A DNA stretch of 64,000 nucleotides, taken from NCBI GenBank assembly GCA_030599585.1, contig JAUVNS010000011.1:128001-192000 (forward strand), read 5' to 3'. Within the stretch, counting starts at the first letter, position 1, and the number at the start of each line of letters is the position of its first letter. The translations under genes were made by a program, and so were the position numbers. The notes under the pieces were generated by a model. It worked only from the letters and a program-made list of their open reading frames with translations, was not told where the DNA came from and did no database searches. Origin of the DNA: Promethearchaeota archaeon (GTDB lineage: Archaea > Asgardarchaeota > Lokiarchaeia > Sigyniarchaeales > SOKP01). Shown one piece after another: positions 1 to 64,000 of this stretch.

Positions 1-116
1 ACATACCAGTACGATTTTCGACCTGATTTAAGCGTTATTGGCTCATCAAAAAACCCAATCACTCTATTTTTAATAATAAAATTATAAAAATTTTTCTTTT
101 CTAGTTCCCAACTCAT
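1..116 (-). CDS. Orotate phosphoribosyltransferase-like protein, 5' part only (runs off window start)
   Basis: Not in ORF track. ATG at 116 gives MSWELEKKNFYNFIIKNRVIGFFDEPITLKSGRKSYWYV; LKSGRKS matches the PyrE N-terminal motif. Confidence 0.65.
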   Translation of the reverse strand, partial: MSWELEKKNFYNFIIKNRVIGFFDEPITLKSGRKSYWY

Positions 117-126
117 TTTATTCAAC

Positions 127-645
127 TTATTCTTTTAAAACTAAATATTCTTTCCGAGCCTTTGCGTATTCTTCTCCACTAAGATTACCAGCTAAGAACA
201 ATTTTTCTTTTTCCTGCATTATTTTTCTTTTTTCAGCTAAGTCCTTCTTTCTTTCGGCTTTCTTAAATTTATCGATTATTGAATTGCTAAGGTTTTTTAC
301 TTCCTTATTGTTCTTTTTTACTAATTTTTCTACATAGGGCTTTATTGGTTTAACCATTTCGATATTTTTTTTTGCTAATTCCTCAATTCTAACCAAAGCT
401 TTATTTACTTCTTCGATATTATCTCCATCAAGGACCTCGATTAAGCCGGGAATCGCAACATCAGTAAGGACTTCATCAAGATATTTCTCTATTTCTTTTT
501 TAAGTTTTGGATCGTTATATGATTTTAGTTGATTATTGCGGATGTATTCAATAAAAATAAGTGGCAGTTCAATTGACCATTGTTTCATCTTTTCCTTATC
601 GATGAGTTGTACAATCCCCCCATCTTTTTTATAAAAAATTTTCAA
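127..645 (-). CDS. Hypothetical protein with HEAT-like repeats and C-terminal SHOCT-like motif
   Basis: AIPGLIEVLDGDNIEEVNKALVRIEEL helical pattern; LFLAGNLSGEEYAKARKEYL; TTG start abuts the top6A stop. Confidence 0.6.
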   Translation of the reverse strand: MKIFYKKDGGIVQLIDKEKMKQWSIELPLIFIEYIRNNQLKSYNDPKLKKEIEKYLDEVLTDVAIPGLIEVLDGDNIEEVNKALVRIEELAKKNIEMVKPIKPYVEKLVKKNNKEVKNLSNSIIDKFKKAERKKDLAEKRKIMQEKEKLFLAGNLSGEEYAKARKEYLVLKE

Positions 646-1839
646 TTATATCCAATCTCCAGTTGATAGTTTTTCAGGTATATATTGATCTGTCAAAAAT
701 TCAAATCCAAAAGTCGAGAGAGCTTGAATTTCCGCTTTTACTTTTAATTTTAGAGCTAATTTTAGGTCAGTTTCCCAAGCTTTATTTTTTTTGACAAAAT
801 CTTCGTTTAACATCTCTTTAGTCCTCTTAATATCTGTTTGATTCATAGGAATTGTGCAATCGTTGGGAATTTTATATTTTTCTAAATCCCTAGTAAGTAC
901 ACCTAAGAGTTTTATATCGGGAGTTGCTAAAAAAGGTGATTCGTAACTTAAACGTTTAGATCCTCGTAAGTAAACTGAATGAATGTAATGCCCATATGGG
1001 TCGCTATCAACTAAAGTAAAAACAGGCAACTGGAGTTCCTTACTAACCCTTCTTAGGAACATACGTGTAGCAATATCCGCAGCACCCTTTGCTGTTAATA
1101 TTATACAGGGATATTTTCTCCAAAATCTAGCTTCTGATAATCTTATCATTGCCGCGTCTTTTTCTAAAACTAAAATAAATTCTGCATCTGATTCAAGTAT
1201 TTCAATATTATCAAGCATTGGACTAATCGTCCAACCTCCACTTCCTAATCCTTCCAAATCAATTATATCATTCCTATCTCTAATTCTAAGGCGTCCAATG
1301 CATGATCCTTTAGCTGAAGCTACAATATGTGTTGAATTTCTAGTCGTATATAACATTGTAGCGACATCCTCAATACATTTGTCGCTATTCTTCTGATCTC
1401 CAAATAATTGAACTGATGCGTAAAATATTTCTCTTTTTGTGGCATGCATATCCTTGAGCAATAGTTCATTGACTTTCTCAAGTACTTTCATTAATCTTGT
1501 CATGTCAGCAACACTACCGAGCGAATGGAACTGTTTTTCCATGATCTGCTGTCCTAATAGTAGTAAATCATTCTCTTCGTCCCAGATAATATTTGCACTA
1601 GTTCTCGAAGGTAATTTAATCGAGGGTCTTCCATTTTCATAAATCATGTCTATTAAAGAATCCGTTAATTTGTAGATACGTTCTAAAGTTTGTTTTCTAT
1701 TTAAATTGTCAATTTTCACTGTATTTTCCGGTAGTTTTATTTCTTTTTTCTTTTCTTCTATACCTTTTTTCAAATACTCTTGAAAAAGCTTTTTGGCTGC
1801 TTTAAGATTCCATGTTTTACTTTCAGTTTTAATTGACAT
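646..1839 (-). CDS. top6A: DNA topoisomerase VI subunit A (Spo11 homolog)
   Basis: TKREIFY catalytic Tyr motif, TOPRIM VLEKDA and DSDPYG, KAEIQAL; ATG at 1839 preferred over GTG at 1848. Confidence 0.95.
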   Translation of the reverse strand: MSIKTESKTWNLKAAKKLFQEYLKKGIEEKKKEIKLPENTVKIDNLNRKQTLERIYKLTDSLIDMIYENGRPSIKLPSRTSANIIWDEENDLLLLGQQIMEKQFHSLGSVADMTRLMKVLEKVNELLLKDMHATKREIFYASVQLFGDQKNSDKCIEDVATMLYTTRNSTHIVASAKGSCIGRLRIRDRNDIIDLEGLGSGGWTISPMLDNIEILESDAEFILVLEKDAAMIRLSEARFWRKYPCIILTAKGAADIATRMFLRRVSKELQLPVFTLVDSDPYGHYIHSVYLRGSKRLSYESPFLATPDIKLLGVLTRDLEKYKIPNDCTIPMNQTDIKRTKEMLNEDFVKKNKAWETDLKLALKLKVKAEIQALSTFGFEFLTDQYIPEKLSTGDWI

Positions 1840-1849
1840 TATTATCACG

Positions 1850-4800
1850 CTATTTAGATTTCCAATGTTTTTTTCCCTTCTTGGTTTCTACCATTACCAA
1901 TCCCTTGCGCTCTAATTCCTTCAGTTTTATCTGTAAAAAACGAGCATCCATCATATCTTTTATTTTCATTTTAAATATTAAAGCTGTTATTGCTTGCCAA
2001 TCTTCAGATAATGCGTCTATTATTTTCTCTGTAGTAATTATTGGCAATTGAGTTTGAGTTAGCGCGGGTTTAGGCTGTTGAGCAGTAATTACTGGTTCTT
2101 TTTTAACCGGTTGTTGATGAATTATTTCACCCTTGGCAATTTGTAATTGTTTTCTTTTTTTGGCTATGGTTCCCGGTGGAACTGGTTCGATTTTTAATGG
2201 TGCCTTTGCTATTTTGTCCAAGGGTATCCTTTTTTCTGGTTTTCCTTTATCATAAAATTCTTGAATAAATTTAATAATTTCTGATTTTCGAGCTTTAGAT
2301 GGTAGAGAAATGTTCTTTTCCATACAATATTCTTTTAGTTGATTGATAGTCCAGTTAAGAAGAGTTCTTACACTAAGAAGCTCATCACTAGGTTTAATTT
2401 TTTCAGGAATGCTCTTTTCCTGAACACCCGTGTCTTCCCATTGAATCTCAACTTTTTTAGGTTCTAATTCAATAGGCTCTATCTTTTCAGGTTCGGATGG
2501 TTTCTTTTCTTTAATTTTAGGAGGCACTTTTACTCCAATTGCATTTCTCATCAAGTCTTCCAATTCCTTTTCTGAAATTTTCCCCTTATATTTTCCTTCT
2601 CCTTGTGATACGATATTATAGGCACTTTGAACGAATATTGGGATATATTTCTCAATTAAACCAGCTCTTTTCTCGCTCTTTCGAATATTCGCTCTACGAT
2701 TAAGATATACCCTCAAACGTCTTCCTATGGCCTCAAGACAAAATTTAATCTCTTTAAGTAAATCTTCGTCTTCAGCTAATGCGTTTTTCGATTGAGATTT
2801 AAACATCAAATGGACATAAGGCCCTGAAATATTTACGAGAAGTTTAATTGGACCTTTTGGTAGATTATTATCATACACATCTAATTTATAATTTTTCCAA
2901 TTCACAGATTGAACTGCTTTAGTGATAGCACAATCGGCACTATCTCTTAACTTAGGAGTTCTATTAACGAATCTTGAGAGAACATCCCTGGAACGTTTGG
3001 GAGTTTCAAGTTTCTTCGAATCGTTACAATACGCCAATGCAGCTTCAACAACATATGCTAATCCTTTGCCCGAAGTAGGTGGTCTTGTTTCTGCGCTTAC
3101 AAAATCATCATCTTTAGTGTAAATTTCGGTGAAGAAATCAAAAACATCGCGATAAGAATCTTTCTGAACTTCTGTAACAGAATTTAATTTTTTTTCAATT
3201 GTTCTCTGAAATTCTTCTGGTTCTAAATACTGGTCTTTAATATCAATACTAACGAGAATTCTGGAGTTGAAATTTTTAACATCTTCAGGTGTTAGTATAG
3301 TATCTTTTATTTTATTTTCGATGTGTTGTTGTTTGTCTTGATCTCTCTTCAATTCTTCTTGAAGAATATCATAAGACATTTTTACATTTTCAATAGGGGC
3401 ATCAAAATCATCAATATTCTCCGAGATTTTAAGTCCAATTTCTTTAATCAGCGTATTTTCTAATACAATATCTCCAACTGGAATCGCTGTATCTGTTGGT
3501 GGTGACATATATTTGATAGATTTAAAGGCGTGGAAAAGTGAGTTAAATTGGTCGTTAGTTAAATCAGAGGGTTTTACTTTTGAAATTTGAACTTCGTTGA
3601 TTAAATCTTCCAGTTCTGCACGATTATTTAATTTTTTAACCTCTATTAAGCCAGTATTATCTTTAAAAATCTTTTCTAAATCATTTTTAATTTTTTCTCT
3701 TTCTTGGAAAATTCTATCTACATCTTTTAGTAGATTACTAACTTCTTTTTCAATTTTTTTTATGTCTTTTTTTGTCTCGGATTTATCAATACGATTGCGG
3801 TGTTTTTTTATTTCTCTATATATTTTTTCTAAATCTTTATCAAAATTGTTATTTTTATCCATAGATTCCCAGTATTTAATCTTCAATTCTTCTGAATTAA
3901 TATTGTAGATAATCAATTTATCGCGCGGTTTTGTTGAACGTCCGTAAACCCTAGTTTCATACTTAAATAAGTATATTAAATCACTTCTCTTCACTAATTT
4001 GTTTATGAATCCATTTTTAAGTATCATTAGAGATAGTTTATCTTCTAAGTTTCTTTCTGCAATTTTCAAAATCTCTTTTGCTGTTTTTGAACTCAATCTC
4101 ACGAAATTATCCTGTAGAAAAGCGGATATCGTAAAATTTTCTGATTTTGTTAAGAGATCTTGTAAATCACCAATATTAGTTGATGATGGGTGAGGTTTAG
4201 CATATTTTGGTTGTTTTGGGAAACTTGAGACTAATCGTCTGTAAATCCATTCTTTTCCATATGGATCTATAAAAATAAGAGTTATGTGGGGATTCAATAA
4301 AGCGGTTTCTTTAATGTAGGTATCTACGAAACCACGAGTGTATTTTACATTTAAATAGTTCAATTTTATATATGTCCCATGTAAGAACGGGCTACTACAG
4401 TCTGTAGGACGAACTAAATATTTCTTTTCATTTTTAGAGGTTGTAAAAAATTCTGAAACAGTAGCATATATAGTATTTTTTGACTTTGATACTGCTACTA
4501 TTGGTTTCCCAGTTGTATTTTGGGCATCGCTAAATGCACTCGGGGCACCGAAACCCTGACTTCCACGGGTTTGCTTCAATTCAAGGCTTTTTGAAGAAGC
4601 TAGATACTTACCAAATTTCCGCATATCTCCTTTGTGCATGCCAATACCATTATCAAAAATTTCGAATGTATAACTCATAACATTTTTCTGGGATAATTCA
4701 GAAGTTAAAAAGGTAGCAGCTTCAGATTCTCTCAAGCGAATAATAACAATTGGTTCAAGATCTACAATGGGCTCTACAGGTTTTATGATTTCGTTCATAT

Positions 4801-5239
4801 CTTCAATTATTCTTTTTACTTCTTCTTCTACTTCGAGCTCTTCTTTATCGGCGATTTCTCCAGATTCGTCTTCCATATCGTTGATTGGATCTATTTCAGT
4901 GTTAGATGTTTCTGTAGGTGCGTGTCCGATTTCTTGCATTAGAGCAAATTTTGCTTCATTTGATAGAGGCTGATCAATTTCATCTTTTTTCGCTTCTTGA
5001 AGAATTGATAAATTTTCCAAAGTTAATTCTTGATCTAGAGAAAATTGAGTTCGTGAATCACCCTCTTTTAACTCCTTCCACTGAAATTCTTCAATAGCAT
5101 CTAACGCGTTATCTAGAAATTCAGAGGCGTATTGCTGATGTTTCCAATAACCAAACTCAAAACCCACTAATTGAGTCCGCTTTCTCATAAATTGTGCTAT
5201 CGTCCCTTGCTTTATCCTGCCTTCTTCATCAGAGGAAAT
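1850..5239 (-). CDS. top6B: DNA topoisomerase VI subunit B, greatly expanded
   Basis: GHKL motifs EFLDNALDA, DNGIGM, QTRGSQGFG; PHP; RFVNRTP; FKSQSK. Conserved N-terminus KQGTIAQF lies upstream of the track ATG (5188), so the start is placed at ATT 5239 behind a GGTG RBS. Confidence 0.92.
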   Translation of the reverse strand: MSSDEEGRIKQGTIAQFMRKRTQLVGFEFGYWKHQQYASEFLDNALDAIEEFQWKELKEGDSRTQFSLDQELTLENLSILQEAKKDEIDQPLSNEAKFALMQEIGHAPTETSNTEIDPINDMEDESGEIADKEELEVEEEVKRIIEDMNEIIKPVEPIVDLEPIVIIRLRESEAATFLTSELSQKNVMSYTFEIFDNGIGMHKGDMRKFGKYLASSKSLELKQTRGSQGFGAPSAFSDAQNTTGKPIVAVSKSKNTIYATVSEFFTTSKNEKKYLVRPTDCSSPFLHGTYIKLNYLNVKYTRGFVDTYIKETALLNPHITLIFIDPYGKEWIYRRLVSSFPKQPKYAKPHPSSTNIGDLQDLLTKSENFTISAFLQDNFVRLSSKTAKEILKIAERNLEDKLSLMILKNGFINKLVKRSDLIYLFKYETRVYGRSTKPRDKLIIYNINSEELKIKYWESMDKNNNFDKDLEKIYREIKKHRNRIDKSETKKDIKKIEKEVSNLLKDVDRIFQEREKIKNDLEKIFKDNTGLIEVKKLNNRAELEDLINEVQISKVKPSDLTNDQFNSLFHAFKSIKYMSPPTDTAIPVGDIVLENTLIKEIGLKISENIDDFDAPIENVKMSYDILQEELKRDQDKQQHIENKIKDTILTPEDVKNFNSRILVSIDIKDQYLEPEEFQRTIEKKLNSVTEVQKDSYRDVFDFFTEIYTKDDDFVSAETRPPTSGKGLAYVVEAALAYCNDSKKLETPKRSRDVLSRFVNRTPKLRDSADCAITKAVQSVNWKNYKLDVYDNNLPKGPIKLLVNISGPYVHLMFKSQSKNALAEDEDLLKEIKFCLEAIGRRLRVYLNRRANIRKSEKRAGLIEKYIPIFVQSAYNIVSQGEGKYKGKISEKELEDLMRNAIGVKVPPKIKEKKPSEPEKIEPIELEPKKVEIQWEDTGVQEKSIPEKIKPSDELLSVRTLLNWTINQLKEYCMEKNISLPSKARKSEIIKFIQEFYDKGKPEKRIPLDKIAKAPLKIEPVPPGTIAKKRKQLQIAKGEIIHQQPVKKEPVITAQQPKPALTQTQLPIITTEKIIDALSEDWQAITALIFKMKIKDMMDARFLQIKLKELERKGLVMVETKKGKKHWKSK

Positions 5240-5464
5240 TTTAATTACACCAATCTGTTTTTTATCATTAAAACTCGATTATCAAATATTTACATAAAAG
5301 ATTTTATAAGTATTATAATTAATATTGCACGAAAAATCTAATACTTACGCAAATCAATCAATTTTACAAATTGTATTTGGTCAATCATTTTGAACAGAAA
5401 TTGAATTACTATTTAAATCTTTTCTTCTTAAACGACAAAAAATTTTAAAGAGTAGTAGAGGTTT

Positions 5465-6742
5465 TTAATTTTCTCTTGATCGGTAATTATCTAAAGCAAC
5501 ATCAATGATTTTTGATGCTACATATCTTTTAGTATGCTTTTCGATATGAGTTATGTGCTTTTCTTTGTTAATTATGTATACTTCATTATCTTTGCTATTG
5601 AAACCTATGTCTTCGCGACCTACATCGTTAGCAACTATAAGATCTGCTTCGGATTTTAAAAGTCTGTTATAAGCACGATCAATTAATTCTGTTCTTGAAA
5701 CATTTATTTCTGCTTTAAAAGCAATTATGAAAAGTTTGTAGTCTTTCCGTCGTGCTACCTTCAATATTTTAGGCGTTAGATGCATGGTAACGTTCAGTTT
5801 TTCTACACTATCTGAAGAAATTTTACCTTCAATGAAATCTACTGGCTTATAATCCGATACCGCTGCTGCAGATATAAACATATCGTAATTTGAGTACGAA
5901 AGTTCGTCTTTTATTTTTTTAGTGAAATCTTCAGCAGATTCCACATGAATGGTATTAATGTAGTCAGGTATTTTTACCATGCATTCACCTGCAACTAGCA
6001 ATACATCAGCCCCTCTAGCAGATGCCTCCTTAGCAAGTTCGATACCCATTCTTCCCGATGATTTATTAGATAAATATCGGATTGAATCAATAGCTTCGCG
6101 ACTAGGACCGGCTGTGATTAAAACTTTTTTACCTTCAAGGTCTCTTGTGGTAATCAAAAGGTCTATTACTTTATCAATTATATCATCCACTTTTGCAATT
6201 TTAGCCTTTCCTTCAGATAATCGTGGACCTAATACATTTATACCACATTCTTTCAATCTAGCGATATTTCTCTCAATAATAGGATGAAACATACTGGCAT
6301 GCATAGCTGGAACTATTACAATTGGTATAGTTGATCCAAATGCGGTTGAAATTACTGTGGTAACTGGTGTATCGTCAATTCCATTTGCGATTTTAGAAAT
6401 AGTATTTGCTGTAGCTGGTGAAACTAAGATTATATCTGCTTTTCCGAAATGATTAGGCCTATCACCTGCTAAAAATACATGTTCAACTGCTCCAGTTAAC
6501 TTAGTTATGACGGGATTTCCCGTTGCCCAATGCATTAAAGAAGGATTAATTAATTCAGTAGCAGCTTTTGACATTATAACAATTACTTCAGCACCTAAAC
6601 GCATTAACTCTCGGGCAATTACGGGGGAATTAATACATGCTACTGAGCCAGTTAAACACATACATACAGTTTTTCCTTTTAATATTGTTCCCTTGCTTTC
6701 GATAATATCTTTTGAGGGGTGTTTCATGAATTCGTTTACCAT
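5465..6742 (-). CDS. coaBC: Bifunctional phosphopantothenoylcysteine decarboxylase/ligase
   Basis: LTGSVA, PATANTISK, PAMH, ITAGPSRE, SNKSSGRMG, AAAVSDY, FKAE, VANDV. Confidence 0.95.
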   Translation of the reverse strand: MVNEFMKHPSKDIIESKGTILKGKTVCMCLTGSVACINSPVIARELMRLGAEVIVIMSKAATELINPSLMHWATGNPVITKLTGAVEHVFLAGDRPNHFGKADIILVSPATANTISKIANGIDDTPVTTVISTAFGSTIPIVIVPAMHASMFHPIIERNIARLKECGINVLGPRLSEGKAKIAKVDDIIDKVIDLLITTRDLEGKKVLITAGPSREAIDSIRYLSNKSSGRMGIELAKEASARGADVLLVAGECMVKIPDYINTIHVESAEDFTKKIKDELSYSNYDMFISAAAVSDYKPVDFIEGKISSDSVEKLNVTMHLTPKILKVARRKDYKLFIIAFKAEINVSRTELIDRAYNRLLKSEADLIVANDVGREDIGFNSKDNEVYIINKEKHITHIEKHTKRYVASKIIDVALDNYRSREN

Positions 6743-7009
6743 GGTTCTGCGATTATTATTAAATTATACTATTATAAAAAAATATGTTTAATATAAAAAT
6801 ATTGTATTTCATTGACTCTCTTTGGAAAATGAGAGAAATTTTTATCGATTAAGATGTCTGGTAGAAGAGTTTTTAGTTATTTTAAATTCGATTACCAGTT
6901 TTTAGCTCCAAGAATCTATTATTTATCGCCTTTCAAAAAACTAAACGTGGAAATTAAATATTTTAATTAATATTCATCTCTAATACCTTTACATAATATT
7001 CTGAGTTTT

Positions 7010-8215
7010 ATGGACAAAATATGCGACCTTCATATTCATAGTCGATATTCTGGAGGAACTAGCAATCAAATAAATATACGAAAAATAGCACAAAATTGTA
7101 GATTAAAAGGAATTGATATTGTTGGAACGGGAGATTGTTTCCACCCCCTATGGTTAAAGGAGATAAATCTAAATTTAGAAGAAGATTCAGTCGGTTTGTT
7201 GACTTTTCCAAGGATACCTCAGGTTAAGTTCGTTCTACAATCAGAAGTCGAATTGTTATGGAAACATAATTCTAACATTAAAAAAGCGCATTTTATCATA
7301 TTACTTCCAAATTCTGATAAGTTAAAAGATGTTTCAGAGTTCTTAGCTAGTTTCGGCAACTTAAATATAGATGGAAGACCCGTACTAAAGATTTCACCCG
7401 AAAAATTCATTGTTAGCATGAATTCTTTTGACAAGATGATTGAAGTCATCCCAGCACATATATTTACTCCATTTTATGGTATTCTGGGAAATAATTTACA
7501 ATTTAAATCGTTAAAGGAAGCATTAGGTGAAGGATTTAAATTCGTACACGCTGTAGAGACAGGGCTAAGCGCTGATCCTACCATGATAAGATGTATTTTT
7601 GAATTAAATAACCTTTCTATAATATCAAATTCTGATAGTCACTCACTACATTTTCATAGATTAGGAAGAGAAGCGACAGTTTTAGATTTACATAGGGAAA
7701 CTTATCGAGATATCATTAAATCAATTAGAGAAAACAGAATCATAAAAACTTACGAATTCAACCCATCAGAAGGAAAATATTATTACGACGGTCACCGTTC
7801 TACACGTCATTCTTCGGCTAATTCGTATTTTTGCAGTCCTAAACGAAATACTATTTATTGCCCTATATGTAGGGACACTCTGACGAAAGGAGTTTTATCG
7901 AGAGTTTATGAATTAAAAGACTCAGAAATGCCAATAAATGAAAATTTTCAATACATTATTCCACTACTACATTTAATATCGATTATTTATGGAGGATCTG
8001 AATATGATAATAAAAATAAATCTTTATATCGAGAAATTGTTAAATCTACCAATGGTGAATATAACATTTGGGAAAATAACACCGATTTTGACCCAATTCC
8101 TAATGAATTACGTGAAGCTATTAATAAAATAAAATTGGGAAATTATTGGTTTATCCCTGGTTACGATGGTGTGTATGGGAAATTACAGTTAGGACAAAAT
8201 TTTAACCACATTTAG
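7010..8215 (+). CDS. PHP-fold endonuclease Q family DNA repair nuclease
   Basis: DLHIHSRYS, VGTGD, PAHIFTP, ETGLSAD, SNSDSHS, RLGRE, GKYYYDGHR, CPIC..LTKGVLSRV, PGYDGVYG. Confidence 0.85.
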   Translation: MDKICDLHIHSRYSGGTSNQINIRKIAQNCRLKGIDIVGTGDCFHPLWLKEINLNLEEDSVGLLTFPRIPQVKFVLQSEVELLWKHNSNIKKAHFIILLPNSDKLKDVSEFLASFGNLNIDGRPVLKISPEKFIVSMNSFDKMIEVIPAHIFTPFYGILGNNLQFKSLKEALGEGFKFVHAVETGLSADPTMIRCIFELNNLSIISNSDSHSLHFHRLGREATVLDLHRETYRDIIKSIRENRIIKTYEFNPSEGKYYYDGHRSTRHSSANSYFCSPKRNTIYCPICRDTLTKGVLSRVYELKDSEMPINENFQYIIPLLHLISIIYGGSEYDNKNKSLYREIVKSTNGEYNIWENNTDFDPIPNELREAINKIKLGNYWFIPGYDGVYGKLQLGQNFNHI

Positions 8216-10573
8216 CTTTAAATTTAATTTATTAGCGTAATTTATAATTTTGTTAAAATTTTCTTGGTTAATAGCAGATTTCGTTTCTATTTTTAATATT
8301 TCCAATAATTGGCTCCCATAATAGGTTTTCATTAACTCAGAAATCTGAAACGATAACTTACCATCCTGAGTATCACGATAAACTTTTGATCGTTCAAATT
8401 CTTCATTTCTAATCTTTAGAATTTCATTCGAGTACTTAACAAAGGGGGTGTGTCGCATTTTTTTAAGATTGAATACCGCGGTTGCTCCGATTTCTCTTAA
8501 CTTAAGGATTTCTTTTATAATCGAATGTATTTTTTTCATTAGTTTTTTTCTAAATTCATGTAGGTCACTCTCTTCGATGAGTAACTCGTGAAATATCTCA
8601 GGATAAGGTAAATCTAATCCTGATAGTTCAGTCGTTAAATTTAATAAGATTATAAATTGATTTGCATTTTCTCTCGGGTGTTTTTTTAAAATGTCGTAGA
8701 TGTATCCTTTTTCTGTATTAATGAAGCGAAATAGGAATTTTCTAAAAGCTTTCGTGAACTTTCCGTAATTCGGTATAAACGACCGATTGGTATTATTTAA
8801 AACTTTCTCATATGCTTCGAAGGGACTAATTTTTTTCTCGAGAACAGATGAAACTAAAGACAACGGGTAATAACCTTCGATAAAGCTCATTCCCTTTTCT
8901 ATGCTGCTTACAGCATCTTTGAAAGAACATTTTGTTATAATGTTTATCGTTCTAACTATATTTGTTCTGACAATATTTCCCTCGATTTTTATAGGATTTT
9001 TCTGACAGAAACATAAGTCAAATGGTTTTATATCGTGAAAAAGAACCGTGTTTTGATCAGGTATAACTATTCGCGCACCGTAAGCATTGACTAAACTACC
9101 TTGACTTGGTTTACTCGCTAAATCCCATTCAATTATTGTGAGATCATCTATACTCGAGTATTTTTGATCGACATCATAATTATATTCCGTAGGTTTACTT
9201 AACAATGAAAAAACATCAACAGCATTAATTTCGTATTTATTTTCTTCACCCCAAAACTTTGTTTTATAGTAGAGAATATCGTGATAATTATGTAAATCGT
9301 CTAGAAATAATTCTTTAAATATTAAGTAATTTAAACCTATTTCTGAAGGTTTAATTATGGATTTATTTACACCGTAGAACCCTAAGTGGTTTATCACATA
9401 ATTATAAGCGGGATTTTTAAGGTTTTCTTTATCGTGATTAACTTCATAAGCATTACGCTTTTTCCGAAAATCTATTTTTGTTTTTTTGATGTTATATTTC
9501 TCCTTAAAATACCTCAAAAAAGCAAATTTCTTTAAATAGACTTTTTTTTCTAATTCTTTTGTTTCATTTTTATAGGTTTTGTATTCTTCGTAATATAGTT
9601 TTTTCGGAATTTCGAATACATCGAATTGTCTTCTCATTAACTTTAATGTGTCTAATACAATAAAGTTATCAATTTCCTCTAAGAAATATTTCAACAGTTT
9701 GTATTTAAAAGCTTCGTAATCTTCTGATGTAATAATATCTTTAAATACCGGATTAAACTCAACTAGAATTTTGTATTTTTTCTTAATAAAATAGAATGAA
9801 AAATATTTCTCGTTGAATTGGTTGGAGTTTGCCATCTTAATTAAGATAGAAATTAAAGAAACGACAAATGACTCTTTTTTAAATTCGTAATAATCTAAAA
9901 TTTTGTCAATAAATTCAATAATTCGAAGTAGATCATAAAAAGTATATATCGAAACTGATTTTAGAAACGATCTGAAGCCATCTTCGATAATAGTATCATA
10001 AGCGTTAAGATATAATCCTAAATCGCTGCTATAGGCTGATTGGAGAAATTCAAAAAGTTCTAAGTAGAGATTGTTTTTTATAGCGGTCTTTAAATATTTT
10101 TCAATTATAGGCTCACAATCCTTGTTTTTGAATATGGCTTTATTGAGATAATTCAAACCTTCGATACAATTATTATTTTCAATGGAAGTATTAGCTAGTT
10201 CTAAATAATTTTTACTTTTTTTCTTAGAGCTATAGTCTTCAGATGTAAAGTTGAAATTATTAATATTATTTAAGATGTTTTTTGAAATTGATGGTTCTAC
10301 CATCAATAGAAGAGTAAGTAAGTGAGGACACGCCTTTTTATCAATATCCAGCCCCGAAAAAAAGACATCACAATCATGAAAGATTTCATTTCTCCTCTCA
10401 TCGATAATGAGATGATACTCGCGTTCCTCATCAAAAATGATTGCTCTTATCTCTATCGGATTTTCTTTCAACGAGATTATGTTAATTTTATTTATTGGAA
10501 ACTTAACTGATTCTTCATATTTTTCTGCTCCGAATCTTTCAGATATTATTTCAGATATTAATTTCTTAGTCAT
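8189..10573 (-). CDS. Large helical protein with N-terminal SWIM-like Zn finger
   Basis: FHDC..(12)..ACPHLLTLL SWIM-like motif followed by TPR-like helices; ATG at 10573, 4 nt after the vWA stop, is more plausible than 10624. Confidence 0.65.
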   Translation of the reverse strand: MTKKLISEIISERFGAEKYEESVKFPINKINIISLKENPIEIRAIIFDEEREYHLIIDERRNEIFHDCDVFFSGLDIDKKACPHLLTLLLMVEPSISKNILNNINNFNFTSEDYSSKKKSKNYLELANTSIENNNCIEGLNYLNKAIFKNKDCEPIIEKYLKTAIKNNLYLELFEFLQSAYSSDLGLYLNAYDTIIEDGFRSFLKSVSIYTFYDLLRIIEFIDKILDYYEFKKESFVVSLISILIKMANSNQFNEKYFSFYFIKKKYKILVEFNPVFKDIITSEDYEAFKYKLLKYFLEEIDNFIVLDTLKLMRRQFDVFEIPKKLYYEEYKTYKNETKELEKKVYLKKFAFLRYFKEKYNIKKTKIDFRKKRNAYEVNHDKENLKNPAYNYVINHLGFYGVNKSIIKPSEIGLNYLIFKELFLDDLHNYHDILYYKTKFWGEENKYEINAVDVFSLLSKPTEYNYDVDQKYSSIDDLTIIEWDLASKPSQGSLVNAYGARIVIPDQNTVLFHDIKPFDLCFCQKNPIKIEGNIVRTNIVRTINIITKCSFKDAVSSIEKGMSFIEGYYPLSLVSSVLEKKISPFEAYEKVLNNTNRSFIPNYGKFTKAFRKFLFRFINTEKGYIYDILKKHPRENANQFIILLNLTTELSGLDLPYPEIFHELLIEESDLHEFRKKLMKKIHSIIKEILKLREIGATAVFNLKKMRHTPFVKYSNEILKIRNEEFERSKVYRDTQDGKLSFQISELMKTYYGSQLLEILKIETKSAINQENFNKIINYANKLNLKLNVVKILS

Positions 10574-10577
10574 GGTT

Positions 10578-13079
10578 TTAAAATCTCGATTTAATAATCT
10601 CTGAGATAAGTTTGGGAAATTCATTCCAATCTTTAATTGTCAAAAGTTGTCCTCCTGCTATTTTAACCATTTTTTGTGCTTCTTTTAAATTATAGGATGA
10701 TTCTGGAGAAATCAGTACGAAATCTACATTTAAAGAACGAAATTTTCTTAATTCTTCGTTTGCTTGCTGAATATCGTAAATTTCAGCATCAGTAAATAGA
10801 ACATTTAATTTTTCGCGAGAACTAGAATGTTCTTTGAATTGTTTGTTTGCCCATTCTAAAGCACTCTGTAGTCGGGTACCTCCCTTAGCAGTAACAGAAA
10901 GTAAATCATCTGCTAATTTTTCCAAATCTATTTTTTCCGACAATTTCTTTAATACATGCGTATCTGATTCGAAAAAAGCAACGCCAATTTCGTCTTTTCT
11001 CATGCCATATACTAACATCGTCACACAAATAGCCATATATGCTAGTTTCTCCCCTGTCATAGAACCACTGATATCGAGTTCAAAACAAAACGAACGCAAT
11101 CCCTTCGCAGTCTCGTATACATAAAAATCGTCGTAATTGATGTGATCTAATTTCTTGCCTTTTTCTAAAAGGTTAAAAATTGTTTCTTCCAAATCTATAT
11201 TCTCAAAATCATCCCCAATTGAATATGGCCTTACTATATTGATCGGTATTGTCCCCGTTGTTGCGCTACCTAATCGTGCTCTGGAATAGTAGACACCTAA
11301 ATCAATTAACATTTTTTTTGCTAATTCTTTTACTTTCACTTTAACTTTTTCAGGTAAACTACTCCGATGAATAAACCATTGTTTAAGGAGGTTTTCGCCA
11401 CTTCCAGCAGATAAACAAGATATTACTTTATCCTGGCCTTCTTTACCAGCAATTTGTTGAGCTCCTTTTAATGCCTCACCCATGTTGTAATGGCCAATTG
11501 CAGCTAAAGCATCACGGTTATCGTTGGCTAATGCACTGCTTAGTAATTCTTTGATCCTATCTGTGTTTAGTTGATCTTGGAGTTGGTTAATCATATTACT
11601 AATCCTTTGAAAATCGGCAATTTTTTCTTCCACCATTTTTTTTAACAGTTGATAATTAGGCTCAACAAGTTCAGATATATCCACTTCTGACATGCCTAAT
11701 TCTTCTCCAATTCTTTTAATGTCATCAGTGTTAGGGTTTAAACCAATTTTCCTTAAGAATTCAGTTGCATTTTTTAATTGATCTGGGGTATCGCAAGCCT
11801 CTAATGTTTGAGAAATTAAATCGGGCAATTTTTGGGATATTTTCTGACTGCATTGAATATTTGGACAACTATTCATTAATTGCTGTATCTGATGTGAAAG
11901 CGATTTTAGAGCTTCGAAATTGATGTTCTGATTGTTTGCCTCCTTTATAGCATTTTCAAGAGCTTGGTTAAATAAATTATTCCATGATTTATTTGCTAAG
12001 GCATTTTTTGTAAGAGATTCTAATGATAGATTCATTTGAGAATTTAAAGATTGCTGATCGAGCTTATTAAGTAATTCTTCTCTTAAGTTGGTTCCAAAAT
12101 ACTGATCTAATGAGTCTGCGAGATTGAAATTGTGCTCAAAGGAAGACTGGTTTAAGGAGTTGTTTAAGATTTTATCTTGATCAAATTTAGGTGTTTCGCC
12201 TAATGTTTTCGCTGCGTTAAATAGCTGATCTAAATTATTAATCTGGTTTTGCAGTTGATTTTTAATTTGTTTTATCTGTTCCAGTATATCTTGATTATCT
12301 GATGTTTCCCCAATAAATTTTAATGATTTTAAAAGATCGTCAAGTTTATTCGCATTAATTAATTTCGTTAAATCTTCTATAATGCTTTGATCAGTGAGAG
12401 CCTTACTTGCGAGTTTTTCCCATTCTCGTAGGGATTCCTGCTGAATCAAATCGTTTAAACCTAAATTAGACCCCGCTTTTAAATCTTCCGGACTCAATGA
12501 GTTAATTTTTTGCTCCAACCTTTTTTGTGCTTCTTGTATCAACTCTTCTAAAGAAGAAATTTCTTCTTTATACAATTCTGAGTCATCATTGAAAAAATTT
12601 AAAGCAGATTTATAAGGCTCCTCTTCTCGATTAGCGTTTAATTCTTCTAAAAACTCCTCTAATTTTTGAATTTTATTCGTATCAAGCATTTTAGTCTTTT
12701 CGATTTCATCAATCATTTCTTGAAGCTTATCAAGTTCTGTTAATATATCAGATTCTTCTAGTTCTTCCCCAAATTCACCCTCTAAGTTATCATCTTCTTG
12801 AAAGAATGAATCCATCATATTCTTTTTATAATTAGGAAAGAGAATCTGAAAAGCTATATCTTTTGCTATTTCTTGATTATCTGGAAAAGAAGTCACTGCG
12901 CTTATTTCTATGTAATCGTTAGCAGTTACCACTCCTTTACGATAATATCTTGATAAGAGTAATTTGGGGATAGATAGAACTTGTCGAGAACTCGGAATCT
13001 GAACGATATCACGATGTCTTCTCATCTTACGAATGAAATCTACAGCAAATTCACAAGGATTTTCTGGAAAAACGCCCAT
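10578..13079 (-). CDS. vWA (MIDAS) domain protein, MoxR partner
   Basis: DISGSM, GGT, FTDAE MIDAS elements; IDLEETI pre-vWA motif; long helical N-terminal region. Confidence 0.85.
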   Translation of the reverse strand: MGVFPENPCEFAVDFIRKMRRHRDIVQIPSSRQVLSIPKLLLSRYYRKGVVTANDYIEISAVTSFPDNQEIAKDIAFQILFPNYKKNMMDSFFQEDDNLEGEFGEELEESDILTELDKLQEMIDEIEKTKMLDTNKIQKLEEFLEELNANREEEPYKSALNFFNDDSELYKEEISSLEELIQEAQKRLEQKINSLSPEDLKAGSNLGLNDLIQQESLREWEKLASKALTDQSIIEDLTKLINANKLDDLLKSLKFIGETSDNQDILEQIKQIKNQLQNQINNLDQLFNAAKTLGETPKFDQDKILNNSLNQSSFEHNFNLADSLDQYFGTNLREELLNKLDQQSLNSQMNLSLESLTKNALANKSWNNLFNQALENAIKEANNQNINFEALKSLSHQIQQLMNSCPNIQCSQKISQKLPDLISQTLEACDTPDQLKNATEFLRKIGLNPNTDDIKRIGEELGMSEVDISELVEPNYQLLKKMVEEKIADFQRISNMINQLQDQLNTDRIKELLSSALANDNRDALAAIGHYNMGEALKGAQQIAGKEGQDKVISCLSAGSGENLLKQWFIHRSSLPEKVKVKVKELAKKMLIDLGVYYSRARLGSATTGTIPINIVRPYSIGDDFENIDLEETIFNLLEKGKKLDHINYDDFYVYETAKGLRSFCFELDISGSMTGEKLAYMAICVTMLVYGMRKDEIGVAFFESDTHVLKKLSEKIDLEKLADDLLSVTAKGGTRLQSALEWANKQFKEHSSSREKLNVLFTDAEIYDIQQANEELRKFRSLNVDFVLISPESSYNLKEAQKMVKIAGGQLLTIKDWNEFPKLISEIIKSRF

Positions 13080-13096
13080 AAATTATCAGATACCTC

Positions 13097-14050
13097 CTAC
13101 GAACCTAAAGTTTTATGTATGATATTTTCAATTATATGTTCAACTTTTGTGCCCGGTTTTGGTTTGATTGAACCTAATAAAACATGTTGAGTAACTTCTG
13201 AAAGATATTCATATACTGACACCTTTTCTTTTAGCTCTCCTCTTTTTTCTAAAGAACGTCTACGGCCTAAAAGTTTAGCAATAGCAATACCTGCTCTAAT
13301 GGAGGCTGGTACCTCGATATCTATTTTATTTTTTCTTGTTTCATTTATTATGGAATAAATTAATTCTAATTCTGATTCTTCTATTTCGAAATGTTCTGGT
13401 AAATTTATTCTGATAATATCGAGCTCAGTCGCCTTATCTGGATATGTTAATTTGATCCACACCTTAATTCTATCCTTCAATGCCTCAGATAATCGATGAG
13501 TTCCAGATAATTCTTCAGGGTTCATCGCAGAAATAAAAAAGAAATCTTTATCGGCTTTTATTCTTCCGAGGTGAGGAATGCTGATAGACGCTTCTTCTAA
13601 TGGTTCTAATAACGTATTTTGGGAATATTCTGTAGCCCTATTAATCTCATTTGCTAAAAACGTCCCACCCTCTAACATTGCTCTCAAAAGTGGTCCAGGA
13701 TTGAATGCTTCTAGCACAAATCCTTTTTTTAGTGTAATTGCAGGGTCGAAACTTCCAATGAAATGGCTTGGCTTAATTGATTCGTCAAGCGTTAACCAAT
13801 TGAAATTCTTGTTTTTATTTTCTTTTGCTCTTAATTTCGCAAAATAGCGACACAGAATAGTTTTTCCAACTCCAGGAGGACCTACAAGAGCGGGAAATAA
13901 TCCCGTTGCCTCTGCATCCCTAAGTAATTCTAATGCTTTTCCATATTGCCCTGATAAGACAATATCTATTTGTTCCTCAGAAATATTCTTGATAAGGCGT
14001 TCTTTGAATAATTCCTCAAATCTTTGTTTATCAATCATCGTAAAAATCAA
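13097..14050 (-). CDS. MoxR-family AAA+ ATPase
   Basis: Walker A GPPGVGKT, LANEINRA, QNTLLEPLEE, AMNP, LSEALKDR, SIRAG. Confidence 0.9.
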   Translation of the reverse strand: MIFTMIDKQRFEELFKERLIKNISEEQIDIVLSGQYGKALELLRDAEATGLFPALVGPPGVGKTILCRYFAKLRAKENKNKNFNWLTLDESIKPSHFIGSFDPAITLKKGFVLEAFNPGPLLRAMLEGGTFLANEINRATEYSQNTLLEPLEEASISIPHLGRIKADKDFFFISAMNPEELSGTHRLSEALKDRIKVWIKLTYPDKATELDIIRINLPEHFEIEESELELIYSIINETRKNKIDIEVPASIRAGIAIAKLLGRRRSLEKRGELKEKVSVYEYLSEVTQHVLLGSIKPKPGTKVEHIIENIIHKTLGS

Positions 14051-14128
14051 CTAGTATAGTTTATGTGTATAGTAATTGTTAATTTTTAATCTATATTTTT
14101 ATATAGTATAAACAGTACAAAAAATATT

Positions 14129-14971
14129 TTGATCCTTGTTAGAAATTTGACGCAAAAAACTCGACCACACCCTTTTTTAAAGTGGGCAGGCGGTAAACGG
14201 CAATTACTACCACAAATGGATGAGCATTTCCCTAAACGCTATAATAGATACATTGAGCCCTTTATTGGTGGCGGAGCTGTTTTTTTCCATTTGCTTCCTG
14301 AACATTCAATTGTATCAGATAATAATCCCGATTTAATAAATTGCTACAAGGTCGTAAAAGAAGATGTAGAGGGTTTAATAAAATCTCTAAAGAAACATAA
14401 ATACGAAAAGAATTACTATTATGAGATTCGAGCTCTCGACCGGGATTTTAAAAAATTTACTGAACTATCAGATGTTGAGAAAGCTTCACGATCCATTTAT
14501 TTAAATAAAACCGGATACAACGGATTATATCGCGTTAACAGTAAAGGCCTCTTTAACGTTCCTTTTGGAAGGCATAAAAATCCAAAAATATGTGATGAGA
14601 TAAATTTAAGAAATGTTAGTCAAGTTTTAAAGAAGGTTGAAATATCTCTGGGTTCTTTCGAAATCTGCTTAGATTTTGCAGAAAAAGATGATTTTATATA
14701 CTTTGACCCACCTTATTTTCCACTTTCTGACACTGCTTTATTTACAAGTTATACTAAAAATAGTTTTGACAAATCTTCGCAAATAAAATTATTTGAAGTG
14801 TTTAAGGAACTTAATAGAAGAGGGTGTAATCTGATGTTGAGTAATTCCTATTCCGAATTCATATTAGATTTGTATAAAGATTTTAAAATTATTACATTGA
14901 AAGCTAAAAGAAATATAAATAGCAATTCGCAGAAAAGGGGATTAATTAACGAAGTTTTGATTCTGAATTAA
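14129..14971 (+). CDS. dam: Dam-like DNA adenine-N6 methyltransferase (D12 class)
   Basis: LKWAGGK, YIEPFIGGG, YNGLYRVN..G.FNVPFG, DPPY, SNS. Confidence 0.9.
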   Translation: MILVRNLTQKTRPHPFLKWAGGKRQLLPQMDEHFPKRYNRYIEPFIGGGAVFFHLLPEHSIVSDNNPDLINCYKVVKEDVEGLIKSLKKHKYEKNYYYEIRALDRDFKKFTELSDVEKASRSIYLNKTGYNGLYRVNSKGLFNVPFGRHKNPKICDEINLRNVSQVLKKVEISLGSFEICLDFAEKDDFIYFDPPYFPLSDTALFTSYTKNSFDKSSQIKLFEVFKELNRRGCNLMLSNSYSEFILDLYKDFKIITLKAKRNINSNSQKRGLINEVLILN

Positions 14972-15080
14972 GATATGTAATGTTCAATTATAACAACTTT
15001 TATTTAGTTTTATAATTATATTAAAATTTAATACAAAGTGTTTATTCGACACTAATAATTACGAATTATGTTGATTTTTT

Positions 15081-17459
15081 ATGCAAGTAGAGCAAATTTC
15101 TCCATCTGATTATAAGGATCGCATTTTAAGAATGAAAAAAGATGTTGTTTCCCAACCACATGAACTCTGTATAGAAAGAGCTAAACTTTTCACTGAGTCG
15201 TATAAAGCTACAAAGAATGAACCCCAAAATATTAGGTTTGCAAAAGCTATGTATCATTTATTGACGAATATGGCAATAAAAATACGGGAAGATGAATTCG
15301 TTGTTGGGAATCGATGTACTAAATTTGTTGGAACACCCTTATATCCTGAAGTACGCGTTGATACAATTGAACAAGACATTAACCTCTATAACAATCGAGA
15401 AACTCAACGGCTATTACTTTCAGATGACGATAAACAAATCATAATCGAAGAAATTATACCATATTGGAAAAACGAAGAAGAGACTACGAAATCCAGATTT
15501 GACTCTTACTTAAATCCCGAATTAACTGATCTCATGCTAAATTTACTTTATGTCGTGGATACAAATATAACTAACGGGACGGGACATTTCTTCCCAGGAC
15601 ATCATAACGTTTTAAAAGCGGGATTTAACGGCTTAATTCAAAAAGTAAGAGAGAAGATGAAAGAATTTTCAGAAGATCAAAAGAAAATGGACTTTTTGGA
15701 GTCAGTTATTATCGTTTTAGATGGTTCTAAAGAGTTTATTCAAAGATTCTCAATATTGGCAACTGAATTAGCAGAAAAAGAAGACAATCGTAATAGAAAA
15801 CAAGAGCTTTATGAAATTGCTGAAATTTGTTCTAATATCTCTGGTAACCCACCATCCTCATTTAAAGAAGCCTTTCAATTATTGTATTTCACTCACGTAA
15901 TCGCTGGTCTCGAAGATGGAGGTTTTGCTATTAGTATAGGACGCATTGATCAAGTTCTCTATCCTTTTTATTTTGAGGATAAAAAAAAAGGGGTTATAAC
16001 AGATGAAGTAGTACAATTTTTAATTGAATGTTTTTACTTGAAGCTTACAACGCTATGGAATTATGTCCTCCATAAAGGAATTATAGTTGCAGAAGGACCA
16101 CCCCTTACTGCAAATTTGACCATAGGAGGCGTTGATAAAAATGGAAATGACGCTACAAATCAATTGTCTTATCTATTTTTAGATTCGTACAAAAAGTTAA
16201 AAACGGTTCAACCTACTTTTTCTGTTCGCGTTCATGATAAATCTCCGGACGATTTACTTGTAAAAACAGGAGAAGCTATTAAATCAGGTGCTAGTATTGC
16301 GTTGTTCAACGATGTTGTCATGATTCCAGGTCTTAATAAGCTTGGCTATACTATAGAAGATGCGCGTGGATACGCACCAATAGGGTGTGTAGAACCTACA
16401 CATACTTATAAGTCATTTGGATGTACAAACGCCACTCAATTAAATATTGTGAAGTGCTTAGAATTAACCTTGAACAATGGGACAGATATGTTTACAAGAA
16501 GGGCATACGGCATTGAAAACACAAAAAAGCTCTCATCATATCAAGATTTATGGGACGAGTTTTCGAACCAACTTAGTTTTTTTGTTAAAAATTTGGTAAA
16601 AACAATGTCTTTCCTTGAAAAAACTATTGCTGAGCTCAATCCACAACCCTTTTTATCCGCAACTATAGACGATTGCATTGAACGGGGGTGTGATATCACA
16701 AGTGGAGGCGCTAAATATGATTTTACTACGACTCAACTAATTGGTTTTTCTACGGTTGCCGATTCTCTTGCTGTAATTAAAAAACTAGTCTACGAGGAAA
16801 AATTATTATCTTTAGAAGATTTAATCAAGATACTATCAAAGAATTACCGGGGTACCTATAATGGGAAAAAGGGAGAAGAAATAAGACAAATCTTTATTAA
16901 TAAAGTCGCTAAATTTGGAAACGATAACGATTTTGTCGACATCATAGCTCGTGACGTAGCAGAATTGTTCTGTAAGGAAATTCTTAAACATAAAAATTAT
17001 AGAGGTGGAAAATATCATCCAGGAATTTATTCTACAACTTTTCACATGGCATTTGGAGTTTTTACAGCAGCCTCTGCTGATGGAAGGAAGGCAAGAGATT
17101 ATCTTTCAAATGGAGTTGGTCCAACCAACGGAAGGGATAAAAACGGTCCAACAGCGATACTTAATTCAATTATGAAGCTGGATAATGAATTAATAACGAA
17201 TGGAAACTCAGTAATATTAGCTTTTCATCCAAACACACTAAAGATAGAATTGTTCCTTCCACTCATTAGAGCCTATTTTGAAGAAAAGGGAGGCTATCAC
17301 ATTCAATTTAATGTAGTTGGAAAAGAAATTCTATGCGATGCTCAAATAAATCCAAAAGAATATCAAGGCTTAGTTGTACGGATCGCTGGTTATGCCGTAT
17401 TGTTTACAGAATTATCTAAATCCGCACAAGACGAGATTATTGGTCGAACGGAGTTTTAA
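15081..17459 (+). CDS. Glycyl radical enzyme (PFL2/dehydratase-lyase type)
   Basis: SIGRIDQ, GCVEP active-site loop, C-terminal VRIAGY glycyl motif; single Cys rather than the CC of true PFL. Confidence 0.9.
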   Translation: MQVEQISPSDYKDRILRMKKDVVSQPHELCIERAKLFTESYKATKNEPQNIRFAKAMYHLLTNMAIKIREDEFVVGNRCTKFVGTPLYPEVRVDTIEQDINLYNNRETQRLLLSDDDKQIIIEEIIPYWKNEEETTKSRFDSYLNPELTDLMLNLLYVVDTNITNGTGHFFPGHHNVLKAGFNGLIQKVREKMKEFSEDQKKMDFLESVIIVLDGSKEFIQRFSILATELAEKEDNRNRKQELYEIAEICSNISGNPPSSFKEAFQLLYFTHVIAGLEDGGFAISIGRIDQVLYPFYFEDKKKGVITDEVVQFLIECFYLKLTTLWNYVLHKGIIVAEGPPLTANLTIGGVDKNGNDATNQLSYLFLDSYKKLKTVQPTFSVRVHDKSPDDLLVKTGEAIKSGASIALFNDVVMIPGLNKLGYTIEDARGYAPIGCVEPTHTYKSFGCTNATQLNIVKCLELTLNNGTDMFTRRAYGIENTKKLSSYQDLWDEFSNQLSFFVKNLVKTMSFLEKTIAELNPQPFLSATIDDCIERGCDITSGGAKYDFTTTQLIGFSTVADSLAVIKKLVYEEKLLSLEDLIKILSKNYRGTYNGKKGEEIRQIFINKVAKFGNDNDFVDIIARDVAELFCKEILKHKNYRGGKYHPGIYSTTFHMAFGVFTAASADGRKARDYLSNGVGPTNGRDKNGPTAILNSIMKLDNELITNGNSVILAFHPNTLKIELFLPLIRAYFEEKGGYHIQFNVVGKEILCDAQINPKEYQGLVVRIAGYAVLFTELSKSAQDEIIGRTEF

Positions 17460-17553
17460 TTGCATTCAAATGTATTTCATATATTTCTCGATTCAAAATC
17501 ACAAAAATTTTTAGTCTATAATTATTTTTTATTGTATTAAGAATTATAAATAA

Positions 17554-17625
17554 GGGCCTGTAGATCAGTCGCAGATCGCTTGGTTCGCAATCAAGAGGTC
17601 ACGGGTTCAATTCCCGTCAGGTCCA
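17554..17625 (+). tRNA. tRNA-Ala(CGC)
   Basis: Cloverleaf: acceptor GGGCCTG/CAGGTCC with G3:U70, anticodon CGC at 17586-17588, T arm ACGGG-TTCAATT-CCCGT. Confidence 0.92.
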
Positions 17626-17646
17626 CTATTACTTTGAAAAAAAAAA

Positions 17647-18519
17647 TTAAATTGTATCTTCTCCTACTCCTAATTGTGAAATCATCATCCTCTTGAGCTC
17701 TTCTTTGTTTTTAGGTAATCCAAACATATCCGCATATTTATCGGTTGTATTTAATTCTGCTGACCTTCCTTTTTTTACCGCCGTTATTAGATCGTTGTCC
17801 AAGAGGTATTTCACATGCTCGTAAGCGCCACTCCCTCTTAATTTAATAACGGTTGATTTTAAAATTGGCTGTTTCAGAGCAATTACTGTAAGTGTTCTTA
17901 AATAGCGCTCAGCAATAGCACCACCTTTAGCGAATTTGGAAACTGTTTCTGTAAGTTCCGGTCTTAGCTGCATTTGATATTTTTCTCCAATTTGGGCTAC
18001 AATCAATGCACCTTCACGGTCCAAATAGTCAAAAGCAACTACATTTACAAGTTCTTCGACTTCTTTTTTTGGGATTTCTAATTTAGTTGATAATTCTTCT
18101 ACATCCAGAGGTCTACCAGCCGCGTAAAGAGCACCCTCTATTAAATTTCTCCGTAGAATTTTTAATTGTAATTCTAATTCTTCCTTCGTGAGTTCTTTAG
18201 GTATATGGGATTCAACTATATCCGCTCCTATAACTTCGGTCTCTCGTTTGCTTAAGCTTTCTTCTGACGGGTCAAGACTTGATAAATTTTCTTCCTCAAT
18301 ACTTAATTCTTCTTCAATAAACTCTTGGCTATCTTCTTCATCAGAATCTTGTTTAAGATAATCTTCGATGGTTTCTTTGGTCTCTAATTCGATCTCAATA
18401 TCCTCTAAATTCCTTTCTTCTTGAGTAATTTCTTCGGCATCGGTCTCATCTAAAGGTTCTTCTTCATTCGTTTCGTCTTTGAATTGATTTTCCTGTTCTT
18501 TTTCATTATTTTCGTTCAG
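17647..18519 (-). CDS. scpB: SMC-associated kite protein ScpB with acidic N-terminal extension
   Basis: Frame is open from TAG 18523-25 to the stop. NLIEGALYAAGRPL, LRTLTVIALKQPI, LRG, TTDKYADMFGL. CTG start 6 nt after GGTGA. The ORF track (18024) truncates the first domain. Confidence 0.88.
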   Translation of the reverse strand: MNENNEKEQENQFKDETNEEEPLDETDAEEITQEERNLEDIEIELETKETIEDYLKQDSDEEDSQEFIEEELSIEEENLSSLDPSEESLSKRETEVIGADIVESHIPKELTKEELELQLKILRRNLIEGALYAAGRPLDVEELSTKLEIPKKEVEELVNVVAFDYLDREGALIVAQIGEKYQMQLRPELTETVSKFAKGGAIAERYLRTLTVIALKQPILKSTVIKLRGSGAYEHVKYLLDNDLITAVKKGRSAELNTTDKYADMFGLPKNKEELKRMMISQLGVGEDTI

Positions 18520-18548
18520 ATTCTATCACCAAAAATTTGGATTGTAAT

Positions 18549-19556
18549 TTAACTTTTTAAATTTATTGAGAAATCTTTAAAATCTTCGTCTTGAAATAGT
18601 TCTAACTTATTCCCTGTTGAGAGGAACATTAAAGCCAAAAACATGCGAACAAAAGCGAACTTCTTACCAATGTCGCTTTTTTCTTCTATGTTAATAATTT
18701 CTGCCATGTCATAAAAGGAGGTTTCTTTATCATCGAGGTTTATTTTAGTTTTTATTCTGTTAAACCAAGCGTTGTGTAACTCTTCCACAGTTTGCTCCTT
18801 CCCGCTAATGTGTTTCAAAAGTTCTTTTGGTAGTTGTGCTTTAGATTTTTTTTGAATTCGCTGTTCCTTTAATTCATCCCGCCTCATCCTTCGCCTTTTT
18901 AGTTTTTCTTTCTTCTGCATAGTCTCAATAATAGCAGATCTCATAGCGTCAAATAATTCGTCTTTAGTGGAGATTAACATTTTAGGCTGAATAGGTTGTG
19001 GTAAAGATTTGGGTATTGATCTACCGTGCCTTGCTCTAAATTGCGCCAATTCCTCCTTTTTTTGAATTTGTTCTTCGTCCCGTATTATGCTAGAGATTTT
19101 GTAATGATGTAATACTGCTGAAGTTTTAAGCGCGATTCCTGAAATTTTATAATTAATTAAATCTTCATGAAGCATGTTATTGAAGAATTTGTCAACTAAT
19201 GCTGCCAGATCGTAAAATGCAACATTTGATTCCTTAGCAACTTCGGGGTCTAGAAGGCTTGAAAAAGGTGGTTTATGCCAGAACTTTAACTCTAACTTTT
19301 CTTTATACAATAAAGCGGGGTCTTCTTCCTCGCCGGCGACTAACTCTTCTTCCAACACTTCTACATCCACGTTATCTTGAGTTCGATCTACAAATTCTGG
19401 ATGTGAAGCGATCTTTTCTATGAATTTAATAATTTCATTCTTTTTTGATTTAGACGGTATTTTTATGTTGTTTTTACTTGCAAATTCCCTTAATTTCTTT
19501 ACAGACCATTCACTGAAGTTGTATTTTATCTCTTCACTTTCATTTTCTGGAACGAT
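18549..19556 (-). CDS. scpA: Kleisin ScpA with N-terminal HeH/SAP-like domain
   Basis: YDLAALVDKF...ISGIALKTSAVL and C-terminal FLALMFL...LELFQDEDFKD kleisin motifs; located between smc and scpB. Frame is open upstream of the track GTG (19370); exact start (ATC 19556 or GTT 19553 after AGGTG) is uncertain. Confidence 0.82.
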   Translation of the reverse strand: MVPENESEEIKYNFSEWSVKKLREFASKNNIKIPSKSKKNEIIKFIEKIASHPEFVDRTQDNVDVEVLEEELVAGEEEDPALLYKEKLELKFWHKPPFSSLLDPEVAKESNVAFYDLAALVDKFFNNMLHEDLINYKISGIALKTSAVLHHYKISSIIRDEEQIQKKEELAQFRARHGRSIPKSLPQPIQPKMLISTKDELFDAMRSAIIETMQKKEKLKRRRMRRDELKEQRIQKKSKAQLPKELLKHISGKEQTVEELHNAWFNRIKTKINLDDKETSFYDMAEIINIEEKSDIGKKFAFVRMFLALMFLSTGNKLELFQDEDFKDFSINLKS

Positions 19557-19579
19557 TATACACCTGAAGCTTATAATTT

Positions 19580-22500
19580 TTAATTTTCTTCAATAGTAGG
19601 GGGTACATCCGGAAGTTCGAGTAACCTTTTTGCTTCTTCTTCTAAATCGACACTAAAAATGTCGGTGATACCGCTTTGTTGCATGGAGACACCGTATATG
19701 CGATCTGCGTTAACTATATTCTCTTCACGATGACTTATTACCAAAAATTGCGCTTGTCTGGCAAATTCTTTGATTACTACACTTACTCTATGAACATTGG
19801 GCCCATCTAATGCTGCATCTATCTCATCCATAATATAAAATGGCGCAGGATAAAATTCCTGAACAGCAAAAATAAATGACAAAGCAACGAGTGTTTTTTC
19901 TCCTCCGCTCAGTATTTCTAAACTGGAGATACGCTTCCCACGAGGTCTAGCTTCTATGCTACATCCACCTTCAAAAGGTTTATCTGGTCTGTCGAGAATC
20001 ATTTTTGCAGATCCCCCCGGTGAAAGCTTCTGAAATATGCGAGCAAACTCACGATTAATTTCGTGGTAAGCCTTCATGAATGTTCGAGTTTTTTCCAATT
20101 CGATTTTTTCAATAGCGTCGAGAATTGCTTTTCGTTCACGTTGTATTGTTTGCCTTCTCATATCTATTTCGTCAAATCTTTCTTTTACAGTATCATATTG
20201 CGTAATAGCTTTTAAGTTAACTGGTTCCAAAGCTTTTTTCTTGTTAGTAGCTGTAGAAATATCTGATTGTAACCCGGATTCTGAAAGCTCGTCAGTCACT
20301 ACCGGCAATGCGCCGTAATCCTTCGATCTCTGGTAAAGAGTTTCTATTTGATCTGTAGTAATAATCTTTTTTGATTCAAAATTGTTTAGTTTTGAATTTT
20401 GCATAGAAATATCAGAGCGTAGGTCGTTTATTACTTTCTGATAATTTTTTTGTTTTTGCCAGGATATATCTTTTCCTTGAATCTGTTTATTAATTTCTTC
20501 CTGTTTTACGTTCTTTTTGTCTTCTTCTTGTTTTAATTCAGTTTCAATGTTTTCAATGTCTTTTACTATTAATTCTATTTGTTTCTCAGTTTCTTTAATG
20601 TCTTGGTTAAGAGATATTATTTTTTGTTCTCGTTCTTTATTTTTATTTAATTCGTTTAATTTTGCTTGTATTTTTTGAAGATCTTTATTGAATTTATTTA
20701 ATTCTTTTTGAACTTTCTTTTGAGCTTCCAACTCTTTGTTTTTATCTTCTCTTAAAGCATCTATGACTAATTGAATTTCAGTGACTTTCTTTTGTACCTC
20801 ATCTACTTGAGTATTAAAACCCTCAACATCTAGAGTACAAGTTTTAATATTTGCTTTAGCTTCCAAGTTTTCCTTAGCTAGTTCTTCAATTGAATTGATA
20901 ACCATCATAACATTTTCAAGTGCTCTTAGGTTATCCATTGTACTTTCTAATTTTTTATTCTGATCACCAATGTGTGCCCTTAACTTTTCGGTATTCTCCC
21001 AAAACTTATTTTTTTCTAAAATATTAGAATCGATTTTTAATGTTAAAGCTTCTTGTTCTAAATTGAGATTTTTAATGTTTTCTTCAGTGTTTATTATGGT
21101 ATTTTTCTTATTTTCTATATTTGAATTTAATTCTTGGACATTTTTCTCAATATCAATAATCTTTTCATAAAAATTTTGTATTCCTTGCAATTCTTGAAGT
21201 CTTTTTTGCAGATCGTCTAATCCTTGTTGCTTTACTTCTATATTTTTCTTGATGGTAGAAACTTTATCCCAGTAATCCTCTTTGAGTTGTTTTAAATTGT
21301 TTATTTCTTCATTGAAATTTTCTTTTTGTTTTTCTCTTATTACATTATTCCTCTGTTTAACCTCAGCATCAGATTTTTCGATTTTTTCAAGTAATTCAGT
21401 GATTCTTTTATTAACTTTTTCTAACCTCTTATTAGTAACTGATAAATCGTCAGAATCATGTTTTTCTTGAGTATTTATCCGGGTTAAATCTTTCTCAATT
21501 TTGTTTAGATCTACATTTTGAGATGCAATATTTTCAGTAATCTCTTCAAGCTGTTTATACTGCTCTTGGGATTTTGACATGGTGAGTTTTCGCAATGATA
21601 AGTATACATTCTCAAGAATTTCCATTAAATCTTGCACAAAGCTATCAAATGTTGATGTAGATTGTTGAATCTCTACATCAGCAGTTTCCTTTACAGAATC
21701 AATTAACTGATCTATCGTGGTATCAACATTTTCAGTAAAAAGAGTTAATGTCTGAAGTATAGACTTGAGAGTTTCAGACACTTCAGCATCCTCTGGTTTC
21801 TGTTCTGCTTCTGCTTCAGCTTCAGAGCTTACGTCTTCAATCGTCGTCATAATATCAATAATGTCAAGGACAAATTGTTTAAAGTTGACCGCTGATGTAT
21901 CAATTGCCTCAGCGTTAGACTGTTGAATGTTACTCTTGATAGATTCAACGGATATATTGATATTCTGAGTTAGCATGTTCAGTATTTGGAGGATTCCGGT
22001 TATATCTTCAGTATTTCTTTCGTATTCTTTTTCTGTATTTTCTATTTTAGCTAACAAATTATTTTTCTCAGTGGTTAGCTCTCCTAACCGTCTTTGAATA
22101 TTATCTTTTTTTTTATTAAGCCCTTCTGATTCAGAGCTAATTTTAGTTAAATTTGCGTTCAGAGTTGACGATTTTAATTCTAAATCTTGTTTTTCTCTCT
22201 CAAGATTTGTCAATTCTTTTTTTAATAGATTTGACCTCGTATTAATATTATCAATTTTAGTTTTGTTATCATTAATTTCTGATTCAATAGAATCTTGTTT
22301 CATTAACAATAATTCTAAATCTTGTTCATTTTTTCTATAAATAGAATCTTCATCTTTTAATTGTTGTCGATAACTGTTTAATTCGTTAGTTAGCGTGTCT
22401 TTTTCCTTTAAAAGCTCTTTTAATGCCTCTTCTGTGTCTTTCCCTTTACTTAATTCTTTGATTTTTTCTTCAGTTTTAATTTTATCTGAGTTCAATGTCT

Positions 22501-24049
22501 CTATCCTATCGGTGTTCATCTTAATCTCTGTAGTTAGTGACGATAACATAGATTTAAAATCTGTTGCCTTTGAATTAAGTTTGTTCTTATCTTCTTGTAG
22601 GGTTATAATAATTTTCTCTAGATCTTGTTGATTTTCGTTCTCTTTTGAGATTTTTATATTCAAGTCATTAATTTCTTTTCTTGTGGCTTCAGCTTCATTT
22701 TTTGTGTTGGCTATCGCATCTTCAATGCTTTCTGATTCTCCTTTTAATTTGCTAAGATCTAGTTCTAATTTCTGTTTTTTTCCTTCGTTTTTTTTAATAT
22801 TTTCTTTCAGAATTTTAATTTGAGCTTTATTCGATGAAATATTTTGCTTTATAATGGAGATTTCTCCATTAAATCCTGTTTTTACATCGCTTTGATCTTT
22901 AATTTTTGCATCAATATCAGCTTGTTTTTGATGTTTACTTTCTATTTCTGCTTTTGCTGCTTCAATCTGGCTCTCTGTATCTGCTACAACCTTCCTTTCT
23001 GATTCAATTAAAGAATCAAATGTTTGATCTTCATCAAGAACCATCTGTAATTTTTCCAATGTATTAATTTCTTGAGAAATTTTTTCAACTGACTTATTTG
23101 CGAGGGTTAAAGATGTTTGATTTGAAGATTGTTGTGTTTTAAGATGAGTAATTTTTTCAGTGATTATTTCCCTTTCTTTTTCTTTTTCAGTTATGGTTTT
23201 TTGAATATTTTCCATAACCAATGATTCTTGTTTTATAATGTCATCCTGTCTTGTTAATTTTTCTTTTAACTCTTCTAAAATTGTATTAGATTCTTCAATA
23301 CTTTTTTCTAGATCATTTTCTTCCTTCCTTAATTTCTCAATCTTTAATGCTATCAATTGAGCGTTGTATAAGTCGATTTGTTCATCTAACTCTTTCCATG
23401 CCAAAGCATCATTCTTTTCCTTTTCTACTTTCTTTAATTGAGAAGAAACTTCTTTGAAAATTGCTTCAAATTGGCCTAGATCTCTTTCAGCCTTCTCTAA
23501 TTCCTTCATAGTTCCATCTTTCATCTCATCGTATTTCTGTAGGCCAATAAGTTCTTCTATAAATATTCTACGGGCTACCGGGTTCATGTGAGTTAATTCT
23601 ACTATTTTCCCTTGCAGAACGAATTGATTGCTTCCATCAGGATCTACATTTGCTGCTGCAAGAGCATTAAGAATTTGAGTTCTAGTGGATTTTTTACCGT
23701 TCATCTTATAACCTCCACCCCCACCTCGTTGAATTGTTCGAGTAACTTCAAATGTTTCTGTTCCACCTGGAAAGATTTCCTCTGAGTTATCGAAATATAA
23801 TGTAACCGAAGCTCTATTTGAAGGGTTTTTTCCTCGGGATCCGGCAAAAATCAAATCTTCAAGGCTCTTAGCTCTCATAGTTTTTTTGCTTAGCCTACCT
23901 AGAGCAAACGTTAAAGCGTCAATAATATTAGATTTTCCTGCACCATTTGGGCCTACTATACATGTAAAACCACTCGAAAGTCTAAGAGTAACAGTTCTGT
24001 CACCAAATGATTTAAATCCGGTCATAGAAATTTTTTTGATGTAAGTCAA
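19580..24049 (-). CDS. smc: SMC chromosome segregation ATPase, extra long, non-canonical hinge
   Basis: GFKSF, Walker A GPNGAGKS, Q-loop FVLQG, PVNLKA, LSGGEK, Walker B/D-loop IMDEIDAALD, ISHR; long coiled coils. Confidence 0.95.
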   Translation of the reverse strand: MTYIKKISMTGFKSFGDRTVTLRLSSGFTCIVGPNGAGKSNIIDALTFALGRLSKKTMRAKSLEDLIFAGSRGKNPSNRASVTLYFDNSEEIFPGGTETFEVTRTIQRGGGGGYKMNGKKSTRTQILNALAAANVDPDGSNQFVLQGKIVELTHMNPVARRIFIEELIGLQKYDEMKDGTMKELEKAERDLGQFEAIFKEVSSQLKKVEKEKNDALAWKELDEQIDLYNAQLIALKIEKLRKEENDLEKSIEESNTILEELKEKLTRQDDIIKQESLVMENIQKTITEKEKEREIITEKITHLKTQQSSNQTSLTLANKSVEKISQEINTLEKLQMVLDEDQTFDSLIESERKVVADTESQIEAAKAEIESKHQKQADIDAKIKDQSDVKTGFNGEISIIKQNISSNKAQIKILKENIKKNEGKKQKLELDLSKLKGESESIEDAIANTKNEAEATRKEINDLNIKISKENENQQDLEKIIITLQEDKNKLNSKATDFKSMLSSLTTEIKMNTDRIETLNSDKIKTEEKIKELSKGKDTEEALKELLKEKDTLTNELNSYRQQLKDEDSIYRKNEQDLELLLMKQDSIESEINDNKTKIDNINTRSNLLKKELTNLEREKQDLELKSSTLNANLTKISSESEGLNKKKDNIQRRLGELTTEKNNLLAKIENTEKEYERNTEDITGILQILNMLTQNINISVESIKSNIQQSNAEAIDTSAVNFKQFVLDIIDIMTTIEDVSSEAEAEAEQKPEDAEVSETLKSILQTLTLFTENVDTTIDQLIDSVKETADVEIQQSTSTFDSFVQDLMEILENVYLSLRKLTMSKSQEQYKQLEEITENIASQNVDLNKIEKDLTRINTQEKHDSDDLSVTNKRLEKVNKRITELLEKIEKSDAEVKQRNNVIREKQKENFNEEINNLKQLKEDYWDKVSTIKKNIEVKQQGLDDLQKRLQELQGIQNFYEKIIDIEKNVQELNSNIENKKNTIINTEENIKNLNLEQEALTLKIDSNILEKNKFWENTEKLRAHIGDQNKKLESTMDNLRALENVMMVINSIEELAKENLEAKANIKTCTLDVEGFNTQVDEVQKKVTEIQLVIDALREDKNKELEAQKKVQKELNKFNKDLQKIQAKLNELNKNKEREQKIISLNQDIKETEKQIELIVKDIENIETELKQEEDKKNVKQEEINKQIQGKDISWQKQKNYQKVINDLRSDISMQNSKLNNFESKKIITTDQIETLYQRSKDYGALPVVTDELSESGLQSDISTATNKKKALEPVNLKAITQYDTVKERFDEIDMRRQTIQRERKAILDAIEKIELEKTRTFMKAYHEINREFARIFQKLSPGGSAKMILDRPDKPFEGGCSIEARPRGKRISSLEILSGGEKTLVALSFIFAVQEFYPAPFYIMDEIDAALDGPNVHRVSVVIKEFARQAQFLVISHREENIVNADRIYGVSMQQSGITDIFSVDLEEEAKRLLELPDVPPTIEEN

Positions 24050-24203
24050 ATTTGAATCGCCATTTCATTCATTCTTTTATAAAATAAAGTATGATTTCAT
24101 CTATTTATATGCTCGGGATATGAATGTTAGGATTCTTGTTTTTAACATAATTTTGAATCTATGCAATTTGAAGCATTATTCAAGTTCTTAAAATTAAAAA
24201 AAA

Positions 24204-25388
24204 TTAGTGTTTGGTGAAGATAGCATCCATGATAGGTTTTAGTTGCTTTGGGTTTATGACCATAAAGTAATTATCATAGTTCAAGACGTTGTCGTTAAAG
24301 TAACGAAAATTATTTACATTATTTTTTTTTGAAGCATTTAATATCCCTATATTGCGCAAATTAACGATTAAATGTTTAAATTCCTCTATATTCTTTTCAT
24401 AATCTATTGATTCACAAGTTACATAGTACAGTTCTCTTAATTCCTGGATAGTTATATAAAGATTTGCTTTTTTTAGAAAATAATTAGACAAATTATCCAG
24501 AAAAATTAAATTTAACAGATCTGACTCTGAGATATAGCTTACCATACTGAATTCATCTGTAATTTGAAGGGTGTCAAATTGATTTTGAAGAATATCATAA
24601 ATCTCGAACTTTTTCAAAGTAATTTTTTGATTTAAAACAGGATAAAGCTCTCTTAAAATTTCGATACCTTTTCCGGGAACAGGTACATGGTGCTCGAAAA
24701 TTAAATCAGTAATTAAATCTATTAACTCGTTATCTATCTCATTTTTGAAAGCCAATGAAATTCTTTGCTTTATAATGTCGTTAAGCTCGGAGAATGAAAA
24801 ATAATCTAACTTCTTCTTAAAGTCAAATTCACTCATAATTTCTAGGATAGACGATCTTAAAACTTGATTACCCGTAGATATTACATTAATTTTGTTTTCT
24901 TTGCCGTATTTTAAAAATTTTTTAAAAGCCTCTGGTTGTATGTGTTCAATGTTATTAAACACTATGGTGATATTATGGTCTACTTTTCTACATACAAGCT
25001 TAAATAAGTTCCATAAATCCAAGATAGATGAATTTAGGAACGATTTATAATCAAAATTGATGTTCTTTCTACTTCCAACTTCAGCTATTAACGAAACTAA
25101 AATCTCTTCCACACTTTTTTCTGAACAATCAATTTGGATTTTTATAAGTTCAGGATTTAAAGTAGATATGTCGTTCAAGACCGAATTTACAATGACCTTT
25201 TTCCCTATACCTTGGATTCCTTGAAATAATATATTCAGTTGAAATTCATCATGTAATGAATCTTTAAGAATTGAATAGAGCGCTTTTTCTTCCGTTTTCC
25301 GATGTAATATTTTAGGAGGAATGTAGGTCTGATCAAATAACGCTCTTGGACCTACAAATTCGTTATTTATCCTTTGTGCAGAAATCAT
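24204..25388 (-). CDS. Degenerate Orc1/Cdc6-like AAA+ / winged-helix protein
   Basis: LFDQTYIPPKILHR, GIQGIGKK, IDC, YFSFSELNDIIKQR, C-terminal wH LRNIGIL; Walker B reads VFNNIE. Confidence 0.72.
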   Translation of the reverse strand: MISAQRINNEFVGPRALFDQTYIPPKILHRKTEEKALYSILKDSLHDEFQLNILFQGIQGIGKKVIVNSVLNDISTLNPELIKIQIDCSEKSVEEILVSLIAEVGSRKNINFDYKSFLNSSILDLWNLFKLVCRKVDHNITIVFNNIEHIQPEAFKKFLKYGKENKINVISTGNQVLRSSILEIMSEFDFKKKLDYFSFSELNDIIKQRISLAFKNEIDNELIDLITDLIFEHHVPVPGKGIEILRELYPVLNQKITLKKFEIYDILQNQFDTLQITDEFSMVSYISESDLLNLIFLDNLSNYFLKKANLYITIQELRELYYVTCESIDYEKNIEEFKHLIVNLRNIGILNASKKNNVNNFRYFNDNVLNYDNYFMVINPKQLKPIMDAIFTKH

Positions 25389-25557
25389 TTTCTTTTTTAT
25401 TTTTTATTTTTTATTATTAATTTAAAAATTCATATTTAAACCCCCCGGGAGATAGGTCATTGGATCTAAAAATGCTCCTATTTAAAATTGAAAAAAAGTT
25501 TACAAATTGATAAAGAATTAGAACCAAAGTTAAGAAAAGTTTATGATTAACCTATTT

Positions 25558-26373
25558 TTAATTAGTTTTTCTTACGTTAATTGCATTTTTATCTATAACT
25601 TCTTTAAATCTCAATTTTCTCAGCTTTTTTGGAAATGCTAAATCAATCTCATCGTATACATATCCACTCGAATCAATGGGGCCTTCAATTACTCTTAGTT
25701 TTGAAGGCGATATAAAATCTTTTTCAAACGATATTATTTTACTATTTCCTGGAAACTTCCTTTTCAAGATCGTCCCAAAAGTGTTACATGCTACAACTGG
25801 TATCCTGTTTTCCAGAGCTCGAGTTTTTAAATATGTCTTCCAATTTACCATCCCATCTACGCTAATTTGCGTAGGAGAAAATAATATATCCGCCCCGTTT
25901 TCTGCAGAGATTCTAGGAGTTTCAAAAAACGCCATGTCAAAACAAATTAAAATTGTAAAACTGATTTTTTTAAATGAAAAAATTATTAATTCTTTACCTG
26001 GTTCAAAGTTAAGCTGTTCATATGAATAAAGATGTATTTTATCTTGTCTATCTATCTCATCTCCATTATTATCAAAGAAATAGCTAGTGATTCTTGGTTT
26101 AGCTGAATCTTTTCTTTTTTCCCATAAAGCTCCTGAAATTATTCCTATTCCGTAATCTTTTGCTAAATTTTTTATAAATTTATAATTGTTTCCCCTTTCT
26201 TTTTGTATATTAAGTTCTTTTTTATTAATAGGCGATGTCCATCTTTCTGGTAAACAAATAATATCACAATTATTATGGTGCTTAATAAGAGATTTTAATA
26301 TTTTTTCTACTTCAGAGTAACTTTTATCTGTTTGGGGTAAAATTTCTGGTTGAATACAAGCAAGATGTATCAT
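25558..26373 (-). CDS. Carbon-nitrogen hydrolase (nitrilase superfamily)
   Basis: Catalytic triad contexts LPE, DKIHL, ICFD; RALEN. Confidence 0.9.
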   Translation of the reverse strand: MIHLACIQPEILPQTDKSYSEVEKILKSLIKHHNNCDIICLPERWTSPINKKELNIQKERGNNYKFIKNLAKDYGIGIISGALWEKRKDSAKPRITSYFFDNNGDEIDRQDKIHLYSYEQLNFEPGKELIIFSFKKISFTILICFDMAFFETPRISAENGADILFSPTQISVDGMVNWKTYLKTRALENRIPVVACNTFGTILKRKFPGNSKIISFEKDFISPSKLRVIEGPIDSSGYVYDEIDLAFPKKLRKLRFKEVIDKNAINVRKTN

Positions 26374-27128
26374 TAGACTTTTCCAATATAAAATTTTTGA
26401 TTGATATCATTGATAATATTGAAAAGTTCATCTAACCTTGAAATTTCATGATCAGGTTTGTTTTCTTCAGAAATAGTTTCACCTGTAACATTGGTATCAT
26501 ATTTTCCACCACGATGAATGTAAACGCTGTGGATTTTATTAAAATTAGCTGGTATTATATCCTTGTAAATATTATCTCCAACATAAATAGTTTCGTGCCC
26601 CTTTACCTTAAATTTCTTTAAACAATAAGAAAATAGCTCAGGATTTGGTTTTCTTATCCCAATTTCATCAGAAATTACAACTAGATCAATCAAATCGTCT
26701 ATCCCAAGTCGTAGAATCTTCTCATATTGTTTGATAGGAATTCCATCCGTTATAATAGCTGTTTTAATTGAAGATTTTTTAAGGTTTTCTAAGGTTTTTA
26801 AAACATCGTTGTAGAGTTGAATGTGTTTAATTTTTTGACCATGGTAAGCCATTACCGCTGTTGTAATGTATCTAACTTGCTCGTTAAAACTAATTGCATA
26901 ATTTTCATATAGGGTTAATCTCCTGATAAAGTAATCATAGTGTTTTGAAGAATTAGAACCGTATTCATCGACGATTTCTTGGATTAAGATCAAGGCTTTT
27001 TGTCTCTCAATTTTTAACCCTATGCTCAACATCGCGTCTATACCTTTAATTCTTGCTCTTTGAGAGAGACCAGTTGAATCGAAAAGGCAGTCATCGAGGT
27101 CAAATCCTACAAGTTTTATAGGGCACAT
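26373..27128 (-). CDS. HAD-family hydrolase (TIGR02253-like)
   Basis: FDLDDCL, ITDG, KPNPELF, YVGDNIYKDI. Confidence 0.9.
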   Translation of the reverse strand: MCPIKLVGFDLDDCLFDSTGLSQRARIKGIDAMLSIGLKIERQKALILIQEIVDEYGSNSSKHYDYFIRRLTLYENYAISFNEQVRYITTAVMAYHGQKIKHIQLYNDVLKTLENLKKSSIKTAIITDGIPIKQYEKILRLGIDDLIDLVVISDEIGIRKPNPELFSYCLKKFKVKGHETIYVGDNIYKDIIPANFNKIHSVYIHRGGKYDTNVTGETISEENKPDHEISRLDELFNIINDINQKFYIGKV

Positions 27129-27278
27129 TAGCTCTTAGAAAAAACCTTAAATTAGATTTAATTGAAATAAATTTATTTATTTTTACGAATATATAACCTT
27201 TAATATTAATTTATTCTATGTAAAACTTAAATTAGTTTGAAGAGATTTTTACAACAATATTTAACGGAGATTCATTAA

Positions 27279-28439
27279 TTGAAACCTATTGTCGCTTTAT
27301 CTTATTTTCATCGAAAGATTGGTCCACTAGTCTTTTATTCATATCCCGAAAATATGCTAGATGAACATCTTTCAACAAGAATAGCAAACATAATGGATCA
27401 AACAGTAAGCGAAGGATTTTTTACTCATTCTTTTGAACAAAATATTTCAAACAACAACTATTTTGAAATTCATTCTGATTGGGCTCGTGGAAATAAGGAA
27501 ATGTTAATGGTCTCTATAATTTTTGATCAACAAATAAATTTGGAAATAGAGCAAAATGTAAACATTTTATGCACGGAATTTATTGAAAAATTACTCTCTA
27601 ACGAGGAAATTTTCACTGCGTTTTATGTAAATGATATAAATAATTTTGAGGAACATGACAAAGACCTTATCTATAAACACAATTCTTTGATAAAATTATG
27701 GGTTAAGGAATTATATTGGGCAGCACTTGAAGATACTCGAGAAAAAAGCGAGGAAGAGAAGATTGCAACCTTACTAAATAAAAGACACGTCTTTTTGATG
27801 TTAAAAAAACTTTCAAAAGGCCCAATTGCTTTAGATGGATTAAGAGAATGGTATAACACTACATTTCCAAAATTAGATTTTAAAGAGTTAATCGATACTT
27901 TAGTCTCTAAACAGTTTATTTTCATAAATCAAATTGGGATTGTAGAAAAGTACGTGTTATTATTGAAGGAAGTTAATGCTGAAAGAATCCCTCCCGATAG
28001 TGTAATTGAATATATTGACGAAAACCCCGATTTAATTGAACTTGAATTAATCGAATTATTACTCCCAAAAGTACAGGAGTATTTTAGTATTTACGAAAAT
28101 AAAAATAAAAAAGAATTGGAGGAAGATACATTCGCTTTATTTCAGATTGTTTCTGATCCAAAAAAATACAGTCTACTATCAGAATTAAGAAATGGGCTAA
28201 TTTCAAAAGATAAATTACCGAAATTAATCTCAAAAAGAGCACTTGACCACCTCAACTCTTCGTTGTCCTTCCTAAAGAAATATGATGTAATTGAAGAATT
28301 AAAATATAAAGACGAGCGATATATTTTTTTAAAAACTAACATTCAGATCACAACCGCTTTTCCCGAATACTTGAGAAAATCATTGCCTCAGGAATCTAAA
28401 CCAGTAATTGCAAAAAAATATAAACCTAAAGGAGATTAA
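27279..28439 (+). CDS. Longin/uDENN-like domain protein with C-terminal winged-helix-like regions
   Basis: N-terminal IVALSYFHRKIGPLVFYSYP (F..x.GP longin/uDENN start) and ARG motif; ORF itself is clear. Confidence 0.55.
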   Translation: MKPIVALSYFHRKIGPLVFYSYPENMLDEHLSTRIANIMDQTVSEGFFTHSFEQNISNNNYFEIHSDWARGNKEMLMVSIIFDQQINLEIEQNVNILCTEFIEKLLSNEEIFTAFYVNDINNFEEHDKDLIYKHNSLIKLWVKELYWAALEDTREKSEEEKIATLLNKRHVFLMLKKLSKGPIALDGLREWYNTTFPKLDFKELIDTLVSKQFIFINQIGIVEKYVLLLKEVNAERIPPDSVIEYIDENPDLIELELIELLLPKVQEYFSIYENKNKKELEEDTFALFQIVSDPKKYSLLSELRNGLISKDKLPKLISKRALDHLNSSLSFLKKYDVIEELKYKDERYIFLKTNIQITTAFPEYLRKSLPQESKPVIAKKYKPKGD

Positions 28440-28445
28440 GAATCT

Positions 28446-28697
28446 TTGAGTAAGGGAGAAGAATCCATTCAGGAGTTAAAATGCTTACTTGGGAATATGG
28501 GGGTTGAAATATTTTTCGCAATCGAAAAGGGAGCTAAAGACTATGAGAGTATGAAAATATTCTCTGGATTACCAATGGCTTGTATTAAAGGACGGGTACC
28601 AGTTCTCCTCGAATTAAAGCTTGTAAAAAAAAATATTGAAGGCTATATTTTAACGGAAAAGGGTTGGGACTTTAAGGAAAAGATCGAAAACGACTAA
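28446..28697 (+). CDS. Small winged-helix protein
   Basis: LLELKLV...GYILTEKG wing motif; GGAG RBS. Confidence 0.6.
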   Translation: MSKGEESIQELKCLLGNMGVEIFFAIEKGAKDYESMKIFSGLPMACIKGRVPVLLELKLVKKNIEGYILTEKGWDFKEKIEND

Positions 28698-28710
28698 TTA
28701 ATAAATTTAA

Positions 28711-28781
28711 ATTTCAGTTTGGGGCGACAACGTCATCGCTTTGAGCAAAAGCTCTTTCGATTGTCATAAGTTCATCATTAA
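28711..28781 (-). ncRNA. Box C/D guide sRNA, predicted to target the 23S rRNA P-loop (Gm2251 equivalent)
   Basis: C box ATGATGA 28778-72; D' TCGA 28760-57; hairpin GAGC-TTTT-GCTC; C' GCGATGA 28739-33; D guide CGTTGTCGCCCCAAA; D box CTGA 28717-14. Confidence 0.8.
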
Positions 28782-28798
28782 TCTAAATTCTTATTGTT

Positions 28799-29293
28799 TT
28801 ATAATTCTTCGTCAGTTAAATTTTTTTTCCTAAAGAATTTCCTTTCGTAATATCCTGGTGTTTTTAAACCACCATATTCAAGAATTAGTTCTTTTAATCC
28901 CCCCTCTTTTTTTATACGTTTTTTTATTCTGTGATAATCTTGGGGACTTAATTCTTTTTGTTCTAAAAGAAAATCCAATATTTTTAAAGCATCTTCAGTG
29001 TCTATACATCTTCTAAGGAAGTCAACCGTTCCAGGATTTTTTAATTCTTCGTAAAAGGGTTCTTTTGGATGCTTTACAATCTCTGCTTGTTCATGCTCGA
29101 TATCATCGTTTACTCCTTCGATCTTGAGAGTTTTTTTTTTAACAGATAATTCATGCATTAATCGAGGAAATTGAGCCTCTAAATCGCTTTTATCGTATGA
29201 AAGGTTCAATCCTTCTTCATCGTTGATTTCAAGATTTTTCTTCAATTTATTCTCTAAAGTTTTTTTCACTTTGTTTTTTTCTTCTTCTTTCAT
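28799..29293 (-). CDS. DUF2095 family archaeal protein
   Basis: FPRLMHEL, PGTVDFLRRC...ALKILDFL, GYYER. Confidence 0.75.
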   Translation of the reverse strand: MKEEEKNKVKKTLENKLKKNLEINDEEGLNLSYDKSDLEAQFPRLMHELSVKKKTLKIEGVNDDIEHEQAEIVKHPKEPFYEELKNPGTVDFLRRCIDTEDALKILDFLLEQKELSPQDYHRIKKRIKKEGGLKELILEYGGLKTPGYYERKFFRKKNLTDEEL

Positions 29294-29495
29294 TTTCTTA
29301 ATTGCATTTTTATTTCTTCTGATATTTTTCTTATTTTTTATGTTCCAAGTGATAAAACATTCTAGGTTCTATTATGTATTATCATAAATTTAAAACTATA
29401 AAATTATTAACAATCATATAAAAAGAAGAAATAATAAAATTAATTAATTTTACATTATTTCAACATTTATAAAACTATTGGAGTTTGCCTAAATC

Positions 29496-30080
29496 TTGAA
29501 GTCTGGATATAGTTATGTAAAAGATACTTTCGAAAAACACGAAACTGGATATCAAACAAATCACTGGAAAAGAGGAATTGAATACAGAAAAGGAAAATCT
29601 ATTGAACGAGTTGAAAAACCGACTAAATTGCATAGAGCACGTACTTTAGGCTATAAGGCAAAACAAGGATATGTCGTTGTTCGAGCTAGAATCCGAAAAG
29701 GGGGAATGCATAAAGTTAGACCAAAAAGGGGGAGAAAACCTCGAGCAATGGGTGTTTCTAAGTACACAACCGGTAAAAATTTACAATGGGTAGCTGAAGA
29801 ACGCGTACAGCGAAAATACCCAAATTTAGAGGTTCTGAATAGCTATAAAGTATATGCCGATGGAAGGAGTTGGTATTACGAAGTTATTATGGTGGACCCA
29901 AGTCATCCGGTTATTAAATCAGACCCAAAAATTAATTGGATTTGCGAACCTCAACACACAAGAAGAGTAGCTCGTGGATTATCTTCTTCTGGAAAGAAAG
30001 CACGCGGATTATATAAGAAAGGATGGGGTTCCGAAAAAACTCGACCAAGCTTAGGTGCCAATAAGGGGCGTGGAAAGTAA
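29496..30080 (+). CDS. rpl15e: 50S ribosomal protein L15e
   Basis: RARTLGYKAKQG, AEERV..KYPNLEVLNSY, YEVIMVDPSHP, RGLSSSG. Confidence 0.97.
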   Translation: MKSGYSYVKDTFEKHETGYQTNHWKRGIEYRKGKSIERVEKPTKLHRARTLGYKAKQGYVVVRARIRKGGMHKVRPKRGRKPRAMGVSKYTTGKNLQWVAEERVQRKYPNLEVLNSYKVYADGRSWYYEVIMVDPSHPVIKSDPKINWICEPQHTRRVARGLSSSGKKARGLYKKGWGSEKTRPSLGANKGRGK

Positions 30081-30196
30081 TTAGAACTACATACTTAACC
30101 CTAGTCTTATCTACTTAATAATAAAAGCAATATTTTAATTATTTGCAAATTATTTAATTTATATTAAAACAAAATAATACATTTTTTTAGAACTCA

Positions 30197-30331
30197 GGAC
30201 TCGTAGCCTAGCATGGCTGTTTTTACTCCAGTATAAATGGTGTAAATAGGGCGTCGGACTTCTAATCCGAATGTCGCAGGTTCGAAATTATGAATTAAAA
30301 AATAATTCAAACGAAAATCCTGCCGGGTCCG
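30197..30331 (+). tRNA. tRNA-Arg(TCT) with two non-canonical introns (30217-30245 at 19/20; 30287-30317 at 59/60)
   Basis: Acceptor GGACTCG/CGGGTCC; anticodon arm TCGGA-CT TCT AA-TCCGA; both inserts form bulge-helix-bulge motifs, and removing them restores D-loop AGCATGGATA and T-loop TTCGAAT. Confidence 0.9.
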
Positions 30332-30514
30332 CTTAATTTCAAAATAAGAATATTGTGTTTGGCTTGATTTCATCGTAAGCAGGTGATTTAAGCCTAATGG
30401 ATAAATCTTTTCTACAAAAATTAATAAATCATTAATAGATGGTTTTTTTTATATTTGACGTATAATAGTTAATAAATTAATATTTTTGAATCACCTTTAT
30501 GAACCAAGAATTCC

Positions 30515-31240
30515 ATGCTTAAGAAAAAATTATTTATTCATCAGAATATCCCATATGCCTTTAACTGGAATATCGCACACCACAAACAAAAAATATCTCC
30601 TGAAAACCCTTATCGAGAGGAATTTAAAACTCTGGGTTCTTACTTTAAAAAGATTTACCAAGGAACCATACCGAATGAGTTATTCAATACACGCAACCTC
30701 CCACGCGTCTCGCAATTTAAAATCCGAGGTTTGAGACCCGCTTTCCTAAACAGTTTTAGTAAAAAATTAATTCGAGAGGGAAAAATTATGCAATATGGTT
30801 CAGATTCAAAATTACCGAATTATGCCAATACAGTTTATGAAAATTTTAGAGTTAACAAAATTGGTAAAAAGCCTGGGCACGAACCGATTTTAAAGAATAT
30901 TTTAATCAAAGATAGTAATTCTGTTGCGATTGAAATACCCATATGGAAAAAGATTGATAATAAGGTAGTAACCGGACATATTGACCTTATTCAAATCGAA
31001 AACTCTCTAGTAAAGGTGATAGATTATAAGCCTGAAGGAAATTTTATGATTTCTCTTCCACAAGTTGCCACATACGGACTTTTAGTTAAGTCCATGTTCA
31101 ATTTACATAAAATTAGATGCGTTTCCTTTAATAAGAAGGAGGCTTGGGAATACGATCCAGATATTTTATTGTCTGATGTTAAAAACTACTTAATCTCACA
31201 GAGAGTTAACAATAGAACTTGGGAAGACTACTTGATCTAG
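30515..31240 (+). CDS. PD-(D/E)XK (RecB-like) nuclease family protein
   Basis: AIEIPI, GHIDLI, VIDYK, QVATY. Confidence 0.8.
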   Translation: MLKKKLFIHQNIPYAFNWNIAHHKQKISPENPYREEFKTLGSYFKKIYQGTIPNELFNTRNLPRVSQFKIRGLRPAFLNSFSKKLIREGKIMQYGSDSKLPNYANTVYENFRVNKIGKKPGHEPILKNILIKDSNSVAIEIPIWKKIDNKVVTGHIDLIQIENSLVKVIDYKPEGNFMISLPQVATYGLLVKSMFNLHKIRCVSFNKKEAWEYDPDILLSDVKNYLISQRVNNRTWEDYLI

Positions 31241-31247
31241 GTATAAT

Positions 31248-31520
31248 CTACTTCAATTTTGTTTTTACTTTTTGGACTGATTTATTACGCCCCTCTTCTT
31301 TTGGAATGACATATCTTCGAAGTAAGAAATAACTTATGATAATACCTATAACCTCAACGGTAATTCCAGCAAAGGCAATTATAGTTCCTTCAAAACCTGC
31401 AAATCTTAGGAATATTGCAAAACCTAAACCAGAAATTGTAAGTCCTACAAGAAGTATTCCAATTAAAATCTGTGAAAACGAAGATTTTATGTATCCTAAT
31501 TCCTTTTTTAACCAGGGCAT
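31248..31520 (-). CDS. Small membrane protein (2 TM)
   Basis: Two hydrophobic segments and a basic C-terminal tail. Confidence 0.65.
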   Translation of the reverse strand: MPWLKKELGYIKSSFSQILIGILLVGLTISGLGFAIFLRFAGFEGTIIAFAGITVEVIGIIISYFLLRRYVIPKEEGRNKSVQKVKTKLK

Positions 31521-31621
31521 AAGTAAATCAAATGAATTTAAATAGAGTTTTAGTGTAAAATTGTAAGTAAATTAAATTATATTAATTTTAAAATTTTTGT
31601 TATTTTTTTTTGAAGTGTTTA

Positions 31622-34018
31622 CTATTTTTTAGGTTTCTTCTTAAATTTAATGTAGAGCGCTTTATCGAATAAATTTCCAATTTTTAAGGCAATTTTGTTT
31701 GAAATTTTGTATCGTTCTCCTTCTAACATCCCTTTAATTTCTTCGGGATTCGGAGAGCGATGTAGTCTCTCAGAGAGAATTTCATTAATAAATGTTGCTA
31801 CTTCATGTTTTATTCTTTCTATATCGGGTAATTTCATATCTGGAACGAAAGATTTAATTTTTTCGACCGCAAACAAATAAAACTCGCAGAATCTAGAAAA
31901 AATATCGCCCTTTAATCCACAATGTAATTGAATTTGTTCAGTTAGTGTTTTTGTATCTTTTTTGCTCCAATAAAATTGTTGTGGATTCACCCCACGACGG
32001 CTAATTCCCATTAAATTTGATGTAATTTTACGTTCAATCCAATTAAATGTGCTTTCTTGACGCAACTTAATGATTTCTTTTTTCTTATCATCTTCTTTTT
32101 TTTTTTTTTCTACATTCACACTTTCAATTCTAACTTTTTCAAATTCTACTAATTCTTCAAACCTTTTTATTAGATCGTAAGCGATACAATACGATACAGG
32201 AGATACAAGGTCCGCTTTTAGTTTTAAGGGTGATATCCCTTTATAAACAAAACTTTCTTGGTTCTTTAACTCTGTCATACTATCTTTGAGAGATTTTATT
32301 TTCAAACGTGATAATATAAATCCATTTATAAGAAAAACCTGATTAACTGCATTAAAAACTACTACAAGTTCTTTTTGCCTTTTCATGGTTCTCTCGATAC
32401 TTAACTCCTCCAATTTAACTTGAACCCAATCTTCAAAACCCTTGTTTTCTGTAACCACCATTAAAGCCCGGGAGTAAATTGCCTTATCATTTGAAATTAT
32501 ACCATATAACTCTATTATCCTGCTTAATTGCCTTAGAATTTTCGATAATAAATTGTAAAATAAATCTGTTACTATATTACTTATTATCTCATCATAGTCA
32601 AGAAGAAGTAGTATTTGGGAGTAATTGCTTAAATTCAAACCTTGAAAGAAAATCTTGTCAACGGTTTGTTTTTTCCTTACAAACTCTCTCAGATCATTTA
32701 TATTAATCTCTGTCTTATCCTCTAAAATATCCCATAACTCGATATATTCGGTTTCATTTCTATAGAGAATTTTAAATAAATCAAATTCAACATTATCAGC
32801 AACTTTTGTAATAAATTTCTCAAGATACGGAAATTTCATGCTACATAAGGCTTTTTTTGCCACATTTATCAAGTTTTTTTGATTGTCATTTAATAAGATT
32901 AAATCTTGTTTTTTTATATTATATCTTATCATGCTTTTCTGTACATTTTCAGCTAACTCATAATCAACATTCATTAAATGTAAAGTATCCTTAATTCCCC
33001 TCTTATTAAGTAAAAAAATAGCATCCTCAAAACTTGATTCATTTAAACTTTGAAGGAAGTAGATAAAATCATTTGGATTCTTTTTTAACTGCTTAATTAG
33101 GGCGATTTTTAATTCTGAAAGAATTATCTTTTCAAATTCATCATAATTAAGATCTTCCTTAAAGGCGTTTTCAATTGACTTGATAGTTTCTTTTTTTAAA
33201 TTATTCCCTTCAATAAAAGTTTTTAAGCCTGATATAGATATAGGAAATTTATTTAATTCATATTCCATTATACGTTTCTTTATCATCCGGATAGACATTG
33301 TTTGGATTTGTAATTCCTTATAGGATTTGAATTCAAATTGGTTTTGCATCCTCTCGATTATTCTATTTAGAGTAAAAACCTCAATGAATTTATCTTCTTT
33401 CTCTTCCTTCTTCAATTGTTCTTCAATTGGAAGCGAGACGCCTTTAAACGCAGCGCTTTCTTCTAAAATTTCATTTTTTACGATTTCATTTAAACCAATG
33501 ATGTCTCCTATAAAATCGTAAAAATAATAGGATGGTGATTTGGATATAATATTTAACAGTTCTCGTTCGATTTGATTTTCGATTTCCTCTATTCTTTTTC
33601 TTCTTTGAGATTGTTGTAGGCGACCTAGCCTTTCGTCTATTAACAATGATAAGAACATATTTTCTAAATTAATAATTTCATCGAATAGAGCTCTTTCTAA
33701 TTCAAAAGAATTTTTTAAAAAAATCTCAACTTCTTCCATTAGAATATGTTTCTCGTCCATTTCAAGCTGTTTAGTCGAATCAACTGTCAACTTGTTTGTA
33801 TCTAAAGATTCTTCTACTTTTATACCCATGTAATGGTACAAATGAACTGCTGCTGTAGCGATTAGGAGAGATCGTAATGTAGGTTCTTTACGAATCAATT
33901 CGAAAATTTTTTCTTTATCTGCTTCTCTTTTCAAATGGGAAATTATTAAATCTACGGTCTGAAAAAACCTTGAAGCACTTTCAGTTGCTGTTGATTTTCT
34001 TTTTACTCCGCTTATCAT
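31622..34018 (-). CDS. Large helical hypothetical protein
   Basis: ~800-codon ORF; ATG 34018 overlaps the upstream TGA (ATGA coupling). Confidence 0.8.
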   Translation of the reverse strand: MISGVKRKSTATESASRFFQTVDLIISHLKREADKEKIFELIRKEPTLRSLLIATAAVHLYHYMGIKVEESLDTNKLTVDSTKQLEMDEKHILMEEVEIFLKNSFELERALFDEIINLENMFLSLLIDERLGRLQQSQRRKRIEEIENQIERELLNIISKSPSYYFYDFIGDIIGLNEIVKNEILEESAAFKGVSLPIEEQLKKEEKEDKFIEVFTLNRIIERMQNQFEFKSYKELQIQTMSIRMIKKRIMEYELNKFPISISGLKTFIEGNNLKKETIKSIENAFKEDLNYDEFEKIILSELKIALIKQLKKNPNDFIYFLQSLNESSFEDAIFLLNKRGIKDTLHLMNVDYELAENVQKSMIRYNIKKQDLILLNDNQKNLINVAKKALCSMKFPYLEKFITKVADNVEFDLFKILYRNETEYIELWDILEDKTEININDLREFVRKKQTVDKIFFQGLNLSNYSQILLLLDYDEIISNIVTDLFYNLLSKILRQLSRIIELYGIISNDKAIYSRALMVVTENKGFEDWVQVKLEELSIERTMKRQKELVVVFNAVNQVFLINGFILSRLKIKSLKDSMTELKNQESFVYKGISPLKLKADLVSPVSYCIAYDLIKRFEELVEFEKVRIESVNVEKKKKEDDKKKEIIKLRQESTFNWIERKITSNLMGISRRGVNPQQFYWSKKDTKTLTEQIQLHCGLKGDIFSRFCEFYLFAVEKIKSFVPDMKLPDIERIKHEVATFINEILSERLHRSPNPEEIKGMLEGERYKISNKIALKIGNLFDKALYIKFKKKPKK

Positions 34019-36342
34019 AATTTTTTTATCCACTCTCTATATACTTCCTTAAAATTATCTGCAATATCATATTTTGCTTTATTGTGCCAGTATTTAAACT
34101 CAAAAACATGAAATAAGTCAGCGCTGAATAAATCAACTTCTTCCGCAGTTAATTCTTGTTTTAAAATTAAAGAAACTGGCCGAGGTATTAATTTTGAGAA
34201 ATATCTGAGCTCATTTTTTTTCAAGTAATTATAAAATGTGTTCTGTTCATCAATACTAAGATAATTTTTAGGGATAACTTTTTCTGGCTCAATTTTAAAT
34301 AAGTTAATCTCTTTTTCAACTTTATTTTGGATATATTTTGGAAATTCAGTTTTTATACCAATACAAAATTCATACTGTTTATAGAAATCTATCAAAATTT
34401 CTTTTTCTACATCATTTGAAATTCTTAAAATGTATTTGTCTAAAAATTTGAGGAATGCTTCTGGTTCCTGCTCGTTTGATTCACGTTCTTCTAAATATTT
34501 TATAAATTCAAATAATGTTTCGTCTAAAGACCACTTCCGTATTTCTTCAATACTAAAAAATTTCTTAGCATAATCCTTTATCCATTCTAATATATATGTT
34601 TTCCAAGTTAAATTTATCGCTCCTATTCGTTTTTCTAGGAAGCGATGGAATCTATTTGCAAAAGTTACTGGATCACTAATTTCTCCATCTGGTTCTTCTT
34701 TAAGAAATCGATTAATAGTAGTATATCTCAGAATGTAGCTTAATAAATATTTTAATTCATCTGAGAACCGTTCAAATTTCTTTACATGCGAGTCTATTAT
34801 TTTTGAATCTTTTTCCATTTGGATTTCGGCGAATGCAATTAAGTCACTAATGTTTAAGTTAATATTACCATAGAACGATTTGATGTTGTCATTTATTAAC
34901 TTTTTAAATTCTTTATTTAATATTTCTTCGTTAAAAACACCAACTTTTAATAATACAAATGGATTTATCTCTATCTGCGATATTAAATGTTGCTCGAATT
35001 TACCCAAAATATTTTGCCCTAAATTTTTAGAAGGTTTTTGTTCATTTTCAAATTTTTCATGTAAAATTCTAGTAAAGTGAGAGATCAAAGTATTCAATCT
35101 ACGGTGTGATAAATATCGCGGAAACGAGTTTCTAATACAACTAATGCTATTTTTAAGGACTTCAGCAAAATAATTTATTACAGAACCTAATTCACTTGCC
35201 CTCAGCTTTTCTTCACTAATAATTGAAAGAGTCATTGAATTTATAGCTAATTCGCTGATAGTTCGATAAAAATCAATACTTTCTTCAGAATTTTCAATTA
35301 TAAATGAGTTATATTTTTCTAACAACTCCGAGATATTACCTATTTCGCCGGTTGTTAGGAATTTCTTAGAAATTTTTAAAAAATTATCAACTTTGACATT
35401 AAAATCAGTTAACATTTTTTCCATATAGGAAATAATTTCGACACCAGAGAAGAGTTTTTGATTTTTACCAAAACTTTCCTCTATTTTAGCTATAAAAAAT
35501 GATATAACTTTTTCTTGGATTTCATCAGTTGTCCCAGTATTAGCTAATTTAAGTAAATTGGTTCCTAGAATTAACGTTTTTTCTATAATAAAATTTGCAC
35601 TCGGCTCTGAAATAGCATATTTAAGGTGATCTATGGTTGACTTTCCAATATATGGTGATTTAAGCCGATCATATTTTTGATTTGTAAACTTAATCTCAAT
35701 AGGGCTTTTATTCCAGAGATAATCTACATCCGTTCTTATCGATCCATAAGTGGACAACATTTCTTTTTCAGTTGGTAAAGAAACGCTTAAGCCTATTAAT
35801 TTTTTATTCCATTTATCCTCAATCAAATCCCCATAAAGTTTTTTGCTAAATCGAGTAGCGAATTTATTATATACCTGAATTTTTTTTTGATGTTCTAATC
35901 CGGGATGATTAGAAAACTCTTCTACTTCGTAAAATAATTTACTTATATTGTTAATTGATTCTCTTGATTTGTGTGGATCTAGATATCCCGTTTCTGGTTT
36001 TAAAGCAAGTAATAAACTTTCACACTCCTTATATTTGCCGGGAATGAGTACCATTGATTTTGGGTAAATGTTTATTTGAGCGTCTTTTTGATCGAAATTG
36101 TACAACTCGAATTCTATTGAAAATACTTCAGAACCAGCAAAATCCCTCAACATAGCATTATACATTCGAAGGAATGTTATTACTTCCTTAGAAAGCTCGT
36201 TAACCATTTCTTTAGTTAGTTTTCCTGGTCCTATTACATCTCCCGCTATTAAATCTGTAGGGCTAGAGTACCCAAAGATTAATGAAAATTGAAAATTAAT
36301 AGACTCACGTGTAGTTATCATAATTTCGTTTTTTTTTTTCAA
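34015..36342 (-). CDS. Large helical hypothetical protein
   Basis: 775-codon ORF; no recognised motif. Confidence 0.8.
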   Translation of the reverse strand: MKKKNEIMITTRESINFQFSLIFGYSSPTDLIAGDVIGPGKLTKEMVNELSKEVITFLRMYNAMLRDFAGSEVFSIEFELYNFDQKDAQINIYPKSMVLIPGKYKECESLLLALKPETGYLDPHKSRESINNISKLFYEVEEFSNHPGLEHQKKIQVYNKFATRFSKKLYGDLIEDKWNKKLIGLSVSLPTEKEMLSTYGSIRTDVDYLWNKSPIEIKFTNQKYDRLKSPYIGKSTIDHLKYAISEPSANFIIEKTLILGTNLLKLANTGTTDEIQEKVISFFIAKIEESFGKNQKLFSGVEIISYMEKMLTDFNVKVDNFLKISKKFLTTGEIGNISELLEKYNSFIIENSEESIDFYRTISELAINSMTLSIISEEKLRASELGSVINYFAEVLKNSISCIRNSFPRYLSHRRLNTLISHFTRILHEKFENEQKPSKNLGQNILGKFEQHLISQIEINPFVLLKVGVFNEEILNKEFKKLINDNIKSFYGNINLNISDLIAFAEIQMEKDSKIIDSHVKKFERFSDELKYLLSYILRYTTINRFLKEEPDGEISDPVTFANRFHRFLEKRIGAINLTWKTYILEWIKDYAKKFFSIEEIRKWSLDETLFEFIKYLEERESNEQEPEAFLKFLDKYILRISNDVEKEILIDFYKQYEFCIGIKTEFPKYIQNKVEKEINLFKIEPEKVIPKNYLSIDEQNTFYNYLKKNELRYFSKLIPRPVSLILKQELTAEEVDLFSADLFHVFEFKYWHNKAKYDIADNFKEVYREWIKKL

Positions 36343-36558
36343 ATCTATTTTTATAAAAGATAAAAATCATACATTTTAACTTTTAGCAATAGATTTTTTT
36401 TGCATTTTGTGTATTACTGTTTATCATTATTTTTCTATGTATTAATTAATAATTATAGAGAAGAAAAAATAAAGAAATAAAAAGTATCAATATTATATTA
36501 ATAATAGTTAAGTGAAGTAAAACCTCAAATAGCAATCTACCGTGGATGGTGATACGAA

Positions 36559-36963
36559 TTGGAGTTTGGTACAGATCTTGGAATTGGGCCCGATGAAATC
36601 GAAAAAATAAGTCCTCAAATTACTTTTATCACTTCGAACGCAGATATAGAAGCCATCGCACTTGTGAGCTTGGAAGGCTATCAGATCGCTTTTTCAGCGC
36701 TTCCGCAATATGAGGTTGATGGCGACCAGTTTTGTGGACTAGCTAGCGCACTTTTAATGACTGGAAGTTCAACAATTAAAACACTCTTTCAAGAAGATTT
36801 AAGCGAAATAATTGTGAGAGCTGAGAATGGTTATGTTATTGTTAGTAACGCAGGTCGTCTCGTAATCGTATGTGCAGGAACTATTATTGATACATTGATG
36901 AAAACTGTTAAAGTAATGAGAGTTGCTGCAAAGAATTTAGCTATGGTTTTTGAACAAAAATAA
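36559..36963 (+). CDS. Roadblock/LC7 domain protein
   Basis: IEAIALVSLEGYQI, LSEIIVRAENGYVIV; GGTGA RBS before TTG. Confidence 0.85.
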   Translation: MEFGTDLGIGPDEIEKISPQITFITSNADIEAIALVSLEGYQIAFSALPQYEVDGDQFCGLASALLMTGSSTIKTLFQEDLSEIIVRAENGYVIVSNAGRLVIVCAGTIIDTLMKTVKVMRVAAKNLAMVFEQK

Positions 36964-37050
36964 TAAAAATTAATTTTTTTATTGAAGAATAAGTTTATAT
37001 TGCTTCGATAATAATTTTATCAATACAAATACATTTTATGGTTAATATTG

Positions 37051-37122
37051 ATGTTCGCTAAAATAAACCTCCTTAAATGTTGGCGAGGACTATGGCGTTT
37101 TAAAACGCTTTTTCAATGGTAA
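37051..37122 (+). promoter_or_regulatory. Putative Trp leader peptide / attenuator (MFAKINLLKCWRGLWRFKTLFQW)
   Basis: 3 TGG codons in 23 codons upstream of trpB2; hairpin GCGTT-TTAA-AACGC followed by T5; TATA-like TTTATAT near 36994. Confidence 0.6.
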
Positions 37123-37273
37123 AACCATAAATTTTGCTCTGACTAGTTTTTAACATCATTTTTTAATAACAAGTATTGCATCTGCAATCAAGCATTATTA
37201 TTATTGATTTCCAATTTTAAGATGAGACATCATTTAAATTTGATGATGGAAAAATAGTTAAAAGGAAATAAAT

Positions 37274-38674
37274 ATGACAGATTTTTATAATACAAGAATT
37301 TTACTTGAACCGAATGAAATACCAAAAGAGTGGGTTAACATTGTACCAGATTTACCTGCTCCCATGACGCCCTTAATAAATCCAATGGATGGAAAACCTG
37401 CACCTCCTGAACTTGCATTTGCAATATTTCCAAAGGAATGTGTACTTCAGGAAATATCTCAAGAACCTACAATTCAAATTCCTAAGGAATTAAGGGAGCT
37501 TTACGCTAGATCTTATAGGCCTACACCGCTTCATAGAGCATATGGTTTAGAGAAAGAACTTGGAATTGAAAGCGAAAATATCAAAATTTTCTATAAAAAT
37601 GAGTCGGTTTCTCCTACGGGATCTCACAAACCAAACACAGCTCTAGCTCAAGCTTACTATTCTAAAAGAGATGGAGTCGAGGAATTGATAACTGAAACAG
37701 GAGCAGGTCAATGGGGTTCTGCCTTATCTTACGGATGTAATTTATTTGACATAAAGTGTACTGTTTACATGGTGAGAGCTAGCTTTATCCAAAAACCGGG
37801 AAGAAAAATATTGATGAGAGCTTTTAATGGTCAAGTTCATGCAAGCCCTTCAAAATTAACAGAATCTGGAAAATCTTATTATGAAAAAGACCCAGATCAC
37901 CCAGGAAGTTTAGGAATTGCTATATCTGAAGCGGTTGAACATAGTTTGAGAAGTGAGAAATCGAGATATTCTTTAGGGAGCGTTGTGAATTTCGTTCTTT
38001 TACATCAAACGATCATAGGACAAGAGGTTAAAGCACAACTACAAAAAGCTAACGTGGAGCCTGATGTTCTGATTGGATGTATGGGAGGGGGGTCTAATTT
38101 AGGAGGTCTAATGATTCCTTTCGCAAAGGAAAAATTACACGGAAAATATCCTGATTTAGAGATCGTGGGAGTAGAACCCAGAGCGTGCCCAAGTGTAAAC
38201 AAAGGAGAATATAGATGGGACTTTGGAGATTCTGCCAAAAAAGCTCCAATTTTAAAAATGTATACATTAGGTCATAATTTTATTCCAAGCCCAATTCATG
38301 CAGGAGGATTAAGATATCACGGAATGGCTCCAATAATATCTATATTAGCAAAGAAAAAGATAATTTCCTCAGTTATGCATCACCAAACTGAAGTTATTGG
38401 AGCAGGTTTGCTTTTTGCTAAGACAGAAGGAATTCTGCCTGCGCCTGAAGCGGCTCATGCTGTGAAAGAAGCGATTGATCAAGCCTTGAGAGCTAAAGAG
38501 AACTCCGAAAAGAAAACAATCGTTTTCTGCTTAAGTGGACATGGATTTTTTGATTTATTAGCTTATAAAGAATATATGGTTGGTAATTTGATAGATTATG
38601 AACTACCAAGCGATGATATCCAAAAAGCTTTAAACGCTCCTGATATGCCTAATATTGATGATACGCAGTTTTAA
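37274..38674 (+). CDS. trpB2: Tryptophan synthase beta chain, TrpB2 type
   Basis: YRPTPLHRA, GSHKPN PLP lysine, TETGAGQWG, GGGSN, HAGGLRYHG, LSGHG. Confidence 0.95.
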   Translation: MTDFYNTRILLEPNEIPKEWVNIVPDLPAPMTPLINPMDGKPAPPELAFAIFPKECVLQEISQEPTIQIPKELRELYARSYRPTPLHRAYGLEKELGIESENIKIFYKNESVSPTGSHKPNTALAQAYYSKRDGVEELITETGAGQWGSALSYGCNLFDIKCTVYMVRASFIQKPGRKILMRAFNGQVHASPSKLTESGKSYYEKDPDHPGSLGIAISEAVEHSLRSEKSRYSLGSVVNFVLLHQTIIGQEVKAQLQKANVEPDVLIGCMGGGSNLGGLMIPFAKEKLHGKYPDLEIVGVEPRACPSVNKGEYRWDFGDSAKKAPILKMYTLGHNFIPSPIHAGGLRYHGMAPIISILAKKKIISSVMHHQTEVIGAGLLFAKTEGILPAPEAAHAVKEAIDQALRAKENSEKKTIVFCLSGHGFFDLLAYKEYMVGNLIDYELPSDDIQKALNAPDMPNIDDTQF

Positions 38675-38766
38675 ATACAATTAAGGACTTTTTACACACT
38701 TTTTTTTCATTTTTAATAAAGATTTTAAAATTTCTCAGATAATATCTAGAAGAAAACATAAAGAGA

Positions 38767-39861
38767 TTGTTATTTTTGGATGCACTATCTATAATAATTA
38801 TTTGTATTCTGTATATTTATGGCTTAATTTCTCTTTATACTGCTTTTTTGGCGAAAAAAAGAAATGAAAAAGGGGCTTTCATTAATAACCTTGTAAATTC
38901 ATTAATCCTCATTGTTAGCATTACAATTAATTTATCAATAAATCTTCTAAATATTTCCGTTATTGGGTTCATAGTATTTCCTTTTGACATATTTATGATA
39001 ATTTTTATAATATTTTTCTTACCTCATTTTTTATTATCCGTAAATAGAGAAAAAAGAAAGGTTAGATTAAAAGAGAAACAAACAGAAGAAGAAAATTTTA
39101 ATTTGGCTGAAGAATTACCTTTTAAATACGAACTTTACAGAAAAATAACACATTTAGTAGTCTTAGGAATCGCTTTTTTCTATTTTACGCTTGGATTTTT
39201 GGTTCAAAATATTTTTATTTATATTCTAGAGCTTTTCCCAGATATTGTTTCTGAGTTCTTCTTCTCAATCTATAATATTGAAGCAAATAAAATGATCTTT
39301 ACTCAATACTTGGTAGTTTTTTTAGTTGGAGTATCCTTAATTGGGTTACTTACAGCAGATTTTATTAGAATTTTAAAACCAAACATTTACCCGTTAAAAT
39401 CAATTAATAGAATTCTTAGGAAAAAGGAACGGCACATGAGATTAGGTCCACATATTTCTATGGGAATTGGTTGTTTTTCAATTATAATAATGTATGGCCC
39501 TTTCCAGCCTGTTGGGCCAATTATTATATGTATATCGATGACTATGTCTATTTTTGGAGATATGGCTGCTAATTTGGTGGGAAGAAAATTCGGGCATTAC
39601 AACATTCGAAAAACTAAAAAGACTTACGAGGGGTTAATTGCTGGAATGAGCATAGCATACATCTCAGGTATTATTACATTACTATTTATAAATCAATTAT
39701 ATCCAATTAACCCCTTTAGTATGATAATCCTTCCCTCTATTGGTACTCTTGTGATAGGATTTATAGACTATTTAGATTTAGATGTTGACGATAATTTGTC
39801 ATTTAATTTCATACTTTCAACTACTCTTTTCGTTATTTCATTATTCATTTTGCGTTTATAA
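38767..39861 (+). CDS. Dolichol/phytol/diacylglycerol kinase-like membrane protein
   Basis: RKITH, GDMAANLVGRKFG, KKTYEG, DDN; multiple TM segments. Confidence 0.8.
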   Translation: MLFLDALSIIIICILYIYGLISLYTAFLAKKRNEKGAFINNLVNSLILIVSITINLSINLLNISVIGFIVFPFDIFMIIFIIFFLPHFLLSVNREKRKVRLKEKQTEEENFNLAEELPFKYELYRKITHLVVLGIAFFYFTLGFLVQNIFIYILELFPDIVSEFFFSIYNIEANKMIFTQYLVVFLVGVSLIGLLTADFIRILKPNIYPLKSINRILRKKERHMRLGPHISMGIGCFSIIIMYGPFQPVGPIIICISMTMSIFGDMAANLVGRKFGHYNIRKTKKTYEGLIAGMSIAYISGIITLLFINQLYPINPFSMIILPSIGTLVIGFIDYLDLDVDDNLSFNFILSTTLFVISLFILRL

Positions 39862-39916
39862 TTTAAGAGATGTTATTAGCAAAATTTTTCAATCACAAAA
39901 TTTTATTTAAAAGAAC

Positions 39917-40420
39917 ATGAGCGAAGAAAAATTAAAAATAGATAAAATAAAGAAGGGGACAGTTATCGACCATATTGATGGCGGTTACGCTTTAACTATT
40001 CTGAACTTAACTGGACTTGGAGAATCTCCTAATCTAATGACAATTGGTGTTAATGTTTCTTCAATGAAATACAATAAAAAGGATATTATTAAGATAGAGG
40101 GTGTTTTTCTCAATCAGATTCAACTTCAGCAAATTTCAATCCTTTCGCCAAATTCAAAGATATCCTTGATTGAAGATTATAAAGTAATCGAGAAAAAGAA
40201 GGTAAAACTCCCAGATAATATCAAAAGTCTAATTTTATGTCGAAGTAATACGTGTATTTCAAATTCTGGTGAACCTATTGATACAGAATTTAATGTTCTA
40301 GAAGAAAAGCCATTAAAAATTCAATGTGTATATTGCAATAGGATATATAAATTGGATGAAATTGTTTTCAGTTCTAAAGAAAAAATTGAAAAAAGAGTAA
40401 AACAATCAATCGAATTATAA
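39917..40420 (+). CDS. pyrI: Aspartate carbamoyltransferase regulatory chain
   Basis: GTVIDHI, KKDIIKIE, C.S.TCIS and CVYC Zn ligands. Confidence 0.95.
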   Translation: MSEEKLKIDKIKKGTVIDHIDGGYALTILNLTGLGESPNLMTIGVNVSSMKYNKKDIIKIEGVFLNQIQLQQISILSPNSKISLIEDYKVIEKKKVKLPDNIKSLILCRSNTCISNSGEPIDTEFNVLEEKPLKIQCVYCNRIYKLDEIVFSSKEKIEKRVKQSIEL

Positions 40421-40426
40421 AAAATT

Positions 40427-40861
40427 TTAGATAAAAGCTAAGAATGTATGAGTAACTACTGTAACGATCATAAATAACAAGAAAAATATGCCTATACCTG
40501 GTTTAATTATATTTTTCCAATTCCATTCTTCTTTATCGTATTGATATTTTAAGATAATGAAACTAACAAAAAACGGTGTTAGGAACCAAAAACACAACAT
40601 CCAAATAAACAATCCTAAACCCGAATAGCTCGGTAGAATGCCGAAAAATAATCTTCCTAATAAACCACTTAGCACTGCAGTAATTGCCCTAATCCAATAA
40701 AGCTTTGTTTCCTTTTCAAGCCGGATATCAATCTTTTTTGTAGATTTTTTATCAATATTAATTTCTTGTTCAGGATGTGATTTTCTCTTCTCTTTTATAA
40801 GTTTTTGGCGTTCTTTTTTAATGTTAACTCTTTTTGATTTCCGTTTATCTTTATTGGGCAT
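40427..40861 (-). CDS. EMC6/Rab5ip-like membrane protein
   Basis: LYWIRAITAVLSGLLG, GLFIW, PGIGIFFLLFM three-helix pattern typical of the EMC6 family. Confidence 0.55.
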   Translation of the reverse strand: MPNKDKRKSKRVNIKKERQKLIKEKRKSHPEQEINIDKKSTKKIDIRLEKETKLYWIRAITAVLSGLLGRLFFGILPSYSGLGLFIWMLCFWFLTPFFVSFIILKYQYDKEEWNWKNIIKPGIGIFFLLFMIVTVVTHTFLAFI

Positions 40862-41006
40862 AATTAGTACTATTAATATTATTTTTTTTATTAAAATTTT
40901 GAAATTTATATTACCTATAAATTATCGTTTCATTTGTGAAAAATGGAAAAATAGAAAAAAATGAATGCATGACTAATAAGTAAGATAACAATAATTTTAA
41001 ACGATA

Positions 41007-43073
41007 ATGCAAATGAAGAAAAATATTAAATTTTCAAATTTTGATGTATTTGCAATCGCTAAAGAATTAGGAACTATTCTCCCCCATGGAAAAATTGACA
41101 ATGTTTATGAAATCGATGGAGAACTATTGATTTTAAAAATCAAAACAAAATTAAATGGGAAAAAGAATTTAATTGTTAAAAACGATTCTCGTTTAAATTT
41201 TACTGACTTTAACTATCCTATCCCAAAATATCCTTCTCAATATATAATGTCTCTAAGAAAGTACCTAAAAAATAGGAGAATTTTATCTGTTATTCAACAT
41301 AATTTTGATAGAATTATTATTTTCGAAATAAGCAATATGGAGGGAAACTCATGGAAATTTATTGTTGAACTATTTAACAAAGGTAATTATATTCTACTTG
41401 ATGAAAATAACATTGTAAAAATCGCAAAAAGTTATAGTAAATATAGAGATAGGGATATTCTAGCTAATAGACAATATAATTTTCCTAGTTCTCGTGGCAA
41501 AGATTTTCTTAACCTTTCTCAAGTCGATTTTAATGAAACAGTTAGTAATTTAGAAGATGAAATCGTAAGAATCCTAGCAAGAAATATTAATATCTCAGGA
41601 ACGATTTCAGAAGAAATATGCCTTATGGCGGGAGTTGATAAAAAGCGATCAGGAAGTGATCTTACTCCTATAGAACTAGAGGCTCTATTTAATTCCTTCA
41701 AAACATTAAGAAATAAATTACTTTTTGGGGAAATTAAGGCACAGATTGTATTCAACGAACAGGATGAACAAGCATCTGTTATCCCTTTTGATTTAGAGCT
41801 TTACAAGAATAGTAAAGTTCAGCATTTCAATTCTTTTAATGAAGCCGTGGATGTGTTCTTCTCTAAACTAGATTCTAATAAATTAATTTCACCACAAGAT
41901 CAAGCCGTTAACCAAAGAATAAAGTCTCAAGAAAAAATACTAAAAAACCAACTAGAATATCTGGAAGAGCTAAAAGCAAAAAAAAAATTGTACTACGATC
42001 ATGGCGGTTTTATGTATGATAATTTCAACACTTTTAATAAATTATTTAACGGAATTAAAGAAGCAAAAGAAAAAGGCTATTCTCTAGAAGAAATAAACAC
42101 CAAACTAACTAGTGCTAAAAACGAAAATTTCGAAGATTTAGATATATTTGGAAGGATTCTATCTGCAACAAAACAGATAGTAATTTTAATTGATAAAAAT
42201 GAAGTTTATTTAGATTTAAGCAAAACTGTTGGAGAAAACGCAAATTTAATATATTCAAAAGGCAAAAAGGCAGAGAGAAAATTAAAGGGAACCCTTCCAG
42301 CTATTCAAAAAACAGAAGAAAAGATTAGAAAGCTAAAAATTGAGAGAGAATCTATCGAATTAGATATTGATTTTCTAGTAAGGAAACCACAAAAGAAATG
42401 GTATGAAAAATTTAGATGGTTTAATTCTTCCGATGGATTTTTAATTATAGGTGGACGAGACGCTAGCTCAAACGAAACGATATTTAAAAAATATATTGAC
42501 CCCAACGATATAATTTTTCACACAAACTTTCCGGGATCCCCTCTTACTGTAATAAAAAATCCAGAAAATAAACAGATTCCTGAGACATCAATTAAAGAAG
42601 CCGCAAACTTTGTAGCTAGCTATTCTGTAGCGTGGAAAGAGAATTGGGGCATTGTCGATGTTTTTTATGTGTTTGCCGATCAAATTTCTAAAACTCCACC
42701 TACAGGTGAATATTTACCTAAAGGTAGTTTCATGATTTTAGGAAAAAAAAATGTAATTAAGGGAGCAAAAACCGAAATTGCGCTGAGATTAAATTTCCTT
42801 GAAATAAAAAATCAAAGCGTTTCTGATTCTAAATTATTCTATCCCCAAGTAACATACGAATCTCTTAATGCCTTTACTAACAATGCGAACAAATTTATAA
42901 TCGTTAAACCTTCAAAATCGGGGAAAACAAAGGGACAGTTAGCAAAGGAGATCAAAACATATTTTCTTAACAATTCAGAAGCAGAGATGAAAAAATGGGT
43001 TAAAATTTTACCTATAGACGATATTATCCTTGTCCTTCCTACGGGTAAATCTGAATTTATTATTCCCAGTTAA
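41007..43073 (+). CDS. rqcH: Ribosome quality-control factor Rqc2/NEMF (NFACT) homolog
   Basis: FDRII, ELFNKGNYIL, WYEKFRWF.SSDG..IIGGRDASSNE, GEYLPKGSFMI.G. Confidence 0.93.
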   Translation: MQMKKNIKFSNFDVFAIAKELGTILPHGKIDNVYEIDGELLILKIKTKLNGKKNLIVKNDSRLNFTDFNYPIPKYPSQYIMSLRKYLKNRRILSVIQHNFDRIIIFEISNMEGNSWKFIVELFNKGNYILLDENNIVKIAKSYSKYRDRDILANRQYNFPSSRGKDFLNLSQVDFNETVSNLEDEIVRILARNINISGTISEEICLMAGVDKKRSGSDLTPIELEALFNSFKTLRNKLLFGEIKAQIVFNEQDEQASVIPFDLELYKNSKVQHFNSFNEAVDVFFSKLDSNKLISPQDQAVNQRIKSQEKILKNQLEYLEELKAKKKLYYDHGGFMYDNFNTFNKLFNGIKEAKEKGYSLEEINTKLTSAKNENFEDLDIFGRILSATKQIVILIDKNEVYLDLSKTVGENANLIYSKGKKAERKLKGTLPAIQKTEEKIRKLKIERESIELDIDFLVRKPQKKWYEKFRWFNSSDGFLIIGGRDASSNETIFKKYIDPNDIIFHTNFPGSPLTVIKNPENKQIPETSIKEAANFVASYSVAWKENWGIVDVFYVFADQISKTPPTGEYLPKGSFMILGKKNVIKGAKTEIALRLNFLEIKNQSVSDSKLFYPQVTYESLNAFTNNANKFIIVKPSKSGKTKGQLAKEIKTYFLNNSEAEMKKWVKILPIDDIILVLPTGKSEFIIPS

Positions 43074-43801
43074 TTTCCTCTTATTATCCTAAGGTTATGA
43101 TAATCATCAAATAATATGCCGTTTATCTGGTTATTAATTAGACTGTTTATTACTTGTAAAGGTTGTTCATAACCTATAAAGCCCCAAGCAAGTGATTTAA
43201 TATCGTTAACATGGCATACTTCTATAAATTGATTCGAAATTAAATCTGATCGAATGCTTATCATATCCGGAAAATTCTTTAGTTTTTTTCTATGTCCTTT
43301 TTCTATAAATTCCTTTAAATTTAGCCCTCTACCTTTAGTCATGTTAAAACATGTTCTTATCGGTTTAAATGTTTTCTTATATCTTTTTAATTTATTGATA
43401 TCTCTTCCGCTTACTATACAATTCTTTAGAACTCCTTTTTTATTAATTAAACCAAATAATTCTTTTTCAATTCCTTCATCTTTCAAGTGTATAATAGCTT
43501 GTGTTTTATCTGTTATGTAATCCATAAATTCTTCTAAAAGGGGGATAGTTTGGTTTCTTTTTTCGGTTTTAAGATTTTTAACATCGTTGTAATTTAAATT
43601 TTTTAATACTCCTTTACCATTAGTGGTCCTGGTTAATGTATTATCGTGAAAAACGATTAACTTTCTGTCTTTTGTTCTTCTAACATCAAGTTCTATGCAA
43701 TTTGCCCCTGATTTAATTGCAATTTCGAACGCTTCTAATGTGTTTTCATCGTAATCTACTAAAGTGCCTCTATGGCCGATAAAAAGTGTAATTTTTTTCA
43801 T
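43070..43801 (-). CDS. Glycerophosphodiester phosphodiesterase family
   Basis: GHRG, ENTLEAF, IELDV, VFHD.TL.RTT, IPLLEE. Confidence 0.88.
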   Translation of the reverse strand: MKKITLFIGHRGTLVDYDENTLEAFEIAIKSGANCIELDVRRTKDRKLIVFHDNTLTRTTNGKGVLKNLNYNDVKNLKTEKRNQTIPLLEEFMDYITDKTQAIIHLKDEGIEKELFGLINKKGVLKNCIVSGRDINKLKRYKKTFKPIRTCFNMTKGRGLNLKEFIEKGHRKKLKNFPDMISIRSDLISNQFIEVCHVNDIKSLAWGFIGYEQPLQVINSLINNQINGILFDDYHNLRIIRGN

Positions 43802-43834
43802 TAAAAGAAATAAATTTTAGATGCATAAATTTAG

Positions 43835-44251
43835 TTAGTTTTCCTGAACTAAAAACAAGTAAACCATTATTATCAATAAACCTATTAAACTGAATGAAAA
43901 AACTATAGAATCTCTAAAAGCTTGGATTAAGGAAAAGATAAAAATAAGCACAATTAACTTTAAATCTAATGGTTTACCTGTCAATTCCTTATAATTTCCG
44001 ATACTTATTGTCATAAAAATGAAGAAAAATAGGATTACTAGAACCTTAATAGTGATATCTACAGTTTGCAGAAAAAGGTCTTCGCTTGCAAACAGAGATA
44101 GATAACCCCCGTTTAATAGAATCGATATTACTAATAGTATTCCCCCAATAACGGCTGATAATATAACTGAACGATAAGCAGACTTTTCTTTTAATTTTGG
44201 TTTCCTATTGGCCGTTCCTGATTTTAAATGTTCATTTTTTACTTTTGACAT
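43835..44251 (-). CDS. Membrane protein (about 4 TM)
   Basis: Hydrophobic segments. Confidence 0.7.
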   Translation of the reverse strand: MSKVKNEHLKSGTANRKPKLKEKSAYRSVILSAVIGGILLVISILLNGGYLSLFASEDLFLQTVDITIKVLVILFFFIFMTISIGNYKELTGKPLDLKLIVLIFIFSLIQAFRDSIVFSFSLIGLLIIMVYLFLVQEN

Positions 44252-44260
44252 GTTAGTATC

Positions 44261-45082
44261 TTATCTCCTTATTCTTTCGATTTGTTTCTTGAGTTGGGTA
44301 ATTCGATATACATAATAAGCAAAAAATGCTCCAATCGTAGAAAAAATGACAATTGTAGAGATTGACATCAGAAGTTCTCCAAAGGATACATCCGGGGTTC
44401 TAGGGGGGTATTGTAATTCCATAGAAAAGATATTAGAAATAATAATTTCACTGGGACCGACTGCAGTTTTACCGAATATAATCATAAAATTAAATTGAAC
44501 CCCATAGGCTAATTCTACGTCCTCGATTCCACCTTCTTTATTTTTAATAGGCATGGAAAATTCGTACACTATCTGATTCCCATCTAATTTCGCAGCACAA
44601 TCACCATTAGAATCTACGTCTTCATAATAAACCGTATCGTTAATGTAATAATCTAAATAAGAATAACTGTTCGTTGTCATGTTTGAAAATTGTAAAATTT
44701 TAGCATCAGTGAAATTCAATTCTGCGTCCCAATCCGCTATTAAAATCCCAAGAAATTCATTATCATATTCATTAGAGTTATGATCGTTTAAATCAAATCT
44801 AGCTAAAATATATAAATTAGGTTCAGATTGTAAAACCCATAGTTCAATAGGTAGTCCATCGCTTTGGTTTGATAAATCAGGAAATAGTTCTATTTCTAAC
44901 TTTTCTGCTGAAGCCCATTCGCCCGTCACTCCATCAACAACACCGTCTATAACAGGTGCGGTTCCAAATCCCACATCATATTCAATTGGAGTTCCATAGC
45001 TTTTTCCAATGAGGAATGCTGAACTAACCAGTATCTGAGCAATGAAGATGAAAATAATAATGCTAGTTGTGTGTTTTTTCAC
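44261..45082 (-). CDS. Secreted, C-terminally anchored protein with CBM9/DOMON-like beta domain
   Basis: Signal peptide, APVIDG..EW, NLYI, VYEFSMP, C-terminal TM followed by a basic tail. Confidence 0.6.
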   Translation of the reverse strand: MKKHTTSIIIFIFIAQILVSSAFLIGKSYGTPIEYDVGFGTAPVIDGVVDGVTGEWASAEKLEIELFPDLSNQSDGLPIELWVLQSEPNLYILARFDLNDHNSNEYDNEFLGILIADWDAELNFTDAKILQFSNMTTNSYSYLDYYINDTVYYEDVDSNGDCAAKLDGNQIVYEFSMPIKNKEGGIEDVELAYGVQFNFMIIFGKTAVGPSEIIISNIFSMELQYPPRTPDVSFGELLMSISTIVIFSTIGAFFAYYVYRITQLKKQIERIRR

Positions 45083-45283
45083 TTTTATATAGCCACTTTT
45101 TTATCATTAAGCGATAGTTCAATTTTGCTTTTAATTAAAGAAACTCAATAAAGTTGATAATTAAAATTGAATTTAATATTTTTTCTTTGTCTTAGCAAAT
45201 TTTTAGGATTTTCAATCAAAAATTTGTAGTATTTCCTATATATTAAAAAAAAAGCTCTTATCATTATTTAAAAGAAATTCATT

Positions 45284-45733
45284 TTATGAAAGATAATTAG
45301 GTAAAAGAACGCTGCAATTGAATTTGTTTAAATATGCTACAATATAATTTATCAGGCGTTTTAAATCGCGCTTAGTTTCAAGCATATTGCTATTATTATA
45401 TTCTGCGAATTGTTTTGGTCCAATTGCAATTAACAACCCCGATAGATCCTTCTCTCTCTTAATAAAAAGCCAAAACGGTTTTTTTTTTTCATTATCTTTA
45501 ATTAGGAGTAGCATCCATGGATTTAAGGTCCATTCTTTAGAATCAGGCCCAATTACTTTTTCTATCGCATGTCCCGTAGTATATTTTTTAGTTATTTTTA
45601 CAGCTTTTACTAACCGGTTAAAGTAGGACCGTTTCAATTTTAAATATCCATTGAAATAAGATTTAGCGTCGTAGAGTTCTATTTCATTACCCGTTCCGTC
45701 TGCGAATTTCAAATTAATTTTCCAAGTGCTCAT
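45284..45733 (-). CDS. Hypothetical protein
   Basis: 149-codon ORF co-directional with the RNase P protein genes. Confidence 0.7.
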   Translation of the reverse strand: MSTWKINLKFADGTGNEIELYDAKSYFNGYLKLKRSYFNRLVKAVKITKKYTTGHAIEKVIGPDSKEWTLNPWMLLLIKDNEKKKPFWLFIKREKDLSGLLIAIGPKQFAEYNNSNMLETKRDLKRLINYIVAYLNKFNCSVLLPNYLS

Positions 45734-45755
45734 ATTAAATCCAAATAATTATTCT

Positions 45756-46136
45756 TTAGCTTATATCCATAATTTGAATATCTTTAATATTCTTTTTATT
45801 TTTTTCCAAAAACAAATTTTTAGTAATTTGAATACTACGAATAGTCCCGGATGTTTTTATTGGAGAAAAAACGAATTTATTACCAGCTATTTCAGTAATT
45901 AAAGTCAAAGCGGAAATCACGATTTCTTTTGTTTGATGAGAGCATCTTATAATTCCAAAACCTTCTAAAAAATTAATATCAACCAACCACAATCCTACTC
46001 TACTAGCTTCTTTTAAGCCAAAATACTTCCATAATGATGTCCATATCGAATTTAGAATCTCTTGCTTATTCAAAGGTTTTCTATGTTCCGAAATCACTTT
46101 GAATAATATGTATCTATGACGTTCACTTTTTACTAT
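45756..46136 (-). CDS. rnp2: Ribonuclease P protein Pop5/Rpp14
   Basis: Upstream in-frame ERHRYILFKV, FG..EASRVGLW, GIIRC, TSGTIR; ATA start overlaps the rpp30 stop (TAATA) after GGGGTGA. Confidence 0.85.
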   Translation of the reverse strand: MVKSERHRYILFKVISEHRKPLNKQEILNSIWTSLWKYFGLKEASRVGLWLVDINFLEGFGIIRCSHQTKEIVISALTLITEIAGNKFVFSPIKTSGTIRSIQITKNLFLEKNKKNIKDIQIMDIS

Positions 46137-46861
46137 TATTTATCACCCCGATTTATCAGTTTCACACCCAAGTCTATGAAATTTCTATCTTGTCGCATAT
46201 GTACTCGATTTAGAAGAGAAACTACATTTTTAGAGAAACAATTTTTAGCTCGTAGTAGTGAAATGTCTAAAAGTGTATGACAAACGCTAATTAAAGCTCT
46301 AGGGTGTCGTATTGAATAAAGATCGTCAAAATTCCCACTTATTATATAGTTTGCTTTTAAATTATTAGCTAACTGTACGCTTCGGTAGAGATTCCTTAGA
46401 TTTTTGGACTGTAATGATTTGTTTTTTACCATAATTGACGCGAGCGAAAATTCGATAAACGATTGATTTTGTTTTGTAAGCGAAATTACTCCTGGAAAAA
46501 TTGTTTTGAGCGCAATTTGCTCTGAAAACGAGATCATGTCCACTCTGGAATCTTTAGCTGCTTGGATTTGAATTTTTTTATCGGCAGATTCAACCACTAT
46601 AATGTCAGATGATTGTCCAATTCCTTTGAGTTTCTTAATTAAGCTTTCTATATTTTTTGGATTAATAATAGTGCGATATTTTACATTTATATTTGTGATC
46701 TCTTCTATTCTTTTTTTTAAATCTGGCTGCCTTTTTTCTCGATTATTTTCAAGCTCAACTATCACATTTTGAATCCCTAATAATTTACAAAAACGTAATT
46801 TTTGTTCAATTTCCTTGAAGTTGTTAGTATTTACCCTTAACCTTGACTCAAAATATGGCAA
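46136..46861 (-). CDS. rnp3: Ribonuclease P protein Rpp30
   Basis: DIIVV, AAKDSRVDMI, IEFSL, IISGN..Y.IRHPR; adjacent to pop5. Confidence 0.85.
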   Translation of the reverse strand: MPYFESRLRVNTNNFKEIEQKLRFCKLLGIQNVIVELENNREKRQPDLKKRIEEITNINVKYRTIINPKNIESLIKKLKGIGQSSDIIVVESADKKIQIQAAKDSRVDMISFSEQIALKTIFPGVISLTKQNQSFIEFSLASIMVKNKSLQSKNLRNLYRSVQLANNLKANYIISGNFDDLYSIRHPRALISVCHTLLDISLLRAKNCFSKNVVSLLNRVHMRQDRNFIDLGVKLINRGDK

Positions 46862-46981
46862 TCAGATCTTAACCTCTAATTTCAGATCGGGATTTATCTG
46901 TAACGTTTTCGATGTTTAAAGTGTTCTTAAATAAAAAAAAATTTATTAGAATAAATATTTTACATGTTATATATGTTATAA

Positions 46982-48280
46982 GTGGTTCTATTGGCTAATA
47001 AACGAAAGCTTTCTGATATAAAGAAAAAAATTCATAACGGCAACGCAAAGGTCCTTACCGCTCAGGAATTTATCAGTCGCGTTGAAAAGGGAGAAAATTT
47101 TAAGTTTGAAGACATTGACGTGATTACTACCGCCACTAAAGGTCTAATGAGTGGAATTATGGGCCTATTTTCTTTTAGATTAACGCCCCCAAAAACATTA
47201 AGAAAATTCACTGAAATCACCCTTAACGGAATCCCTGCTTTTCCTGGACCGTGCCCCAATGAATATTTAGGAATTGCCGATCTGATTGTTTACGGTACTG
47301 CTCAAAGTCATTCAAGAGAAAATTATTGTGGAGGCTCCTTGTTTAGGGAGCTAGTGGAAGGAAAACCAATCTCCATCCATGCTAAAAGCAGTGAAGGTAA
47401 TATGGTTGATATGGATTTAACATTAAAGGAAATGCAATATGCAAAACTGATGGGAACTCGTCAAGCAATAAAAAATTATAATGCAATGCTTAATTGCGAA
47501 ACATACCAAGTAGATACGATATTTTCATGTCTTCCTTTTAAACCTAATAAATCAGAATTGACATATTCTGGCTGTGGCGCTCTAAATCCTTTCCAAAACG
47601 ATCCGAATTTCCGAACTTTCGGAGTGGGATCACCGCTTCTAGTCAATGGAGCTCTTGGGTATTTAATGGGTCCAGGAACGCGTAATTATATCGCAAAACC
47701 TAATATGATGACAATAGCCCCCATGGATCAAATGAAACCAGAATATTTAGGAGCTTTTAAAACTTCTTATGGATTAGAACCCATTTGCTCGATAGCTGTG
47801 CCAATACCTATCTTAACCGACAAAATTTTTAATGATATTGTCAAATCAGACAGAGATGTTAAATTAACTATTTTAAGTCTCGTAGGACGTGAAAAAGTTG
47901 GGGAAATCACTTACGCAGATGTATGGGATAATAATTTCGTAATGAAATTTAACCCTGAAGCATGTAGTAAGGGATATAAATGTAAAGTAATAGACAACTG
48001 CCCAACAAGCGCTTTTATTATAAGAAACGGGTTAATCTCAGCAATTGATAGGTCTAAATGCTTCAATTGCGGAAATTGCGTAAGATTATGTCCTGAGGCA
48101 TTTAATATGGACCTAAAATCAATTCAATATGAGGGAAGTGAAATTCCTGTAGTCTTAAGGCAATCTGATAGGGCAGGAGCTATTATGTTAGCTGATGATC
48201 TTAAACAACAGATTCTAAAAGAGGAATTTCAGTTAAAAAAACCAACTGGAAGGCTAGATTTTGCTGAAAAATTAAAATAG
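46982..48280 (+). CDS. DUF39-family protein with C-terminal ferredoxin (methanogenesis marker 16-like)
   Basis: DVITTAT, GPCPNEYLG, SGCG.LNP.QNDP, CPT and CFNCGNCVRLCP, RQSDR. Confidence 0.8.
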   Translation: MVLLANKRKLSDIKKKIHNGNAKVLTAQEFISRVEKGENFKFEDIDVITTATKGLMSGIMGLFSFRLTPPKTLRKFTEITLNGIPAFPGPCPNEYLGIADLIVYGTAQSHSRENYCGGSLFRELVEGKPISIHAKSSEGNMVDMDLTLKEMQYAKLMGTRQAIKNYNAMLNCETYQVDTIFSCLPFKPNKSELTYSGCGALNPFQNDPNFRTFGVGSPLLVNGALGYLMGPGTRNYIAKPNMMTIAPMDQMKPEYLGAFKTSYGLEPICSIAVPIPILTDKIFNDIVKSDRDVKLTILSLVGREKVGEITYADVWDNNFVMKFNPEACSKGYKCKVIDNCPTSAFIIRNGLISAIDRSKCFNCGNCVRLCPEAFNMDLKSIQYEGSEIPVVLRQSDRAGAIMLADDLKQQILKEEFQLKKPTGRLDFAEKLK

Positions 48281-48455
48281 GATTACAATTGAGGGTGAAT
48301 TCTAAACGACCGATATCAAATTTGATCAGATTAGGATTACTTAGATACCTAAAATATCTAGGACTTTACATCGAAATCCTTGAGTTTTGACGGTAAACCT
48401 TTGGTTTCTGTTCTTATGTAATAAAGTTTATTTTTCATTTATACTACTTCATTTT

Positions 48456-50198
48456 ATGTCAAATAAAAATGCTAATCCCTTAGACGGAGGAGATTTAGTC
48501 GTGAAAAGTCTCCTTAAAGAGGGAATCACTAAAATTTTCGGCATCGTTGGCGGAGAATTGTTAAGGATTTATGACGCTATAGAACGTTATGGTCGAGAAG
48601 AAGGCATAGATACGGTTATGGTTCGCCACGAGCAAGCTGCGGGACATATGGCAGACGCGTGGGCACGCTCTACTGGAAAATTAGGTGTCTGTTTAGGGAC
48701 CGCAGGACCAGGCGTTACTCATCTTGTTCCAGCCGTGGCTGTAGCGTGGGCAGATTCAATCCCACTTCTTGTTATCGGAGCTCAAGTAGGAAGGATGTTT
48801 GATGATACGGGTATTCTCCAGGGGGGCTTAGATCAAATGAAATTAATGGAGCCGATCACAAAAGCACAGATATCAGTTGAAGAACCTTATGAAATTCCAA
48901 GAGCAGTACAAAGAGCTATTAAAGTTGCAATGTCAGGTAGGAGAGGTCCCGTTTTTCTAGAATTTCGAGAAACAGCTCTTGTTAGAAAAGCTTCTGAGGA
49001 TGATCTTAAAAATATATTGGAGCCTGAACAATATAGACCAATTGATAGACCAGCAGGAAATCCAAACTCGATTAAGGCTGCGATAGAAATTTTAAAAACT
49101 GCAAAGAATCCATTGATCGTTGCGGGAGGAGGAATTCACGCCTCAGATGCATCTACCGAGCTTAAAAAATTATCTACAACATACAAAATTCCTTGCGGAA
49201 CAAGTATAAACGGTGTTGGTGCTATTGATATTCGCAGTGAAACATATGTTGGGTCGTATTTAGTTGCAAACGCATATCGAAAAGCAGTGTCGGAAGCTGA
49301 TGTAGTTCTTTCTTTCGGTGCTAAATGGGATTATTCTATTCTGTTTGGAGCTCCGCCCATTTGGAATCCAAACGCGAAGATTATTCAAAACGATATCGAC
49401 CCAGAAATGATCGGTCGAAATAGAAAAGTGTCTGTAGCTATTATTGGCGACGCTAGGGTCGTAATAAATCAATTGCTAGCAGAAATGGAAAAAATGCTCC
49501 CTAAAGAAAAAATTTCTGAATGGTCCGAATGGAATTCTTATCTTTCAGATCTCAGAAAAAATGACGCTTTAGCAGTTCAAAAATTGTTGAAATACGATAA
49601 GCTACCAATGAAACCAGAAAGATTTGCTTACGAAGTCTTGGATTCAATAAAACACGATTCTCAACTGGTAATTGATGGTGGTGATATTGCTGTCTTCACT
49701 TTTGGGTTAATTAGTAATTTCCCTCGCGATCCAAGAACTCTATATTTCCCATTAACGATGGGACATCTAGGTACGGGTATCCCTCACGCTATAGGTGCCC
49801 AAATAGCAAATCCTGATAAACAAGTCGTTGTTATCAATGGAGATGGTAGTTTTATGTTCAACATTCAGGAGCTTGATACGGCTGTTCGCCTAAATTTACC
49901 GATTATTATTATTATTGCTAATAATTGCGCATGGGGCATGATTAAAAGCAAGCAAAAAGGGGAATTTAAGAAAAGATATTGCGATGTAGATTTACCACCA
50001 ACTAATTATGCAGAAATAGCTAAGGGTTTCGGTTGTTATGGCGAAAAAATAGAAAGACCAGAAGATATTAAGCCTGCTATACAAAGAGCAATAGAATCTA
50101 AAAAACCAGCCGTTCTGGATGTAGATATCGCTTTTGAAACGCCAATTGCGATGAAAGTAATCGGAAATCTTAAGAAAAACCGTGGACTATACGGTTAA
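48456..50198 (+). CDS. Thiamine-diphosphate enzyme (acetolactate synthase/HACL-like)
   Basis: RHEQAAGHMA, TAGPG, GRRGPV, GDG..N ThDP motif; ATG 48456 preferred. Confidence 0.9.
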   Translation: MSNKNANPLDGGDLVVKSLLKEGITKIFGIVGGELLRIYDAIERYGREEGIDTVMVRHEQAAGHMADAWARSTGKLGVCLGTAGPGVTHLVPAVAVAWADSIPLLVIGAQVGRMFDDTGILQGGLDQMKLMEPITKAQISVEEPYEIPRAVQRAIKVAMSGRRGPVFLEFRETALVRKASEDDLKNILEPEQYRPIDRPAGNPNSIKAAIEILKTAKNPLIVAGGGIHASDASTELKKLSTTYKIPCGTSINGVGAIDIRSETYVGSYLVANAYRKAVSEADVVLSFGAKWDYSILFGAPPIWNPNAKIIQNDIDPEMIGRNRKVSVAIIGDARVVINQLLAEMEKMLPKEKISEWSEWNSYLSDLRKNDALAVQKLLKYDKLPMKPERFAYEVLDSIKHDSQLVIDGGDIAVFTFGLISNFPRDPRTLYFPLTMGHLGTGIPHAIGAQIANPDKQVVVINGDGSFMFNIQELDTAVRLNLPIIIIIANNCAWGMIKSKQKGEFKKRYCDVDLPPTNYAEIAKGFGCYGEKIERPEDIKPAIQRAIESKKPAVLDVDIAFETPIAMKVIGNLKKNRGLYG

Positions 50199-50333
50199 TC
50201 TTCTTACATCATATTTTCTCAACTCCTTTTTTTATTTTTTAAAATTTTAAATAACATTTAATTCAATGTAGAATAAACCTAATCTAAAAAACTCGTGTAA
50301 GTTAAATTTCATAATTCTAAGAGGTAACAATTT

Positions 50334-51137
50334 TTGTCAGATGATATGTTTTTAGATGGAAAAACGGCTCTAATCACTGGAGCGGGTAGCGGATTTGGTC
50401 AAAAAATGGCAGTCGCATTTGCTGCTAAAGGAGCAAATCTAGTCTTAAATGATATTAATGAATCTGGTTTAAAAGAAACGCGCGATTTAGTCCTGAAGCA
50501 GTATAAAACTCAGATTCTCTTAGTTAAAGCCGATGTTTCAAAATCTGAAGAAGTAAACGAGATGGCTAAAAAAACTTTTGATATTTTCGATAATGTCTTT
50601 CTACTTGTGAATAACGCAGGTATCGATGGAGGACTTTACACTTCACTAAAAGCAAAAGAGGAAGTTTATGATAAAGTATTTGCAATCAATGTAAAAGGCC
50701 CATTAAATGTAAGTAAGGCATTTTTTCGGAGAATGAAACGACAAAAGCAGTTTCAACCCATAGCTGGCAAAATCATTAACATAGCATCGGTTGCGGGAAC
50801 GCCAAATGGAACAAATCCCATGCTGGGGATTTATAGCGCAAGTAAAGCGGCGTTGATAGCATTTACGCGGCTTTGGGCGCTTGAATTAGGCCCCAATAAC
50901 ATAACTGTGAACGCCATAAGTCCTGGTGTTTTTCTAACGCCTATATATAACAACGATCCCAAATTAATTCGCCAATTTCTTGAAACAAGAAAAATTAAAA
51001 TACCAATTGATAAGATAGGGGAATCAAAATGGGTAGCTGACTTAGCATTATTTTTAGCATCTCCTACAGCAGATTATATTACCGGACAAAACTTGGTTAT
51101 TGATGGGGGAATGTCAATTTCGATTAGTAAACTGTAA
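50334..51137 (+). CDS. Short-chain dehydrogenase/reductase
   Basis: TGAGSGFG, NNAG, YSASK, VNAISPG, IDGG. Confidence 0.93.
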   Translation: MSDDMFLDGKTALITGAGSGFGQKMAVAFAAKGANLVLNDINESGLKETRDLVLKQYKTQILLVKADVSKSEEVNEMAKKTFDIFDNVFLLVNNAGIDGGLYTSLKAKEEVYDKVFAINVKGPLNVSKAFFRRMKRQKQFQPIAGKIINIASVAGTPNGTNPMLGIYSASKAALIAFTRLWALELGPNNITVNAISPGVFLTPIYNNDPKLIRQFLETRKIKIPIDKIGESKWVADLALFLASPTADYITGQNLVIDGGMSISISKL

Positions 51138-51320
51138 ATCAATGATCTTACTATATCAAAAAGATATTTTATAATAACTTTACTTTTTAATGTTTATGAT
51201 TGAATTTATTCTATGCAAAAGGGTTATAACACCGAACTTGAATGTCGATTATTGAAAAATATATAGTTTTTTAGAATTCATAGGTTATTTATCTAATATC
51301 CTCTCTACTTGAGTAAGAGC

Positions 51321-51554
51321 TTAAAAAAGAAAGAAAAATAAAGATGGGCTTATATGGGGCTCTAAATTAAAAAGCTCTTATAAGCAGCACCAAATTATGG
51401 ATTAATTGTACCTTCCCCGGGCACTACACTCACCTTAAATATTAATTCGGTTAATTTTATCATAAATCTAAATAAAAGATGGAATTTTTCCACTTTTCAT
51501 TAACTTATTTTCTCTTTATTTATTTAAACTTCAATAATTATTGAAAAATGAATA
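51321..51554. repeat. Direct repeat unit 1 (~235 bp)
   Basis: Aligns with 51614-51849 at an offset of about 292-295 nt. Confidence 0.92.
51395..51424 (-). CDS. Micro-ORF, 9-aa peptide MPGEGTINP (copy 1)
   Basis: AAGGTGA RBS 5 nt before GTG; paralog shows synonymous changes. Confidence 0.6.
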   Translation of the reverse strand: MPGEGTINP

Positions 51555-51613
51555 TATAAGGAAGTAGGCTATAGTTCTAATTTTAACATTATAAAGAACG
51601 GAAAAATTTTTAA

Positions 51614-51849
51614 TTAAAAAAGAGAAAAATAAATAGTGGGCTTATAAAGAGCGTTAAAGTAAAGGACTCATATAAGCAATACCAAATTACGGATTAATAT
51701 AACCTTCCCCTGGCATTAGAATAATCACCTTAAATATTAATTCGGTTATTTTTTTTTTAATTTAAATAAAAGATGGTGTTTTTTCATCTTTTCTTCAACT
51801 TATTTTCTCTTTAAATATTTAAACTTCAATACTAATTTTGAAATGAATA
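51614..51849. repeat. Direct repeat unit 2 (~235 bp)
   Basis: Aligns with 51321-51554. Confidence 0.92.
51687..51716 (-). CDS. Micro-ORF, 9-aa peptide MPGEGYINP (copy 2)
   Basis: AAGGTGA RBS 8 nt before ATG; TAA at the same position as copy 1. Confidence 0.62.
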   Translation of the reverse strand: MPGEGYINP

Positions 51850-51980
51850 CTTCATCTGGGCTTAGATTTATTTATTTTAATTTTAAAAGTAGTAGTATTT
51901 AAATTTGGATCCTTTGGTAGCTTCGTTGATTCTGATGCAAATCTCTACTGAAGTGCCGCAATCAATTGTTAAAAATGCTC

Positions 51981-53189
51981 TTAAATTAAATCAGAGGGTA
52001 GAGTTGGGTTAACGAGCAAATTTTGAAACTCTTTAATAGAGGGTTTTTTACCATATTTTTGTCTTATGGCATTTGTACCAAGATGATATAAAAAAGCGTT
52101 TTTTGAATATGCCGGAGTAGATAACCTTTTTAACTCCATTTTTAGACCCGCCTCATTAAAAAGTTCAGCATTTTTACCATATTGAATCAGTTCTTCTTCG
52201 CTGTACTTATTGACTACCGCATGATATGCAAAATTATACCAAAAGAGTGTTGTTTTAGCTTTTAACTTATCTTGCATTACTATTTTTTCAAGGGATGCTT
52301 CTTTTGATGCATCTGTACAAAAATCTCTCAATAATATTTCTGCAGCTTCCTTGTTTGAAAAAAGCATGGAATTTGCTAAATTAGCAATTCCTTCGGAAAT
52401 GATCATTTTGGGAGATTGAAGAATTAAGATAGAATGCTCAAATTGATTCAGTTCGCGATATAATTTGTTTTCATTGATGACAAATTCTGTGTGGTGTCCA
52501 GGATATCCTTCATGACTAGCAGCAGACAGAAATGAGGTCCAATATATAGTATACTTCGAATTAACTTCTATTCGGGAATGAAAATTACCTAAATACCAAT
52601 TATAATAAGCCCATTTTATTTTGTCATTTAAGTTTTCTGGTAGATCTATAGATATATGTTCCTCTTCAGGTAGGAGATTAGGAAATAATTTATTAGTCTG
52701 TTTTCTTACAATATTAAGCGCTTTTTGAAACAACACAAATACTTTTTCCTCGGGGACTTTTCGTGATATTCTTAATTTATCTAAACGTTCTTCTAAACTT
52801 CCAGGACCGCCGTATGCTTCATCGTACTCGCTTTTTAAATTTTTCAGTTCTGATTCATTAGCTGGCTGTAAAGCTACATCATAAAGTTTTAAAAATTGAT
52901 CTTTTATTGAAATTTCGATTCCATTTAATAATTCTATTGAAGTCCTCATTGCCGTGAGTAATTTTTCTAGATATCTTTCACGTTTTATATCATAACCTTG
53001 TAAGTCTAGTTTATTTAATAGGTTGTCTGAGGTAATCAATAATTTGCTTGGCGAGGTTATAGCTTCATTATCGACAATCTGGCGAAATTTTTCTGGACCG
53101 TAATAAAAATCGACATACCCCTTAATGTGTTTGTCAATTCTTAGAGCGAGTATTAGATATTCTTCTCCAAACTCAGATATTCTTACCAT
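51981..53189 (-). CDS. DUF885-like Zn metallopeptidase
   Basis: HEGYPGHH zincin-variant motif, downstream SEGIA ligand, Y..G near the C-terminus. Confidence 0.75.
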   Translation of the reverse strand: MVRISEFGEEYLILALRIDKHIKGYVDFYYGPEKFRQIVDNEAITSPSKLLITSDNLLNKLDLQGYDIKRERYLEKLLTAMRTSIELLNGIEISIKDQFLKLYDVALQPANESELKNLKSEYDEAYGGPGSLEERLDKLRISRKVPEEKVFVLFQKALNIVRKQTNKLFPNLLPEEEHISIDLPENLNDKIKWAYYNWYLGNFHSRIEVNSKYTIYWTSFLSAASHEGYPGHHTEFVINENKLYRELNQFEHSILILQSPKMIISEGIANLANSMLFSNKEAAEILLRDFCTDASKEASLEKIVMQDKLKAKTTLFWYNFAYHAVVNKYSEEELIQYGKNAELFNEAGLKMELKRLSTPAYSKNAFLYHLGTNAIRQKYGKKPSIKEFQNLLVNPTLPSDLI

Positions 53190-53303
53190 TATTAGCAGAA
53201 CACAATAATTACATCAACAAAAAATAGATCAAAATATCAAAATTTCTCTTAATTATTAAAGTTTTTAAATAAATATTAAAATTTTATTAATTTAACTTAT
53301 CAG

Positions 53304-54473
53304 TTATGACCCACATAAATAAGAACGATGTAAAAACCTTAATTTTAAATCTATAACTATCAAATCTGACTTAGGAGAAAACGGTTTAACAACCTTGGAG
53401 TTCAAAATTTCTTCGATATGCCATCCACAATCTTTTAAATTAGTATTTAAATTTTCAATTCCTTTTTTGATTGGATTTGGTTTCTCACAGAATTGATAGA
53501 AATGTAGTATTCCGGTTGGTTTTTTCATCAAAAAACATGCAACATCAAGAAAATTAATAGATTGTTCTGGTAAATTCATTATGATTCTGTCGATTGTGTG
53601 TTTTAAACTATTTCCTAATTTGTGTTCAGGATTTAAAAGCTCATTAACATCCATGTTATAGGCGATCACCTCTCCTTTCATTTGGTTAATTTCAATATTT
53701 TCAATAAGATATTTGTATGCAGATGGGTTGACATCGAAAGCATAAATGTTTACTTCATTGTTTTTTGCTATTTGAATCGAGAATGGGCCAACTCCCGCAA
53801 ACATATCTACAATTGTTTCTTGTTTTTTGAATATATTTGAACTTATACGCTTTCTTTCAAATACTAACCGGGGGGTGAAATAAGTTTTTTTTACATCTAA
53901 TTTAAATAAACAGTCGTTTTCTTTATGGATTGTTTCTGGATTGTCATCGCCATAGATAACTTTTAACTCTTTTAATCTATGTTTTCCTTTTACTTCGCTT
54001 TTTTTCTCGTAAACCGTCTCCACTGATTTATTTACGCTTACCAGCGCTTTAGCTACTTTTTTCTTGTAATGTAAGAGATTTTTATCGTCAACTGTATTTA
54101 TTTGGTCAAATTCAACAATAGCAATCTTTCCAACAATATCGTAAGATTTTGGAACTAATTCCAAAATATTTTGGGGTAATTTATCCTCGAGAGCTTCTTC
54201 AATAGAGCGATATTTGTAATTTTCTTCAGCAATTCCGATAGTGCTAACTATGTCAAAATTTAACTTATTTGAAATCTCTCCAATTAGCTCCTTTATTTTT
54301 CCTATATCATTTACTAAGGGAAAAAGCACATAGGCGCCATCGTGTATAACTTTTATTCCTCTATTGAGAAAAGTTTCATTTGGTAATCTTGTTTTTAGGA
54401 ATTTGAGGAATTTCTCAGCAGATTCTTGTTTAATTTTTAAAAATTGCGTCTGTTTCTTGTTTTTTTTACCCAT
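53304..54473 (-). CDS. trm5: tRNA G37 methyltransferase, Trm5/Taw2 family
   Basis: SYDIVGKIAI, TIHKEN, YFTPRL..ER, DMFAGVGPF, IIMNLP. Confidence 0.88.
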   Translation of the reverse strand: MGKKNKKQTQFLKIKQESAEKFLKFLKTRLPNETFLNRGIKVIHDGAYVLFPLVNDIGKIKELIGEISNKLNFDIVSTIGIAEENYKYRSIEEALEDKLPQNILELVPKSYDIVGKIAIVEFDQINTVDDKNLLHYKKKVAKALVSVNKSVETVYEKKSEVKGKHRLKELKVIYGDDNPETIHKENDCLFKLDVKKTYFTPRLVFERKRISSNIFKKQETIVDMFAGVGPFSIQIAKNNEVNIYAFDVNPSAYKYLIENIEINQMKGEVIAYNMDVNELLNPEHKLGNSLKHTIDRIIMNLPEQSINFLDVACFLMKKPTGILHFYQFCEKPNPIKKGIENLNTNLKDCGWHIEEILNSKVVKPFSPKSDLIVIDLKLRFLHRSYLCGS

Positions 54474-54897
54474 ATGCATCATTAACTTCAAAAATAATTG
54501 AAAATCGTTCCTTGGAACTGGCTAAATTCTTAATGAGATTTCTGTCCAGTTCGCTTGAGGATTTAGAGCATTTTATTAAAATCGTTCTGTCGCATATATA
54601 ATCACTTTTTCGAAAAACCATGTCTTTTTTGTTGATGAAAGTTAAATTTTTATGGCCAAAACCGTAAAAAGAATCAACTACATCTCCCACTTTTATAATT
54701 ACCGTGATTTTTCCTCCGGATGTAATCTTTTTCTTTAGGTGCTGATTTAGATCGTAGCAGGCTTTTGATGCCCCGATACCTAATATGCACGTTCCATTTT
54801 TCGTGAGATACATATCCTTAGTTAATTCAATAGTCGTGGTATGGGTGCATTGAATTAGTTGGTGGCCTTGTGCGGTAATTGTATCTAATATAGTCAT
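54466..54897 (-). CDS. DUF371 family protein
   Basis: GH..I..TH.TTIELTKD, G.CILG, VFRKSDYICDRT. Confidence 0.85.
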   Translation of the reverse strand: MTILDTITAQGHQLIQCTHTTTIELTKDMYLTKNGTCILGIGASKACYDLNQHLKKKITSGGKITVIIKVGDVVDSFYGFGHKNLTFINKKDMVFRKSDYICDRTILIKCSKSSSELDRNLIKNLASSKERFSIIFEVNDAYG

Positions 54898-54900
54898 ATC

Positions 54901-56553
54901 CTATTTTTCCTTAAAAAAATGTAAAATATCTTTAATTTGGCTAAAAACAGAAAAATTTGAATTATACACTCTCTTTAAAATATTATTTAATCTATGAATG
55001 GGATGATTTTCTGGAAATTGCCTTGTTTCTTCGAATTGGTTTTGAAAGAAATCAGGAATTAGAAGTCCACATTTTTCATAAGTAGTCGAAAATTTAGCTA
55101 AAAACTTTTTGGTTGTTTTAATAGAATTTTGATAACTACCATCATTTGTGTTATAGGTGGAACTTGTTTCGTATTGTCCCATCGGAAAAGAATCAATTAA
55201 CTCGTATGGAATAATACCGTAAATAATAGAGTAAAACGCTAAATGAATTTGTTCTCTTTTAATTAAGTCGTTGTTATTTATTTCAGCTAACCATTTATTA
55301 ATCGTAGGAGAAGTTTTACCCTTAACATCTAATTCAGGTAAAACAATAAAATATTGAGCCTCTTTAGGCGGGCGATAATTATTTAATAATTTCTGTTCGT
55401 ACCGATAAATTAAAGGTCTATCTACACTCTCTTTAGATGAGTAAAGTCTTCCATGGCTTTTATAAATTTTCTCATAAACTTCGAAGAGGGGCTTATTTTT
55501 TTTTATTAAACTTGTTGCTTTAACTAAATTGGGGTGGCTGCGAATTCTCTGTTCTACTAACTCCCATAAATTTCCTTCTCTAATTGCTTGTCGAATAGTT
55601 TTCAATTCTGAGAACGATAAGTATAGGTTATGCTTAGCGATTAATTGGATCCTCAAATCTTCTTCGAACTTCATAAGTTCGGTAGGTGTATATTTTACAC
55701 AGATTGGGCAATGGCAGGGGAATTCTTTTAGTTCTTCAAGTTTCTTGGTGCCTGTGGATAAAGTAAAATAACGATTTTCCTTTGCAAACAAGACATACGC
55801 GGCTGAATCCATTAAATCACAACCACACGCTACAGCTAATGAAAAATATTGTGGTAATCCTAGCCCAAACATGTGAATTGGTGTGTTAGGAATAATGTGC
55901 TTCTTTACAGTTAATAACATTTGTGTAGTGAGGTCGAATCTATAATTTAAAAACGCTTTTACAATACCCCCTATGGCGTAGACCCCAAAATCTAATTTGC
56001 TCATTTCAATTGTGCTTTCTTTCAACAAATCAAGATGTGTTCCTCCGTGCAACGGTCCAAACCAATAGCAATCCTGCCGAGATCTTCTTGAAAGATTGTC
56101 TTTTGCCCTCTCAATTGTGGTATTTACTTTTTCTTTTGCGATTTCGTAATTATCTTCTAATTGTACTGGGATATCTAAGATCACAGGGAAATCTGAGCCG
56201 ATATCTTCTTGAAATCTTTCTATAGTAGTAGCATCAAGATCAAAAGAGTCTTTGTTATACATGTATTGTTGAAATGCTCCACTATCTGTTGCAATTATCC
56301 CATCGTAATTCAGATATTCGTGGAGTCCTTTCTGGAGAATCTGAGTTTTTAATTTTTCATTTTTATAAATAATGTATGCGTTAGTAAAAAGACATTGTGC
56401 CCCGAATGTTTTAAGATCTTGGGCTGCGATAATATTTCTGGAGGGATGCACTACTGGAAATAGATTGGGAGTAATCATCTCTTTACCGTTCAAGTTGATT
56501 CGTCCTAACCTTGCTAATGCATCAACATCTTCTATTTCGAACTTCATCTTCAT
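54901..56553 (-). CDS. tgtA: Archaeosine tRNA-guanine(15) transglycosylase
   Basis: TDSGAFQ, LDIP, HMFG, DLMDSAAY, CHCPIC..HN Zn site, LWELVE.R.RSHP; no obvious PUA domain. Confidence 0.92.
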   Translation of the reverse strand: MKMKFEIEDVDALARLGRINLNGKEMITPNLFPVVHPSRNIIAAQDLKTFGAQCLFTNAYIIYKNEKLKTQILQKGLHEYLNYDGIIATDSGAFQQYMYNKDSFDLDATTIERFQEDIGSDFPVILDIPVQLEDNYEIAKEKVNTTIERAKDNLSRRSRQDCYWFGPLHGGTHLDLLKESTIEMSKLDFGVYAIGGIVKAFLNYRFDLTTQMLLTVKKHIIPNTPIHMFGLGLPQYFSLAVACGCDLMDSAAYVLFAKENRYFTLSTGTKKLEELKEFPCHCPICVKYTPTELMKFEEDLRIQLIAKHNLYLSFSELKTIRQAIREGNLWELVEQRIRSHPNLVKATSLIKKNKPLFEVYEKIYKSHGRLYSSKESVDRPLIYRYEQKLLNNYRPPKEAQYFIVLPELDVKGKTSPTINKWLAEINNNDLIKREQIHLAFYSIIYGIIPYELIDSFPMGQYETSSTYNTNDGSYQNSIKTTKKFLAKFSTTYEKCGLLIPDFFQNQFEETRQFPENHPIHRLNNILKRVYNSNFSVFSQIKDILHFFKEK

Positions 56554-56573
56554 CCTCTTTTAATCGGGATTTA

Positions 56574-57167
56574 CTAATCAAAAAATAGGTCCAAACGATC
56601 CTCTTGAGATAACTTTTCTAACCAATCGATTTTTCCAATGATAAATTTATTCACATCTACTTTCCCGGTAAGAATTTTTGTTATTGTCTTGGTAATTACA
56701 TCTATGCTATTGTTTGTAGTATCGATTTCCAGTATTGGTTTGTTCAATTGTTTATTCAAGAAAAAATTCACAGAGTTTCCTAAAATTTCAGATTGGACAT
56801 TTTCTCTAATTTTTTCTCTTTTATAACCCCTTTCCTTTAACCTGCGATATAATTCATCGGGATCGCATCTTAAAATTATAACATAATCGATAAATTGCCC
56901 GGGTACAATGTCAGAAAAATGGCTCTCGATAATTAGAAATTCTAGATCTAGTTTATTATAACGTTGTATTAACTTCATTATGTAGCGAATCAATTTTTTT
57001 TCATTGATCACCGAGGTTTCTCTTTCCATATCATAATTTATGATTAACTTCTCTGAAATTGCTAATTCGTTTAAGCTAATTACTTTAGCGTTTAAGTTGT
57101 TTAATAGATTTTGTGAAACTGTTGTCTTTCCGGTTCCAGGAGTTCCAGAAACGATTAAAATTTTCAT
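56574..57167 (-). CDS. Adenylate kinase, AK6/Fap7 type
   Basis: GTPGTGKT, IIESH, LRCDP..L..RL..RGY..KI.EN..SEI. Confidence 0.9.
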   Translation of the reverse strand: MKILIVSGTPGTGKTTVSQNLLNNLNAKVISLNELAISEKLIINYDMERETSVINEKKLIRYIMKLIQRYNKLDLEFLIIESHFSDIVPGQFIDYVIILRCDPDELYRRLKERGYKREKIRENVQSEILGNSVNFFLNKQLNKPILEIDTTNNSIDVITKTITKILTGKVDVNKFIIGKIDWLEKLSQEDRLDLFFD

Positions 57168-57290
57168 GTTTAAATAATTAGAATCATCGGTAAAATATAA
57201 AAATAGTAATCTAAGAAAGAAAAAAACCTAAGTTGAACATTGTTTGAAGAAAATTATATAAGAAGAGCATTCATTTATGATATGTTTTAA

Positions 57291-57364
57291 TGGGAAAGGG
57301 GGGCTTCGAACCCCCGACCTCACGGTTATCAGCCGTGCGCTATACCAGGCTAAGCCACTCTCCC
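57291..57364 (-). tRNA. tRNA-Ile(GAT)
   Basis: GGGAGAG...CACGG-CT GAT AA-CCGTG...GGGGG-TTCGAAG-CCCCC-CTTTCCC-A. Confidence 0.95.
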
Positions 57365-57520
57365 GGAAAAAAAACTTATAAAATCAACGATTTCCACATA
57401 TATTTTGAAAATAAGTTTTTAATATCTCATTAAATATTATTTATTTAAAAAATTTTTGTGTTGTTAAGCCTTAAATTTTAATAGAATGAAGAGAATATTT
57501 TTTTATAGGATAGTTAAAAA

Positions 57521-57961
57521 GTGAGCCAATTGCCTAAAAGATTAAATTATTCAATTATTGGTTTAGAAGATTATCTTATCAGTTTTGAAAATTATTGTTC
57601 GCCATGTGAAATTCAAAAATTTTGTATATACGGAAGGGCTGAGCCTTTTACGGTAGCGATTAATTGTAGCGATTTAAATAAGGCAAAAGAAAAGATTAAA
57701 TTTGATCAGCTCCAAAAATTGCAAAAAAAAGAAGATGTCTCTGTAACATATGAAGAATTAGTGAAAAAAGTTAAAATAAATGTTCAAAATATTTTTAGCC
57801 AGATATGGAAGGATAAAGTTAAAGCACGAAAAGAAGAAATAAGATGTTTAAATTCAAAAAAAGTAGATTCTATGCTGGTTTCTCAGCAGGGACAAGACTG
57901 GTGGCAAGATTTTAACACTACCATAAAAGTTATAAACCGTGAATGCGAAAAAATACTTTGA
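57521..57961 (+). CDS. Hypothetical protein with Cys cluster (CSPC..C..C)
   Basis: 146-codon ORF. Confidence 0.7.
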   Translation: MSQLPKRLNYSIIGLEDYLISFENYCSPCEIQKFCIYGRAEPFTVAINCSDLNKAKEKIKFDQLQKLQKKEDVSVTYEELVKKVKINVQNIFSQIWKDKVKARKEEIRCLNSKKVDSMLVSQQGQDWWQDFNTTIKVINRECEKIL

Positions 57962-58299
57962 CTCTTATTTACACTTTCAAAAGATCATTATGCGGTAAGG
58001 GCTGTTTAAAAACTAAAAGATGAGTTTAAAACTGTGTAGTTTTTTTATCAATATTTTTAAATAAATATTAGACGATTACAGCATATATGCCATTTATGTT
58101 TTAGGAAATCTCGGACGCTCTATAGTTTTGATCAAAAGATTTATATATCCAAGTTACATATAGTTATTTTGCATTCAAGTACTAAATCGATTTTCAGTCA
58201 CACGAATAAAGATTTATTGAATATAATAAGATTTTTAGTAAGTTTTCACGGGAAATAATTTAGTTTGTGAATTTCAAGTTTAAAAAAGAGGTTTTTTAA

Positions 58300-59187
58300 G
58301 TGGTAATAAAATCAGAAATTAGTAACATATCAAATTCATGTCCAGAATGTAAAGGTAAGACAATATCAATTCAGGAAAAAGGAGAAATTGTATGTCGTCA
58401 ATGTGGTTTGGTTGTAAGTGAAAGAATATTAGATATATCCCATAGTGGTAAACGAGCTTTCACAAAACAGGAGAAAGAAAGAAGAGAGAGAACGGGATCT
58501 CCTATTTCAATTCTATTACCTGATATGGGGTTAAGTACTATTATTGACAAAAATAATATAAGAAATCCTGATTTAAAAAGAGCTGCTAAATGGAATTCTC
58601 GCATGACATGGGATAAAAGAAACATGTTAATTGCTACTACTGAACTAAAAAGAATTGCAAGCAATTTAAATTTGCCAACTCATATAAAAAAAGCAGCTAT
58701 TAAATTGTATATTGAAGCATTTAAGAAAAAATTACTTCGCGGTAGATCAATCAACGGTATGGTCGCTGCTTGCTTGTATTTTGCTTGTAGAGAACGAAAA
58801 ATCCCTAGAACACTTCAAGAAATATTAGATCAAACATCTGTTAATGCAAAAAATGTTAGAAGGTGTTATAGAACAATAATAAGAGAGCTAAATTTAAAAG
58901 CACCGTCCACTAACCCTATTTCTCTCATACCCAGATTTGTGGCAGAACTGGGATTAGATGCTGAAACTGAACAAATCACGATCAAGATTTTACAATCTTT
59001 TATCTCAAAATATTCAACAAGTGGTAAAGATCCGAAGGGATTATGCGCAGGAGCATTATATTTAGTATGCAAAAAGAGAGACAAGAGGATTTCTCAAAAA
59101 GATATAGCAAATGTAGTAGGAGTAACAGAAGTTACTTTACGTTCTAGGTATAAAGAATTGATTGATAAATTAAATATTGAAATATAA
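58300..59187 (+). CDS. tfb: Transcription initiation factor IIB
   Basis: Zn ribbon CPEC/CRQCG, ERTG, LRGRS, PRTL.EI, GKDP, GVTEVTLRSRYKEL. Confidence 0.95.
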   Translation: MVIKSEISNISNSCPECKGKTISIQEKGEIVCRQCGLVVSERILDISHSGKRAFTKQEKERRERTGSPISILLPDMGLSTIIDKNNIRNPDLKRAAKWNSRMTWDKRNMLIATTELKRIASNLNLPTHIKKAAIKLYIEAFKKKLLRGRSINGMVAACLYFACRERKIPRTLQEILDQTSVNAKNVRRCYRTIIRELNLKAPSTNPISLIPRFVAELGLDAETEQITIKILQSFISKYSTSGKDPKGLCAGALYLVCKKRDKRISQKDIANVVGVTEVTLRSRYKELIDKLNIEI

Positions 59188-59193
59188 TTTTTT

Positions 59194-59775
59194 TTAATTT
59201 TCTTTTTGTAAAAGTAGTTTAATAAAGTCAGGAAGCGTTAAGAGATAACTTTGTGCATTGGGGAGTTGTTCTTTAATTTTCATAAAGAGTTGAGAATAAT
59301 GTTCTGCTCGATCTTTTTGTTTTAATACTTCATTTCTCGATTGTTCCCTTATAGGCTCAACCGGAATTCCCCGCAATACTGATCTAGCGGGAATTGTTAA
59401 ACCTGGAGGTATCTGACTATTTTTTATAATGATAGAACCTTCCCCAATTGAACTTTCTTCATAAATAAGACTCCCCTCCATAATTTGTATGTAATCTTCC
59501 ATAAAGCACCCTAATATCGTTACTCCCGATTCAATTATGCAATAACGCCCAATATTAATTGAACTTTTTTGAGATCTCGTAAACATCATCACACCGTTAA
59601 AAACGGTAGTATACTCCCCGATATTAATTTTTGAGTTTTCAGCTCGAATTATTGAGCCAGGCCAAATAATTGCATTATCTTTTACAGTAACATCGCCAAT
59701 TAGAGTTGCTAGTGGAGATACATAACAATTATCACTAATATTAGGGCTTCTTCCGTTATATTCAAGTATTACCAT
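59194..59775 (-). CDS. Gamma-carbonic-anhydrase-like left-handed beta-helix protein lacking Zn ligands
   Basis: ATLIGDV, IWPGSIIRAE, hexapeptide repeats, RGIP. Confidence 0.8.
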   Translation of the reverse strand: MVILEYNGRSPNISDNCYVSPLATLIGDVTVKDNAIIWPGSIIRAENSKINIGEYTTVFNGVMMFTRSQKSSINIGRYCIIESGVTILGCFMEDYIQIMEGSLIYEESSIGEGSIIIKNSQIPPGLTIPARSVLRGIPVEPIREQSRNEVLKQKDRAEHYSQLFMKIKEQLPNAQSYLLTLPDFIKLLLQKEN

Positions 59776-59925
59776 TGTTCTTCAACTATGTTTTTATTAT
59801 TTAAACTGAAAAAAAGGTAAAATTCAAACCATTTAAATTTAATTAAATTACCAAGTTAAATAATCTCTTTTCTTAATAATGAAATTCTACAACTTCATAA
59901 ATTCTAGATACTTTAGAATTTCAAG

Positions 59926-60741
59926 TTAATTAAAAACATTTATAGGATTTCTTGATTCAAAAAAATAAAAATCATCGCGAGGAAATTCTAAACTCAGAAT
60001 ATTATGCATTTTTTTCAAAGCTACGATGTTACAGTTATAGAGAGATATTCCTATTAAGTTTAGACGGGATTCTTTAGCGTAATTAGCAATTTGATGATCA
60101 AAATAACCAGAAATATAACAATCACATCCGTATTTTAATGCCTTCCGGAGATAACTTCTATTTAATTTATCGCTCCCTACAATACAAATTTTCTTAACTT
60201 CTGAATTTAATTCACCTACGAATAAAATGTCTTCAACTTCTAGATTAGACTTAGTTCTTCTAAGTAAATTGTCTAAAGTCATAATTTTGTTGTTCTCTGT
60301 ATAAAAATTTGGGACACAAATTCTACCTAACGGAATAGATACGCCCCTATTGTTTTTAACATTAAATATTTGATCCAATTTTAAATAGAGCGATTCCATA
60401 ATAGTATCCGAAACACCTCCCTCAGCGGCTATAAAAGTTGAGTTTAAAATAAAAATCAACAAGGGATATCTAGATAATAAATTTAATTTGTTAATCAATA
60501 TTTGGTTAAAATGAGTGATAGGGTTATTACTCAAGTTGTAGAGAGAGATAATGAGGTTTATTTTATTCTTTATTGCATAATGAATTGATTCCAGGCTTAA
60601 ATCAACCGTAAACAATATTTTTTTAATATATTTCTTACTGTTGATTTGTCCGTAATATAATCCGTAATATTCAGAATCAATCCTATAATTTTTAGGAGAT
60701 AATTTGTTTTCAATTATTAATTCAATCTCATCAAAAAACAT
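59926..60741 (-). CDS. Nif3/YbgI-like protein, degenerate metal site
   Basis: YGL, IKKILFTVD, GGVSD, PLGRI, VKKICIVG, DCYISG. Confidence 0.75.
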   Translation of the reverse strand: MFFDEIELIIENKLSPKNYRIDSEYYGLYYGQINSKKYIKKILFTVDLSLESIHYAIKNKINLIISLYNLSNNPITHFNQILINKLNLLSRYPLLIFILNSTFIAAEGGVSDTIMESLYLKLDQIFNVKNNRGVSIPLGRICVPNFYTENNKIMTLDNLLRRTKSNLEVEDILFVGELNSEVKKICIVGSDKLNRSYLRKALKYGCDCYISGYFDHQIANYAKESRLNLIGISLYNCNIVALKKMHNILSLEFPRDDFYFFESRNPINVFN

Positions 60742-60861
60742 TCAAATCATACCCTACTATGTAATCTTTAAGATTTAAATAAACCAAAAAAATTAAAAGG
60801 CTGTGAAGGTTTTTTAAAGTTTATAATTTTTAATCATTATTAATATAATTATGGTGAATGA

Positions 60862-61296
60862 GTGGAGTTATTGTTGAGTAACGATGATTGCTTATTTTGT
60901 AAAATAATAGCAAAAAAAATTCCTTCCAAAATTTTGTATGAAAATAATGATACGATCGCATTTCTAGATATTTTTCCAATATCTCAGGGTCATACTATTG
61001 TAATTCCTAAAAAGCATTATACTAATCTAGAAACCATCCCGATAAAGGAATTATATGAAGTTATGGGGACTGTCAAAATTGTATCTAATTTGATTTATAA
61101 TAATTTGGATATTGATGGTTACAACATATTGCAAAATAACTATAAGGCTGCTGGCCAAGTAATTAATCACTTTCATATTCATATAATTCCTAGGAGTGAT
61201 GCTGATGGAAAATTCAAATTATTAATCCCTAGAGAACAAGCAACTGAAGAAGAACTCAGTTTAACGCTAAAAATTATTAGCGATTCATATATGTAG
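60862..61296 (+). CDS. HIT-family nucleotide hydrolase
   Basis: CLFCKI, FLDIFP..GHT.VIPK.H, AGQ..NHFHIHIIPR. Confidence 0.93.
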   Translation: MELLLSNDDCLFCKIIAKKIPSKILYENNDTIAFLDIFPISQGHTIVIPKKHYTNLETIPIKELYEVMGTVKIVSNLIYNNLDIDGYNILQNNYKAAGQVINHFHIHIIPRSDADGKFKLLIPREQATEEELSLTLKIISDSYM

Positions 61297-61351
61297 CTTT
61301 TTAGTTTAGTTTAAAAAGCTATTTTGGTATTGTAATGCAAATAAGGTTCTT

Positions 61352-61579
61352 TTGAGTATGAAAAAGAAGAAATTCATTAAAAAGAAAATCACTTTAAGTA
61401 AAATAAAAGATTTCTTCTCAGACGAGTATGGTGGTAATCTAATAGAATATGCTCTTTTAATTGGATTAGCTTTATTTATTTTCTTTATAATTGTCGGAGT
61501 TATGACATCTTTGCTAGATTGGCCTTTAGACTTAGTAAATAATTTTTGGGAAGATTTTGGTGCGATACTTAAAAACTGA
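61352..61579 (+). CDS. Flp-like small prepilin (class III signal peptide)
   Basis: Basic leader, FFSDEYG|GNLIEYALLIGL with E at +5 followed by Y, then a hydrophobic helix. Confidence 0.7.
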   Translation: MSMKKKKFIKKKITLSKIKDFFSDEYGGNLIEYALLIGLALFIFFIIVGVMTSLLDWPLDLVNNFWEDFGAILKN

Positions 61580-61641
61580 TTTCTTTAAATCATAAGATTT
61601 TTGTTATTAAATTGCGCAAACTAAAGAAGAATAAATAGATT

Positions 61642-62016
61642 TTATTCCAGATCTTTTATAACAAGGTTTTCTATGATTTTAATATTATATTTTTCCGTCC
61701 ATATATGAATATTCTCCATAACCAACTTTTTATCGACTTGAAGAAAATTTATAAAGTCAGTAAAAGGTATTTTATCAGCACCTTTAAATAAATTCTTTAT
61801 TTTTTCGTTAATTATTGCGTCATTAGGAGGGAATAATTCTCTTTTTTTTGCTTTCATTTTTTCTATAACATCGTCAAATCTACCGTAATCAAAAAAATGA
61901 TCCACAATTCTGCTAATCACTGAAGCAGGAGTACTTCCAAAAACCCCTACTAATCCTTTTACTTCATTCATACTTATTTTACTTAAAGTTACCGTTGTCC
62001 GTGTAGTTTCAGTCAT
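61642..62016 (-). CDS. Ribbon-helix-helix-like DNA-binding protein
   Basis: TRTTVTL beta strand followed by two helices (FGSTPASVISRIV). Confidence 0.55.
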   Translation of the reverse strand: MTETTRTTVTLSKISMNEVKGLVGVFGSTPASVISRIVDHFFDYGRFDDVIEKMKAKKRELFPPNDAIINEKIKNLFKGADKIPFTDFINFLQVDKKLVMENIHIWTEKYNIKIIENLVIKDLE

Positions 62017-62239
62017 TTTAATGTTGGTTTAGCTTTGTTTCATAAATATAAAATAATTTTGTCGTTTTTAAGTTTATGTTTATTGATGATAATAATGCAT
62101 AAATAAGCATCTTTATATAAAACTCGGTACTATAATATATTATAACAACAGGCACTGTCGTATGTGTTAAAATGTCGAAAAATTGTCGAATACATTAATG
62201 AAATAGAGTAAAATAAAATAAAAAATGGAGGAATAAATT

Positions 62240-62494
62240 ATGGTAAACACCGTTATAAACAATAGCGATTTTAATTCAAAAGAGTATTTAACTCCAATTC
62301 AGAGTAATTTGATTAATAAATTACGAAATTTTGGACCTACTACGCGTAAGGATTTAGTTAAAATACTAAATAGCCCCAGAACCACTATTTACGATAATCT
62401 TTTAAAGCTACAAAAAAGAAAACTTATCGAAAAGTTCACAAGAAACAATGGGATGAGAGGTAGACCATTAGTTTTTTGGAAAGTTAAGGAATAA
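62240..62494 (+). CDS. Small winged-helix (HTH) protein
   Basis: GPTTRKDL...PRTTIYDNL..L...GRP; GGAGG RBS. Confidence 0.85.
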   Translation: MVNTVINNSDFNSKEYLTPIQSNLINKLRNFGPTTRKDLVKILNSPRTTIYDNLLKLQKRKLIEKFTRNNGMRGRPLVFWKVKE

Positions 62495-62547
62495 AAAAAA
62501 AAAACTTCTTCTTATTAATGACATTAACTTTTTAATAAAAGACAATA

Positions 62548-62726
62548 ACCCCAATATTTCCACTGCAAAAACAGAAACTAAACAAAAAAAGAAAAAATTT
62601 CTATATTATAACTAAACAAGCCCCAGCTTTAAATTATTTATTAATATTTAAATTCTATTATTAACAATTTTAGTTTAACTTATAAAATTTTAAGTTATTA
62701 ATAATTTCCAATGGAAAAATAGGAGT
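62548..62726. other. Candidate replication origin: inverted ORB-like boxes flanking an AT-rich spacer
   Basis: TTGCAGTGGAAATATTGGGGT (minus, 62568-62548) and TTCCAATGGAAAAATAGGAGT (plus, 62706-62726). Confidence 0.55.
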
Positions 62727-62761
62727 AAATAGCTTTAAGGAATATTAAAATTCCAATTTAT

Positions 62762-64000
62762 TTATTGAGGAATGTAGTAGTATTCGTTTATTCTTTTTTG
62801 ATAAGTATCTTTTGTACTTCCTATCTTATTAACTCGAGGTCTTTTTGTTTCTTTTTCTCTTCTAAAGGTGATTCCCATCATTTTCAAAAATAAATTAAAC
62901 CCATCTCTCAAATTTAATGGAGCTAGGGCTCTTCCTTCTATACCTGGAGTTCCTTCAAATACTAAGATCGAGTCTGCTATAAAATCTTGTGTGATGATGT
63001 CATGTTCTACAACGAATGCTGATTTTTTTAAATCTTCTATTGATTTTCGTAATAATTGTGCAACTGTTAATCTCATTTCTATATCTAAAAAAGCAGATGG
63101 TTCATCCAATAAATAAATATCAGCTTCGGTAGACAGGCAATCGGCAATTGTTACTCGCTGTAATTCGCCACCACTTAATTCAGACATCTTTCTATCTTTA
63201 ATATTGTCGAGTTTAAGGCTATTTATTAATCGTTTTTTATACGGTTGGCTAAGATAAGGAGCTGATCTAATTTTAGTTAATGTGTCAGAAACTAATTTAG
63301 ATTCATCTATTTTAATGTATTGAGGTTTTAAAGAAATTTTAAGATTTTTTTCATCAAAACTATTAATTTTTTCATCAGATATGATTTTCTTAGCAATTAA
63401 ATCGATAAATGTTGACTTTCCAATTCCGTTAGGCCCTAAAATTCCTAGAATTTCACCAGCATGGACTTCACTCCCCGTTACTGTCAAGTGAAAGTCTCCA
63501 AGAGTTTTTTCTAAATTTTCATAAGAAAAAATACTTGCGCCAGTATCAAATAAAGAATCAATTGGGGGTCTTTCGTGAAATTTAATTGGTTCATCTCTAA
63601 TTCTTACATTTTCATCTTTAATATATCCATTCAAATAGATGTTAATTCCTACTCTTACACCTTGCGGATGGGAAATAATACCATACGCTCCAGGAACTCC
63701 ATAAAATAAGGATATGTAATCGCTTAAATAATCTAATATCGCTAAATCATGCTCTACAACTACAACAGTTTTGTTGTCGTCAGAAAGACTTCTGATCAAT
63801 TTAGCCATATTTATTCTTTCACTAACATCTAAGTAAGAACTAGGCTCGTCAATAAGGTATACATCAGCATCTTTCAAGTAAGCAGCAGCAATTGCTACCC
63901 TTTGAACCTCTCCTCCAGAAAGAACTGATAGTTTTCTATCAAGAATGCCATTGAGATTTAGATCTTGAACGATATTATCTAAAAGATCATTTACATCATT
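62762..64000 (-). CDS. rli: Ribosome recycling ATPase ABCE1/RLI (3' part; gene begins beyond the window)
   Basis: Two LSGGE signatures, DEPS, VEHD, GPNGIGKS, ITFRR..RPRVNK..D..QK..YYY; frame is open to 64000. Confidence 0.95.
   Translation of the reverse strand, partial: NDVNDLLDNIVQDLNLNGILDRKLSVLSGGEVQRVAIAAAYLKDADVYLIDEPSSYLDVSERINMAKLIRSLSDDNKTVVVVEHDLAILDYLSDYISLFYGVPGAYGIISHPQGVRVGINIYLNGYIKDENVRIRDEPIKFHERPPIDSLFDTGASIFSYENLEKTLGDFHLTVTGSEVHAGEILGILGPNGIGKSTFIDLIAKKIISDEKINSFDEKNLKISLKPQYIKIDESKLVSDTLTKIRSAPYLSQPYKKRLINSLKLDNIKDRKMSELSGGELQRVTIADCLSTEADIYLLDEPSAFLDIEMRLTVAQLLRKSIEDLKKSAFVVEHDIITQDFIADSILVFEGTPGIEGRALAPLNLRDGFNLFLKMMGITFRREKETKRPRVNKIGSTKDTYQKRINEYYYIPQ

Follow-up and report, generated by a model that had tools for sequence, protein, structure and literature searches.

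Prokaryotic ScpA kleisins, described in Bacillus and Pyrococcus (PF02616, COG1354), are the closest known counterparts of the protein analyzed here. As in these systems, the gene order is smc-scpA-scpB, with scpA placed between smc and scpB by the ORF list and profile matches, and the protein carries a winged helix like those of 4i99 and 5h66. Unlike these systems, it is extended at the N-terminus by a HeH domain and an acidic linker, about 95 residues in all, and Lys-rich tails are found instead of the HeH domain in sister families of the order. Translation initiation provides a second point of comparison. In Escherichia coli, infC and pcnB start at AUU, and alternative initiators are included in NCBI table 11.

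The gene lies in a stretch of 64,000 nucleotides from a Promethearchaeota archaeon, which is referred to below as the window. In this study, the frame upstream of the called scpA start was found to encode a conserved domain of the SAP/HeH clan. Taken as a whole, it is reasonably probable that the locus encodes a three-part kleisin with a SAP/HeH domain that binds double-stranded DNA non-specifically, translated from a non-canonical start led by a Shine-Dalgarno (SD) sequence.

The scpA locus and its upstream frame

In the mechanical ORF list, scpA occupies 18549..19370 on the minus strand, and its first canonical start is GTG 19370. Upstream of this GTG, 73 in-frame codons are open, back to 19589, and a TGA stop lies at 19592-19590; none of these 73 codons is ATG, GTG or TTG. 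The sequence-only reading had drawn attention to 35 residues of this upstream frame as a hidden domain of ScpA, and these residues were indeed located on the minus strand at 19517-19413, in frame with and upstream of GTG 19370. The re-read gene and its neighbor are as follows:

18549..19556, minus strand: scpA (kleisin), re-read, about 334-335 codons plus stop, versus 273 codons called from GTG 19370
19580..24049, minus strand: smc, directly upstream of scpA, with its stop TAA at 19582-19580
18552..18728, minus strand: kleisin C-terminal winged-helix domain of ScpA, about 60 residues (Foldseek)

The host protein was assigned as the kleisin of Smc-ScpAB because of its winged-helix fold, its smc and scpB neighbors, the JGI naming of its orthologues (Rec8/ScpA/Scc1) and the presence of PF02616 on two of them. 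Foldseek matched the C-terminus to 4i99_C, the ScpA C-terminal winged-helix domain on the Smc head, with a probability of 1.00 and an rmsd of 3.9 over 77 columns, and 4i99_D also reached 1.00. The C-terminal domains of Scc1, Brn1 and Rad21 were similar as well, and 5h66_C, 6qpq and 1w1w_E were matched with a probability of 0.98. The Pfam profile PF02616 (SMC_ScpA) gave no match to the window ScpA at E <= 1, the protein being too diverged, and it is carried by the orthologues P0211 and P0214, which are approximately 61-63% identical in the N-terminal part. An NCBIfam search of the window ScpA returned nothing, and the PDB sequence search with a whole-ScpA profile returned the Scc1 C-domain only, at E 0.39.

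Relatives were searched in 40 related genomes. The earlier proposal would have been undermined by loss of the extension in relatives, and the extension proved to be kept in every member of the genus with the region assembled, where the ScpA matches began at extension residues 1-18. No stop interrupted the frame in any of the 18 species for which the region is assembled, and the HeH segment aligned almost without gaps. In the selection test, which covered 57 aligned codons in 18 species of the genus, pN was 0.06-0.28 and pS was 0.6-0.97 (approximately 18 species, with synonymous sites saturated), which indicated strong purifying selection. Therefore, the pattern in the comparative alignment is that expected of a translated, constrained domain in the upstream extension of scpA. 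A frameshift or sequencing error behind the missing start was dismissed, as the same state with an intact frame was present in at least 10 independent assemblies.

Public databases contained 343 close ScpA orthologues, all from metagenome bins labelled Loki- or Promethearchaeota. In many of them (329-347 aa), the called protein starts from the aligned ATG and the domain is present. Approximately one third have been truncated, at various internal codons; in the nearest relatives (P0007, P0011 and P0012), products of 272-273 aa have been called. Moreover, a variant of 400-410 aa with two tandem copies of the module was present among the public orthologues. ScpA proteins from the other families of the order have Lys-rich tails at the same place, one of them with a C-x2-C...H-x-C motif resembling a Zn knuckle, and an acidic stretch comes next. 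Across the order, the ScpA N-terminus thus appears as a hot spot for basic appendages, including the HeH domain, the double HeH domain, Lys-rich tails and the Zn-knuckle-like motif.

Start codons of scpA and of other genes

Nucleotide alignment of the 5' ends of the gene revealed an SD sequence (AGGTG, AGGAG, GGGTG or CGGTG) that is conserved in 16-17 of the 18 species. It precedes an aligned start position by 7 nt in most cases (range 6-10), and the codon at this position is followed by a conserved P/S-E motif. The corresponding elements of the window are the following:

19561..19565, minus strand: Shine-Dalgarno AGGTG, conserved in relatives (5'-end nucleotide alignment)
19551..19556, minus strand: candidate non-canonical start codons, ATC 19556-19554 or GTT 19553-19551

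The ATC lies 4 nt after GGTG and one codon before the GTT, and it is absent in the relative L008. The GTT lies 7 nt from the SD sequence and is aligned with ATG, ATT, ATC or ATA of the relatives. To our knowledge, GTT, which has two mismatches from AUG, is not an established start codon. The codons at the aligned position are distributed among the species as follows:

ATG: L017 and L024
ATT: L009-L012, L018, L020 and L021
ATC: L015, L016 and L025
ATA: L013
GTT: the window (L001) and L006-L008
GTA: L014

This arrangement suggests that scpA may be initiated independently, led by its SD sequence, at the candidate ATC 19556 or GTT 19553. Alternatively, the extension could be translated by ribosomes arriving from smc, either by termination and reinitiation or by a frameshift leading to an Smc-ScpA fusion. 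The geometry of the window would suit such a coupling, as the smc stop is only about 25-30 nt upstream of the scpA start and the open frame of scpA reaches into the final codons of smc. However, in-frame stops part the smc and scpA frames in L011, L013, L015, L016 and L025, lying directly before the ATC in the last three, and five species (L014-L017 and L025) have no smc upstream of scpA. Because these five species keep both the SD sequence and the start, neither reinitiation nor frameshifting from smc is necessary; both the fusion and the reinitiation were rejected, and translation derived from smc is considered extremely improbable. An out-of-frame ATG at 19543 combined with a -1 shift was also dropped, since the mini-ORF was not conserved and some species have a stop directly before the ATC start.

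Similar starts were encountered elsewhere in the genome, beginning with the gene on the other side of scpA:

17647..18519, minus strand: scpB, re-read, with a CTG start at 18519-18517 behind GGTGAT at 18530-18525; the called start is TTG 18024

Upstream of any canonical scpB start lie the first winged helix of ScpB and an acidic arm of approximately 115 residues, and other species have ATG or TTG where the aligned start codon is CTG here. The called part of scpB matches the ScpB profile TIGR00281 at E 7e-22. In cross-species alignments, the ribosomal protein eS19 starts at ATT in 8 species versus ATG in 16, UvrB starts at ATA here versus ATG, and in each of the 17 genomes that contain aIF1, its start is an ATT that follows an in-frame TGA. 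The census of starts across the genome was based on leader-length statistics, as plain counts of SD-anchored motifs were too noisy. The statistics covered 3913 ORFs of at least 100 codons that do not overlap one another. In 24 of these, the first 80 codons or more are free of starts, against an expectation of fewer than one from geometric decay, and many of the long start-free leaders contain obvious N-terminal motifs and are preceded by an SD sequence and an in-frame ATT, ATA, ATC or CTG. The Hef helicase was considered as a further example of a GTA or GTT start and was set aside as ambiguous, with an in-frame GTG inside the SD sequence in most species.

These data also bear on the possibility that the extension is a decaying remnant in this genome, with ScpA now made from GTG 19370 and the HeH domain not made at all. 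Such decay would account for the lack of a canonical start upstream of GTG 19370 and for the GTT, a very poor initiator, at the aligned start position, and it would agree with the 273-aa gene calls of the nearest relatives. However, GTT is shared by four species, the SD sequence is intact, and non-canonical starts are needed in the same genome for eS19, aIF1, UvrB and ScpB. Furthermore, between L001 and L008, both of which are without a canonical start, the extension has accumulated 27 synonymous versus 9 non-synonymous changes and no stop or frameshift. Decay is therefore judged highly improbable, and an SD-led non-canonical start remains the preferred explanation for the 5' end of scpA. It appears that the domain has been missed by gene finders because no ATG, GTG or TTG precedes it, so that start rules cut ScpA at GTG 19370.

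Non-canonical starts in Lokiarchaeia thus seem to hide whole domains from standard annotation, with ScpA as a clear example; truncated calls affect approximately one third of the public ScpA proteins of the clade, in addition to ScpB here. Such modules will be underestimated in surveys of "eukaryotic signature" domains in Asgard archaea that draw on called proteomes. A literature search for non-canonical starts in Lokiarchaeia, of incomplete coverage, found no paper on the subject.

The SAP/HeH module and its bearers

The N-terminal part of the re-read protein contains the following two segments:

19404..19523, minus strand: SAP/HeH-type domain of ScpA, residues 11-50 counted from GTT (Pfam, AF2 and fold matches)
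19269..19403, minus strand: acidic linker of ScpA, residues 51-95, net charge -9, predicted to be disordered (pLDDT 34-52)

The mis-called GTG start (19370-19368) falls within the acidic linker. The domain consists of a helix (residues 18-27), an extended loop with P-S-K-S-K-K and a second helix (residues 38-49), with a net charge of +6. AF2 modelled residues 9-58 with a pLDDT of 81 and with helices at model positions 10-19 and 30-41, and the model of the whole protein agreed (pLDDT approximately 80). The best Pfam matches of the window ScpA were Ish1 (E 6e-5) and Rho_N (E 8e-5), within an overall range of 6e-5 to 4e-3. In bit scores, this copy lies just under the gathering thresholds, with 23.0-23.7 bits for Ish1 (cut-off 26.6) and 17.5-23.0 for Rho_N (cut-off 24.9). 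At E <= 0.01, Rho_N and Ish1 each matched 13 of 16 aligned copies, HeH matched 10 and SAP matched 7. Copies on a gelsolin-domain protein exceeded the gathering scores (Ish1 34.4, SAP 32.4, HeH 29.6 and Rho_N 25.3), and precomputed matches to PF10281, PF12949, PF02037 and PF07498 exist on public ScpA orthologues.

Fold comparison pointed in the same direction. VIA matched the model to the hnRNPUL1 SAP domain (Z 5.8), the Rho N-domain (5.7), PIAS1 (5.5), SLX4 (5.4), Tho1 (5.1) and the emerin LEM domain (4.9), the structures being 1zrj, 1a62, 1v66, 7bu5, 1h1j and 2odc, with rmsd values of 1.9-2.8 and 42-47 of 50 residues covered. Foldseek placed Tho1 at an rmsd of 1.3 over 36 columns, and further fold matches of the isolated domain included T4 endonuclease VII, MANF/CDNF and Ku70. 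The E-values and Z-scores of the fold searches alone were not significant, and modest scores are expected for a domain of very small size. When PDB sequences were searched with the HeH profile, the matches were weak only (Tho1 at E 0.16 and Rho at 0.23), and those to R2D2 look spurious. Taken together, the Pfam, AF2 and fold matches support the HeH/SAP/Rho-N type suggested for the ScpA segment from the sequence alone, and the N-terminal module of ScpA belongs to the SAP/HeH clan. The eukaryotic flavor initially given to the fold was not borne out, because the best matches include bacterial Rho and phage proteins and the fold is therefore not specific to eukaryotes.

The kinship with Top6B also held. 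The second copy is located as follows:

2258..2362, minus strand: HeH module of Top6B, residues 943-977 of the 1112-aa ORF 1850..5188, in the C-terminal extension

The segment is where the sequence-only reading had placed it, except that its boundary had been set at 2255, one codon too far. A recount of the ungapped alignment of ScpA and Top6B agreed with the 15 identities over the 30-residue core previously claimed. BLASTP of the 70-aa ScpA extension matched Top6B residues 946-976 at E 3e-9. Moreover, when all 19,699 six-frame ORFs of the genome were searched with an HMM built from ScpA orthologues alone, Top6B was retrieved at E 1.8e-9, so that the match is far beyond chance. In Pfam, Top6B had weak Rho_N and HeH matches at 947-975, and its Topo-VIb_trans domain was matched at E 5e-28. 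The C-terminal extension of Top6B is long and ends in a winged helix, with the HeH module lying inside it.

In total, seven copies of the module were present on six proteins of the genome:

ScpA: one copy, N-terminal
Top6B: one copy, inside the C-terminal extension
Gelsolin-domain protein: two C-terminal copies
GIFT-domain protein: one copy, C-terminal
Two paralogous NOV_C (restriction-endonuclease-fold) proteins: module present on each

Four of these six hosts handle DNA (the kleisin, Top6B and the two NOV_C nuclease-fold proteins), and for the gelsolin and GIFT proteins a connection with DNA is not obvious. When databases were searched with a profile of the module, all proteins retrieved came from the same clade, mainly from a gelsolin-2xSAP family and from ScpA. 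Among the members of the genus, the Top6B module was seen directly in at least five (G000, G011, G014, G022 and, weakly, G023) and was inferred from full-length matches in approximately 16. The C-terminal extension of Top6B contained no HeH module in G012, G017 and G018, nor in the assembled part of G021, which was partly masked, and ScpA keeps the module in all four genomes. The absence of the module from Top6B in G012, G017 and G018, in the presence of the ScpA copy, shows that the two fusions are not co-inherited.

Function and comparison with known systems

By analogy with the clan, the SAP/HeH domain of ScpA is probably DNA-binding, an assignment that draws on its net charge and on the share of DNA-handling proteins among its hosts. 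In the mechanism proposed here, Smc-ScpAB would contain a three-part ScpA made up of a basic SAP/HeH domain of approximately 40 residues, a disordered acidic linker of approximately 45 residues and an ordinary kleisin body, in which N-terminal helices would serve the Smc neck and the C-terminal winged helix the Smc head. The SAP/HeH domain would bind double-stranded DNA without sequence specificity, as SAP and LEM-like domains do. Held on a flexible acidic tether beside the Smc head and neck, it would raise the local affinity for DNA and act as a loading aid or DNA anchor, and the acidic linker, perhaps together with the acidic arm of ScpB, may mask it when the complex is off DNA. More generally, the distribution of the module fits a mobile, basic unit for non-specific nucleic-acid binding, repeatedly attached to DNA-handling proteins.

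The sequence-only reading had proposed instead that the module is a common targeting tag of ScpA and Top6B that co-localizes condensin with the decatenating topoisomerase. In the form considered here, the tag would be a protein-protein device docking ScpA, Top6B and the other bearers on a common chromatin, membrane or cytoskeletal partner. It is true that the module is real, translated and shared with Top6B, and no two copies in the genome resemble each other more than those of ScpA and Top6B (39% over 50 residues). SAP-like folds may bind proteins, as in the pairs LEM-BAF and MANF-BiP, and protein-binding folds of this kind (emerin LEM and the SAP-like MANF/CDNF) were among the fold matches; the gelsolin and GIFT hosts without an obvious DNA role would also suit a tag. 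However, the idea of a dedicated tag is weakened by these other hosts and by the lack of Top6B copies in part of the genus, and with the ScpA-trained HMM the GIFT protein (35.5 bits) scored close to Top6B (37.3 bits). No candidate partner was identified, and we know of no BAF-type partner in archaea. Furthermore, plain Lys-rich tails take the place of the module on ScpA in other families, a replacement more easily reconciled with charge-driven DNA binding than with specific docking. A docking tag is thus unlikely, and if both copies bind DNA, co-localization of ScpA and Top6B follows trivially.

It was also considered that the module binds RNA rather than DNA and links Smc-ScpAB to transcripts, in the manner suggested by the contexts of the Rho N-terminal domain and Tho1. 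Rho_N was one of the two best Pfam matches, and the RNA-binding domain of Rho was a top fold match (Z 5.7). Nevertheless, the hosts of the module here are mostly DNA enzymes, and contact with RNA in Rho is not made mainly by the helical HeH part; an RNA-binding role therefore seems very unlikely, and non-specific DNA binding is the function that we favor. A broader extension of this view, that the module marks a lineage-specific nucleoid-tethering network in Lokiarchaeia comprising condensin, topoisomerase VI, nuclease-fold proteins and a gelsolin actin regulator, is speculative and rather doubtful. If it were true, the ScpA module would constitute the fixed DNA anchor for loop extrusion that prokaryotic Smc-ScpAB otherwise does without, and the network would be a prokaryotic counterpart of eukaryotic chromatin tethering by SAP and LEM domains.

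Both the SAP/HeH domain and the kleisin are known, and their fusion is a lineage-specific architecture. A literature search for a kleisin with a SAP or HeH domain in Asgard archaea found no paper, which, given its incomplete coverage, is weak evidence of novelty; the novelty is also modest because many public full-length orthologues already carry automatic Pfam matches. With the SAP/HeH/LEM/Rho_N/Ish1 clan (PF02037, PF12949, PF07498 and PF10281), the ScpA module shares a helix-extended loop-helix of approximately 40 residues, the invariant Leu in helix 1, the basic loop Lys and a net basic charge. It differs in being placed on the N-terminus of a kleisin and in its window copy, which scores just under gathering. 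With respect to initiation, the near-cognate SD-led starts of E. coli infC and pcnB and of NCBI table 11 are matched here by SD sequences 4-8 nt before ATT, ATC, ATA or CTG, aligned with the ATG of orthologues. The differences are that many genes of one genome are concerned, including those of a ribosomal protein and aIF1, and that the best-placed codon of ScpA is GTT, which is outside the established initiators.

Finally, the predicted arrangement can be compared with the "safety belt" formed by Ycg1-Brn1 in condensin. The likeness is a functional analogy drawn from general knowledge, namely a DNA-contact site borne by the kleisin near the heads, whereas the fold and position are wholly unlike and there is no HAWK subunit here. 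A kleisin with its own predicted DNA-binding-type domain may thus provide a concrete handle on the contact between condensin and DNA in Asgard archaea.

Distribution and context of SAP/HeH-type domains

The module found upstream of the called GTG start of ScpA also occurs on Top6B and on four other proteins of G000, the genome of the window's own organism, at the following places (C-numbers are its contigs, and L003 is a locus handle).

Window 1850-5188, minus strand: Top6B, 1112 aa
C22:132912-134117 (L003:1345-2550), minus strand: gelsolin-repeat protein, about 376 aa, with two C-terminal SAP/HeH copies
C22:213552-214841, minus strand: GIFT/IFT52-like domain protein with HeH at the C-terminus
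C12:10770-12353, plus strand: NOV_C (DUF3883, nuclease-fold) protein with an internal HeH
C49:1-1155, plus strand: NOV_C (DUF3883, nuclease-fold) protein with an internal HeH

Top6B carries long insertions, both acidic and Lys-rich, and in its C-terminal extension the HeH is followed by a basic Pro/Lys linker and, at the very end, a winged-helix-like domain, of which a 69%-identical paralogue is encoded at C12:46442-46633. Both copies in the gelsolin-repeat protein exceeded Pfam gathering scores, and Loki-type bins contain a large family of which this protein is a member. The two NOV_C proteins are paralogues of each other.

The N-terminus of ScpA differs within the order (loci L026-L034, from other families, and the public orthologues P0065, P0089, P0099 and P0110). 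Lys-rich tails together with an acidic linker were found among these N-termini, that of L028 harbors a zinc-knuckle-like C-x2-C...H-x-C motif, and some bins encode a variant of 400-410 aa with two HeH.

Start-free leaders and the scpB start

Across the whole G000 genome, leaders without ATG, GTG or TTG span at least 50 codons in 60 ORFs and at least 80 codons in 24, which gives the distribution a heavy tail. Among leaders of at least 30 codons, sites combining a Shine-Dalgarno (SD) sequence with a near-cognate codon strongly favor the frame of the ORF, which holds 56 of them, the two other frames having 14 and 9. For some HdrA-like pieces among the long-leader ORFs, an upstream in-frame TGA (Sec) may be the explanation instead.

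Window 17647-18530, minus strand: scpB including its SD; the canonical-start rule shortens the called gene

Upstream of the called TTG at 18024, the scpB frame encodes the first of its winged helices together with an acidic arm of about 115 residues. By alignment, the start is CTG 18519-18517, preceded by GGTGAT, where other species have ATG or TTG.

Proposed non-canonical start codons in other genes of G000

C40:65457-65891, minus strand: ribosomal protein eS19 (loci L038-L061)
C34:37635-39641, plus strand: UvrB (loci L108-L128)
C4:8239-10572, plus strand: Hef-like helicase (loci L084-L087)
C3:26012-26359, plus strand: aIF1/SUI1 (loci L062-L078)

Cross-species alignment placed the eS19 start at an ATT preceded by TTGGTG in eight species including G000, and 16 other species have ATG at the aligned codon without a strong SD. 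UvrB in G000 and its nearest relative has TTGGTG followed by ATA (or ATT one codon earlier) as the start, whose aligned position is occupied by ATG in 18 other species and by GTG in another.

In the Hef-like helicase of four species, a TGA lies between the in-frame GTG of the SD and the body, which leaves GTA, 6 nt past GGTG, as the first codon. Though ambiguous, this case is a second hint of GTW as a possible initiator, beside the GTT of ScpA.

In aIF1/SUI1, 109 of 116 codons pass without a canonical start; an in-frame TGA precedes AAA-AAG-AGT-ATT, and this ATT is kept in all 17 genus genomes having the gene. The pattern fits a putative AUU start on aIF1, a start-codon fidelity factor, and this candidate start has a parallel in bacterial infC.

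What the first reader, a model, noticed from the sequence alone, without database searches (positions are those of the whole stretch)
21605..22003. SMC without a canonical hinge: the apex is a duplicated helical module
Seen: the heads are canonical, but the midpoint (aa ~683-815) has neither the Gly-rich alpha/beta SMC hinge (GX6GX3GG) nor a Rad50 CXXC hook. Instead two ungapped 55-aa repeats (ITGILQILNMLTQNIN...FKQFVLDIIDIMTTI and LKSILQTLTLFTENVD...FDSFVQDLMEILENV; 13 identities) are joined by an acidic linker. Inference: a different all-helical dimerisation domain in an otherwise standard smc-scpA-scpB operon, relevant to how eukaryotic SMC complexes arose.
Basis: partly seen in the sequence, partly recalled or inferred. 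Interest (0 to 1): 0.8.

Follow-up and report, generated by a model that had tools for sequence, protein, structure and literature searches.

The report
Hinge-less long-armed SMC paralogue of Lokiarchaeia
This Loki-type Asgard archaeon's only condensin-type SMC has normal ATPase heads and its own kleisin and ScpB genes, but its extra-long arms end in a very conserved, duplicated, acidic helical hairpin where the SMC hinge normally sits, so it appears to work without a hinge.

Summary
The 1489-aa SMC (window 19580-24049, minus strand) has no SMC_hinge match, no CxxC hook and almost no glycine at its centre. Two 55-aa repeats (aa 683-737 and 761-815) are real: Smith-Waterman 83 against 31.5±5.8 for shuffles, and profile-profile E 3.6e-13.

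Two AlphaFold runs (pLDDT 87 and 84) give one continuous helical hairpin. It turns at aa 749-752, inside the variable acidic linker.

The module is the best-conserved part of the protein: 30 of 32 positions are ≥90% conserved, against 0.74-0.86 in the heads and about 0.3 in the arms. It is rich in hydrophobic residues and has a net charge of -21.

New here: this is a paralogue, not a remodelled canonical SMC. The module occurs in one Lokiarchaeia order only (67 of 75 genomes searched there). Sister genera, including cultured Lokiarchaeum ossiferum, also keep a hinge-bearing SMC of about 1200 aa with its own ScpB. This genome's genus has lost that copy.

My best reading is apex dimerisation as a four-helix bundle. 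That is inferred, not shown. The link to eukaryotic SMC origins is not supported.

The scan has flagged the same feature before in other genomes. No paper I found describes it.

The parts
19580..24049 (-). Long hinge-less SMC gene (1489 aa, TTG start)
   Evidence: ORF and translation. SMC_N 4.4e-42 with no SMC_hinge. TIGR02169 scores 590 bits, below its cut-off of 729. More than 110 homologues of about 1475-1487 aa.
23540..24049 (-). N-terminal half of the ATPase head (about aa 1-170; Walker A, R-loop, Q-loop)
   Evidence: Motifs are visible. PDB Smc head matches. 74% of positions are ≥90% conserved.
22004..23539 (-). Ascending coiled-coil arm (about aa 171-682), roughly 180 aa longer than in hinge-bearing SMCs
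   Evidence: AF2 gives a continuous helix from aa 561. The hydrophobic pattern is confined to a/d positions. 34% of positions are conserved.
21839..22003 (-). Repeat 1 of the apex module (aa 683-737), containing conserved block A (aa 685-716)
   Evidence: Block A has 30 of 32 positions ≥90% conserved. Helical, pLDDT about 80-88.
21770..21838 (-). Variable acidic linker (aa 738-760) containing the predicted hairpin turn at aa 749-752
   Evidence: 0 of 23 positions conserved, and indels among homologues. The loop falls at the same residues in both AF2 runs.
21605..21769 (-). Repeat 2 of the apex module (aa 761-815)
   Evidence: Helical with a kink at aa 774.
21530..21604 (-). Continuation of conserved block B (aa 795-835 spans the end of repeat 2 and this stretch)
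   Evidence: 32 of 41 positions are ≥90% conserved.
20153..21529 (-). Descending coiled-coil arm (about aa 841-1299)
   Evidence: AF2 gives helix to aa 960. TIGR02169 aligns profile positions 746-1165 to aa 1053-1469. 29% of positions are conserved.
19580..20152 (-). C-terminal half of the ATPase head (signature LSGGEK, Walker B, D-loop, H-loop)
   Evidence: 86% of positions are conserved.
18549..19589 (-). Kleisin (ScpA-type) gene. The frame is open from 19589 and the first canonical start is the GTG at 19370. The N-terminal HeH/Rho_N-like stretch lies upstream of that GTG.
   Evidence: hhalign against canonical Asgard kleisins gives 99.3%, E 1.4e-20. Weak PDB hits are all to ScpA (6ivh, 0.0026). 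Ish1 9.8e-5 and Rho_N 0.004 at aa 24-58 of the open frame.
17647..18522 (-). ScpB (kite) gene. The frame is open for 291 codons: an acidic N-terminal extension of about 125 aa, then a full ScpB. There is no ATG/GTG/TTG before codon 167.
   Evidence: SMC_ScpB 2.3e-33 covering profile positions 2-158 of 160 at aa 127-277. Start codons.

Best explanation
The gene encodes the SMC subunit of a lineage-specific, paralogous Smc-ScpA-ScpB complex found in one order of Lokiarchaeia.

Shown:
- It has canonical ABC-ATPase heads.
- It has its own kleisin and ScpB.
- Each arm is about 570 residues to the tip, against about 340 in ordinary SMCs.
- There is no hinge. The arm runs as an unbroken antiparallel helical hairpin and turns inside a variable acidic loop at aa 749-752.
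- The last ~70 residues on each strand are a duplicated unit that is the most conserved part of the protein.

Inferred:
- Two such hairpins, one from each protomer, pack their surplus hydrophobic faces into a four-helix bundle. This joins the two arms permanently at the apex and so replaces the hinge's dimerisation role.
- The hinge's DNA-binding role is not replaced at the apex, because the module has a net charge of -21. It may have moved to the basic, HeH-like or Cys/His N-terminal extensions carried by the partner kleisins.

In this genome's genus the hinge-bearing canonical SMC has been lost. The hinge-less complex is therefore the only condensin-type SMC left, alongside an SMC5/6-related one.
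For: No hinge and an all-helical apex:
- Pfam and motif searches.
- No profile match to hinge-bearing SMCs.
- Two independent AF2 runs on different fragments and alignments give the same helix-loop-helix with the turn at aa 749-752 (pLDDT 86.8 and 84.0).
- Structure searches return only long helical hairpins and no hinge: chemoreceptor 2ch7/3g67, the Rad50 coiled coil, dynein stalks.

The module is functional:
- Block A has 30 of 32 positions ≥90% conserved and block B 32 of 41, among 114 homologues most of which are only 65-82% identical overall. The heads score 0.74-0.86, the arms about 0.3 and the linker 0.

An extra buried surface:
- Hydrophobic fraction is 0.39 in the module against 0.27 in the arms.
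- Hydrophobic residues occur at e/f/g positions, not only a/d as in the arms.

The duplication is real.

It is a paralogue with its own partners:
- The module is found in 60 of 68 and 7 of 7 genomes of the two families of one order, and essentially nowhere else in the phylum.
- Strong-hinge SMCs of about 1200 aa co-exist with it in sister genera, and each SMC has its own adjacent ScpB.
- In the head tree the long clade is monophyletic (100) and nested among canonical Asgard SMCs. A single clade with the order's canonical SMCs is not rejected (p-AU 0.45).
- Kleisin homology and ScpB.

Canonical SMC is absent from this genome:
- The only hinge is on contig C40.
- tblastn with a sister genus's canonical SMC finds only C11 and C40.

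Supporting precedents:
- B. subtilis Smc with its hinge replaced by the Rad50 zinc hook supports normal growth (PMC5344682).
- A head-less protein of about 1044 aa in the sister family carries two tandem copies of the whole module, four units in all. This is what a single-chain four-helix version would look like.
Against: - No dimer was predicted or measured; the tools fold single chains only.
- AF2 confidence in the module (about 77-88) is lower than in the flanking arms (about 96).
- Strong conservation on every helical face could equally mean a binding site for another factor.
- Two highly acidic hairpins would repel each other unless cations or a basic partner intervene.
- SMC arms can zip into rods and heads can engage, so an apex contact is not strictly required for dimerisation.
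- The position of the long clade among canonical SMCs is unresolved and comes from a quick tree.
Confidence: 0.6

Rival explanations
1. The apex module is a docking platform rather than the dimer interface. The conserved acidic hairpin binds another factor, for example a basic chromatin protein, the basic or HeH tail of the kleisin, or in the sister family the head-less module protein. This would resemble the conserved tip of a chemoreceptor hairpin. The two SMCs would then be held together only by arm-arm zipping, head engagement and the kleisin.
For: - Nearly every residue of block A is invariant, polar faces included.
- The net charge of -21 suits a basic ligand.
- The partner kleisins carry basic N-terminal extensions.
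- The closest structural analogues are chemoreceptor hairpins, whose conserved tips bind partners.
- A second module-bearing protein exists in the sister family.
- Arm contacts contribute to dimerisation of hinge-less Bs Smc (PMC5526789).
Against: - This genome has only one module-bearing protein.
- No candidate ligand was tested.
- The surplus hydrophobic positions favour a buried helix-helix interface over a polar docking surface.
- The two roles are not mutually exclusive.
Confidence: 0.22
2. The protein does not form an apex-joined homodimer at all. It acts either as a one-armed SMC-like ATPase or as a heterodimer with another SMC-family protein, such as the SMC5/6-related one on contig C40.
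For: - There is no recognisable dimerisation fold.
- The genome encodes a second SMC-like protein.
Against: - The C40 protein has its own hinge, arms about 200 residues shorter on each side, and no module, so the geometries do not match.
- The long SMC keeps a complete kleisin and kite set of its own, as homodimeric prokaryotic Smc does.
- The extreme conservation of the apex would be left unexplained.
Confidence: 0.1
3. The region is a degenerate or cryptic hinge, or an assembly or annotation artefact.
For: None beyond its position at the midpoint of the protein.
Against: - No SMC_hinge hit at E≤0.1.
- No profile similarity to hinge-bearing SMCs.
- All-helical models in two runs.
- The same architecture and length in more than 110 homologues from independent assemblies, including closed genomes.
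Confidence: 0.03

Closest known systems
Prokaryotic Smc of Smc-ScpAB (Pyrococcus and B. subtilis Smc; TIGR02168/TIGR02169; PDB 5xei, 5xns, 4i99, 3zgx)
   Same: - ATPase heads: 1.8e-118 to Pyrococcus Smc heads, with all nucleotide-binding motifs present.
- An antiparallel coiled-coil arm.
- Adjacent kleisin and ScpB genes.
- Heads nest among canonical Asgard SMCs.
   Different: - No hinge domain.
- Arms about 1.6 times longer.
- The apex is a duplicated acidic helical hairpin.
- It scores below both curated equivalog cut-offs.
- It is a paralogue that co-exists with a normal Smc in sister genera.
Engineered B. subtilis Smc(Zh), in which the hinge is replaced by the Pyrococcus Rad50 zinc hook (Bürmann et al. 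2017, PMC5344682)
   Same: A condensin-type Smc that functions with a structurally unrelated apex dimeriser. It is proof of principle for a hinge-free Smc.
   Different: Smc(Zh) is artificial and uses a CxxC zinc hook. The protein here is natural, has no Cys at the apex, and has much longer arms.
Rad50/SbcC
   Same: An SMC-superfamily ATPase whose arm ends in a helical hairpin without an α/β hinge. The Rad50 coiled coil (7zr1) is among the top structural matches.
   Different: - No CxxC hook.
- The heads are far closer to Smc than to Rad50 (E 1e-118 against about 1e-6).
- The partners are a kleisin and ScpB.
'Hinge-less' SMC homologues of marine Actinobacteria (Sussfeld et al. 2025, PMC12153180)
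   Same: A natural SMC clade reported to lack the hinge and the CxxC hook.
   Different: That clade is bacterial and was described from metagenomes. The text I read reports no conserved duplicated apex module and no dedicated kleisin/kite operon. I did not compare the sequences, so any relationship is untested.
Cytoplasmic signalling hairpin of methyl-accepting chemotaxis proteins (2ch7, 3g67)
   Same: The best structural analogues (Foldseek E 3e-4; VIA Z 11.9 over 201 residues). From general knowledge, this is a long helical hairpin that homodimerises into a four-helix bundle and has a highly conserved tip region.
   Different: There is no sequence relationship (10-13% identity). A Z of this size is common for long helices, as the tool's own note says. 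It is an analogy for the proposed packing, not evidence of homology.

Membership tests
Canonical SMC (Smc of Smc-ScpAB; TIGR02168/TIGR02169) | ABC-type ATPase head formed by the N- and C-termini, with Walker A, Q-loop, signature motif, Walker B and H-loop | tested here: met
   Motifs are visible in the translation. SMC_N 4.4e-42. Pyrococcus and Bacillus Smc head structures match at 1e-118 to 1e-62.
Canonical SMC (Smc of Smc-ScpAB; TIGR02168/TIGR02169) | Central globular SMC hinge domain (PF06470, Gly-rich α/β fold) | tested here: not met
   - No PF06470 hit at E≤0.1. The same model scores 5e-32 on a sister genus's canonical SMC and 2e-9 on this genome's other SMC-like protein.
- Profile-profile comparison with hinge-bearing SMCs gives probability <1%.
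- AF2 is all-helical.
Canonical SMC (Smc of Smc-ScpAB; TIGR02168/TIGR02169) | Long antiparallel intramolecular coiled-coil arm | tested here: met
   AF2 gives a helical hairpin over aa 560-960. Structural hits include SMC arm segments (5xg2 and Smc5/6 arms). The arms are about 1.6 times the usual length.
Canonical SMC (Smc of Smc-ScpAB; TIGR02168/TIGR02169) | Score above the curated equivalog cut-off | tested here: not met
   TIGR02169 scores 590.1 against a cut-off of 729.4. TIGR02168 scores 566.8 against 567.35.
Canonical SMC (Smc of Smc-ScpAB; TIGR02168/TIGR02169) | Dedicated kleisin (ScpA) and kite (ScpB) partners | tested here: met
   The downstream kleisin gives hhalign 99.3% against canonical Asgard kleisins, and its weak PDB hits are only to ScpA. 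ScpB scores 2.3e-33. Physical interaction was not tested.
Rad50/SbcC | CxxC zinc hook at the coiled-coil apex | tested here: not met
   There is no CxxC anywhere. The only Cys residues are at 30, 1071 and 1363.
SMC5/6-related archaeal SMC | Heads group with the SMC5/6-related clade | tested here: not met
   In the head tree the SMC5/6-like sequences are separated by a branch with 100 support, and the long SMC sits among canonical Asgard SMCs.
Four-helix-bundle homodimer of helical hairpins (chemoreceptor-like packing) | Two hairpins packing into a four-helix bundle | not testable with these tools
   Only single chains can be folded here. Indirect support comes from surplus hydrophobic positions and a monomer fold match to 2ch7/3g67.

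The most novel reading that the evidence does not exclude
The duplicated acidic helical module is a previously undescribed, constitutive apex-dimerisation domain: a four-helix bundle made of two hairpins. It lets a natural Smc-kleisin-kite motor with arms of roughly 85 nm work without any hinge. In many Lokiarchaeia this hinge-free machine has fully replaced the canonical condensin-type SMC. That would show in nature that the hinge fold, and DNA binding by the hinge, are dispensable for SMC function.
Probability: 0.5. Interest if true: 0.75.

Novelty: new variant of a known kind. Interest (0 to 1): 0.62.

Why it matters
The hinge is treated as a universal part of SMC-kleisin complexes and is implicated in dimerisation, DNA binding and DNA entry.

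- Natural test case. A condensin-type SMC that has swapped the hinge for a helical module, lengthened its arms by about 60%, and become the only such complex in many genomes asks directly which hinge functions are essential.
- Tractable. The protein is present in cultured Lokiarchaeum ossiferum and in closed genomes, so the question can be addressed biochemically.
- Annotation. These proteins are labelled 'chromosome segregation protein SMC' or 'AAA family ATPase' with no sign that they lack a hinge.
- Asgard SMC inventories. This order has up to three SMC complexes.
- Limits. It does not bear directly on the origin of eukaryotic SMCs, because it is a derived, order-specific paralogue.

Tried and rejected
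- Degenerate hinge. Rejected by Pfam and by the profile-profile comparison.
- Intramolecular four-helix bundle. I tested whether each 55-aa repeat is itself a helix-turn-helix, so that the two repeats would form an intramolecular bundle. I refolded a short fragment (aa 650-850) with a deeper alignment. It gave the same extended hairpin, so there is no support, although AF2 may be biased towards continuous helices.
- Distant relatives of the module. A search of 1.84 billion representative proteins gave only 28 hits, all Loki-type SMCs, fragments of them, or the head-less paralogue. The ESM Atlas gave no usable hit.
- Structure searches gave only generic helical hairpins, with no specific family.
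- The Pfam families PF24161 and PF23649 listed for some homologues did not reappear on rescanning and look like coiled-coil noise.
- Module hits outside the order (G193, G205) lie on short contigs. The G193 protein is identical in its head regions to a same-order-type sequence, and the G205 hits are about 75% identical to the query. I read them as mis-binned contigs, but did not prove it.
- The 'careful' IQ-TREE run did not finish in the time allowed. The quick tree and an AU test were used instead.
- Literature searches found no description of a hinge-less Asgard SMC. The SMC-evolution preprint lists the Asgard SMC, kleisin and kite paralogues without mentioning the hinge.
Full report
**What is there**

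Window 19580-24049 (minus strand) is a 1489-codon ORF with a TTG start. The finding's coordinates, 21605-22003, are aa 683-815, which is the exact middle of the protein.

Pfam sees only head-type families: SMC_N at 4.4e-42, plus AAA_23, AAA_15, AAA_21 and AAA_29. There is no SMC_hinge at E≤0.1. NCBIfam gives SMC_prok_A at 590 bits and SMC_prok_B at 567 bits, both below their curated cut-offs.

Against solved structures the heads match Pyrococcus Smc at 1.8e-118, Bacillus Smc at about 1e-70, and eukaryotic SMC1-4 at 1e-38 to 1e-50. Rad50 reaches only about 1e-6. Walker A, Q-loop, signature motif, Walker B and H-loop can all be read in the translation.

The centre has no CxxC, the whole protein has three Cys, and there are 0-2 Gly per 50 residues between aa 500 and 1000.

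**The repeat is real**

- Both quoted 55-mers are at aa 683-737 and 761-815, with 13 ungapped identities.
- Smith-Waterman scores 83 against 31.5±5.8 for 2000 shuffles, none of which reached it. The best score against any other arm segment is 45.
- Profiles built from 114 homologues align repeat 1 to repeat 2 over 55 ungapped columns, with hhalign probability 97.9% and E 3.6e-13.

**Fold**

Two AlphaFold2 runs used different fragments and alignments: aa 560-960 with 38 sequences, and aa 650-850 with 56 sequences. Mean pLDDT was 86.8 and 84.0.

Both give the same picture: one helix up to aa 748, a four-residue loop at 749-752, a helix over 753-773, a kink at 774, then helix again. The apex is therefore the tip of an unbroken antiparallel hairpin, and the turn lies in the acidic linker.

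By the symmetry of the hairpin, repeat 1 packs antiparallel against repeat 2.

Foldseek and VIA-align return only long helical hairpins: chemoreceptor signalling domains 2ch7 and 3g67, the Rad50 coiled coil, the MukB elbow, dynein stalks and SMC arm pieces. None is a hinge. Scores of this size are generic for long helices.

A profile of the module has no similarity to a profile of 17 hinge-bearing Asgard SMCs (probability <1%).

**The module is under the strongest constraint in the protein**

The comparison set is 114 full-length homologues, all but three of which are about 65-100% identical overall. The fraction of positions ≥90% conserved is:

| Region | Fraction of positions ≥90% conserved |
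|---|---|
| Block A (aa 685-716) | 0.94 (30 of 32) |
| Block B (aa 795-835) | 0.78 (32 of 41) |
| ATPase heads | 0.74-0.86 |
| Arms | about 0.3 |
| Acidic linker | 0 (with indels) |

The module is richer in hydrophobic residues than the arms (0.39 against 0.27). It has 5 K+R against 26 D+E in 133 residues, whereas the arms are roughly charge-balanced. Its helices carry hydrophobic residues at e, f and g positions as well as a and d; the arm windows I checked are almost purely a/d.

*Where the module occurs*

- A search with the module alone against 1.84 billion representative proteins gives 28 hits. These are Loki-type SMCs of about 1296-1487 aa, fragments of them, and a few proteins without an SMC head.
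- Among 301 genomes of the phylum, the module is found in 60 of 68 and 7 of 7 genomes of the two families of this genome's order.
- Elsewhere it is essentially absent. Two exceptions lie on short, probably mis-binned contigs.

*Where the hinge occurs*

- PF06470 searched in the ≥90%-complete genomes shows that other Asgard families have a strong hinge (1e-32 to 1e-39) in an SMC of about 1190-1215 aa.
- Often there is also a weak hinge (1e-8 to 1e-14) in a protein of about 1120-1170 aa, the SMC5/6-related type described by Yoshinaga & Inagaki 2021 and by the 2024/25 preprint.
- In this genome's genus and four sister genera only the weak hinge is present.
- In other genera of the same family, and in the sister family, a strong-hinge SMC of about 1196-1207 aa co-exists with the hinge-less one of about 1487-1509 aa. 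This group includes Ca. Lokiarchaeum ossiferum and Ca. Harpocratesius repetitus, named. Each SMC has its own ScpB gene next to it.

*Phylogeny*

A head-domain tree rooted on SMC5/6-like sequences makes the long SMCs one clade (100) on a long stem (0.74). The clade is nested among canonical Asgard SMCs, and its exact position is unresolved. Holding it together with the order's canonical SMCs is not rejected (p-AU 0.45).

*This genome*

The only hinge in this genome is in the SMC5/6-like gene on contig C40. A tblastn search with a sister genus's canonical SMC finds only the long SMC and that gene.

*Conclusion*

The whole smc-scpA-scpB unit was duplicated in or near the ancestor of this order. 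One copy lost the hinge and lengthened its arms. This genus later lost the canonical copy.

**Partners**

Kleisin. The downstream ORF has no Pfam ScpA hit. Even so, its family profile matches canonical Asgard kleisins at 99.3% (E 1.4e-20), and its weak PDB hits are only to ScpA N- and C-domains.

The N-terminal extension of the long-type kleisins differs by lineage:
- HeH/Rho_N-like in this genome;
- lysine-rich in the sister family;
- a Cys/His knuckle in one sister genus.

ScpB. It is complete (2.3e-33) only when the whole open frame is read, and it then carries an acidic N-terminal extension of about 125 aa. Long-type ScpBs in other genomes share this extension.

**How it most likely works**

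Shown:
- a head-competent SMC with its own kleisin and kite;
- arms of roughly 570 residues to the tip;
- a hinge-free, all-helical, extremely conserved apex.

Inferred:
- Two hairpins pack into a four-helix bundle and hold the dimer together at the apex. The grounds are the surplus hydrophobic faces, the conservation, the absence of any other dimeriser, and the experimental precedent that B. subtilis Smc works with a Rad50 zinc hook in place of its hinge (PMC5344682).
- In the sister family a head-less protein of about 1044 aa carries two tandem copies of the module, four units in all. It looks like a single-chain version of such a bundle.
- The apex is too acidic to bind DNA. The DNA-binding role of the hinge may have moved to the kleisin extensions, but this is speculation.

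The main rival is that the apex is a docking site for a basic partner. The two readings are not mutually exclusive.

**Comparison with what is known, and novelty**

By head sequence, partners and phylogeny this protein descends from condensin-type Smc. By architecture it fails the defining hinge test and the curated equivalog cut-offs, so I file it as a new variant rather than a canonical member.

It is not Rad50/SbcC, since it has no hook, and it is not the SMC5/6-related type.

Hinge-less SMC homologues have been reported from marine Actinobacteria (PMC12153180), and hinge swaps have been engineered. I found no paper that describes a hinge-less Asgard SMC.

Earlier notes of this scan flagged the same feature in other genomes and reached similar readings. 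I saw them after the analysis above, and the main points were tested here independently.

Noticed in passing
window 18517-18522, window 19550-19589, and L002:10440-10468 (G000 contig C40): Three genes of this genome (scpB, scpA and the SMC5/6-like gene) have homology-supported N-termini lying in open frame upstream of any ATG/GTG/TTG, by 166, 73 and 99 codons respectively. Each has a GGTG(A)-type Shine-Dalgarno-like motif just before near-cognate codons: AAT CTG for scpB, ATA ATC for scpA, AAG ACG for the SMC5/6-like gene. The orthologues I compared in other genomes (scpA, scpB and one SMC5/6-like gene) have a canonical start, nearly always ATG, within the first 14 codons of the frame. This suggests initiation at non-canonical codons in this genus.
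   Followed up: partly
G000 contig C40:106977-110468 (L002:6977-10468, minus strand): A second SMC-family gene of about 1164 codons, with Walker A GPNWSGKT and a weak but significant SMC_hinge (2e-9). It is probably the SMC5/6-related archaeal SMC. It is followed by ORFs of 219 and 171 aa with no family hit, which are candidate kleisin and kite genes.
   Followed up: partly
window 17647-18522 (minus strand); also L003:10771-11775, L006:5001-5888, L011:5900-6787: The ScpB of the long-SMC operon carries a strongly acidic N-terminal extension of about 110-170 aa in every genome looked at. ScpBs next to hinge-bearing SMCs are about 190-230 aa and have no such extension.
   Followed up: partly
window 19371-19589; L003:9644-10753; L006:5915-6934: The N-terminal extension of the long-type kleisin differs by lineage: HeH/Ish1/Rho_N-like here, a lysine-rich tail of about 90 aa in the sister family, and a C-x2-C...H-x-C knuckle in one sister genus. 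All three look like nucleic-acid-binding add-ons.
   Followed up: partly
L004:5177-9390, L007:4604-8774, L009, L027, L028, L029: Where the hinge-bearing SMC survives in this order, its gene is followed directly by ScpB with no kleisin gene between them. L. ossiferum (L010) and the other Asgard families examined have smc-kleisin-scpB. The two SMCs may share one kleisin, or the canonical kleisin may lie elsewhere.
   Followed up: no
L005:3000-6131 (minus strand, Ca. Harpocratesius repetitus); also P0145, P0147: A protein of about 1044 aa with no SMC head carries two tandem copies of the apex module (aa 76-224, E 6e-13; aa 343-465, E 0.003) and a lysine-rich C-terminal tail. It is found only in the sister family. 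A HEAT-repeat protein with weak Cnd1/PDS5-type hits is encoded nearby at L005:8955-10007.
   Followed up: partly
window 24204-25388 (minus strand): An Orc1/Cdc6-like gene sits directly upstream of smc on the same strand. It scores only weakly against the family models (TIGR02928 at 1.8e-13, far below the cut-off).
   Followed up: no
G193 contig C70 (L030) and G205 contigs C234, C256, C278: The only strong module hits outside the order lie on short contigs. In the head regions, the G193 protein is identical to a sequence from the same-order group. These are probably mis-binned contigs in those genome bins.
   Followed up: no

Follow-up and report, generated by a model that had tools for sequence, protein, structure and literature searches.

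The gene for a TrpB-like enzyme at 37274-38674 (+ strand) of the window, by which we mean the whole 64,000-nucleotide stretch of DNA analysed here, is separated from the Roadblock/LC7 protein gene on its 5' side (36559-36963) by a spacer with a short, Trp-rich open reading frame (ORF). This layout raises the question whether an Asgard archaeon gauges its tryptophan supply by letting a ribosome read a leader peptide. To our knowledge, there is little documentation of archaeal gene regulation at stages later than transcription initiation, and we found no description of an archaeal leader-peptide sensor in the literature searched by full text, which took in part of the journals. Through the sequence comparisons described below, the element appears very probably to be a ribosome-read tryptophan gauge.

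The downstream gene had been called trpB2 in the initial annotation, and this call is sound: the product is a stand-alone TrpB-like PLP enzyme of the TrpB2 type (NF009057, E = 1e-192; TIGR01415 above the cut-off). No family match to TrpA, indole-glycerol-phosphate synthase (IGPS) or anthranilate synthase (TrpE) was found in the genome, which is 100% complete by markers; therefore TrpB2 stands alone, and trpB2 is the sole Trp-pathway gene found in this genome. Presumably the enzyme makes tryptophan from scavenged indole. The nearest relatives that bear a name are MAGs labelled Promethearchaeota (Asgard).

Through letter-by-letter checking, we confirmed the leader ORF of 23 codons at 37051-37122 (+ strand), whose peptide is MFAKINLLKCWRGLWRFKTLFQW. 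It runs from an ATG at 37051 to a TAA at 37120-37122 and contains TGG codons at 37081, 37093 and 37117, all as had been annotated. The ORF is predicted to be translatable and lies upstream of and co-oriented with trpB2, as in a trpL-type leader, and the cluster of cognate codons near the ORF end that marks such leaders is present too, with two to six Trp codons over the copies of the element. The P1 5' arm at 37035-37043 (+ strand, described below) contains a GGU that is a weak Shine-Dalgarno candidate (16S rRNA 3' end ...GGAUCACCUCCU), and this arm may double as a ribosome-binding site for the leader ORF.

The trpB2 loci were gathered from 40 relatives, and 30 loci of the order were scored for an upstream ORF. 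A small ORF ending in W-x-W or W-x-W-x-W was present in 28 of the 30, located 115-360 nt 5' of trpB2, with frame, Trp codons and stop kept. As a control, a small upstream ORF ending in WxW was found in just nine of 78 trpB2 loci from bacteria and other archaea; some of these nine resemble genuine bacterial WWW leaders and two are Asgard. Small WWW or WWWW ORFs 5' of trpB2 were seen in a Smithella MAG, an uncultured bacterium and a Bacteroidales MAG (L054, L082 and L087), and these are probably ordinary bacterial Trp leader peptides. The single-contig genome L030, which belongs to another family, lacked any W-x-W ORF up to 700 nt from trpB2 and gave just a weak W-x6-W candidate.

Altogether 50 distinct copies of the element were obtained, of which 46 were tabulated for the ORF. 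The start codon is ATG in 41, GTG in two and TTG in three, mostly at model position 18; the remaining four copies also have the leader ORF, with a longer upstream extension. The tabulated ORFs contain two to six Trp codons (mode four), and the stop codon, for which TGA, TAA and TAG all occur, follows one or two codons past the last Trp in 38 of them. The distance from the leader start to the first conserved TGG is 24, 27, 30 or 45 nt, every value being a multiple of three. The usual forms in the genus are M-V-T-x5-C-W-Q-W-P-W-R-S-stop or ...F-W-R-W-Q-W-P-W-R-F-stop. The DNA of the order's other families cannot be aligned; there, the ORF ends in ...W-A-W or ...W-P-W with the stop within 0-3 codons, and a strong hairpin starts at the last TGG, with the stop inside its loop or 5' arm. 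The conservation of the start position and of the stop, together with the multiple-of-three distances, is the signature of a reading frame, more than of an RNA motif.

The covariance model R1 matched 98 of the 151 genomes of the same order, mostly in single copy, and there is one copy in this genome; all matches fall within one family and comprise 13 genera. Every retrieved copy, one odd variant excepted, lies 5' of trpB2 or, in genomes with extra copies, of trpD-trpC-trpF, which were identified through Pfam (trpD by PF00591 and PF02885, trpC by PF00218, trpF by PF00697). Seven genomes contain two or three copies; one copy precedes trpB2, and in five of the seven another precedes trpD, trpC and trpF. 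A copy at L142 (G094:C17:8061-11464, minus strand) contains a Phe- and Trp-rich ORF, MKAINCLFSFWFFFWRF (...F-S-F-W-F-F-F-W-R-F), and precedes genes for a CxxCxxCC-domain protein and a beta-keto acid cleavage enzyme, with no Trp gene.

The window's copy is a derived, weaker variant of the element. It belongs to a clade of five genomes in which the middle TGG was lost, so that the peptide reads W-R-G-L-W, and in which a 2-nt deletion in the loop of hairpin P3 removed the usual stop; the ORF consequently became seven codons longer and reaches the foot of P1. Two conserved Trp codons are left in the window leader (37081-37083 and 37093-37095), the same count as in E. coli trpL. The third, at 37117-37119, is lineage-specific: it occurs in this genome only, the sisters having CGG or AGG there, and it overlaps an invariant motif described below. 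Because the window ORF continues through P3 as far as the foot of P1, this copy may follow other kinetics than the majority form.

Two helices make up the first domain of the leader RNA (+ strand). P1 pairs a 5' arm TTTATGGTT at 37035-37043, 8 nt 5' of the leader start codon, with a 3' arm AACCATAAA at 37123-37131 and thus encloses the leader ORF. This long-range pairing had been proposed in the initial annotation; the letters are complementary and the pairs covary. P3 is the hairpin GGCGTT-TTAA-AACGCT at 37094-37109, which begins at the last conserved Trp codon, its 5' arm being that codon and the following Arg codon, and in most relatives the stop codon is located in its loop. In an unfitted alignment of 22 genus sequences P1 was 85% and P3 90% paired with compensatory changes present, which gives modest support to the covariation of both. 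With 53 sequences P1 was 86.5% paired with two-sided changes in seven of eight pairs, one pair being GC in 22, AU in 21 and GU in six sequences, and P3 was 92% paired with two-sided changes in four of five pairs. Taken together, 11 of the 13 pairs changed on both sides and the observed values were reached by none of 500 shuffles, a count that exaggerates the significance since this alignment was fitted to the covariance model and its sequences are related. In distant copies P1 is maintained with wholly different letters. Through RNAalifold, the full leader alignment of 338 columns gave just a 4-bp core of P3, narrower alignments being required for the rest, and the leader as a whole has an unremarkable fold energy (z -0.96).

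A terminator-like scan of 36900-37330 gave a sole match, P3 followed by TTTTT at 37109-37113, where shuffles expect 0.1. The hairpin with its T run, as annotated, is therefore present in the window; as a conserved terminator it did not hold, because the T run directly 3' of P3 is shortened to T2-T4 or absent in many relatives. The motif CAnnGG (CAATGG at 37114-37119, + strand) has its C, A, G and G invariant in the 22 genus sequences. Single-sequence folds suggested that the Trp codons pair with the CAnnGG region (P2), but this helix was 78% paired and no better than shuffles. Alternative pairing between domain 1 (P3 3' arm, P1 3' arm, Trp codons or P1 5' arm) and domain 2 gave energies equal to those of shuffles (z about 0) with no common site, and the local ATGGT/ACCAT pairing of the initial annotation is not conserved. 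Across these three tests no conserved antiterminator overlapping the terminator and the Trp codons was found, and the competing pairings once read as a trpL-type switch found no support. Since neither a terminator/antiterminator pair nor a conserved T run after P3 was found, the classical four-segment model is inapplicable as such. We also considered a C/D-box sRNA, for which the boxes are too distant from each other and are not conserved.

A genome scan for small intergenic ORFs rich in a single amino acid, the genome-wide look for analogous leaders that had been suggested, revealed two more candidates. An Ile-rich ORF ending in ...FIEIISEIIIQ-stop lies 132 nt 5' of the isoleucine-tRNA ligase gene (contig C28, about 118,560-118,640, + strand; leader L154:279-362, ileS L154:501-3353) and is enclosed by a long-range helix of 9-10 bp, GGATGTGGA / TCCACATCC. 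It is kept as ...MIEIISTIIII-stop in all three closest ileS orthologues, all of another genus. A search of five same-genus genomes for this IleRS type gave nothing at E<=1e-60, and contig C28 could thus be a transfer or a binning contaminant. A Leu-rich ORF ending in ...VLLQALLLSLL-stop lies 159 nt 5' of the leucine-tRNA ligase gene (contig C21, minus strand; leader L155 about 3145-3237, leuS L155:101-2986) and is kept in six of seven other orthologous leuS loci of four genera, with the Leu codons changing synonymously. Its stop adjoins a hairpin of about 13 bp, AGCGAnACAAATCC...GGATTTGTTnCGCT, with a U-rich loop and a compensatory change in one lineage. In both leaders the helix or hairpin begins at the end of the ORF or close by. 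For H, C, M, T, R, G, P, A, V, Q, D, E or S, this crude genome-wide scan gave no obviously cognate leader ORF. We consider it rather probable that a family of Asgard archaea uses ribosome-read leader peptides to gauge how much of an amino acid is available, for Trp (trpB2 and trpD-C-F), Ile (ileS) and Leu (leuS).

The explanation that competes best is nascent-peptide arrest, where the C-terminal W-x-W-x-W-R peptide would stall the ribosome at or near the stop codon with free tryptophan bound and block expression of the downstream gene, comparable to TnaC or the fungal arginine attenuator peptide. TnaC of E. coli has a leader ORF with a critical Trp, arrest near the stop and factor-dependent termination as output (10.1101/2021.03.31.437805). 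The conserved part of the Asgard leader is an extreme C-terminal peptide motif with the stop close behind it, and its spaced W-x-W, with frequent Pro or Gln, is unlike the tandem codons of bacterial attenuators. But the Trp residues are separated by various others (Q, P, R, A, S, T, H, L) and differ in number between copies as given above, and in the window clade an 8-codon tail follows W-RGL-W; the position of the Arg codon in the P3 stem accounts for its conservation. TnaC also differs in that it senses free Trp and induces a catabolic operon, and its W12, D16 and P24 are absent from the Asgard peptide, in which W-x-W-x-W-R is the motif. Moreover, this genome's Ile and Leu leaders obey a cognate-codon logic, which is a better fit to sensors of tRNA charging. 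We regard arrest as unlikely and prefer the reading of the leader as a ribosome-read gauge, for which the factor-dependent termination of TnaC is a plausible analogue of archaeal FttA/aCPSF1.

A little less likely still is tryptophan sensing independent of translation, by a structured RNA or by a site to which a protein or tRNA binds, with the UGG(C) repeats as binding motif in the manner of TRAP or a T-box, the ORF being incidental. The UGGC repeats with a 6-nt period would suit such a site, as would the conserved helices, the second hairpin domain with its sequence-conserved loop, and the invariant CAnnGG motif, which has no assigned partner. But a binding site needs no fixed start codon, no frame-preserving length changes and no swaps of TGA, TAA and TAG at one place, and the window clade lost the middle UGG with the frame kept. 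A TRAP-regulated leader would carry 9-11 (G/U)AG repeats; only two to six UGG are present, and no TRAP homologue (PF02081) was found in this marker-complete genome. In an Rfam search of 35500-39000 with E up to 10, neither Trp_leader (RF00513) nor T-box (RF00230) nor any other family matched the leader, and two chance-level matches lay elsewhere. Three cognate pairings in one genome also favour a general ribosome-read mechanism over a Trp-specific binding motif.

Upstream of P1, a TATA box TTTATATT was found at 36994-37001 (+ strand) with the purine-rich AGAATAAG just 5' of it. A TATA-like box lies 33-39 nt 5' of the element in about 45 of the 50 distinct copies, trpD-type copies included, and from this spacing the transcript is predicted to start about 10 nt 5' of P1, at 37022-37028 and near 37025 in the window. 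Downstream of P1 follows a U-rich tract at 37132-37164 (+ strand; T4 at 37132-37135, T5 at 37147-37151 and T6 at 37159-37164), which contains candidate archaeal termination or pause signals; the archaeal polymerase terminates at oligo-U without needing a hairpin. A run of at least five T occurs within 60 nt past P1 in 36 of the 50 copies, against nine of 50 for A runs. T makes up 40-57% of these stretches; the tract is common yet not universal, and would partly be expected from T-rich sequence.

Past the tract lies a small hairpin ATTGCA-TC-TGCAAT (37175-37188, + strand), which occurs with varied sequence in most genus members. The second domain follows with a long, imperfect hairpin GCATTA ... 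ATTG-ATTTC-CAAT ... AAGATG (37192-37224, + strand) with a conserved apical loop, common to trpB2-type and trpD-type leaders of several genera; it covaries, with AT/TA flips and G-U pairs, and was 86% paired in 47 sequences versus 76% on average and at most 80% in shuffles. A last hairpin CATCAT-loop-ATGATG (37228-37248, + strand) has a TATA-like TTTAAAT in its loop and a stem that differs by lineage (CACAT/ATGTG, CATTTTT/AAAAATG, or GCATC/GATGT with a G-U pair; loops of 3-9 nt), and it is missing in about seven of 22 genus members. The Shine-Dalgarno-like AAAGGAA and the trpB2 start codon at 37274 occupy 37261-37276 (+ strand), relatives having GGTGAT or AAGGA 6-12 nt before the ATG. Sequestration of this Shine-Dalgarno by the domain-2 loop (AUUUCC/GGAAAU in the window) was rejected, as by eye it is not conserved where the Shine-Dalgarno is GGUGAU.

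These hairpins bear on another possibility, that the ORF belongs to a separate small gene, a Trp-rich micropeptide or an sRNA ending at the U tracts and acting in trans, while trpB2 has its own promoter near 37233. The TATA-like TTTAAAT lies 40 nt 5' of the trpB2 start codon, and trans-acting leader-derived peptides and sRNAs are known in Sinorhizobium (PMC7298713, PMC7968998). But these letters are the loop of a covarying stem and read CTAAG, TTAAG or CTTAGG elsewhere, so a second promoter was rejected as the main reading. The interval between leader and trpB2 forms covarying hairpins with G-U pairs and hence behaves as RNA of the sense strand, and the same two-domain leader also precedes trpD operons, an added role in trans still being compatible with this. 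A separate gene is accordingly quite improbable, more so than the binding site, and by these sequence features the leader is probably continuous with the trpB2 transcript. Metatranscriptome pieces were found on the Roadblock gene and on trpB2 with none on 36967-37209; the four RNA-labelled runs (three probably DNA, one a true metatranscriptome) are low-depth assembled contigs of related strains and are uninformative on starts, ends or absence.

That the window ORF is a chance frame in AT-rich intergenic DNA is next to impossible, for although the fold energy is ordinary and one of the three Trp codons lineage-specific, the ORF is conserved across 13 genera and about 0.003 ORFs with at least three Trp are expected in the 310-nt sense-strand spacer before trpB2. 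The figure derives from 12 ORFs with at least three Trp among the 9,691 small ORFs (10-40 aa) counted in this genome's crude intergenic DNA, about 544 kb in all. The earlier remark that three Trp codons are unlikely by chance thus stands in its substance, and the codon at 37117, found in this genome only, is incidental.

We therefore return to the ribosome-read gauge. It is likely, going by frame conservation and covariation, that the leader, starting from the TATA box at 36994, is a cis-acting, translation-dependent Trp sensor within the about 250-nt 5' leader of the trpB2 mRNA. In the mechanism that we propose, a ribosome would load on the leader ORF while the RNA emerges. When charged tRNA-Trp is scarce, it would pause at the Trp codons 37081 and 37093, which sit just before and within the P3 5' arm, inside the domain closed by P1, and the paused ribosome would cover that arm and keep P3 from forming. 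It does not physically cover either arm of P1, which counts against the mechanism; a second ribosome, probably queued at the start codon, would fit exactly up to the pause site and mask some of the P1 5' arm, so that P1 too would stay open. Once a ribosome has read to the end and left, P1 and P3 could fold, and in the folded state the polymerase would be more prone to terminate prematurely or pause at the U-rich tracts 37109-37113 and 37132-37164. The unfolded state would permit read-through into trpB2 and so more indole salvage when tryptophan is short.

The translation of the ORF, the Trp-dependent pausing, the direction of control and the output at transcription termination we infer from the arrangement of these features, and from them we likewise infer attenuation, that is, regulated premature termination. 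Termination or pausing at the U-rich tracts, intrinsic or through FttA/aCPSF1 acting on ribosome-free RNA, is put forward tentatively as the most likely output; alternatively, domain 2 could act on translation or on RNA stability.

Compared with the enterobacterial trpL (RF00513), the Asgard element shares a short leader ORF, Trp codons clustered near its end, a stop few codons on, a hairpin starting at the regulatory codons, and a structured leader before Trp-synthesis genes; E. coli TrpL ends in ...WWRTS and the majority Asgard form in ...WQWPWRS. The differences are that the Asgard Trp codons are spaced (W-x-W-x-W) whereas the bacterial ones are tandem, that the ORF is enclosed by a long-range helix and followed by a second conserved hairpin domain, that no terminator/antiterminator pair was found, and that the host is archaeal. 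Of the trpL-attenuation layout first proposed, the Trp-codon ORF in a structured leader before a Trp gene remains, and the comparison did not support a conserved terminator or the competing pairings. The element would work like a bacterial leader-peptide attenuator yet lies outside that family: it has no Trp_leader or T-box match and a different architecture, and the genome has no TRAP homologue.

The Ile and Leu ORFs before ileS and leuS, with a hairpin at the stop codon, resemble the bacterial aminoacyl-tRNA synthetase attenuators of E. coli pheST and Streptomyces trpRS1, although the host here is archaeal, the structures are not homologous and the function here is predicted only. In mycobacteria (polycysteine leaderless uORF attenuators; bioRxiv 10.1101/834739) and in Corynebacterium (ilvB uORF; PMC10272879), short ORFs rich in cognate codons control biosynthetic genes, and these depart from the classical four-segment model like the Asgard element. 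Both of these systems are bacterial, and the mycobacterial uORFs are leaderless, whereas in the Asgard leader a predicted 5' UTR of some 25 nt, which includes a pairing arm, precedes the start codon.

If the proposal is true, translation-coupled control so far described only in bacteria would operate here with the archaeal (eukaryote-like) polymerase and termination machinery. The RNA architecture behind it, in which a long-range helix surrounds the ORF, the last regulatory codon opens a hairpin and U-rich tracts come after, would be unrelated to that of bacterial attenuators. Such a sensor would show that the closest prokaryotic relatives of eukaryotes make regulatory use of transcription-translation coupling, and would be a natural test case for how the ribosome affects the archaeal polymerase or its termination factor. 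It would also supply a compact Trp-responsive genetic part for archaea. For the physiology, these sediment organisms without a Trp pathway seem to rely on TrpB2 for salvaging indole, a route that tryptophan shortage apparently turns on.

Further genes of the neighbourhood were noted. Two big neighbouring ORFs of 803 and 775 aa, with no Pfam match, lie at 31622-36342 on the minus strand. Right after trpB2, at 38767-39861 (+ strand), a 364-aa membrane protein is encoded, with synteny kept across the family and no Pfam or NCBIfam match; its language-model look-alikes are Asgard 'dolichol kinase / CTP_transf_1-like' clusters, of high similarity score, which serve as a lead only. The next gene, at 39917-40420, encodes PyrI.

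Follow-up and report, generated by a model that had tools for sequence, protein, structure and literature searches.

What do two short, related stretches of DNA behind a peptidase-like gene of a Lokiarchaeia genome encode, and does their position there mean more than chance adjacency? The window analysed here is the whole stretch of 64,000 nt at positions 128,001–192,000 (forward strand) of contig JAUVNS010000011.1 from the Promethearchaeota archaeon assembly GCA_030599585.1 (GTDB lineage Archaea; Asgardarchaeota; Lokiarchaeia; Sigyniarchaeales; SOKP01).

Two tandem units with nine-codon open reading frames

The minus strand of window positions 51321–51855 carries two units, termed A and B, that are 81–84% identical and have a start-to-start spacing of 292–295 nt. 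Both are built in the same order—BRE/TATA box, 5′ hairpin, Shine–Dalgarno sequence, 9-codon open reading frame (ORF), TAA, hairpin and T-run—and every element that a first-pass annotation had read in the two copies was recovered in its place on the minus strand (Table 1). As described there, the ORFs differ by three silent changes (GTG/ATG, CCC/CCA and CCA/CCG) and by one whole-codon swap, ACA/TAT, that exchanges Thr for Tyr. In metagenome relatives of unit A the start is ATG, codon 6 encodes Tyr or Ala, and silent changes to CCA, GGT and ATC occur.

Table 1. Features of the two units and of the adjoining enzyme gene (window positions)
Feature	Position	Strand	Sequence or remark
Unit B BRE/TATA box (promoter-like)	51817–51827	−	GAAGTTTAAAT (GAAG-TTTAAAT)
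Unit B 5′ leader hairpin	51768–51792	−	AAAAGATG...CATCTTTT; near where the transcript should start; kept in the G028, G008 and G011 orthologs
Unit B Shine–Dalgarno	51725–51731	−	AAGGTGA
Unit B micro-ORF	51687–51716	−	ATG CCA GGG GAA GGT TAT ATT AAT CCG TAA = MPGEGYINP
Unit B 3′ hairpin	51636–51683	−	GGTA..GCTTATATGAG / CGCTCTTTATAAGC..CCAC; onset 3 nt past TAA
Unit B T-rich terminator tract	51615–51634	−	directly 3′ of the unit B hairpin
Unit A BRE/TATA box (promoter-like)	51522–51532	−	GAAGTTTAAAT (GAAG-TTTAAAT)
Unit A 5′ leader hairpin	51474–51497	−	AAAAGTGG...CCATCTTTT
Unit A Shine–Dalgarno	51430–51436	−	AAGGTGA
Unit A micro-ORF	51395–51424	−	GTG CCC GGG GAA GGT ACA ATT AAT CCA TAA = MPGEGTINP
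Unit A 3′ hairpin	51344–51391	−	GGTG..GCTTATAAGAGC / GCCCCATATAAGC..CCAT; onset 3 nt past TAA
Unit A T-rich terminator tract	51323–51342	−	directly 3′ of the unit A hairpin
402-aa zinc-peptidase-like gene	51981–53189	−	HEGYPGHH at residues 226–233; invariant E251

The gene that follows the units (50334–51137, plus strand) is convergent with them, and the neighbouring genes in the window are SDR, TYW2, DUF371 and TGT. We found no tRNA or tmRNA at the unit locus, and an Rfam 15 scan of positions 50800–52300 gave chance-level matches only (best E-value 2.7, no score near gathering). Compared with shuffles, whole-unit RNA folding gave z-scores of −0.16 for unit A and −1.96 for unit B (weakly better), indicating that there is no strong global RNA structure.

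A search with the strict pattern [AGT]TG-CCN-GGN-N15-CCN-stop returned six matches in the 4.85-Mb source genome, against ~0.6 expected, and all six are such units, whereas an off-frame control pattern with two extra N had no match in this genome and ~0.1 per genome across 400 Asgard genomes. BLASTN in the source genome recovered the two window copies and no further ones. The two-unit observation is confirmed and lies far beyond chance. The family comprises ~100 units from 13 of the 42 genomes of the genus, with a single-genome maximum of 10 enzyme genes and 18–19 peptide genes.

Coding signature of the nine-codon ORF

Across the family the ORF follows the rule M-P-G-x5-P-TAA and always has nine codons, with a hypervariable x5; the Pro-bounded core GEG[T/Y]INP that had been proposed from the two window copies proved local to one orthologous group. 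Among 78 distinct units, codon 1 is exclusively a start codon (ATG in 75, TTG in 2 and GTG in 1), and the fixed codons vary at the wobble position only: Pro2 is written CCT, CCA or CCC, whereas Gly3 uses all four GGN and Pro9 all four CCN codons. The stop codon is TAA in all 78, compared with 70% genome-wide. Core composition is codon-phased (position 1, 45% G and 9% T; position 3, 83% A+T). Lys and Arg account for 5 of 325 core residues despite the A+T-rich genome, Trp is absent, and Q/E is preferred at peptide position 4 and G/D at position 6.

The first-pass annotation had named frameshifted copies and MITE-like dispersal as signs against a peptide gene. We looked for both and saw neither: no length changes or frameshifts occur among ~85 units, and a stop-permitting pattern detected an in-frame stop in at most 2 of them, compared with ~30% of shuffled cores. 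A TATA-like octamer stands 35–140 nt 5′ of the start codon in 70 of the 78 units (10.7% of random genome windows), and GGTGA, GGAGTGA or AGTGAG precedes the start codon at a fixed distance in ~80 units. The downstream hairpin begins 2–3 nt past the stop in 37 of 57 units (median z −3.5); its sequence varies by unit type and the stem is retained. Frame, start codon and Shine–Dalgarno spacing are held over ~85 units with three unrelated leader/hairpin types. Variation in 30 type II units is confined to the 15-nt core, between flanks that are 80–100% conserved, and unit pairs with a flank divergence of ≤0.15 have a core divergence of 0.45.

Some orthologs have identical ORFs although their flanks diverge by 15–22%. 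The absence of even synonymous changes in some orthologs, together with the high conservation of non-coding flanks, indicates that RNA-level constraints also exist. Over codons 2–9, pN/pS is 0.79, a value that cannot separate relaxed from diversifying selection because the paralogous cassettes are old (enzymes 55–85% identical), and positive selection on the core is not claimed. The wobble-only variation of the fixed codons, the phased composition and the avoidance of stops support the earlier view that the units are real micro-peptide genes overlooked by gene callers, with a peptide sequence that is under selection.

The HEGYPGHH enzyme and its pairing with the units

The co-directional gene upstream of the units had been called a DUF885-like peptidase. 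Residues H226, Y229, G231, H232 and H233 are invariant among 58 homologs. Its Pfam match to DUF885 (PF05960) is weak, with a score of 18.6 bits that falls below the gathering cut-off of 32.4, and 25 of the 58 enzyme-family members match DUF885 at E < 0.01 (best, 4e-6). The AlphaFold (AF2) model of the 402-aa protein (pLDDT 95.5) aligned over 350–363 residues with the DUF885 structures 3IUK, 3U24 and 3O0Y (VIA Z 21.8, 18.9 and 18.4, respectively; Foldseek E 5e-7 to 1.5e-4); VIA Z was 12.4–14.6 for M32, ~12 for M3 and ~10 for ACE/ACE2. No signal peptide and no hydrophobic or membrane segment was found in the protein, nor any Pfam match to an HTH or TPR domain. Searches with the enzyme gave no match in NCBIfam, only unnamed clusters in the ESM Atlas and, in the PDB by sequence, chance TPR-like matches and a weak motif match to 3O0Y; neither the enzyme nor a distant paralog matched the PADLOC defence models.

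Motif and fold (Z 18–22) thus fit the earlier call, and the protein is a predicted cytosolic, distant relative of DUF885 whose channel fold is of the oligopeptidase/carboxypeptidase type. It shares with DUF885 proteins the HE-x2-PGHH motif and the overall fold over ~360 residues, but its family is shorter (~400 aa versus ~550–600 aa), cytosolic rather than lipoprotein, and below the Pfam gathering threshold. The model also resembles M32, M3 and ACE/ACE2 in its two-lobed helical gluzincin fold with a channel that would enclose short peptides (Z 10–14.6); unlike M32, the protein has the metal motif HE-x4-H in place of HExxH and lacks every one of the signature motifs HPF, DxRxT, IRxxAD and GxxQDxHW. 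We know of no substrate for DUF885 itself.

The first-pass annotation had tied peptide and peptidase by adjacency only. The adjacency holds, but not the restriction to it: 60 of 68 type I/II units lie 93–943 nt downstream of a co-directional gene for a ~400-aa HEGYPGHH enzyme, and at least one unit follows 47 of the 48 close-class enzyme genes whose downstream sequence was available. The 13 genomes, of 42 in the genus, that carry close-class enzyme genes are exactly those that carry peptide genes, and both kinds of gene are missing from 98–100% complete genomes inside the carrier subclade, although these co-occurrence counts overstate independence because the carrier genomes fall in one subclade. 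Unit positions are orthologous across species, and besides the enzyme no other conserved neighbour gene of the units was found. Distant enzyme paralogs (37–49% identity) adjoin related micro-ORFs of the form MPH...P (MPHAGDAVP, MPHSGNVVP and MPHTEGIVP), several of which are convergent with the enzyme, so that the link is independent of co-transcription. Five of ten distant-class loci checked had no unit in the scanned sequence, and no comparable micro-ORFs were found alongside the GC-rich distant homologs P0139, P0149 and P0206. These data show a conserved micropeptide–enzyme pairing beyond adjacency. In the literature on DUF885, on Asgard small ORFs and peptides and on archaeal RiPPs, we found no description of such a pairing.

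Each cassette consists of one enzyme gene and one to four peptide genes. One enzyme can be followed by up to three different peptides, indicating that there is no one-to-one specificity. Units also occur apart from an intact enzyme: at G008:C285 the enzyme gene bears internal stops and a unit persists nearby, and genome G028 contains an orphan unit. A third class (type III) stands beside an MFS transporter gene with no enzyme within 5 kb. In at least nine species it lies ~245 nt upstream of the co-directional transporter gene, with a second promoter-like box between the two. A 1205-aa neighbour of the type III unit had no Pfam match even at E 5, and none in the PDB or NCBIfam.

Candidate roles of the nonapeptides

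We place slightly better than even confidence in the reading that the unit is translated and that its Pro-capped nonapeptide is the dedicated ligand, either as a substrate or as an inhibitor, of the channel-type zinc peptidase encoded next to it. Each unit has the anatomy of a self-contained small gene, from promoter, leader and ribosome-binding site through the ORF to the hairpin/T-run end, and its product in vivo would be the leaderless nonapeptide Met-Pro-Gly-x5-Pro. Pro at position 2 and the C-terminal Pro would shield the peptide from general amino- and carboxypeptidases, leaving the five middle residues as a variable code. The ~400-aa zinc enzyme, with a closed channel that would admit only short peptides and anchor a free C-terminal carboxylate, may bind the nonapeptide from one end to the other, and this would account for a length fixed at nine residues. 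As to the reaction, the enzyme may cleave or trim the nonapeptide, setting its maturation or lifetime, or the nonapeptide may block the enzyme. The cassettes have multiplied and diversified, and have the look of an accessory module for recognition, signalling or conflict.

Among known systems, the leaderless communication peptides of Firmicutes (SIP/LCP with RopB) are encoded by a 24-bp ORF that specifies the mature 8-residue peptide directly, have no secretion leader or cleavage site, adjoin the gene of their cytosolic partner, are missed by annotation and vary in their ‘code’ between lineages (PMC10518010). The 9-codon leaderless ORFs described here likewise stand behind a partner gene, at 93–943 nt. 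However, RopB-type partners are RRNPPA-family TPR/HTH transcription factors, whereas the present partner has a zinc-peptidase fold and no DNA-binding domain, and the present peptides are archaeal, Pro-capped and neutral to acidic, and come in arrays of 1–4 genes, each with its own promoter and terminator. Rap–Phr (RRNPP) systems also have many paralogous cassettes per genome, in which a gene for a ~400-aa protein is followed by a co-directional peptide gene with its own promoter, and their peptides are hypervariable and patchily distributed. Cassette layout, paralogy, hypervariability and patchiness are thus common to both, but Phr peptides start as ~40-aa pro-peptides that bear a signal sequence and undergo processing outside the cell, and their partner is a TPR protein.

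In the microcin C system, mccA (7 codons) is among the smallest known genes and is flanked by genes for the dedicated enzymes MccB, MccC and MccF; the system also has an MFS pump, and one of its enzymes, of the carboxypeptidase type, acts on the peptide C terminus. A tiny gene beside the gene of an enzyme, putatively dedicated to its peptide in the present case, is common to both systems. Here, an MFS neighbour accompanies only the third unit class, there is no MccB-like adenylyltransferase and no operon structure, the C terminus is Pro rather than Asn, and the enzyme is a DUF885-like gluzincin rather than an S66 peptidase. Nothing points to the minimal RiPP precursor that had been suggested for the window: the whole peptide has 9 residues, and no leader, RRE or tailoring enzyme was found among the neighbours.

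The classic ligands and inhibitors of ACE-type channel peptidases are 5–13-residue peptides ending in Pro, the bradykinin-potentiating peptides being the classic blockers. In a special case of the ligand reading that we consider unlikely, the enzyme would be a latent toxin, and short-lived nonapeptides under constant production would plug its channel as antitoxins; after a shut-off of host expression, such as a virus may cause, they would decay and the protease would act. The Pro-ending peptides would suit such a role, as would the hypervariable cores, the arrays of peptide genes, each under a strong promoter-like box of its own, and the patchy distribution within the subclade with up to 10 enzyme genes and 18–19 peptide genes per genome. 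The lack of a match to PADLOC models speaks against it, as do the orphan peptide genes where the enzyme is lost or broken and the distant-class loci without a unit (5 of 10 checked), and Pro caps favour a stable rather than a labile peptide.

Quite unlikely, in our estimate, is a ribosome-stalling micro-ORF (TnaC-like or aIF5A-sensing) that would tune termination, RNA stability or read-through with the peptide as a by-product; in this model, a ribosome that pauses on TAA would open the hairpin 2–3 nt downstream. Pro-stop and Pro-Gly are slow, stall-prone steps for the peptidyl-transferase centre of the ribosome, and the invariant residues are exactly those that are slow in peptide-bond formation and release. 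The Pro-TAA end (78/78) and hairpin onset (37/57) agree with a TnaC-like attenuator, and the type III unit does precede a co-directional gene, but a second promoter-like box separates the two. In the window the next gene is convergent rather than a co-directional target, and after enzyme-linked arrays the next gene varies in identity and lies on the opposite strand in 18 of 41, which makes the arrest-peptide control of a downstream gene once proposed improbable for enzyme-linked units. Stalling would also leave unexplained why one enzyme family has the units beside it whatever their orientation, why Lys and Arg are avoided and why positions 4 and 6 favour Q/E and G/D.

We regard as improbable that a structured ~190-nt small RNA (5′ hairpin, leader and 3′ hairpin) is the functional product and the ORF is incidental or RNA-stabilizing. 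In its favour, leaders and hairpins are better conserved than the ORF core, stems outlast changes in hairpin sequence between unit types, and some orthologs lack even synonymous changes. Against this stand the lack of a matching Rfam family, the whole-unit folding scores and, over ~85 units, the maintenance of frame, start, Shine–Dalgarno spacing, wobble-only variation, codon-phased composition and stop avoidance. A MITE-like mobile or repeated non-coding element, or a chance duplication, was rejected as very improbable, as the copies, although many per genome and some in tandem, are undispersed (each sits at a single syntenic locus or behind members of a single gene family, with orthologous positions kept across species), have no terminal inverted repeats that we could find and, by BLASTN, number only the two window copies in the source genome.

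Returning to the nonapeptide as a ligand of the zinc peptidase, we tentatively extend it, at a low probability, to a ‘lock and key’ code of Loki-type Asgard archaea, in which dedicated channel-type zinc peptidases would read or edit Pro-capped nonapeptides and the x5 core would act as a code for identity or communication, be it self/non-self or kin recognition or cell–cell signalling. The module lends itself to direct testing with synthetic nonapeptides and a single soluble recombinant enzyme. Provided that the peptides are made, their genes, with 27 coding bases, would rank with the smallest known protein-coding genes that stand alone, and would form a large gene family that escapes every annotation pipeline. 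For the large DUF885-like peptidase superfamily, the pairing offers a first concrete candidate for a substrate or ligand. It also points to recognition or signalling by peptides in the archaea closest to eukaryotes, a lineage for which, to our knowledge, almost nothing is known of cell–cell communication or conflict systems. If the lock-and-key reading is true, the cassettes would give archaea a counterpart to the peptide quorum sensing of bacteria, with entirely different components.

Two nonapeptide units beside a zinc-peptidase-like gene

Two tandem micro-peptide units (A and B; ~240 nt each, 81–84% identical and spaced 292–295 nt start to start) lie on the minus strand of the window, and re-reading of the sequence bore out all coordinates and base differences that the first-pass annotation had given for them. 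In both, a purine-rich BRE-like stretch and TTTAAAT are followed by a short hairpin near the expected transcription start, a leader, AAGGTGA, a nine-codon ORF closed by TAA and, from 3 nt past the stop, a long, imperfect hairpin, then a T-rich tract. BLASTN with the units recovered just these two copies from the source genome and, in relatives, matches with a common ORF and 3′ hairpin and differing leaders. Metagenome contigs from close relatives of the locus carry GTG-to-ATG and silent CCA, GGT and ATC changes, and their codon 6 reads Tyr or Ala; on one metagenome contig, a lone unit has A's leader and B's hairpin around a new core (MPGRGDIFP). Upstream of the neighbouring enzyme lies a tRNA-modification cluster, and in three other genomes (G002, G005 and G010) the archaeosine-type tRNA-guanine transglycosylase (arcTGT) gene shares contig and strand with an enzyme-plus-unit cassette, at a distance of 1.6–1.7 kb.

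Coordinates of units, enzyme genes and neighbours (window positions unless a genome (G; G000, source genome) and contig (C) are named; L, locus)
Feature	Position	Strand	Remarks
Unit A	51321–51560	minus	
Unit A ORF, MPGEGTINP	51395–51424	minus	GTG start
Unit B	51613–51855	minus	
Unit B ORF, MPGEGYINP	51687–51716	minus	ATG start
SDR gene	50334–51137		next gene downstream of units, convergent to them
Enzyme ORF	51981–53189	minus	402 aa, HEGYPGHH; directly upstream of units, co-directional
tRNA-modification cluster	53304–56553	minus	
TYW2/Trm5-like methyltransferase	53304–54491	minus	in cluster
DUF371	54466–54897	minus	in cluster
arcTGT	54901–56553	minus	in cluster
Third-class unit, MPGEHGIAP	G000:C40:27001–27030 (L080:7002–7031)	minus	hairpin TTCTCCCGT..ACGGGAAGAA; outside window
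Distant enzyme paralog	G000:C12:58912–60099	minus	
Distant enzyme paralog	G000:C52:58838–60034	plus	
Distant enzyme paralog	G000:C23:74916–75383	minus	
Pseudogene ortholog of window enzyme	G008:C285:31678–32876		stop codons; unit MPGQGYINP intact
Orphan unit, MPGQGYINP	G028:C75:50620–50835		unit intact
Unit with internal TGA	G004:C174:1053–1082 (L026)		MPGQT-stop-TNP

The enzyme belongs to a family with 2,205 homologs in a large protein collection (1,329 representative clusters at 50% clustering), the closest all being unnamed proteins of Loki- and Promethearchaeota, and a sub-threshold DUF885 match was its only Pfam hit. Its AlphaFold model (pLDDT 95.5, pTM 0.93) displays a predicted peptide-channel zinc-enzyme fold, matching DUF885 structures (3IUK, 3U24 and 3O0Y; VIA Z 18–22 over ~360 aligned residues), M32 carboxypeptidases (Z 12.4–14.6), M3 oligopeptidases (Z ~12), MATCAP (Z ~11) and ACE/ACE2 (Z ~10). 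These are gluzincins, whose two helical lobes leave between them a channel that encloses short peptides. Across 58 homologs, H226, Y229, G231, H232 and H233 never vary, and E227 and E251 hardly do; the sequence has an HE-x4-H metal motif but none of the M32 signature motifs, and neither a signal peptide nor a membrane segment was found in it.

Conserved pairing of units and enzyme genes

A covariance model trained on 13 units and run on 42 genus genomes yielded ~100 units in 18 of them (maximum, 19 per genome; source genome, 7). The pattern [AGT]TG-CCN-GGN-N15-CCN-stop, with internal stops allowed, has six matches in the 4.85-Mb source genome (~0.6 expected), all of which are units. Across 400 Asgard genomes, enrichment of the ATG...TAA form was confined to this genus (13 genomes with 3–18 matches each); elsewhere it occurred at most 1–2 times per genome, on par with an off-frame control (~0.1 per genome). 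Three flank types were distinguished—a long hairpin as in the window, a short hairpin (GATGTT..AACATC) and a third with the stem TTCTCCCGC..GCGGGAAAA—all with the layout of stop, 2–3 nt, hairpin and T-run. The units have an independent gene anatomy. Median hairpin folding energy is −10.1 kcal/mol (median z against shuffles, −3.5), and 70 of 78 units have a TATA-like octamer 35–140 nt before the start codon, compared with 10.7% of random windows.

The pairing of unit and enzyme is conserved. When the ORFs of 19 unit-bearing contexts were clustered, only homologs of the window enzyme recurred as a neighbour, in 18 of them. Over all loci retrieved, a same-strand enzyme gene precedes 60 of 68 long- and short-hairpin units by 93–943 nt; these units stand in arrays of 1–4, and most of the unpaired ones have no upstream sequence available; 47 of 48 close-class enzyme genes (at least 54% identity) with downstream sequence have at least one unit. 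The 13 genus genomes with a close-class enzyme are the same 13 that hold units in the pattern search. All carriers fall in one subclade (arcTGT identity to the source genome of at least 71%, a rough proxy for distance), within which several genomes, two of them 98–100% complete, lack both enzyme and units.

Divergent enzyme paralogs of this and a sister genus (37–49% identical) are adjoined by related micro-ORFs of the same SD–ORF–hairpin–T-run build (MPGSVGTIP, MPHTEGIVP, MPHAGDAVP, MPHGGPVVP, MPHSGNVVP, MPHGPGGTVIP and MPADTGGTVP), and position 3 tracks the enzyme class, with His for the distant classes and Gly for the close one. Several are convergent to their enzyme gene; that the association persists through this change of orientation favours a link between the products over one through the transcript. 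One ortholog of the window enzyme is a pseudogene beside an intact unit, and one orphan unit has no such ortholog beside it. No MPG micro-ORF was found at the distant paralogs of the source genome (36–44% identity; contigs C12, C52 and C23). Each of these has a conserved stretch on its 3′ side, which at C52 encodes on the opposite strand a ~37-residue hydrophobic small ORF ending in FRPFF. Nonapeptide ORFs were likewise not found at two remote GC-rich homologs (P0149, on metagenome contig L152, and P0206, at L153); these are near a Frankia_peptide (PF14407) RiPP-type precursor and an M16 peptidase gene, and adjoin an S9 prolyl-oligopeptidase-like gene.

Selection on the reading frame

The 78 distinct nine-codon units all have a start codon (ATG 75, TTG 2, GTG 1), followed by Pro (CCT, CCA or CCC), Gly (any GGN) and, at codon 9, Pro (any CCN; C-terminal Pro occurs in 2.2% of long ORFs of the source genome), and all end in TAA (70% genome-wide). 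The core, the five codons before Pro9, has G at 45% and T at 9% of first positions and A+T at 83% of third positions; Lys and Arg make up 5 of 325 residues, Trp is absent, and Q/E, G/D and I/T/A are favoured at positions 4, 6 and 7. Although the ATG...TAA pattern permits them, in-frame stops interrupt at most 2 of ~85 real units, compared with ~30% of shuffled cores. In one otherwise typical unit, the TGA at codon 6 could mean that the copy is decaying or that the codon is recoded. ORF length is near-constant, with a few 10–11-codon variants ending in PK, PY or PKA, and some cross-species orthologs have identical ORFs despite 15–22% flank difference. Selection acts on the ORF, both on its frame and on its composition.

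In 30 short-hairpin units, the 60-nt leader, SD, ATGCCTGGT, CCATAA, hairpin and T-run are 80–100% conserved in consensus, and only the 15 nt between these stretches vary. Unit pairs with flank difference of at most 15% differ at 45% of core positions; positive selection on the core is not claimed, because the paralogous cassettes are old and the enzymes adjoining such pairs are just 71–98% identical, and pN/pS (0.79; codons 2–9, 21 independent pairs) is uninformative on the mode of selection. The ends are fixed, and the core differs among paralogs and can be kept among orthologs. Leaders of these units (~60 nt before the start; loci L081–L131) are 80–99% identical and the neighbouring enzymes just 57–98%; this could stem from gene conversion, from a function of the RNA or from a regulator site common to the units.

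A pure stalling or attenuation element, which the invariant Pro-Gly and Pro-stop and a hairpin 2–3 nt past the stop would fit, is improbable: arrays lack a consistent downstream gene (the next gene is on the opposite strand in 18 of 41), and neither the core composition bias nor the link to one enzyme family regardless of orientation fits. Such a function may apply to the third class, 12–13 units at a syntenic locus. On one side of the unit is a divergent 1,205-aa ORF that matched nothing in Pfam, NCBIfam or PDB; on the other, ~245 nt downstream, is a co-directional MFS transporter gene, with CdhD next in line. This layout is kept in at least ten species, with no enzyme gene found within 5 kb, but a second promoter-like box separates unit and MFS gene. 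A pure small RNA is contradicted by coding signatures that hold across three unrelated flank types, and a MITE by the placement of the copies.

The nonapeptide as a candidate enzyme ligand

We lean towards reading the nonapeptide as a ligand of the neighbouring enzyme. The peptide would be made as it stands; an X-Pro N terminus and Pro at the C terminus make a peptide resistant to general exopeptidases, as in proline-containing bioactive peptides. It would enter the enzyme channel, anchored by its free C-terminal Pro carboxylate and its Met-Pro-Gly end, and such end-to-end anchoring would explain the fixed length. The enzyme would then cleave the peptide or be occupied by it, and the balance seems to tip somewhat towards a substrate or maturation role over that of an inhibitor or antitoxin. 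Since a single enzyme can be trailed by several different peptides, recognition by the enzyme probably rests on the conserved ends; something else may read the core, or the core may tune affinity.

Near concepts exist. In microcin C, the seven-codon mccA gene is accompanied by dedicated enzymes and an MFS pump; Rap–Phr cassettes are also similar in concept. Among the nearest are the leaderless communication peptides of Firmicutes, in which a 24-bp ORF gives a mature eight-residue peptide beside a cytosolic receptor (PMC10518010). All three differ from the units in partner protein, peptide chemistry and organisms, and the literature searched yielded no description of the enzyme–nonapeptide-gene pairing. 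Fixed ends and a core that varies among paralogs but can be kept among orthologs are what one would expect of a specificity determinant, and accessory systems for recognition, signalling or conflict typically show the patchy distribution, copy-number expansion and core diversity seen here.
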